Positions 1 through 13,791 of a DNA stretch of 13,791 nt are shown here, piece by piece. The notes under the pieces are model-generated. The model had not been told where the DNA came from, searched no databases, and saw only the letters and a program-made list of their open reading frames with translations. How positions within the stretch are numbered: position 1 is the stretch's first letter; each line of letters begins with the position of its first letter. The stretch comes from Nitrospinota bacterium. Lineage in GTDB: Bacteria; Nitrospinota; Nitrospinia; Nitrospinales; VA-1. Position numbers and translations under genes: made by a program. The stretch covers positions 5,216 through 19,006 of the forward strand of contig JAYNIA010000050.1 of NCBI GenBank assembly GCA_038108555.1, read 5' to 3'.

Positions 1-222
1 CAGGTATCCTTGTTTCTTGAGGGTGTGGAACCAAGTATTAATGTTGATATGAAGGGTAGGGTAGGACGCTCGGTTGACCAGGAACTAGCCGTAGAATTTA
101 AGGAAATTGACCTGGAAAGCTATGAACATTTAACCAATCTGGTTCGCTATAATTCACGTCAGGATGCTGAAACAGTCGATAAAGAACTTGGTGAGCATAC
201 CGGCATCAAACGAAAAAACTGA
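1..222 (+). CDS. PilZ domain-containing protein, C-terminal part (5' truncated by window edge)
   Basis: Frame is open from base 1 (QVSLFLEGVEPSINVDMKGRVGR...). The pattern GxVxR...AVEFKEIDLESYEHLTNLVRYN..D.E.V..EL resembles the last strands and C-terminal helix of stand-alone PilZ proteins. The RxxxR and DxSxxG motifs would lie outside the window. Confidence 0.65.
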   Translation, partial: QVSLFLEGVEPSINVDMKGRVGRSVDQELAVEFKEIDLESYEHLTNLVRYNSRQDAETVDKELGEHTGIKRKN

Positions 223-246
223 TTTTTCCTTCTAATTTTACCATCT

Positions 247-708
247 TTAGTTTTCTGCAGGATCTTTCTCCTGTTCGTACAAAGAAAGTGCAAAGGGATT
301 GCCGTTGCAAACAAACTTGCATTGGGTCACCTTTTTCGTGAATGGAAACTGCTGACTTTGTCCTTCCATGGAAAAAACAGGAGTAGATAGTGAGCTGGGT
401 TGAGGTAGCAGGGCTTTTATATTTCCCCCGATCATATTGATTATCTCCCCGATGGCATCTTTTTTTGTTTCCTGAGTGGCTTGCCCCGAACTCAGGGAAA
501 ACATGGTTTCAGTGACACTGGCGACTAAAGGGGAGGGTAAATAAAGACTGATTACGCCATTCCACTTCCCGGTAACCTGAACGCTTCCAGTTACCATTTC
601 CTCTGAAGATAAATTGAAAGGCCCGGCTTCGGGTTGGATTTCAAGGCCCAAAAGTGTGGACCATACCATTTTGCTGTATTGTTGAATTTCGTTTTCCAGG
701 TACTGCAT
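247..708 (-). CDS. cheX: Chemotaxis phosphatase CheX family protein (copy 2)
   Basis: 153 aa. VQVTGKWNG strand, and DAIGEIINMIGGNIK carries the CheC/CheX ExxN catalytic motif, followed by LSTP. Lies downstream of cheY and cheR. Confidence 0.88.
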   Translation of the reverse strand: MQYLENEIQQYSKMVWSTLLGLEIQPEAGPFNLSSEEMVTGSVQVTGKWNGVISLYLPSPLVASVTETMFSLSSGQATQETKKDAIGEIINMIGGNIKALLPQPSSLSTPVFSMEGQSQQFPFTKKVTQCKFVCNGNPFALSLYEQEKDPAEN

Positions 709-742
709 CAGCCGACTCTAAAAGTGAAAGGTTATGGATGTT

Positions 743-1201
743 CTATTCGCTTTTTTCTACTTTTTTGAGTACAGACACTCTAAATCTATATCCCCAGCAT
801 TCAAAGGTTATCATTGTTTCAAGTTCACTGCCTGGAATCCTCAAACCATGCTGTGTCATAGTCACCGCTGGAAGCGAAAGGTAACAGGGTTCCGGCAGTA
901 AGGATTTTATATTTCCTCCGGTCATATTGGTAAGTTCTCCCAATCCATCCTCAATCAGATCCGTTGTAATTTCATCTTCCTTCAACTGGAACATAATTGA
1001 GGCCACCTTTTTGGCAAGCTCCACAGGGCAATCCAGAGCAACAGCTCCTTCCCATTCTCCTGTAATATGAACGCAACCTGCCAGAATACTTTCTCCCCCC
1101 AAAGGGCAGAAGGCGTCTTCTGTTTTTTTGACATCAAGATCAAGAATCGATTTCCAAATATCTTCTGTGTAATGGCAAATTTCGTTTTCAAATTGTTGCA
1201 T
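743..1201 (-). CDS. cheX: Chemotaxis phosphatase CheX family protein (copy 1)
   Basis: 152 aa. VHITGEWEG, DGLGELTNMTGGNIK (ExxN motif) and LSLP. Starts 4 nt after the cheR stop. Confidence 0.88.
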   Translation of the reverse strand: MQQFENEICHYTEDIWKSILDLDVKKTEDAFCPLGGESILAGCVHITGEWEGAVALDCPVELAKKVASIMFQLKEDEITTDLIEDGLGELTNMTGGNIKSLLPEPCYLSLPAVTMTQHGLRIPGSELETMITFECWGYRFRVSVLKKVEKSE

Positions 1202-1205
1202 GGTC

Positions 1206-2030
1206 TTAGCCTTGTTTTAAGCGGTAACAACCGGATTGTTTATAAGGCATTCTTTCAAAATTCTCGTCCAGATTAAGCGTTGTTTCTGCAGCCCCCAAAA
1301 ACAAAAAACCATCAGGCTTGAGTATTTTTCGTACCCGGCCTAGAATATCTTTTTTCATGTCCACATCGAAATAAATGAGAACATTACGCATCATTATCAG
1401 GTCCAGCGCCGGCATGTAAGGCCACTTTTCGGATAGATTGGTGATTCTAAACTGGATCATCTTCCTTAATTCTTCTTTAACCTGCCATTCAGTACCCAGA
1501 CGATTAAAAAATTTAACCATCAAAGGAGCTGGAAGGCCACGATTGATTTCCAACTGGCTATAAATTCCACTTCGACATCGGTTCAACATTTGGTTGGAAA
1601 TATCGCTGGCGGCAAAATAAATTTTCCAGGAATTCAAAACAGGAAATTCATTTCTAAGTATCATTGCTAGGGAGTAACACTCCTGCCCACTGGAACTCGC
1701 CCCACACCAGATATTTAATTCTTTCTTGTCTTTTCTCTTTTCAATCAAATTGGGAATGATTTCTTTTTTTAAAGTCTCAAAAGGGTGGATGTCGCGGAAA
1801 AAGGAAGTTTCATTGGTGGTCATGGCTTCGATCACCGCATCGTGAAGTTCTCCTTTAGGTTTGGCTTTTAACTGCTTGACCAGGTTTTCCAGGGTCTCCA
1901 GCTTTTCCTGATGGACTAAAGGCATTAATCTCGATTCAACAAGATATTCCTTCCCTTTCTCAAGGACGATCGCTGATTCTTCCTTTACAACTTTGCTTAT
2001 ATGCTCAAAATCTGCTGGGTTGATGGCCAT
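1206..2030 (-). CDS. cheR: Chemotaxis protein-glutamate O-methyltransferase CheR
   Basis: 274 aa with TTNETSFFRD, IWCGASSSGQECYSLAM, ASDIS, DLIMMRNVLIYFD and GFLFLGAAET motifs. AAGGAA Shine-Dalgarno upstream. Confidence 0.96.
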   Translation of the reverse strand: MAINPADFEHISKVVKEESAIVLEKGKEYLVESRLMPLVHQEKLETLENLVKQLKAKPKGELHDAVIEAMTTNETSFFRDIHPFETLKKEIIPNLIEKRKDKKELNIWCGASSSGQECYSLAMILRNEFPVLNSWKIYFAASDISNQMLNRCRSGIYSQLEINRGLPAPLMVKFFNRLGTEWQVKEELRKMIQFRITNLSEKWPYMPALDLIMMRNVLIYFDVDMKKDILGRVRKILKPDGFLFLGAAETTLNLDENFERMPYKQSGCYRLKQG

Positions 2031-2070
2031 GCTATTCCTTTTTTAATTGCAAGTCGCCTGGTTTCTTTGT

Positions 2071-2442
2071 TTACTCAACTGACAAGCCCATGATTGTAAG
2101 TTTTTCTACAATCATTTCTTTGGTGAACGGTTTCATCACATACTCGTTTGCACCCGCTTCCAGCGCTTTTACGACTTGCGACATTTCCGTTTCAGTTGTG
2201 ACCATCATGAGGCGCATATCTTTGTATTTGTCGTCTTTTCGAACCTCGCATACAAATTCATACCCATTCATTTCAGGCATATTCCAATCAACCAGTGCCA
2301 AGTCAAGAGGGCCGGTTTCTTTTAATACTTCCAAAGCTTCCAGACCATGCCCTGCATTGAACACTTCAAATTTCAAGGCTTTAAGAATTTGTCCCAGAAT
2401 CATTCTGATAGCTCTGGAATCATCAATTACCAATGCGCGCAC
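2071..2442 (-). CDS. cheY: Single-domain response regulator, CheY-like
   Basis: 123 aa receiver domain: LVIDDS, DWNMPEMNG (phospho-Asp), MVTT and YVMKPF. GTG start with AGAGGAGG Shine-Dalgarno. Adjacent to cheR. Confidence 0.9.
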   Translation of the reverse strand: MRALVIDDSRAIRMILGQILKALKFEVFNAGHGLEALEVLKETGPLDLALVDWNMPEMNGYEFVCEVRKDDKYKDMRLMMVTTETEMSQVVKALEAGANEYVMKPFTKEMIVEKLTIMGLSVE

Positions 2443-2648
2443 GACAACCTCCTCTAACGTGTTTGGAATGACCAGATGGGTTATAAAATGTGTTTATTTC
2501 TTTCATATTAAGCCAAAATTTAAGGTATTTATCCTTCTTTGTTAATTTTTTTTAAATCTTGTTGAATAAGTCGGATAGTGGATTATTTTAATCTGTCAAT
2601 AATTATGACCGGGCAAAATCAATTGTTTTTCGAAGGGTGATTTAAGAC

Positions 2649-2692
2649 AAAAAAAAGCCCGCTTATACGTTACGTATAAGCGGGCTTCTTTT
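2649..2692 (-). terminator. Intrinsic terminator downstream of the ForD/PorD-like gene (possibly bidirectional)
   Basis: Perfect 16-bp inverted repeat AAGCCCGCTTATACGT (2655-2670) / ACGTATAAGCGGGCTT (2672-2687). The A-run at 2649-2656 gives a U-tract on the minus strand, and a shorter T-rich tail follows on the plus strand. Confidence 0.88.
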
Positions 2693-2756
2693 GCTAAAAA
2701 CTCTTTAATTTTCTTTAAAGCTTTTCTTCAAACTAACAAAAAAAATGAATAAAGAA

Positions 2757-3476
2757 TTACTCCGCATGTTCATCGAGGCCTTGTTCCAACTCGCCCATAA
2801 ACAGAACTGCCTCTTCTTTTGAGGGATTTTTCTCTTTAGCTTTTCGAGCAGCAATTTCTTCCAGCTCTTCTTTACCTTCTTTTGTTTCTCCCCAACATTC
2901 AAATCCTTCTTTTTTTATTTTTTTGATGGCTTCTGTAACCTTTTTAATTTTTTCACCACTCACATCCCTGAGAGAGACAAAGGCATCTTCGTGTCCATCA
3001 TATTGACAGAATGCCATGGTGTAGCAGTTGGTGTTTGCACGGATCATTTTTAAAGTAATATTCGCAAAATGACAGTGGACGCCAATTAAAATACAGGATT
3101 CAATTTTATTATGCTGGATGGTCAGGTTTGGATGACAAGGGTTGATTACCTGTTCCGGGTCAATTTTTGGATAAATGGGACGGTAATCAGGCATGGTAAT
3201 AATATTCATGCCGGGAACTTCATCACGCAACTGTAAAGCCAATTCAGCTTTTTTCATCGTTTCTTCGGTCCAACCCCAAACCATCATGGGACCTGGAAAA
3301 AGGGTGGGGTTCCGTCGTGATAAAATTTCACGGGCGGCTTTTTCAATTGCTACTTCCGTGGGAACATGTTCGCCTTCCACCAAATCCATCCCCAAGCCTT
3401 TTTCCGGTTGAAATATGCCCATTGCAGCAGCAGAGGGCGGAAGTAAACCGATTGGACCTAATTCAAATTTGGACAT
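2757..3476 (-). CDS. Delta subunit of five-subunit 2-oxoacid:ferredoxin oxidoreductase (ForD/PorD type; often auto-annotated as CO dehydrogenase beta subunit family)
   Basis: 239 aa with GP...PPSAA.MG, PTLFPGP, MPDYRPIYPKIDPE..INPCHPNLTIQHNKI, IGVHCH.AN..LKMIR and GHEDA..SLRD. I recognise these motifs from ForD/PorD of Hydrogenobacter/Nitrospira-type rTCA enzymes. GGAGG Shine-Dalgarno at 3486-3490. For versus Por is not resolved. Confidence 0.85.
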   Translation of the reverse strand: MSKFELGPIGLLPPSAAAMGIFQPEKGLGMDLVEGEHVPTEVAIEKAAREILSRRNPTLFPGPMMVWGWTEETMKKAELALQLRDEVPGMNIITMPDYRPIYPKIDPEQVINPCHPNLTIQHNKIESCILIGVHCHFANITLKMIRANTNCYTMAFCQYDGHEDAFVSLRDVSGEKIKKVTEAIKKIKKEGFECWGETKEGKEELEEIAARKAKEKNPSKEEAVLFMGELEQGLDEHAE

Positions 3477-3655
3477 CTAAACAAACCTCCAATGAGTTTC
3501 TAGCGATTGAGGAATATAAAATTCCAACTAATATGTAAATAAGTATTAAAACTTTAATTTAGAAAGACTTATTAGGTTCTTAGATATGGGTTGGATAAGA
3601 GAGCAGCTTTTCCGAGAAACTCTTAGTGGACTGACCCCGTAGCTAAGAAACGTGC

Positions 3656-3684
3656 ATACTATTATTAATAAAGGCCTATGTCAA
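3656..3684 (-). promoter_or_regulatory. Putative sigma70 promoter of the ForD/PorD-like gene
   Basis: Minus strand TTGACA (3684-3679), 17-nt spacer, TAGTAT (3661-3656). Predicts a ~170-nt 5' leader. Confidence 0.65.
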
Positions 3685-3756
3685 TATCTATATGGTCCAC
3701 ACCAGACTAATTTGAGGCCGGGGGAAAATGAGTGAAAAACTTCTCCGGTGAAAGTT

Positions 3757-4398
3757 CTAAAACCCCTTTTTTTCTGCCCATTTAAAGGGATCTTTGTGCC
3801 AGACGGCCAACGACTCGATTTGCTCATTAGGCAACAATTGCATGGACCGGGCTTCTTCAATAAGGTCGGGAAATGTCAGAATGGATCGATATTTACAGTT
3901 TATTTCCTCAAAACGGCGTTGAGCTTCACTGAATCCATAACTAAAAATGCATAAACAAAGATCCACAATGCCACCAGATTTCCGAATGGCGTTCACCGCA
4001 TTGATGGCACTCCCTCCTGTTGAGACAAGGTCTTCGATTAACAAGACATTTTGTCCTTCCTTGAGGGGGCCTTCAATCTGATTGCCCATGCCATGAGATT
4101 TTGCGGAAGCTCTCACGTATATCAGAGGCTTTTTCATTTTATCGGCCAGGGTGGTTGCATGCGGAATACCGGCCGTGGCCGTTCCGGCTATGACATCGAT
4201 ATTCATTGATACTTCATCCAGAAATTTTAAAAAGATTTCCGAGATGAAAGACCGATACTCTGCTTTTCCCAAAAGCAGTCGGTTATCATTATAGATGGGC
4301 ATTTTATAGCCTGAAGCCCAGGTAAATGGTTTTTCCACATTTAGTTGAACCGCGCCTGACTCTAATGCCATTCTTGATAATTTTGAAGCGTCACTCAT
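3757..4398 (-). CDS. pyrE: Orotate phosphoribosyltransferase
   Basis: 213 aa with FTWASG..PIYNDNR, GTATAGIPHA, YVR...KSHG.GNQIEG and the PRPP-binding LLIEDLVSTGGS motif. ATGA overlap with the lptD stop. Confidence 0.96.
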   Translation of the reverse strand: MSDASKLSRMALESGAVQLNVEKPFTWASGYKMPIYNDNRLLLGKAEYRSFISEIFLKFLDEVSMNIDVIAGTATAGIPHATTLADKMKKPLIYVRASAKSHGMGNQIEGPLKEGQNVLLIEDLVSTGGSAINAVNAIRKSGGIVDLCLCIFSYGFSEAQRRFEEINCKYRSILTFPDLIEEARSMQLLPNEQIESLAVWHKDPFKWAEKKGF

Positions 4399-6914
4399 CT
4401 GATTGGATCGAAACTTCTGTGAATAAATCTTTCTTTAGGTCCGGACTGTATTGAGCCCAGTCCTCGAAATGTAATTCCCAATAAGAATCGGGTTTCCCTG
4501 GAACCGGCACTGGTGCTGGAGGTGCTGTTGAAATTGTTCCGTTGGATAAAATCGAAATTGAATCCCCAGCATTTGCACGGGTCATCATACAACAAACTGA
4601 AATTACTTTCTCGATGGGTTGCTGTTTCTTCATCCAACCTTGTACTGGCTTTGAAATTCCATCCTTTCAGGAAATCCCAATCCAAAGTAGCGAGAGTAGA
4701 GGTGTCGCCCCCACGGGTGAAACGTCTTTCGACATACATGGTCAGCTCATCTACCGGCCGGTATCCCACCTGGAAATTAAAAGTTTTCAAAACCTCGTCA
4801 TATATATCATAGGTGGTGTCAAAGTTGAGTAGAAGTGGGTCCGCAAGCCTGCTATCAACATCAAAACGAAGATCCGAGAAAGGTTGACTTGGATTGTCGG
4901 GTGTATCTACTCTGCTTGCCTCCCGGAAGTTATAGCTTTGACTGATAATAAACCTTAGCGCTTCGCGTGTTTCAAAGTCTCCCTTCCCAACAGATTCCTT
5001 TTGCAAAATCCTTTGAGTTATCGAATAGGTTAACTGGCTCTGCGGACTGACCGTATCCACTGCATCAAATACTCGTATTTTATCCTTGTCGTCCCGGTCT
5101 AGGTCAGGAATGTAACTGAAGATTAACCTTGGCTCCACCAGGTGCTTGATTTTAGGGATGAGCTTGTTTCCCGTTTCAAAAACTTTTTCAACGGTGGGTC
5201 CTTTTAAAGTTGCCAGCAAATCAATAGATTCGCGCGAAAAGAAACCTTCATCGTTTTGGCCTTTACTATATAAGGTTTCCCGTATCCCCAAGGTGGGCGT
5301 TAGGTTTAACCAGGGAGCAAAATTAATGGTGCGGGTGATTTGTGGATGGAAATCCAGCCTCTGAACTGTAAAGTTGTCGTCAATGTCCGGGTCAGAGTTG
5401 AGGTCGGTTATAAATGAGGTAAACAGGGTATCCTGGTTAAAATAAAATTTACTGTTCCCGATTTCATGCCTCTGGACTTTATAGGTAATTTGAGGCATTT
5501 CACCTAGTGTCTGGTCGCTGGCAATATCTGTACTATCCCTAAATCGAGTCAGGATTTCCAGACTACTGCTGTCCCAGGTTTTTCTAGCGGTCGCATAGGA
5601 ATTCGAGTTCCGGCGATTTCTAAGGTTTACGTTGTCGTTAAAAGTCTTATTGAATTCCTCCCCTTCCAGATCAAGGGTTCCATTAAATTTAAAACCCATA
5701 GGTAAATCCTGTGTATGTTCTGCATCCACCTTCCAGAAAGTTTGACCCGTAATTTTGTCATCGATTACCGAACCGGTAAAAAATCCTCGGGTACTCTTGC
5801 TGGGAGTGTATCGGTATTCAATGCCCGGACTGAAACCACGCTTGCTTCTATATCCTAATCTGAAGGTTGCATCGGAATGATCGTCGATGGCCCAGTAATA
5901 TTCATTGTTGAAAGTCGTACCATCGATATCACTGGTGCCAAAACCAGGGAATAAAAATCCGCTTTTTCTTTCCCGATTCATTGGGAGGTAACCCGCCGGA
6001 ACATAAAGAACGGGGAAATCCCGTATCTTCAAAACACCCCCTGTAAATACTACCCTGTCACCTGTGATGATATCCATAGACTCGGCTTCAAACAGCCAGT
6101 CCGGTAACTTTCCGGTACAGGTGGTGAGAGATACCGACTTGGCCTTATAGTGATTGTCTGAAAGACGGGACATTTCGTTGCTGGTTATGTAATGTGTTTT
6201 ACCGAGCCGTCCACGTGTCTGGAATATTTTTCCTTTCTTGCTGTTGATATTAAACCGGGAGCTGGTTGCTCTGAGTCGGGTGCCATCTTTATTTGTAATG
6301 AGGACGTGGCCTTTTGCTTTTCCATGTCCTGTTTTGTTATTTATTTTGACTTTGTCGGCCTGAATGGTTTTATCTTCCATTCGCATTTTTACTTTGCCCC
6401 ATAACCAGATGATTTCTTTTTTTACATTCTGTTTCATGTGGTCGGCGATGATTAAAATTTCATCCTTTTTCGGACTGGTTGTTACTGGAGGCTTTTGTGG
6501 GGAAGCTCCAGATGAATCCTGTTTTAGAATCCATTCAGAAAAGTTTAAGGCCTTGGGCATTTCACGATTTTCATCGGGGGATAGGGTGGTGCCATCGGCC
6601 CAATACCAGTCCGAAAAATCGTCGGGAGGTGGGGAACCAAATTTTCTATCCAACTTGCTGGATTCTGTTGAGGATAGGGGGGTGCCATCTCCCCAGAACC
6701 AGTTTGGAATTTTACCGGGCCTGATTTTGAAACCTGTTTCGGTTAAAACGACTTCTTCATCCGAATAGATTCCATCGAAACCACCCTCCTTTTTATCTTG
6801 GGGTTGGGAAATATTGTTGTCGGGCTTTGAGGAATTAGGCGGGAGTATATCGCTGGAAGACGCGTCATTGGCGAGAGTGAGGAGAATTCCCAGGATGAGT
6901 AGGGTTTTTTTCAT
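4395..6914 (-). CDS. lptD: LPS-assembly outer-membrane protein LptD with N-terminal extension
   Basis: Start re-assigned to the ATG at 6914, which gives signal peptide MKKTLLILGILLTLANDASS. Jellyroll motifs (IIAD, IQADKV, AKGHV), TTC...PDW...A, P.LY.P, RKSGFLFP, YYWAI, G.EYRY, R.DFHP, KHLVEP, CKCW and a terminal beta-strand FLLGITFRGLG. Confidence 0.9.
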   Translation of the reverse strand: MKKTLLILGILLTLANDASSSDILPPNSSKPDNNISQPQDKKEGGFDGIYSDEEVVLTETGFKIRPGKIPNWFWGDGTPLSSTESSKLDRKFGSPPPDDFSDWYWADGTTLSPDENREMPKALNFSEWILKQDSSGASPQKPPVTTSPKKDEILIIADHMKQNVKKEIIWLWGKVKMRMEDKTIQADKVKINNKTGHGKAKGHVLITNKDGTRLRATSSRFNINSKKGKIFQTRGRLGKTHYITSNEMSRLSDNHYKAKSVSLTTCTGKLPDWLFEAESMDIITGDRVVFTGGVLKIRDFPVLYVPAGYLPMNRERKSGFLFPGFGTSDIDGTTFNNEYYWAIDDHSDATFRLGYRSKRGFSPGIEYRYTPSKSTRGFFTGSVIDDKITGQTFWKVDAEHTQDLPMGFKFNGTLDLEGEEFNKTFNDNVNLRNRRNSNSYATARKTWDSSSLEILTRFRDSTDIASDQTLGEMPQITYKVQRHEIGNSKFYFNQDTLFTSFITDLNSDPDIDDNFTVQRLDFHPQITRTINFAPWLNLTPTLGIRETLYSKGQNDEGFFSRESIDLLATLKGPTVEKVFETGNKLIPKIKHLVEPRLIFSYIPDLDRDDKDKIRVFDAVDTVSPQSQLTYSITQRILQKESVGKGDFETREALRFIISQSYNFREASRVDTPDNPSQPFSDLRFDVDSRLADPLLLNFDTTYDIYDEVLKTFNFQVGYRPVDELTMYVERRFTRGGDTSTLATLDWDFLKGWNFKASTRLDEETATHRESNFSLLYDDPCKCWGFNFDFIQRNNFNSTSSTSAGSRETRFLLGITFRGLGSIQSGPKERFIHRSFDPIR
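6579..6703 (-). repeat. Intragenic direct repeat in lptD N-terminal extension (WxWxDGTxLS, two copies)
   Basis: 6672-6703 and 6579-6610 are 27/32 nt identical at a 93-nt period. They encode NWFWGDGTPLS and DWYWADGTTLS. Confidence 0.8.
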
Positions 6915-8187
6915 GTTGAAAACATTTTTTAGCTTCGGCCACCGTAAAAATGGATCCCGTAACGCAGACCAAATCATCAGACTTTGCAAATTTTTGGGCT
7001 GCTTGTAATGCATTGGAAACACTTTCTGAAACCTGTACCGGTTTGTTATATTTAGTTAGTTTTTCTTTTAAATTCTCAGCTGGTTCACCCCTTTCGGGAT
7101 TGACCTGAACCAGGTAAAAACGGTCACCAAATTGGCTTAAAATTTCTAAAATTTTGTCAATTTCTTTATCTTTCATGAGCCCTAGAACGACCAAACACCT
7201 GGAAAAACGGACGTTTTTGCACACCTCCGCCGTCATATTCCTGACGCTTGCAACATTATGGGCGCAATCCAGAATCGTTAAGGGATTATCGGAGACGAGC
7301 TCCAACCGACCTTCCCAACGAACGGTTTCTAAACCTTTCCTGACCGCAACTTCATGTTTGCCTCCCAAAAAATGAAGGCAGGCTGCAATAGCCAAACCTG
7401 CATTTTGGGCCTGAAATTGACCAATTAGGGGCAATTCTAGGTTTTTAAGCACAATGTCATTATCCGCAAAATCGAATGTCTGAAGGCCTCTGGAACCCTT
7501 GATTTGGGTCACTTTGAAATCGTGATTTAACCGGTAAACCGAGGCCTTTCGATCTTGAGCCAAACTATTGACAACATTAAATATTTCCTCATCTGGGGTA
7601 TGAGCAAAAACTGTACCGCTTTCTTTAATAATGGAGGCTTTTTCGAAGGCTATTTGCTTGAGATCATGGCCCAAAAATTCGGTGTGGTCTCTGGAAATGG
7701 AAGTGATCAGGGATATTTCTGACTGGCAGAGATTGGTGGCATCCAGTCTTCCCCCCAACCCGACTTCAAGGATATTTACATCGGTCCCTTGATCTTTGAA
7801 ATGGAGGAAGGCCAAAACCGTCCCAAACTCAAAAAATGTGATGGGGATTTTAAGTTTTTCCACGGCCTGTTTTATTTTCAGGATCAGTGCAATGGTATTT
7901 TCTTTTTCAATGGGGATGCGATTGATCTGGATTCGTTCCCGAAAATCGAGAAGGTGCGGGGAGGTGTAAAGGCCGGTTTTAAATCCAGCGGCTCTTAAAA
8001 TGGATTCTATAATTGCGGCTGTGGAACCCTTCCCATTGGTTCCGGCTACATGGATGGTTCGAATACCCAATTGAGGATTGCCAAAATACTCCAACAGGCA
8101 CTTAGTATTTTGCAATCCCAGTTTTATTCCGCTATGCGTGAGGCTGTATAAATAATCCAGAGCTTCACGGTATCTTGAATCATTCAT
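6865..8187 (-). CDS. folC: Bifunctional dihydrofolate synthase / folylpolyglutamate synthase
   Basis: 440 aa with IHVAGTNGKGS, GLYTSPHL..FRERI, T.FE, LEVGLGGRLDATN, EKA.IIK, W.GR.E, LDCAHN and TGSIF motifs. Confidence 0.96.
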   Translation of the reverse strand: MNDSRYREALDYLYSLTHSGIKLGLQNTKCLLEYFGNPQLGIRTIHVAGTNGKGSTAAIIESILRAAGFKTGLYTSPHLLDFRERIQINRIPIEKENTIALILKIKQAVEKLKIPITFFEFGTVLAFLHFKDQGTDVNILEVGLGGRLDATNLCQSEISLITSISRDHTEFLGHDLKQIAFEKASIIKESGTVFAHTPDEEIFNVVNSLAQDRKASVYRLNHDFKVTQIKGSRGLQTFDFADNDIVLKNLELPLIGQFQAQNAGLAIAACLHFLGGKHEVAVRKGLETVRWEGRLELVSDNPLTILDCAHNVASVRNMTAEVCKNVRFSRCLVVLGLMKDKEIDKILEILSQFGDRFYLVQVNPERGEPAENLKEKLTKYNKPVQVSESVSNALQAAQKFAKSDDLVCVTGSIFTVAEAKKCFQHEKNPTHPGNSPHSRQ

Positions 8188-8322
8188 GAAGAGTTTATTT
8201 AAAATGGATTCACAAAAGGCTACAATCCAACCAAAGCCAGTGGTTGGATCAAAATATTTTTACCTTTGTCCCGGGAAAAACACCCGGGCAGAATTTTTAT
8301 CAATGTTGACTAGTGTAAAGCA

Positions 8323-8835
8323 ATGAAGAACCCGCAATTGACAACCATTCCCCTTATCTCGCTATCCTATGACCAGGAAAGGTGGGAGCCCGGTCACGAG
8401 TGGGAAGAAAAGATTTTGAACAATAAAAATTCTATCAAAATTTCAACTCCGATGGAACTTCCTGGTTCCAGTTATGGAATTAAGATTGAGGATTCCTCTT
8501 TATGCAAAGCATTTGGTGAAAATTCGATCCCCATTTTTTCCAATTCTGATTTCCAGGCTAAAGACAATATTTATTTGGTCGGGCTAAAAAGAAAACCTCC
8601 TTTCATTGGCAAGCTCCTAAAAAATGAATCGGAAACGGAAGGGCAGGGTAGAAAAACTTTTATGACACCAACGCCCTTGCATATTCCTGAAAGCAAAACA
8701 TCTCCCATTGCCGATTCGTTACACCATACTCTTATATTTAAAGTTTTTTCAAAACCGCCGGGAACACGATTTGTCCAGCACTCAACAATCAGTTGGTTAC
8801 ACCCTCTTATTTTCGTCCAAAAAGAAGAGAACTAA
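8323..8835 (+). CDS. Hypothetical protein, probable stand-alone S24 (LexA/UmuD-like) peptidase-fold domain
   Basis: 170 aa ORF fills the gap and is co-oriented with the next gene. YGIKIEDSSL aligns by eye with the S24 consensus FALRVxGDSM, and FIGKLL with the lysine strand. No HTH domain. Shine-Dalgarno not evident. Confidence 0.55.
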   Translation: MKNPQLTTIPLISLSYDQERWEPGHEWEEKILNNKNSIKISTPMELPGSSYGIKIEDSSLCKAFGENSIPIFSNSDFQAKDNIYLVGLKRKPPFIGKLLKNESETEGQGRKTFMTPTPLHIPESKTSPIADSLHHTLIFKVFSKPPGTRFVQHSTISWLHPLIFVQKEEN

Positions 8836-8866
8836 AATTAATTATTTTTAATTAGAGAATCTTAAT

Positions 8867-9478
8867 ATGAAAGAAATTCTTCCTGATATTTTTACCTGGA
8901 GTGAGTTTTCTGAAGAGAAACAGCTTAACTTCAATGGATATTTGCTGGTCTCGGAAGAGGAGTCCGTTTTGATAGACCCACCTGGAATGAGTGATACGGA
9001 CTTGACTGAGTTGGGTGAGCGGGCGGGCAGGAATTCTGCAAGTCCGTTAAAGGCTATTTTGCTTACCAATGTACACCATGAAAGAGCAAGTGGAGAATTG
9101 GCTGCAAAGTTGAACGTTCCCGTTTGGATCCATGAAAAAGACTATGCCGGGTTAGAAAGAAAAGCTGAAAAAACTTTTAATTCTGATGAAGGTTTGCCTT
9201 GTGGATTGAAAACTTTTAACTTTGAAAATCAAAAATCGCCTGGAGAATCTGGTTTCTTTTTAGAAGAAAGACGTTTGATGTTCGTCGGTGATGCCTTGAT
9301 CGGTAAGGTTCCGGGAAAAGTGAATATGCTTCCCCCAGAAAAATATAACGATTTTGCTCAAGCAAAAAATGGATTGCATAAAATTTTTGATTTTGACTTT
9401 GACTGTCTATTGGTGGGAGATGGGGAGTCTATTCTTCAGGGGGCAAAAGATTCCGTGAAAAACTTTTTAGAGAGGTGA
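8867..9478 (+). CDS. Metallo-beta-lactamase-fold protein with non-canonical metal ligands
   Basis: 203 aa with the MBL motif order N.YLL, VLIDPP, ILLTNVHHER, WIH..D, KSPGES, FVGDAL and LLVGDG. Confidence 0.85.
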   Translation: MKEILPDIFTWSEFSEEKQLNFNGYLLVSEEESVLIDPPGMSDTDLTELGERAGRNSASPLKAILLTNVHHERASGELAAKLNVPVWIHEKDYAGLERKAEKTFNSDEGLPCGLKTFNFENQKSPGESGFFLEERRLMFVGDALIGKVPGKVNMLPPEKYNDFAQAKNGLHKIFDFDFDCLLVGDGESILQGAKDSVKNFLER

Positions 9479-10123
9479 AGGGGGTACCAAAACTATTGGT
9501 GCTAAATCTTTCCAGAATTGAAGGCCGGCCTGCGACCAGTCAAGATTTATGAACTTTTCATCTATCACCGGGTATACCCGGATTATTTTCAGGTAGTCCA
9601 GTTTCAGAATTATTTTCTGTAGTTCTTCCGGATTGCCTTCGTTGATAAGAGAAAAGTTGTTCTCATTTATCTCCCATTCGAATGGATTGGGTGCCAGTGA
9701 GACATGGATGTCTTTAAACGGTTCGGTGTTTCTGTTTGCTACAAGTCTTTCCAGGTAACCTTTTAGTTTTTCACCCTTTAAAATTAAGGAAAACCCGAGG
9801 TAGTGTCCCCACCAGAAAAGGGTTCTCAGGGTGAACATTTCAGTTTTTGAAAAGTTTTGCGGGTAGTCCAGAGAAAGGAAGGGGAAGCCGTTATGGTTTT
9901 CTCCTCTGGCGATCTGGTTTTTTTTTAGGTCCAATCCTTCGGGCAGGTTGTTGGCTAACGGTTGGATTTCTTTTTCAAGGGTTTTTTGTAAATCCAAGAG
10001 CCGGTTTTCGACTTTTTTCAGGATGCCCGGTTTTTCCTGGAATATTTCTACATGATTGACGAGCCTGAATTCTTTTTCTGACCAGGGGGTGGATTCGGAG
10101 TTATCAGTATTTTGAGAGCTCAT
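9467..10123 (-). CDS. Conserved hypothetical protein
   Basis: 218 aa ATG-initiated ORF with globular composition and a motif-like core IARGENHNGFPFLSLDYPQNFSKTEMFTLRTLFWWG. Its 3' end overlaps the convergent MBL gene by 12 nt. Confidence 0.8.
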   Translation of the reverse strand: MSSQNTDNSESTPWSEKEFRLVNHVEIFQEKPGILKKVENRLLDLQKTLEKEIQPLANNLPEGLDLKKNQIARGENHNGFPFLSLDYPQNFSKTEMFTLRTLFWWGHYLGFSLILKGEKLKGYLERLVANRNTEPFKDIHVSLAPNPFEWEINENNFSLINEGNPEELQKIILKLDYLKIIRVYPVIDEKFINLDWSQAGLQFWKDLAPIVLVPPSPL

Positions 10124-10146
10124 TGGAAATAGAGTGGGGCGGGCAC

Positions 10147-10186
10147 AAAAAAAGCGTAAAAGAATCTAAAGAAGATTCTTTTACAC
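10147..10186 (-). terminator. Intrinsic terminator of the motA-motB-pilZ operon
   Basis: Perfect 12-bp inverted repeat GTAAAAGAATCT (10156-10167) / AGATTCTTTTAC (10173-10184), extendable by 2 pairs in RNA. Followed on the minus strand by 7 U (10153-10147). Begins a few nt after the pilZ stop. Confidence 0.8.
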
Positions 10187-10192
10187 CTGGAA

Positions 10193-10585
10193 CTAAATGT
10201 CCTTATATTTTTTCTGCGCGATCTCTTCTTTCTGGCATTCTAAAATATAAGAGTGGATGCTGTCTTCCTGATCGGGATCAAGGCCGACTATTTTGCACCG
10301 GCAGACATTTTTATCATCGATCTTGAGAATTTCGGTTGAAACTTTGAAATTGCCTTTGCCTTTTGGCAGGGTGATTTCCATGGGGTATTTGGCTCCCAGT
10401 TTGAAACCTTTGTTGTCAAAAGAAATTCCACCTGCGCTGATGTCTACCGCTTTCAGGGCAGTGGTTCCCACTTTTAAAATGATGGGGTTTTCTTTTGACG
10501 GGTAAACCCTGAAAGCCCCTCTTGTTTCAGTTGGGTTCTTAAAGAGTTTTTTACCGGTATCTTTACTTTTCTTTTTCCAGAACAA
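10193..10585 (-). CDS. PilZ domain protein (c-di-GMP receptor)
   Basis: 130 aa with RGAFR (RxxxR) and DISAGG (DxSxxG) motifs intact. TTG start overlapping the motB end by 23 nt, with GGAG/GGTAG upstream. Confidence 0.88.
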   Translation of the reverse strand: MFWKKKSKDTGKKLFKNPTETRGAFRVYPSKENPIILKVGTTALKAVDISAGGISFDNKGFKLGAKYPMEITLPKGKGNFKVSTEILKIDDKNVCRCKIVGLDPDQEDSIHSYILECQKEEIAQKKYKDI

Positions 10586-11252
10586 ATTCTACCCTCCTAT
10601 TTTTGGCTCTCCCCGGCGCGGTGTCATTTCTTGCCAAGGGGAAAGTGTCTGCATAACCTGTGGCAGTCATTCGTTCAGGTTCTGCCCCCTTATCAATAAA
10701 ATATCTAAGTACAGCTGTTGCTCGAGCAGCTGAAAGCTCCCAGTTTGTGGGGAACATGGGTGTTGAGATCGGTTCGTCGTCCGTGTGACCTTGAATATGG
10801 ATTTTATAATTCGGGTATTTATTTACTACCCGTATCACTTCATCAAGAACGGGTCTTGCCGCCAATTCTAGATTTGCCTGTGCTGGTTTAAATAGGCTTG
10901 CTCCAGGAACCCGGACAACCACTTTGGCATCGCTGGTCTCGACATCCATTTCGGAGTCTTCAGCGACCTCGCTCATTTCCGACAATATATCGTTTGATTT
11001 TTGCTGTGTCAATTCCTGTATGCTTTCCTTGATCTCGGCACTATCTAAAAGCTCTAAAAGTCCAATACTTGCTTGCTCTTCCCCAATGATGGCTTCCTTG
11101 AATTTCTGCATGTTCATTGAGGCTATCGAGTAATAAAGGATGAAGAATGTCATGATCAGGGTAACCATGTCTGAATAGGTGACCAACCAGAGGGGAGCTC
11201 CTTCTTCTTCTATGATACCCTTTTTTTCCTCTCCGCTGTTTTTGTGGGCCAT
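10563..11252 (-). CDS. motB: Flagellar stator protein MotB/PomB (TM helix plus OmpA-like peptidoglycan-binding domain); possibly the C-terminal part of a longer gene 10563-12155
   Basis: APLWLVTYSDMVTLIMTFFILYYS with the conserved Asp. GHTDD.P, NWELSAARA.AV, GYAD..P and NRRVEF motifs. In frame with the upstream ORF across a single TAA. Confidence 0.92.
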   Translation of the reverse strand: MAHKNSGEEKKGIIEEEGAPLWLVTYSDMVTLIMTFFILYYSIASMNMQKFKEAIIGEEQASIGLLELLDSAEIKESIQELTQQKSNDILSEMSEVAEDSEMDVETSDAKVVVRVPGASLFKPAQANLELAARPVLDEVIRVVNKYPNYKIHIQGHTDDEPISTPMFPTNWELSAARATAVLRYFIDKGAEPERMTATGYADTFPLARNDTAPGRAKNRRVEFVLEKEK

Positions 11253-11276
11253 TTTTTTCAGCCGGTCGGCCCATTC

Positions 11277-12155
11277 TTATTCAATTTTTTCAATTTCCTT
11301 GGCGAGCTTGTTCTCGAATTCTTTTTTCTCTTCAAGCAGCTTTTGTTCTAATTCAATTTTTTCCTTTTCCAGTTCGGCGACGTCAGCTTTTAAATCCTTA
11401 ATGATTTCGGAGGGAAGCTTGGTTTGCCCATCTTCGTCTTTGTTGTCATACATGACTTTTTCATACGAATTGATGAGCTCTGTTTTTTCCTTGATAATTT
11501 TTTCGTAGGCATCAATGCTGTCTTTATGTTTTTTTTCCTGAGCTTTAACCTTCTTTTTCATCTCCTTGGCGGCGTCAGGTTGATTGCGCAACCGTTTTAC
11601 TTCCTGAGCCAGGAGTTCTTTTTCCTTGTCGTTTTGATTGGTTAAACTCGCCTGCTCCTCCATTCTTTCTTCGAGGGCCTGGTTTTTGAGTTTTAATTTT
11701 TTTAAGGCTTTTACGAGCTTGGGGTCTTTGACTTCTTTGACTACTTCCTTTGTTTCTACCACCTTTTCCGGGCTGGGGGCTTCGGATTGGGCTTTAGCCG
11801 CTTTTTTCAGATCATCGGCCAGTTTTTCTTTTTCCTTTTTTTCTTTATCGAGACGTTCTTTTAGCTCTTTTATAAGCTGCTGGTCTTTTTCGCTTTCGCT
11901 GGAAGAATCGTCATCTTCGGAAGATGATTTTTTATCAAAAGAAACTTTTGATCCGGAAGAGGACTGGACGTTTTGGATTTCTTCTTCTTTTTGAGCAACC
12001 GTGGTTTTGAGATCTTCTATTTTTTCGTGGCTGAGTTTGCGGACGTGTTTGATCTTTGCGTCATGCTTGGCTTTTTCAGCATCACGTTTTTTTAACTCCT
12101 TGGCCTGAATTCGGAGTTGTTCTTTGATCATTTCCACGCTATCGCGGGGGTTCAT
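11277..12155 (-). CDS. Lys/Glu-rich coiled-coil protein; probable N-terminal extension of MotB separated by an in-frame TAA
   Basis: 292 aa, highly charged and helical, with no hydrophobic segment. Lies between motA and motB. Reading through TAA 11279-11277 gives EKIE*EWADRLKK-MAHK..., continuing into MotB. Confidence 0.8.
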   Translation of the reverse strand: MNPRDSVEMIKEQLRIQAKELKKRDAEKAKHDAKIKHVRKLSHEKIEDLKTTVAQKEEEIQNVQSSSGSKVSFDKKSSSEDDDSSSESEKDQQLIKELKERLDKEKKEKEKLADDLKKAAKAQSEAPSPEKVVETKEVVKEVKDPKLVKALKKLKLKNQALEERMEEQASLTNQNDKEKELLAQEVKRLRNQPDAAKEMKKKVKAQEKKHKDSIDAYEKIIKEKTELINSYEKVMYDNKDEDGQTKLPSEIIKDLKADVAELEKEKIELEQKLLEEKKEFENKLAKEIEKIE

Positions 12156-12204
12156 AGCAGTGTGGATTCTATTTGTCCGGCATGGGCCGGATTGAAGTTA
12201 ATAT

Positions 12205-12978
12205 TTATCTTTTTACCATTTTTTGTTGCATGGGCCGTCTCAGTTTGGTCGGGATATAGGATGAAAGTTTTTCATAAACCAGCATGGGATTATTATCCTG
12301 AATAATGGAAGCAGCCCCTTCAAAGATGATCTCCAGATTGATTACTTCTATCGATGTTCTGGATTGCAACTTTCCCGCAATGGGATTGAAAACCAGAGAA
12401 GCTAATAAGCTTCCATAAAATGTTGTGAGTAGAGCAACAGCCATGGATGGCCCAACGGTTTCTGGATTGGATAATTTCTGCAGCATTTAAACCAGTCCGA
12501 TCAGCGTTCCAATCATCCCGAATGAGGGCGCGTATAATCCCATTTTTTTGAATATATCCTGTACGATATAATGCCTTTGCTTCATGGATTCAATTTCAAT
12601 ATTCAGCGTGTCCCTCATCATATCTTCCTTGGAACCATCGGCAATGAGGTTACAGGCCTTTTTAAGGAAGTCGGATTCAATTTCCAGCTTACTAAGGGCT
12701 ACGATTCCCTGTCTCCGGCTCAAGGTACATAATTCCACCATGGTGGAAACCATGTCGTTGGCTTCTTCTTTATTTGAAGAAAAGACAAACACAGCGGCCT
12801 TAAATGCCGATTTTACGTCTTCAAACTGGAAGGTTATAAGAGTTGCCGCCAGAGTACCGCCGACTACAATCATCATTCCAGGAAGGTTAAAGAAAGAAAC
12901 AACATCGCCACCAATAAATATGGCTGAAACAATGAGAGCAAGGCCCGAAATAATGCCTGTTAATGAAGCTATATCCAA
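12205..12978 (-). pseudogene. motA: Flagellar stator protein MotA/PomA interrupted by one in-frame TAA (12489-12487)
   Basis: ORFs 12487-12978 and 12205-12486 abut in frame. The joined 257-aa product has MDIASLTG, P..MIV.GGT, APSFGMIGTLIGLV*ML..L..P..VGPSMAVALLTTFYG and PIAGKL. TTG start with AAGGG Shine-Dalgarno. Pseudogene status versus sequencing error or recoding is unresolved. Confidence 0.88.
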
Positions 12979-13027
12979 GGTTTAACCCTTTTTTTAAGTC
13001 TAATTTTCAATTTTATTGGGAGCTTTA

Positions 13028-13056
13028 AATTTACCACTATAACCCAGTTTCTGCAA
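13028..13056 (-). promoter_or_regulatory. Putative sigma70 promoter of the mot operon
   Basis: Minus strand TTGCAG (13056-13051), 17-nt spacer ending in TGn, then TAAATT (13033-13028). About 50 nt upstream of the motA start. Confidence 0.5.
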
Positions 13057-13161
13057 TCTTTTCCGTAGGTTAGCCATATTTGCCACCCATCCGAAAGGGC
13101 TATTTTTTAGGGTAAATCTTGTATAAATCCCCTGTTTCCAACAATTTATATTGTAGTGATG

Positions 13162-13190
13162 TTCATAACGGTTTTAATGAGTCCTATAAT
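13162..13190 (+). promoter_or_regulatory. Putative sigma70 promoter of the SMR gene
   Basis: TTCATA (13162-13167), 17-nt spacer, perfect TATAAT (13185-13190). Confidence 0.55.
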
Positions 13191-13334
13191 TAGCGTAGAA
13201 TCAAAAATTTATTGGATTTTTGGCGGATTTTTAGTGTTTTTCTATGGGAAAAGCCAATTTCAGGTTCTTCCATAAAAATTCTGGAGTTACTATGGAACTA
13301 AGGGGGAAATTTTCAAATCTTCAGGGGTGAAATT

Positions 13335-13652
13335 ATGAATTGGTTTTATTTGGTTTTGGCGGGTCTTTTTGAAATTGGTTTCACCACTTCCTTGAAACTT
13401 TCGGACAATTTTTCAAAAGTCTGGCCTTCTATCTCTTTTCTCGTATTAAGTATTTTGAGTTTTTATTTTTTAACGAAGGCCATTCAGACGATTCCTCTTG
13501 GAACCAGTTATGCGGTATGGACGGGTATCGGTGCGTTTGGAACTGCGGTGGTGGGTATCGTGTTTTTTATGGAGCCTGTAAACGCTTCACGCATATTTTT
13601 TCTTGTCATGCTGATTGCCTCCATCATTGGATTGAAACTGGTATCTAATTGA
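13335..13652 (+). CDS. sugE: Small multidrug resistance (SMR) family exporter, Gdx/SugE subtype
   Basis: 105 aa with 4 TM helices. W..L..AGLFE (membrane Glu13), LK.S..F, IPLGTSYAVWTGIGA.GT, EP...R and IGLKL motifs. AGGGG Shine-Dalgarno. Confidence 0.88.
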   Translation: MNWFYLVLAGLFEIGFTTSLKLSDNFSKVWPSISFLVLSILSFYFLTKAIQTIPLGTSYAVWTGIGAFGTAVVGIVFFMEPVNASRIFFLVMLIASIIGLKLVSN

Positions 13653-13791
13653 TTTGAGATAACTGGTTAATAGTTCCGTTTGCAAGTATTGTTGTAAAAA
13701 ATTACAAGATCTTGATGCTTGCCTCCTGGCCTGCCGCCAATAAACTGATCCAATGCCTATGTTAGGATTTGGGTCAAAAACCTGTTGATTA

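Follow-up and report, generated by a model that had tools for sequence, protein, structure and literature searches.

The window, that is, the whole stretch of 13,791 nucleotides analysed here, comes from the genome of a marine nitrite oxidiser of a Nitrospinaceae-like population and carries on its minus strand a stator operon consisting of motA, a long coiled-coil motB and pilZ. A first-pass annotation had reported one clean in-frame TAA in each of the two stator genes, and both stops are present. The 5′ piece of motA (positions 12490..12978; 163 codons from a TTG start) runs from TM1 and TM2 through the cytoplasmic loop and across most of TM3. It ends at a TAA at 12487..12489 (Gln164 → stop, CAA → TAA) with an ATG immediately after, and the 3′ piece (12205..12486; 93 codons) continues through the periplasmic loop, TM4 and the C-terminal tail. 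In Pfam searches, profile positions 4–69 of PF01618 fell upstream of the stop and positions 72–126 downstream, and reading the stop as X gave a single match to positions 4–126 over the TM3–TM4 region at 92.3 bits (cut-off 22.9). The MotA N-terminal domain, PF20560, scored 26.4 bits in the 5′ piece against a cut-off of 27.3. This piece shared 94–96% protein identity with the intact orthologues of four same-genus genomes.

Directly downstream of motA lies motB. Its Lys/Glu-rich, coiled-coil N-terminal part (11280..12155; 292 codons), which belongs to no Pfam family, is separated by a TAA at 11277..11279 from the MotB part (10563..11276), which comprises the linker, the TM/plug region and the OmpA-like peptidoglycan-binding domain. 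Eight codons past this TAA, an in-frame ATG (11252-11250) is a possible start of a 229-aa MotB, with PF13677 at residues 15–54 (53.3 bits) and PF00691 at residues 120–219 (67.6 bits), both above cut-off. With one ATG right after the motA TAA and another past the motB TAA, both downstream pieces would be translatable in principle. The pilZ-domain gene (10193..10585) overlaps the end of motB and encodes a protein of 130 aa whose sole Pfam match is PF07238; 3′ of it, a terminator-like hairpin (10152..10188; 16 pairs followed by a T run) ends the operon. As annotated, the two stator frames are free of frameshifts, pilZ is open throughout and the hairpin is intact, and a genome-wide census of interrupted frames flagged no further gene in the window.

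Alignment of orthologous operons, which the first-pass annotation had suggested, showed that both TAA codons interrupt genes that are continuous in relatives and that the motA stop is exclusive to this genome. Among 40 relatives searched, none of the 28 orthologue-level motA matches had an internal stop, unlike the frame studied here, which is interrupted at codon 164; at eight loci checked among motA orthologues flagged as having one TAA or TGA, all of these were true C-terminal stops or absent. The residue at the motA stop site was Gln in 11/11 relatives, encoded by CAG in nine and CAA in two. For motB, the coiled coil and MotB shared one open frame in 8/8 relatives' loci examined, and this long frame measured 486–547 aa in the six loci with a complete gene; the long-MotB pattern missed one relative with a masked stretch in the locus (G017), and the contig of another (G013) stops before motB. 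Most of 95 database homologues of long MotB were 469–511 aa long and carried both PF13677 and PF00691. The short forms among them came mostly from short contigs or looked frameshifted (for example, P0004). The coiled coil and MotB that are separated by TAA in the window are thus fused in all eight of these loci and in most homologues. In the three closest relatives, the motB stop site is Glu (GAG or GAA) and the codon at the ATG 11252-11250 is TTC (Phe). The first-pass annotation had explained both stops by CAA → TAA. This holds for motA, where a C-to-T change fits the Gln of all 11 relatives, but not for motB: because the three closest relatives have Glu there, and two metagenome runs have GAA, the motB stop is GAA → TAA, a change from G to T on the coding strand and hence, at plus-strand position 11279, from C to A. 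The ancestral codons were thus CAA (Gln) for motA and GAA (Glu) for motB.

To the relatives we added population data in the form of Logan contigs from four metagenome runs (X1–X4) of one study. Run depth was low (∼3–13). Contigs reveal assembled alleles only, which leaves minor alleles invisible, and one of the runs is possibly the genome's own source, so that the runs are independent to a limited degree. The motA TAA was found in independent contigs in all four runs. As no sense allele appeared at this site in the contigs of any of them, the motA stop is fixed or nearly so. The motB site was polymorphic, with TAA (plus-strand A) in X1 and X2 and GAA (plus-strand C) in X3 and X4. In the latter two runs, the GAA allele and a linked SNP in the MotB linker at 11213 (Ile in the window, X1 and X2; Leu in X3 and X4) formed a consistent two-SNP haplotype. 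A further SNP at 12040 encodes Arg in the window and Leu in X3, X4, about half of X1 and the close relatives. Each of the three population SNPs in motB changes an amino acid or makes a stop (I/L, stop/E and R/L). Across the operon, the four runs' contigs were free of insertions, deletions and joints, and neither stop is associated with a repeat, homopolymer or invertible segment; both are single-base substitutions in a non-repetitive context. Contigs of the GAA haplotype, which show just two differences from the window in that stretch, also carry the ATG at 11252. As this start codon is present on a haplotype without the motB stop, it was not created as a rescue, and we rejected it as a sign of rescue or fission. 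Because the motA TAA occurs in all runs and the motB TAA in two only, the motB stop would be the younger of the two, having arisen where motA was already null, and would still be segregating. Inactivation that had been called coordinated is thus better read as sequential, with motA hit first and motB later. Likewise, the suggested population-level allele amounts to no more than an everyday SNP (TAA/GAA in motB), not to a switch.

The constraint on the two genes also argues for young stops. Ratios of dN/dS between the window and its relatives (0.014–0.029 for motA; 0.055–0.073 for motB) resembled those among intact relatives (0.016–0.036 and 0.049–0.074, respectively), although, with dS to the nearest species saturated (>1), these values cannot date the stops and show only that decay is not old. 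In MotA, the window had no private change at an otherwise invariant site except the stop itself. MotB of the window had five such changes, compared with zero to two in its three sister species.

The operon is not the only stator locus of the genome, which holds four MotA paralogues and three MotB_plug matches in total. A canonical motA/motB pair on contig C17 and a motA with a second long MotB (533 aa) on contig C67 all have open frames. Stops were likewise absent from FlhA, two FliG copies and eight flagellin matches. The genome thus retains intact core genes of the flagellum and, besides the broken operon, two intact stator sets. In the assembly, the motB-like gene of a further stator-like set, on contig C80, is apparently frameshifted within a T run; no close orthologue of this gene was found in 20 relatives (best identity 51%). 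Among same-genus genomes, a MotA match was absent in 5/16, one of them 92% complete.

The first-pass annotation had proposed counting internal TAA codons genome-wide. We conducted a census of all three stop codons in the draft genome (86 contigs, 92% complete). Junctions were filtered with a hexamer score, which recovers both known stops; a codon-usage score was rejected, having missed the motA site. Of 277 candidate single-stop junctions, 236 were read through with X and then searched against Pfam. Among these 236 junctions, a Pfam domain spanned the stop in 12 genes including motA, and the 12 stops were six TAA, five TAG and one TGA. Scoring needs a domain across the stop, and the motB stop itself falls outside one. 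Because 41 of the 277 junctions were left out and junctions without a spanning domain are unscorable, the count is a lower bound, and at least eleven other genes are broken by single stops of all three kinds. Two census genes in one extra locus proved to be stop/sense polymorphisms in the metagenome contigs (TAA/GAA and TAG/TGG). Weaker or undecided cases were a TAA on contig C2 that falls within a Tll0287-like match and the first of two TAA codons in a methylase-like gene on contig C36. Double disruptions recurred outside this operon: contig C10 has an interrupted sensor 3.3 kb from an interrupted HD-GYP regulator, the methylase-like gene on C36 has its two TAA codons, and a response regulator on contig C15 contains two stops. 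These appear somewhat frequent compared with a neutral expectation of ∼1.5 cases, which is our rough estimate and not a computed value, and therefore leave room for selection favouring loss.

Overall, the stops at both sites are real single-base nonsense mutations, and one redundant stator operon is likely to have been switched off by them. Since the genome holds at least eleven other genes cut in the same way, the stops are likely ordinary, recent gene loss, the loss of function being read from sequence. We propose a model where motA was hit first, which would have disabled the stator unit. A and B subunits function only as one complex (MotA5B2 stators). Released from constraint, motB may then have drifted and gained both its stop and its amino-acid changes. 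The loss would be tolerated because the canonical MotAB set and the second long-MotB set remain, and no recoding, editing or switching mechanism would be required. Recent nonsense mutations in a dispensable stator set had also been the first choice of the first-pass annotation, and the ancestral sense codons, the polymorphic motB stop, the low dN/dS and the intact other stators agree with it.

A different cause of the same loss would be adaptive: selection would favour the stops, and motility and sensing genes would be shutting down in parallel across this population. Signalling and motility functions made up 7/11 strong interrupted genes (MotA, long MotB, two response regulators, an HD-GYP-type HD_5 protein, an HDOD protein and a cNMP-binding protein) versus 12/143 uninterrupted junctions with a Pfam match (Fisher P = 3.5e-5), a test in which we ourselves assigned the functional classes and chose the strong cases. 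The C80 set with its frameshifted motB-like gene, a response regulator with two different stop alleles in different runs and the same-genus genomes lacking a MotA match point in the same direction. However, random stops that survive only in dispensable genes predict equal enrichment, the disruptions of motA and motB are not independent of each other, and Pfam detection is biased towards domains with good models, the receiver domain being one. The frameshift on C80 is, as noted, read from the assembly. Moreover, the one unascertained nonsense SNP among the 17 coding SNPs of locus L039 is about what is expected without selection (4–5%, by our rough estimate). Adaptive loss is thus rather unlikely. 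If true, it would mean ongoing behavioural streamlining of a free-living estuarine nitrite oxidiser, in which accessory stators, second-messenger and two-component sensing are being dismantled and the order of events, motA and then motB, is readable from samples.

We also considered that the operon might still work, as four genes, with a two-piece MotA, a free coiled-coil protein and the 229-aa MotB starting at ATG 11252. For MotA, the route would be termination and re-initiation at the TAA-ATG, and it is in keeping with this that the motA stop directly precedes an ATG and that MotA shows no further decay. The ATG in place of Phe would, in turn, yield a MotB of normal length with complete plug and OmpA domains. 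Yet this ATG is older than the motB stop, being shared with the GAA haplotype, and no Shine-Dalgarno-like purine run lies upstream of it. In addition, motA is cut at the end of TM3 within the conserved GLVQML stretch, the split recurs in none of the 28 orthologues, homologues as a rule carry the fused long MotB, and MotB has accumulated its private changes at otherwise invariant sites to a greater extent than in the sister species. A functional fission is accordingly very unlikely.

The first-pass annotation had also offered assembly or damage artefacts and recoding. A draft genome in many contigs, the low depth of the runs and the G-to-T change in motB would suit errors in a metagenome-assembled genome, whether from the consensus, from damage or from mis-assembly, as oxidative damage in libraries can yield G-to-T changes. 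Against such errors, the motA TAA was assembled independently in 4/4 runs and the motB TAA in 2/4, the alternative at motB is a consistent haplotype, and the two further stops examined in contigs behaved alike. No single damage signature emerges, because C>T, G>T, G>A and A>T all occur among the changes, and an artefact is highly improbable. Recoding would have the TAA codons read by a suppressor tRNA, programmed readthrough or editing, for stator tuning or as a reversible switch. Both stops are TAA, and the motA site would be expected to hold Gln, which is what ochre suppressors derived from Gln tRNAs insert. However, TAA is the commonest terminator in this genome, ending 661/1222 ORFs of at least 300 codons, motB among them. 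The search for a suppressor tRNA that had been proposed (ARAGORN, whole draft genome) found no anticodon TTA, CTA or TCA among 36 tRNAs and one tmRNA, which in a genome 92% complete does not prove its absence. As genes elsewhere are interrupted by TAG and TGA as well, the motA stop is conserved in no relative (0/28 orthologues) and the motB site is a plain SNP whose other allele encodes Glu, the chance that these stops are recoded is close to nil.

The main finding is an ordinary one, the loss of a redundant motor component through point mutations. It resembles the segregating nonsense pseudogenes of bacterial populations in the single-base change from a sense codon, the orthologues intact in every relative examined, the surviving sense allele (at the motB site) and the many other genes affected. 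Nothing essential differs; here, two adjacent and coupled genes are hit, and their order is readable from the runs, with the motA stop in all and the motB stop in half. Neighbouring disruptions in one operon are the expected look of a decaying two-subunit machine. Stop-codon reassignment and suppression, as by suppressor tRNAs, in recoded phages or through selenocysteine or pyrrolysine insertion, likewise place in-frame stops inside otherwise intact genes. The present case differs from them in having no detected suppressor tRNA, TAA as commonest terminator, all three stops in broken genes and no conservation. The case serves as a caution that recoding need not be behind clean in-frame stops when a metagenome-assembled genome shows them in genes with intact motifs. 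The population's young stop/sense polymorphisms, which are numerous and cluster in genes for sensing and motility, are a by-product that may be worth more than the main finding, as they could help to study which behaviours are dispensable to marine nitrite oxidisers; a passage of PMC5029188 bears on Nitrospina motility.

Several MotA/MotB-type sets serving one flagellar apparatus are also found in multiple-stator systems. Such systems include MotAB/MotCD in Pseudomonas, PomAB/MotAB in Shewanella and MotAB/MotPS in Bacillus. Because several sets share one apparatus, one set can be lost without loss of motility. The broken set here differs from them by the ∼290-aa N-terminal coiled coil on MotB and by the pilZ gene that the operon includes. 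A stator-acting PilZ protein, FlgX of Campylobacter jejuni, is described in PMC11725899, with YcgR and MotI named there as further examples. The likeness to FlgX and YcgR/MotI is that a PilZ gene is co-encoded with stator genes and conserved with them, pilZ lying downstream of motB in 7/7 relatives' loci; with regard to the tetrameric family of FlgX, the 130-aa protein here matches PF07238 only. A literature search for a MotB with a coiled-coil N-terminal extension returned no paper describing one. The broken operon belongs to a conserved stator type, undescribed as far as this search shows, with a MotB carrying a cytoplasmic coiled coil of ∼290 residues and a co-encoded PilZ protein, a second by-product of this analysis that is possibly worth more than the main finding.

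The stator operon lies on the minus strand and comprises, in order, a motA gene (12978-12205), a long frame joining a Lys/Glu-rich coiled-coil part to MotB (12155-10563), a PilZ-domain gene (10585-10193) and, last, a strong terminator-like hairpin (10188-10152). Each of the first two frames holds a single in-frame TAA, at 12489-12487 in motA and at 11279-11277 in the coiled-coil/MotB frame. Pfam matched PF01618 to the MotA pieces at profile positions 4-69 before the TAA and 72-126 after it; with the stop read as X, the match was unbroken. Eight codons after the motB TAA, an in-frame ATG at 11252 opens a 229-aa MotB ORF, in which the plug (PF13677) and OmpA-like (PF00691) domains are both complete. 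Upstream in the window (247-2442 and 2757-3476, both minus strand) are two tandem CheX-like phosphatase genes, cheR and a single-domain response regulator, adjoined by a gene for a 239-aa protein with PF02552 (CO dehydrogenase beta/acetyl-CoA synthase epsilon).

Relatives carry sense codons at both sites. Orthologue-level MotA matches (64-96% identity) were found in 28 of 40 related genomes searched, none with an internal stop; '1 TAA/TGA' flags in this search, checked in eight loci, were true C-terminal stops or absent. At the motA stop site all 11 relatives' loci encode Gln (CAG in nine, CAA in two). Coiled coil and MotB form one frame downstream of motA in 8/8 relatives' loci (486-547 aa in the six fetched whole), which bears out the first-pass annotation's view that the second TAA cuts a gene. 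At this second site the three closest relatives have Glu (GAG or GAA), so this stop is GAA>TAA; the annotation had proposed that CAA>TAA could explain both stops, which fits motA but not motB. That the motB TAA is the normal terminator of a separate upstream gene was rejected, as relatives have the two parts fused.

Four metagenome runs from a single study (X1-X4), one of which may be the source of the genome, cover the stretch; they were compared as assembled contigs, in which minor alleles can stay hidden. All four are identical to the window at 12487-12489, and the motA TAA was thus assembled four times. At 11279, X1 and X2 have the window's base (TAA) and X3 and X4 the base giving GAA, an allele linked with a second difference at 11213 (Ile/Leu). 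This recurrence across runs contradicts the assembly error or base damage that had been proposed as an alternative. A third variable site, 12040 (Arg/Leu), is divided about half and half within X1, with Leu the older state by comparison with relatives; all three population SNPs in motB alter the protein. In the simplest genealogy the motA stop, present in all runs, arose first, and the motB stop was added afterwards in part of the population that carried it. Only the stop allele was assembled at each site in the source run, so most molecules there must carry both.

A functional split, with re-initiation at TAA-ATG in motA and a stand-alone MotB starting from the ATG at 11252, has little support: this ATG, a TTC (Phe) in the three closest relatives, is older than the motB stop in the population contigs and lacks a visible ribosome-binding motif, and no relative examined has split genes. 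Recoding of TAA in the two genes, the first-pass annotation's last option, can be dismissed, as TAA terminates 661 of 1,222 ORFs of at least 300 codons and motB itself, none of the 36 tRNAs that ARAGORN found, alongside one tmRNA, in the draft genome (92% complete) reads a stop as the envisaged suppressor would, the in-frame stop is conserved nowhere among the relatives examined (the motA stop in 0/28 orthologues), the motB site is an ordinary SNP, and neither site lies in a repeat, the runs' contigs being free of indels and joints.

The sequences point to recent inactivation. For motA, dN/dS was 0.014-0.029 between the window and the nearest species and 0.016-0.036 among intact relatives; for long motB, the values were 0.055-0.073 and 0.049-0.074. 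As synonymous sites are saturated, these ratios show only that inactivation is recent relative to speciation. The window's MotA departs from eight other genomes, at sites where these do not vary, only by the stop; private changes of this kind number five in the long MotB and 0-2 in its three sister species. Two of the five are adjacent, Glu-Arg to Pro-Met in the 10700-10710 region of the OmpA domain, invariant in six relatives and just before the conserved FPTNWELSAAR stretch; three more accompany them.

A genome-wide census of neighbouring ORFs that share a frame and are parted by a single stop, both members having coding-like hexamer scores, gave 358 pairs, 277 of them totalling at least 150 aa. 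Of these, 236 junctions were fetched as loci, read through with X and scanned with Pfam, and a single domain spanned the stop in 12, a lower bound because the motB stop is invisible to this test. Six are TAA cases (MotA as control, a receiver domain on contig C15, FGE-sulfatase, pyruvate kinase, an Eco57I-type methylase and a dCache sensor, whose match is below the Pfam cut-off but sits in a TM-Cache-TM-PAS architecture), five TAG (HD_5, Cu-oxidase_3, cNMP-binding, AhpC-TSA and a receiver domain on C67) and one TGA (HDOD). The genome thus has at least 11 further cut genes, with stops at C10:33153 and 36495, C15:8173 and 21646, C19:30208, C26:9487, C28:29315, C36:25024 (and 23419), C6:13501 and 87677, and C67:3553; most concern sensing or signalling, all three stop codons are represented, and double hits like motA/motB occur on C10, C15 and C36. 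Seven of the 11 strong interrupted genes were in sensing or motility versus 12 of 143 uninterrupted junctions (Fisher P = 3.5e-5), with classes assigned by us and the dCache sensor and Eco57I-type methylase confirmed only after the count of eleven; such an excess would be expected both if stops persist only in dispensable genes and if loss is selected for. At one such locus (C15:7773-24670), the receiver-domain TAA is GAA in X3 (place 401), the same regulator gene has a further AAA>TAA in X4 (place 614), and the copper oxidase TAG is TGG in X2 (place 13875). Its 25 variable sites (3 synonymous, ~13 non-synonymous, 3 nonsense and 6 outside long ORFs), with transitions about equal to transversions, look like very young, barely filtered variation.

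Overall, the two stops are likely to be young loss-of-function alleles of an ordinary kind, in a unit that the cell can do without, the reading first favoured in the annotation, given the sense codons in relatives, the GAA in X3 and X4 and two other, open stator sets. We estimate the probability of a chance adjacent pair at ~5-20%, taking at least a dozen such genes among ~2,800; in a two-subunit complex, it is unsurprising that the gene for the partner should also be hit. Outside this operon, three more MotA paralogues and two more MotB_plug matches occur in the genome: a canonical motA/motB pair on C17, which also carries flhA; another long MotB, a paralogue of 533 aa (C67:6024-7622), accompanied by a 750-aa ORF and a motA of its own; and a third, accessory stator-like set of response regulator, motB-like and motA-like genes (C80:1165-2075, minus strand). 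In its TM segment the C80 motB-like gene apparently shifts frame in a tract of six T, and a search of 20 relatives gave no close orthologue. FlhA, both copies of FliG and all eight flagellin matches are open. The FliG paralogues, both full-length at 337 aa (C20:23894-24214 and C1:3521-3841), six flagellin-type matches in a row (C28:9918-15432) and three to four stator sets suggest more than one rotor-stator pairing.

The window's MotB belongs to a conserved long form, shared with relatives and the C67 paralogue. This form has an N-terminal extension of ~290 residues, cytoplasmic, rich in Lys and Glu and coiled-coil-like, which runs on into the TM/plug and OmpA domains. The extension matches no Pfam family, and a literature search turned up no account of a long coiled-coil MotB of this kind. 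Of 95 homologues of the coiled-coil part, most are 469-511 aa long and have both MotB domains; the sources of two name them as Nitrospina or Nitrospinaceae. One homologue (P0004, 327 aa), on a 15,352-base contig from another metagenome, ends in an apparently frameshifted linker just before the TM segment; such stators may be inactivated repeatedly in nature, unless an A-rich run of the contig contains an error.

The case is one of ordinary pseudogene formation in a bacterium with several stators. Nitrospina-type core genomes encode flagella and chemotaxis, motility never having been seen in culture, according to PMC5029188. The pilZ gene follows motB in 7/7 relatives' loci, and this PilZ partner of a long coiled-coil MotB recalls FlgX, the stator-bound PilZ protein (PMC11725899).
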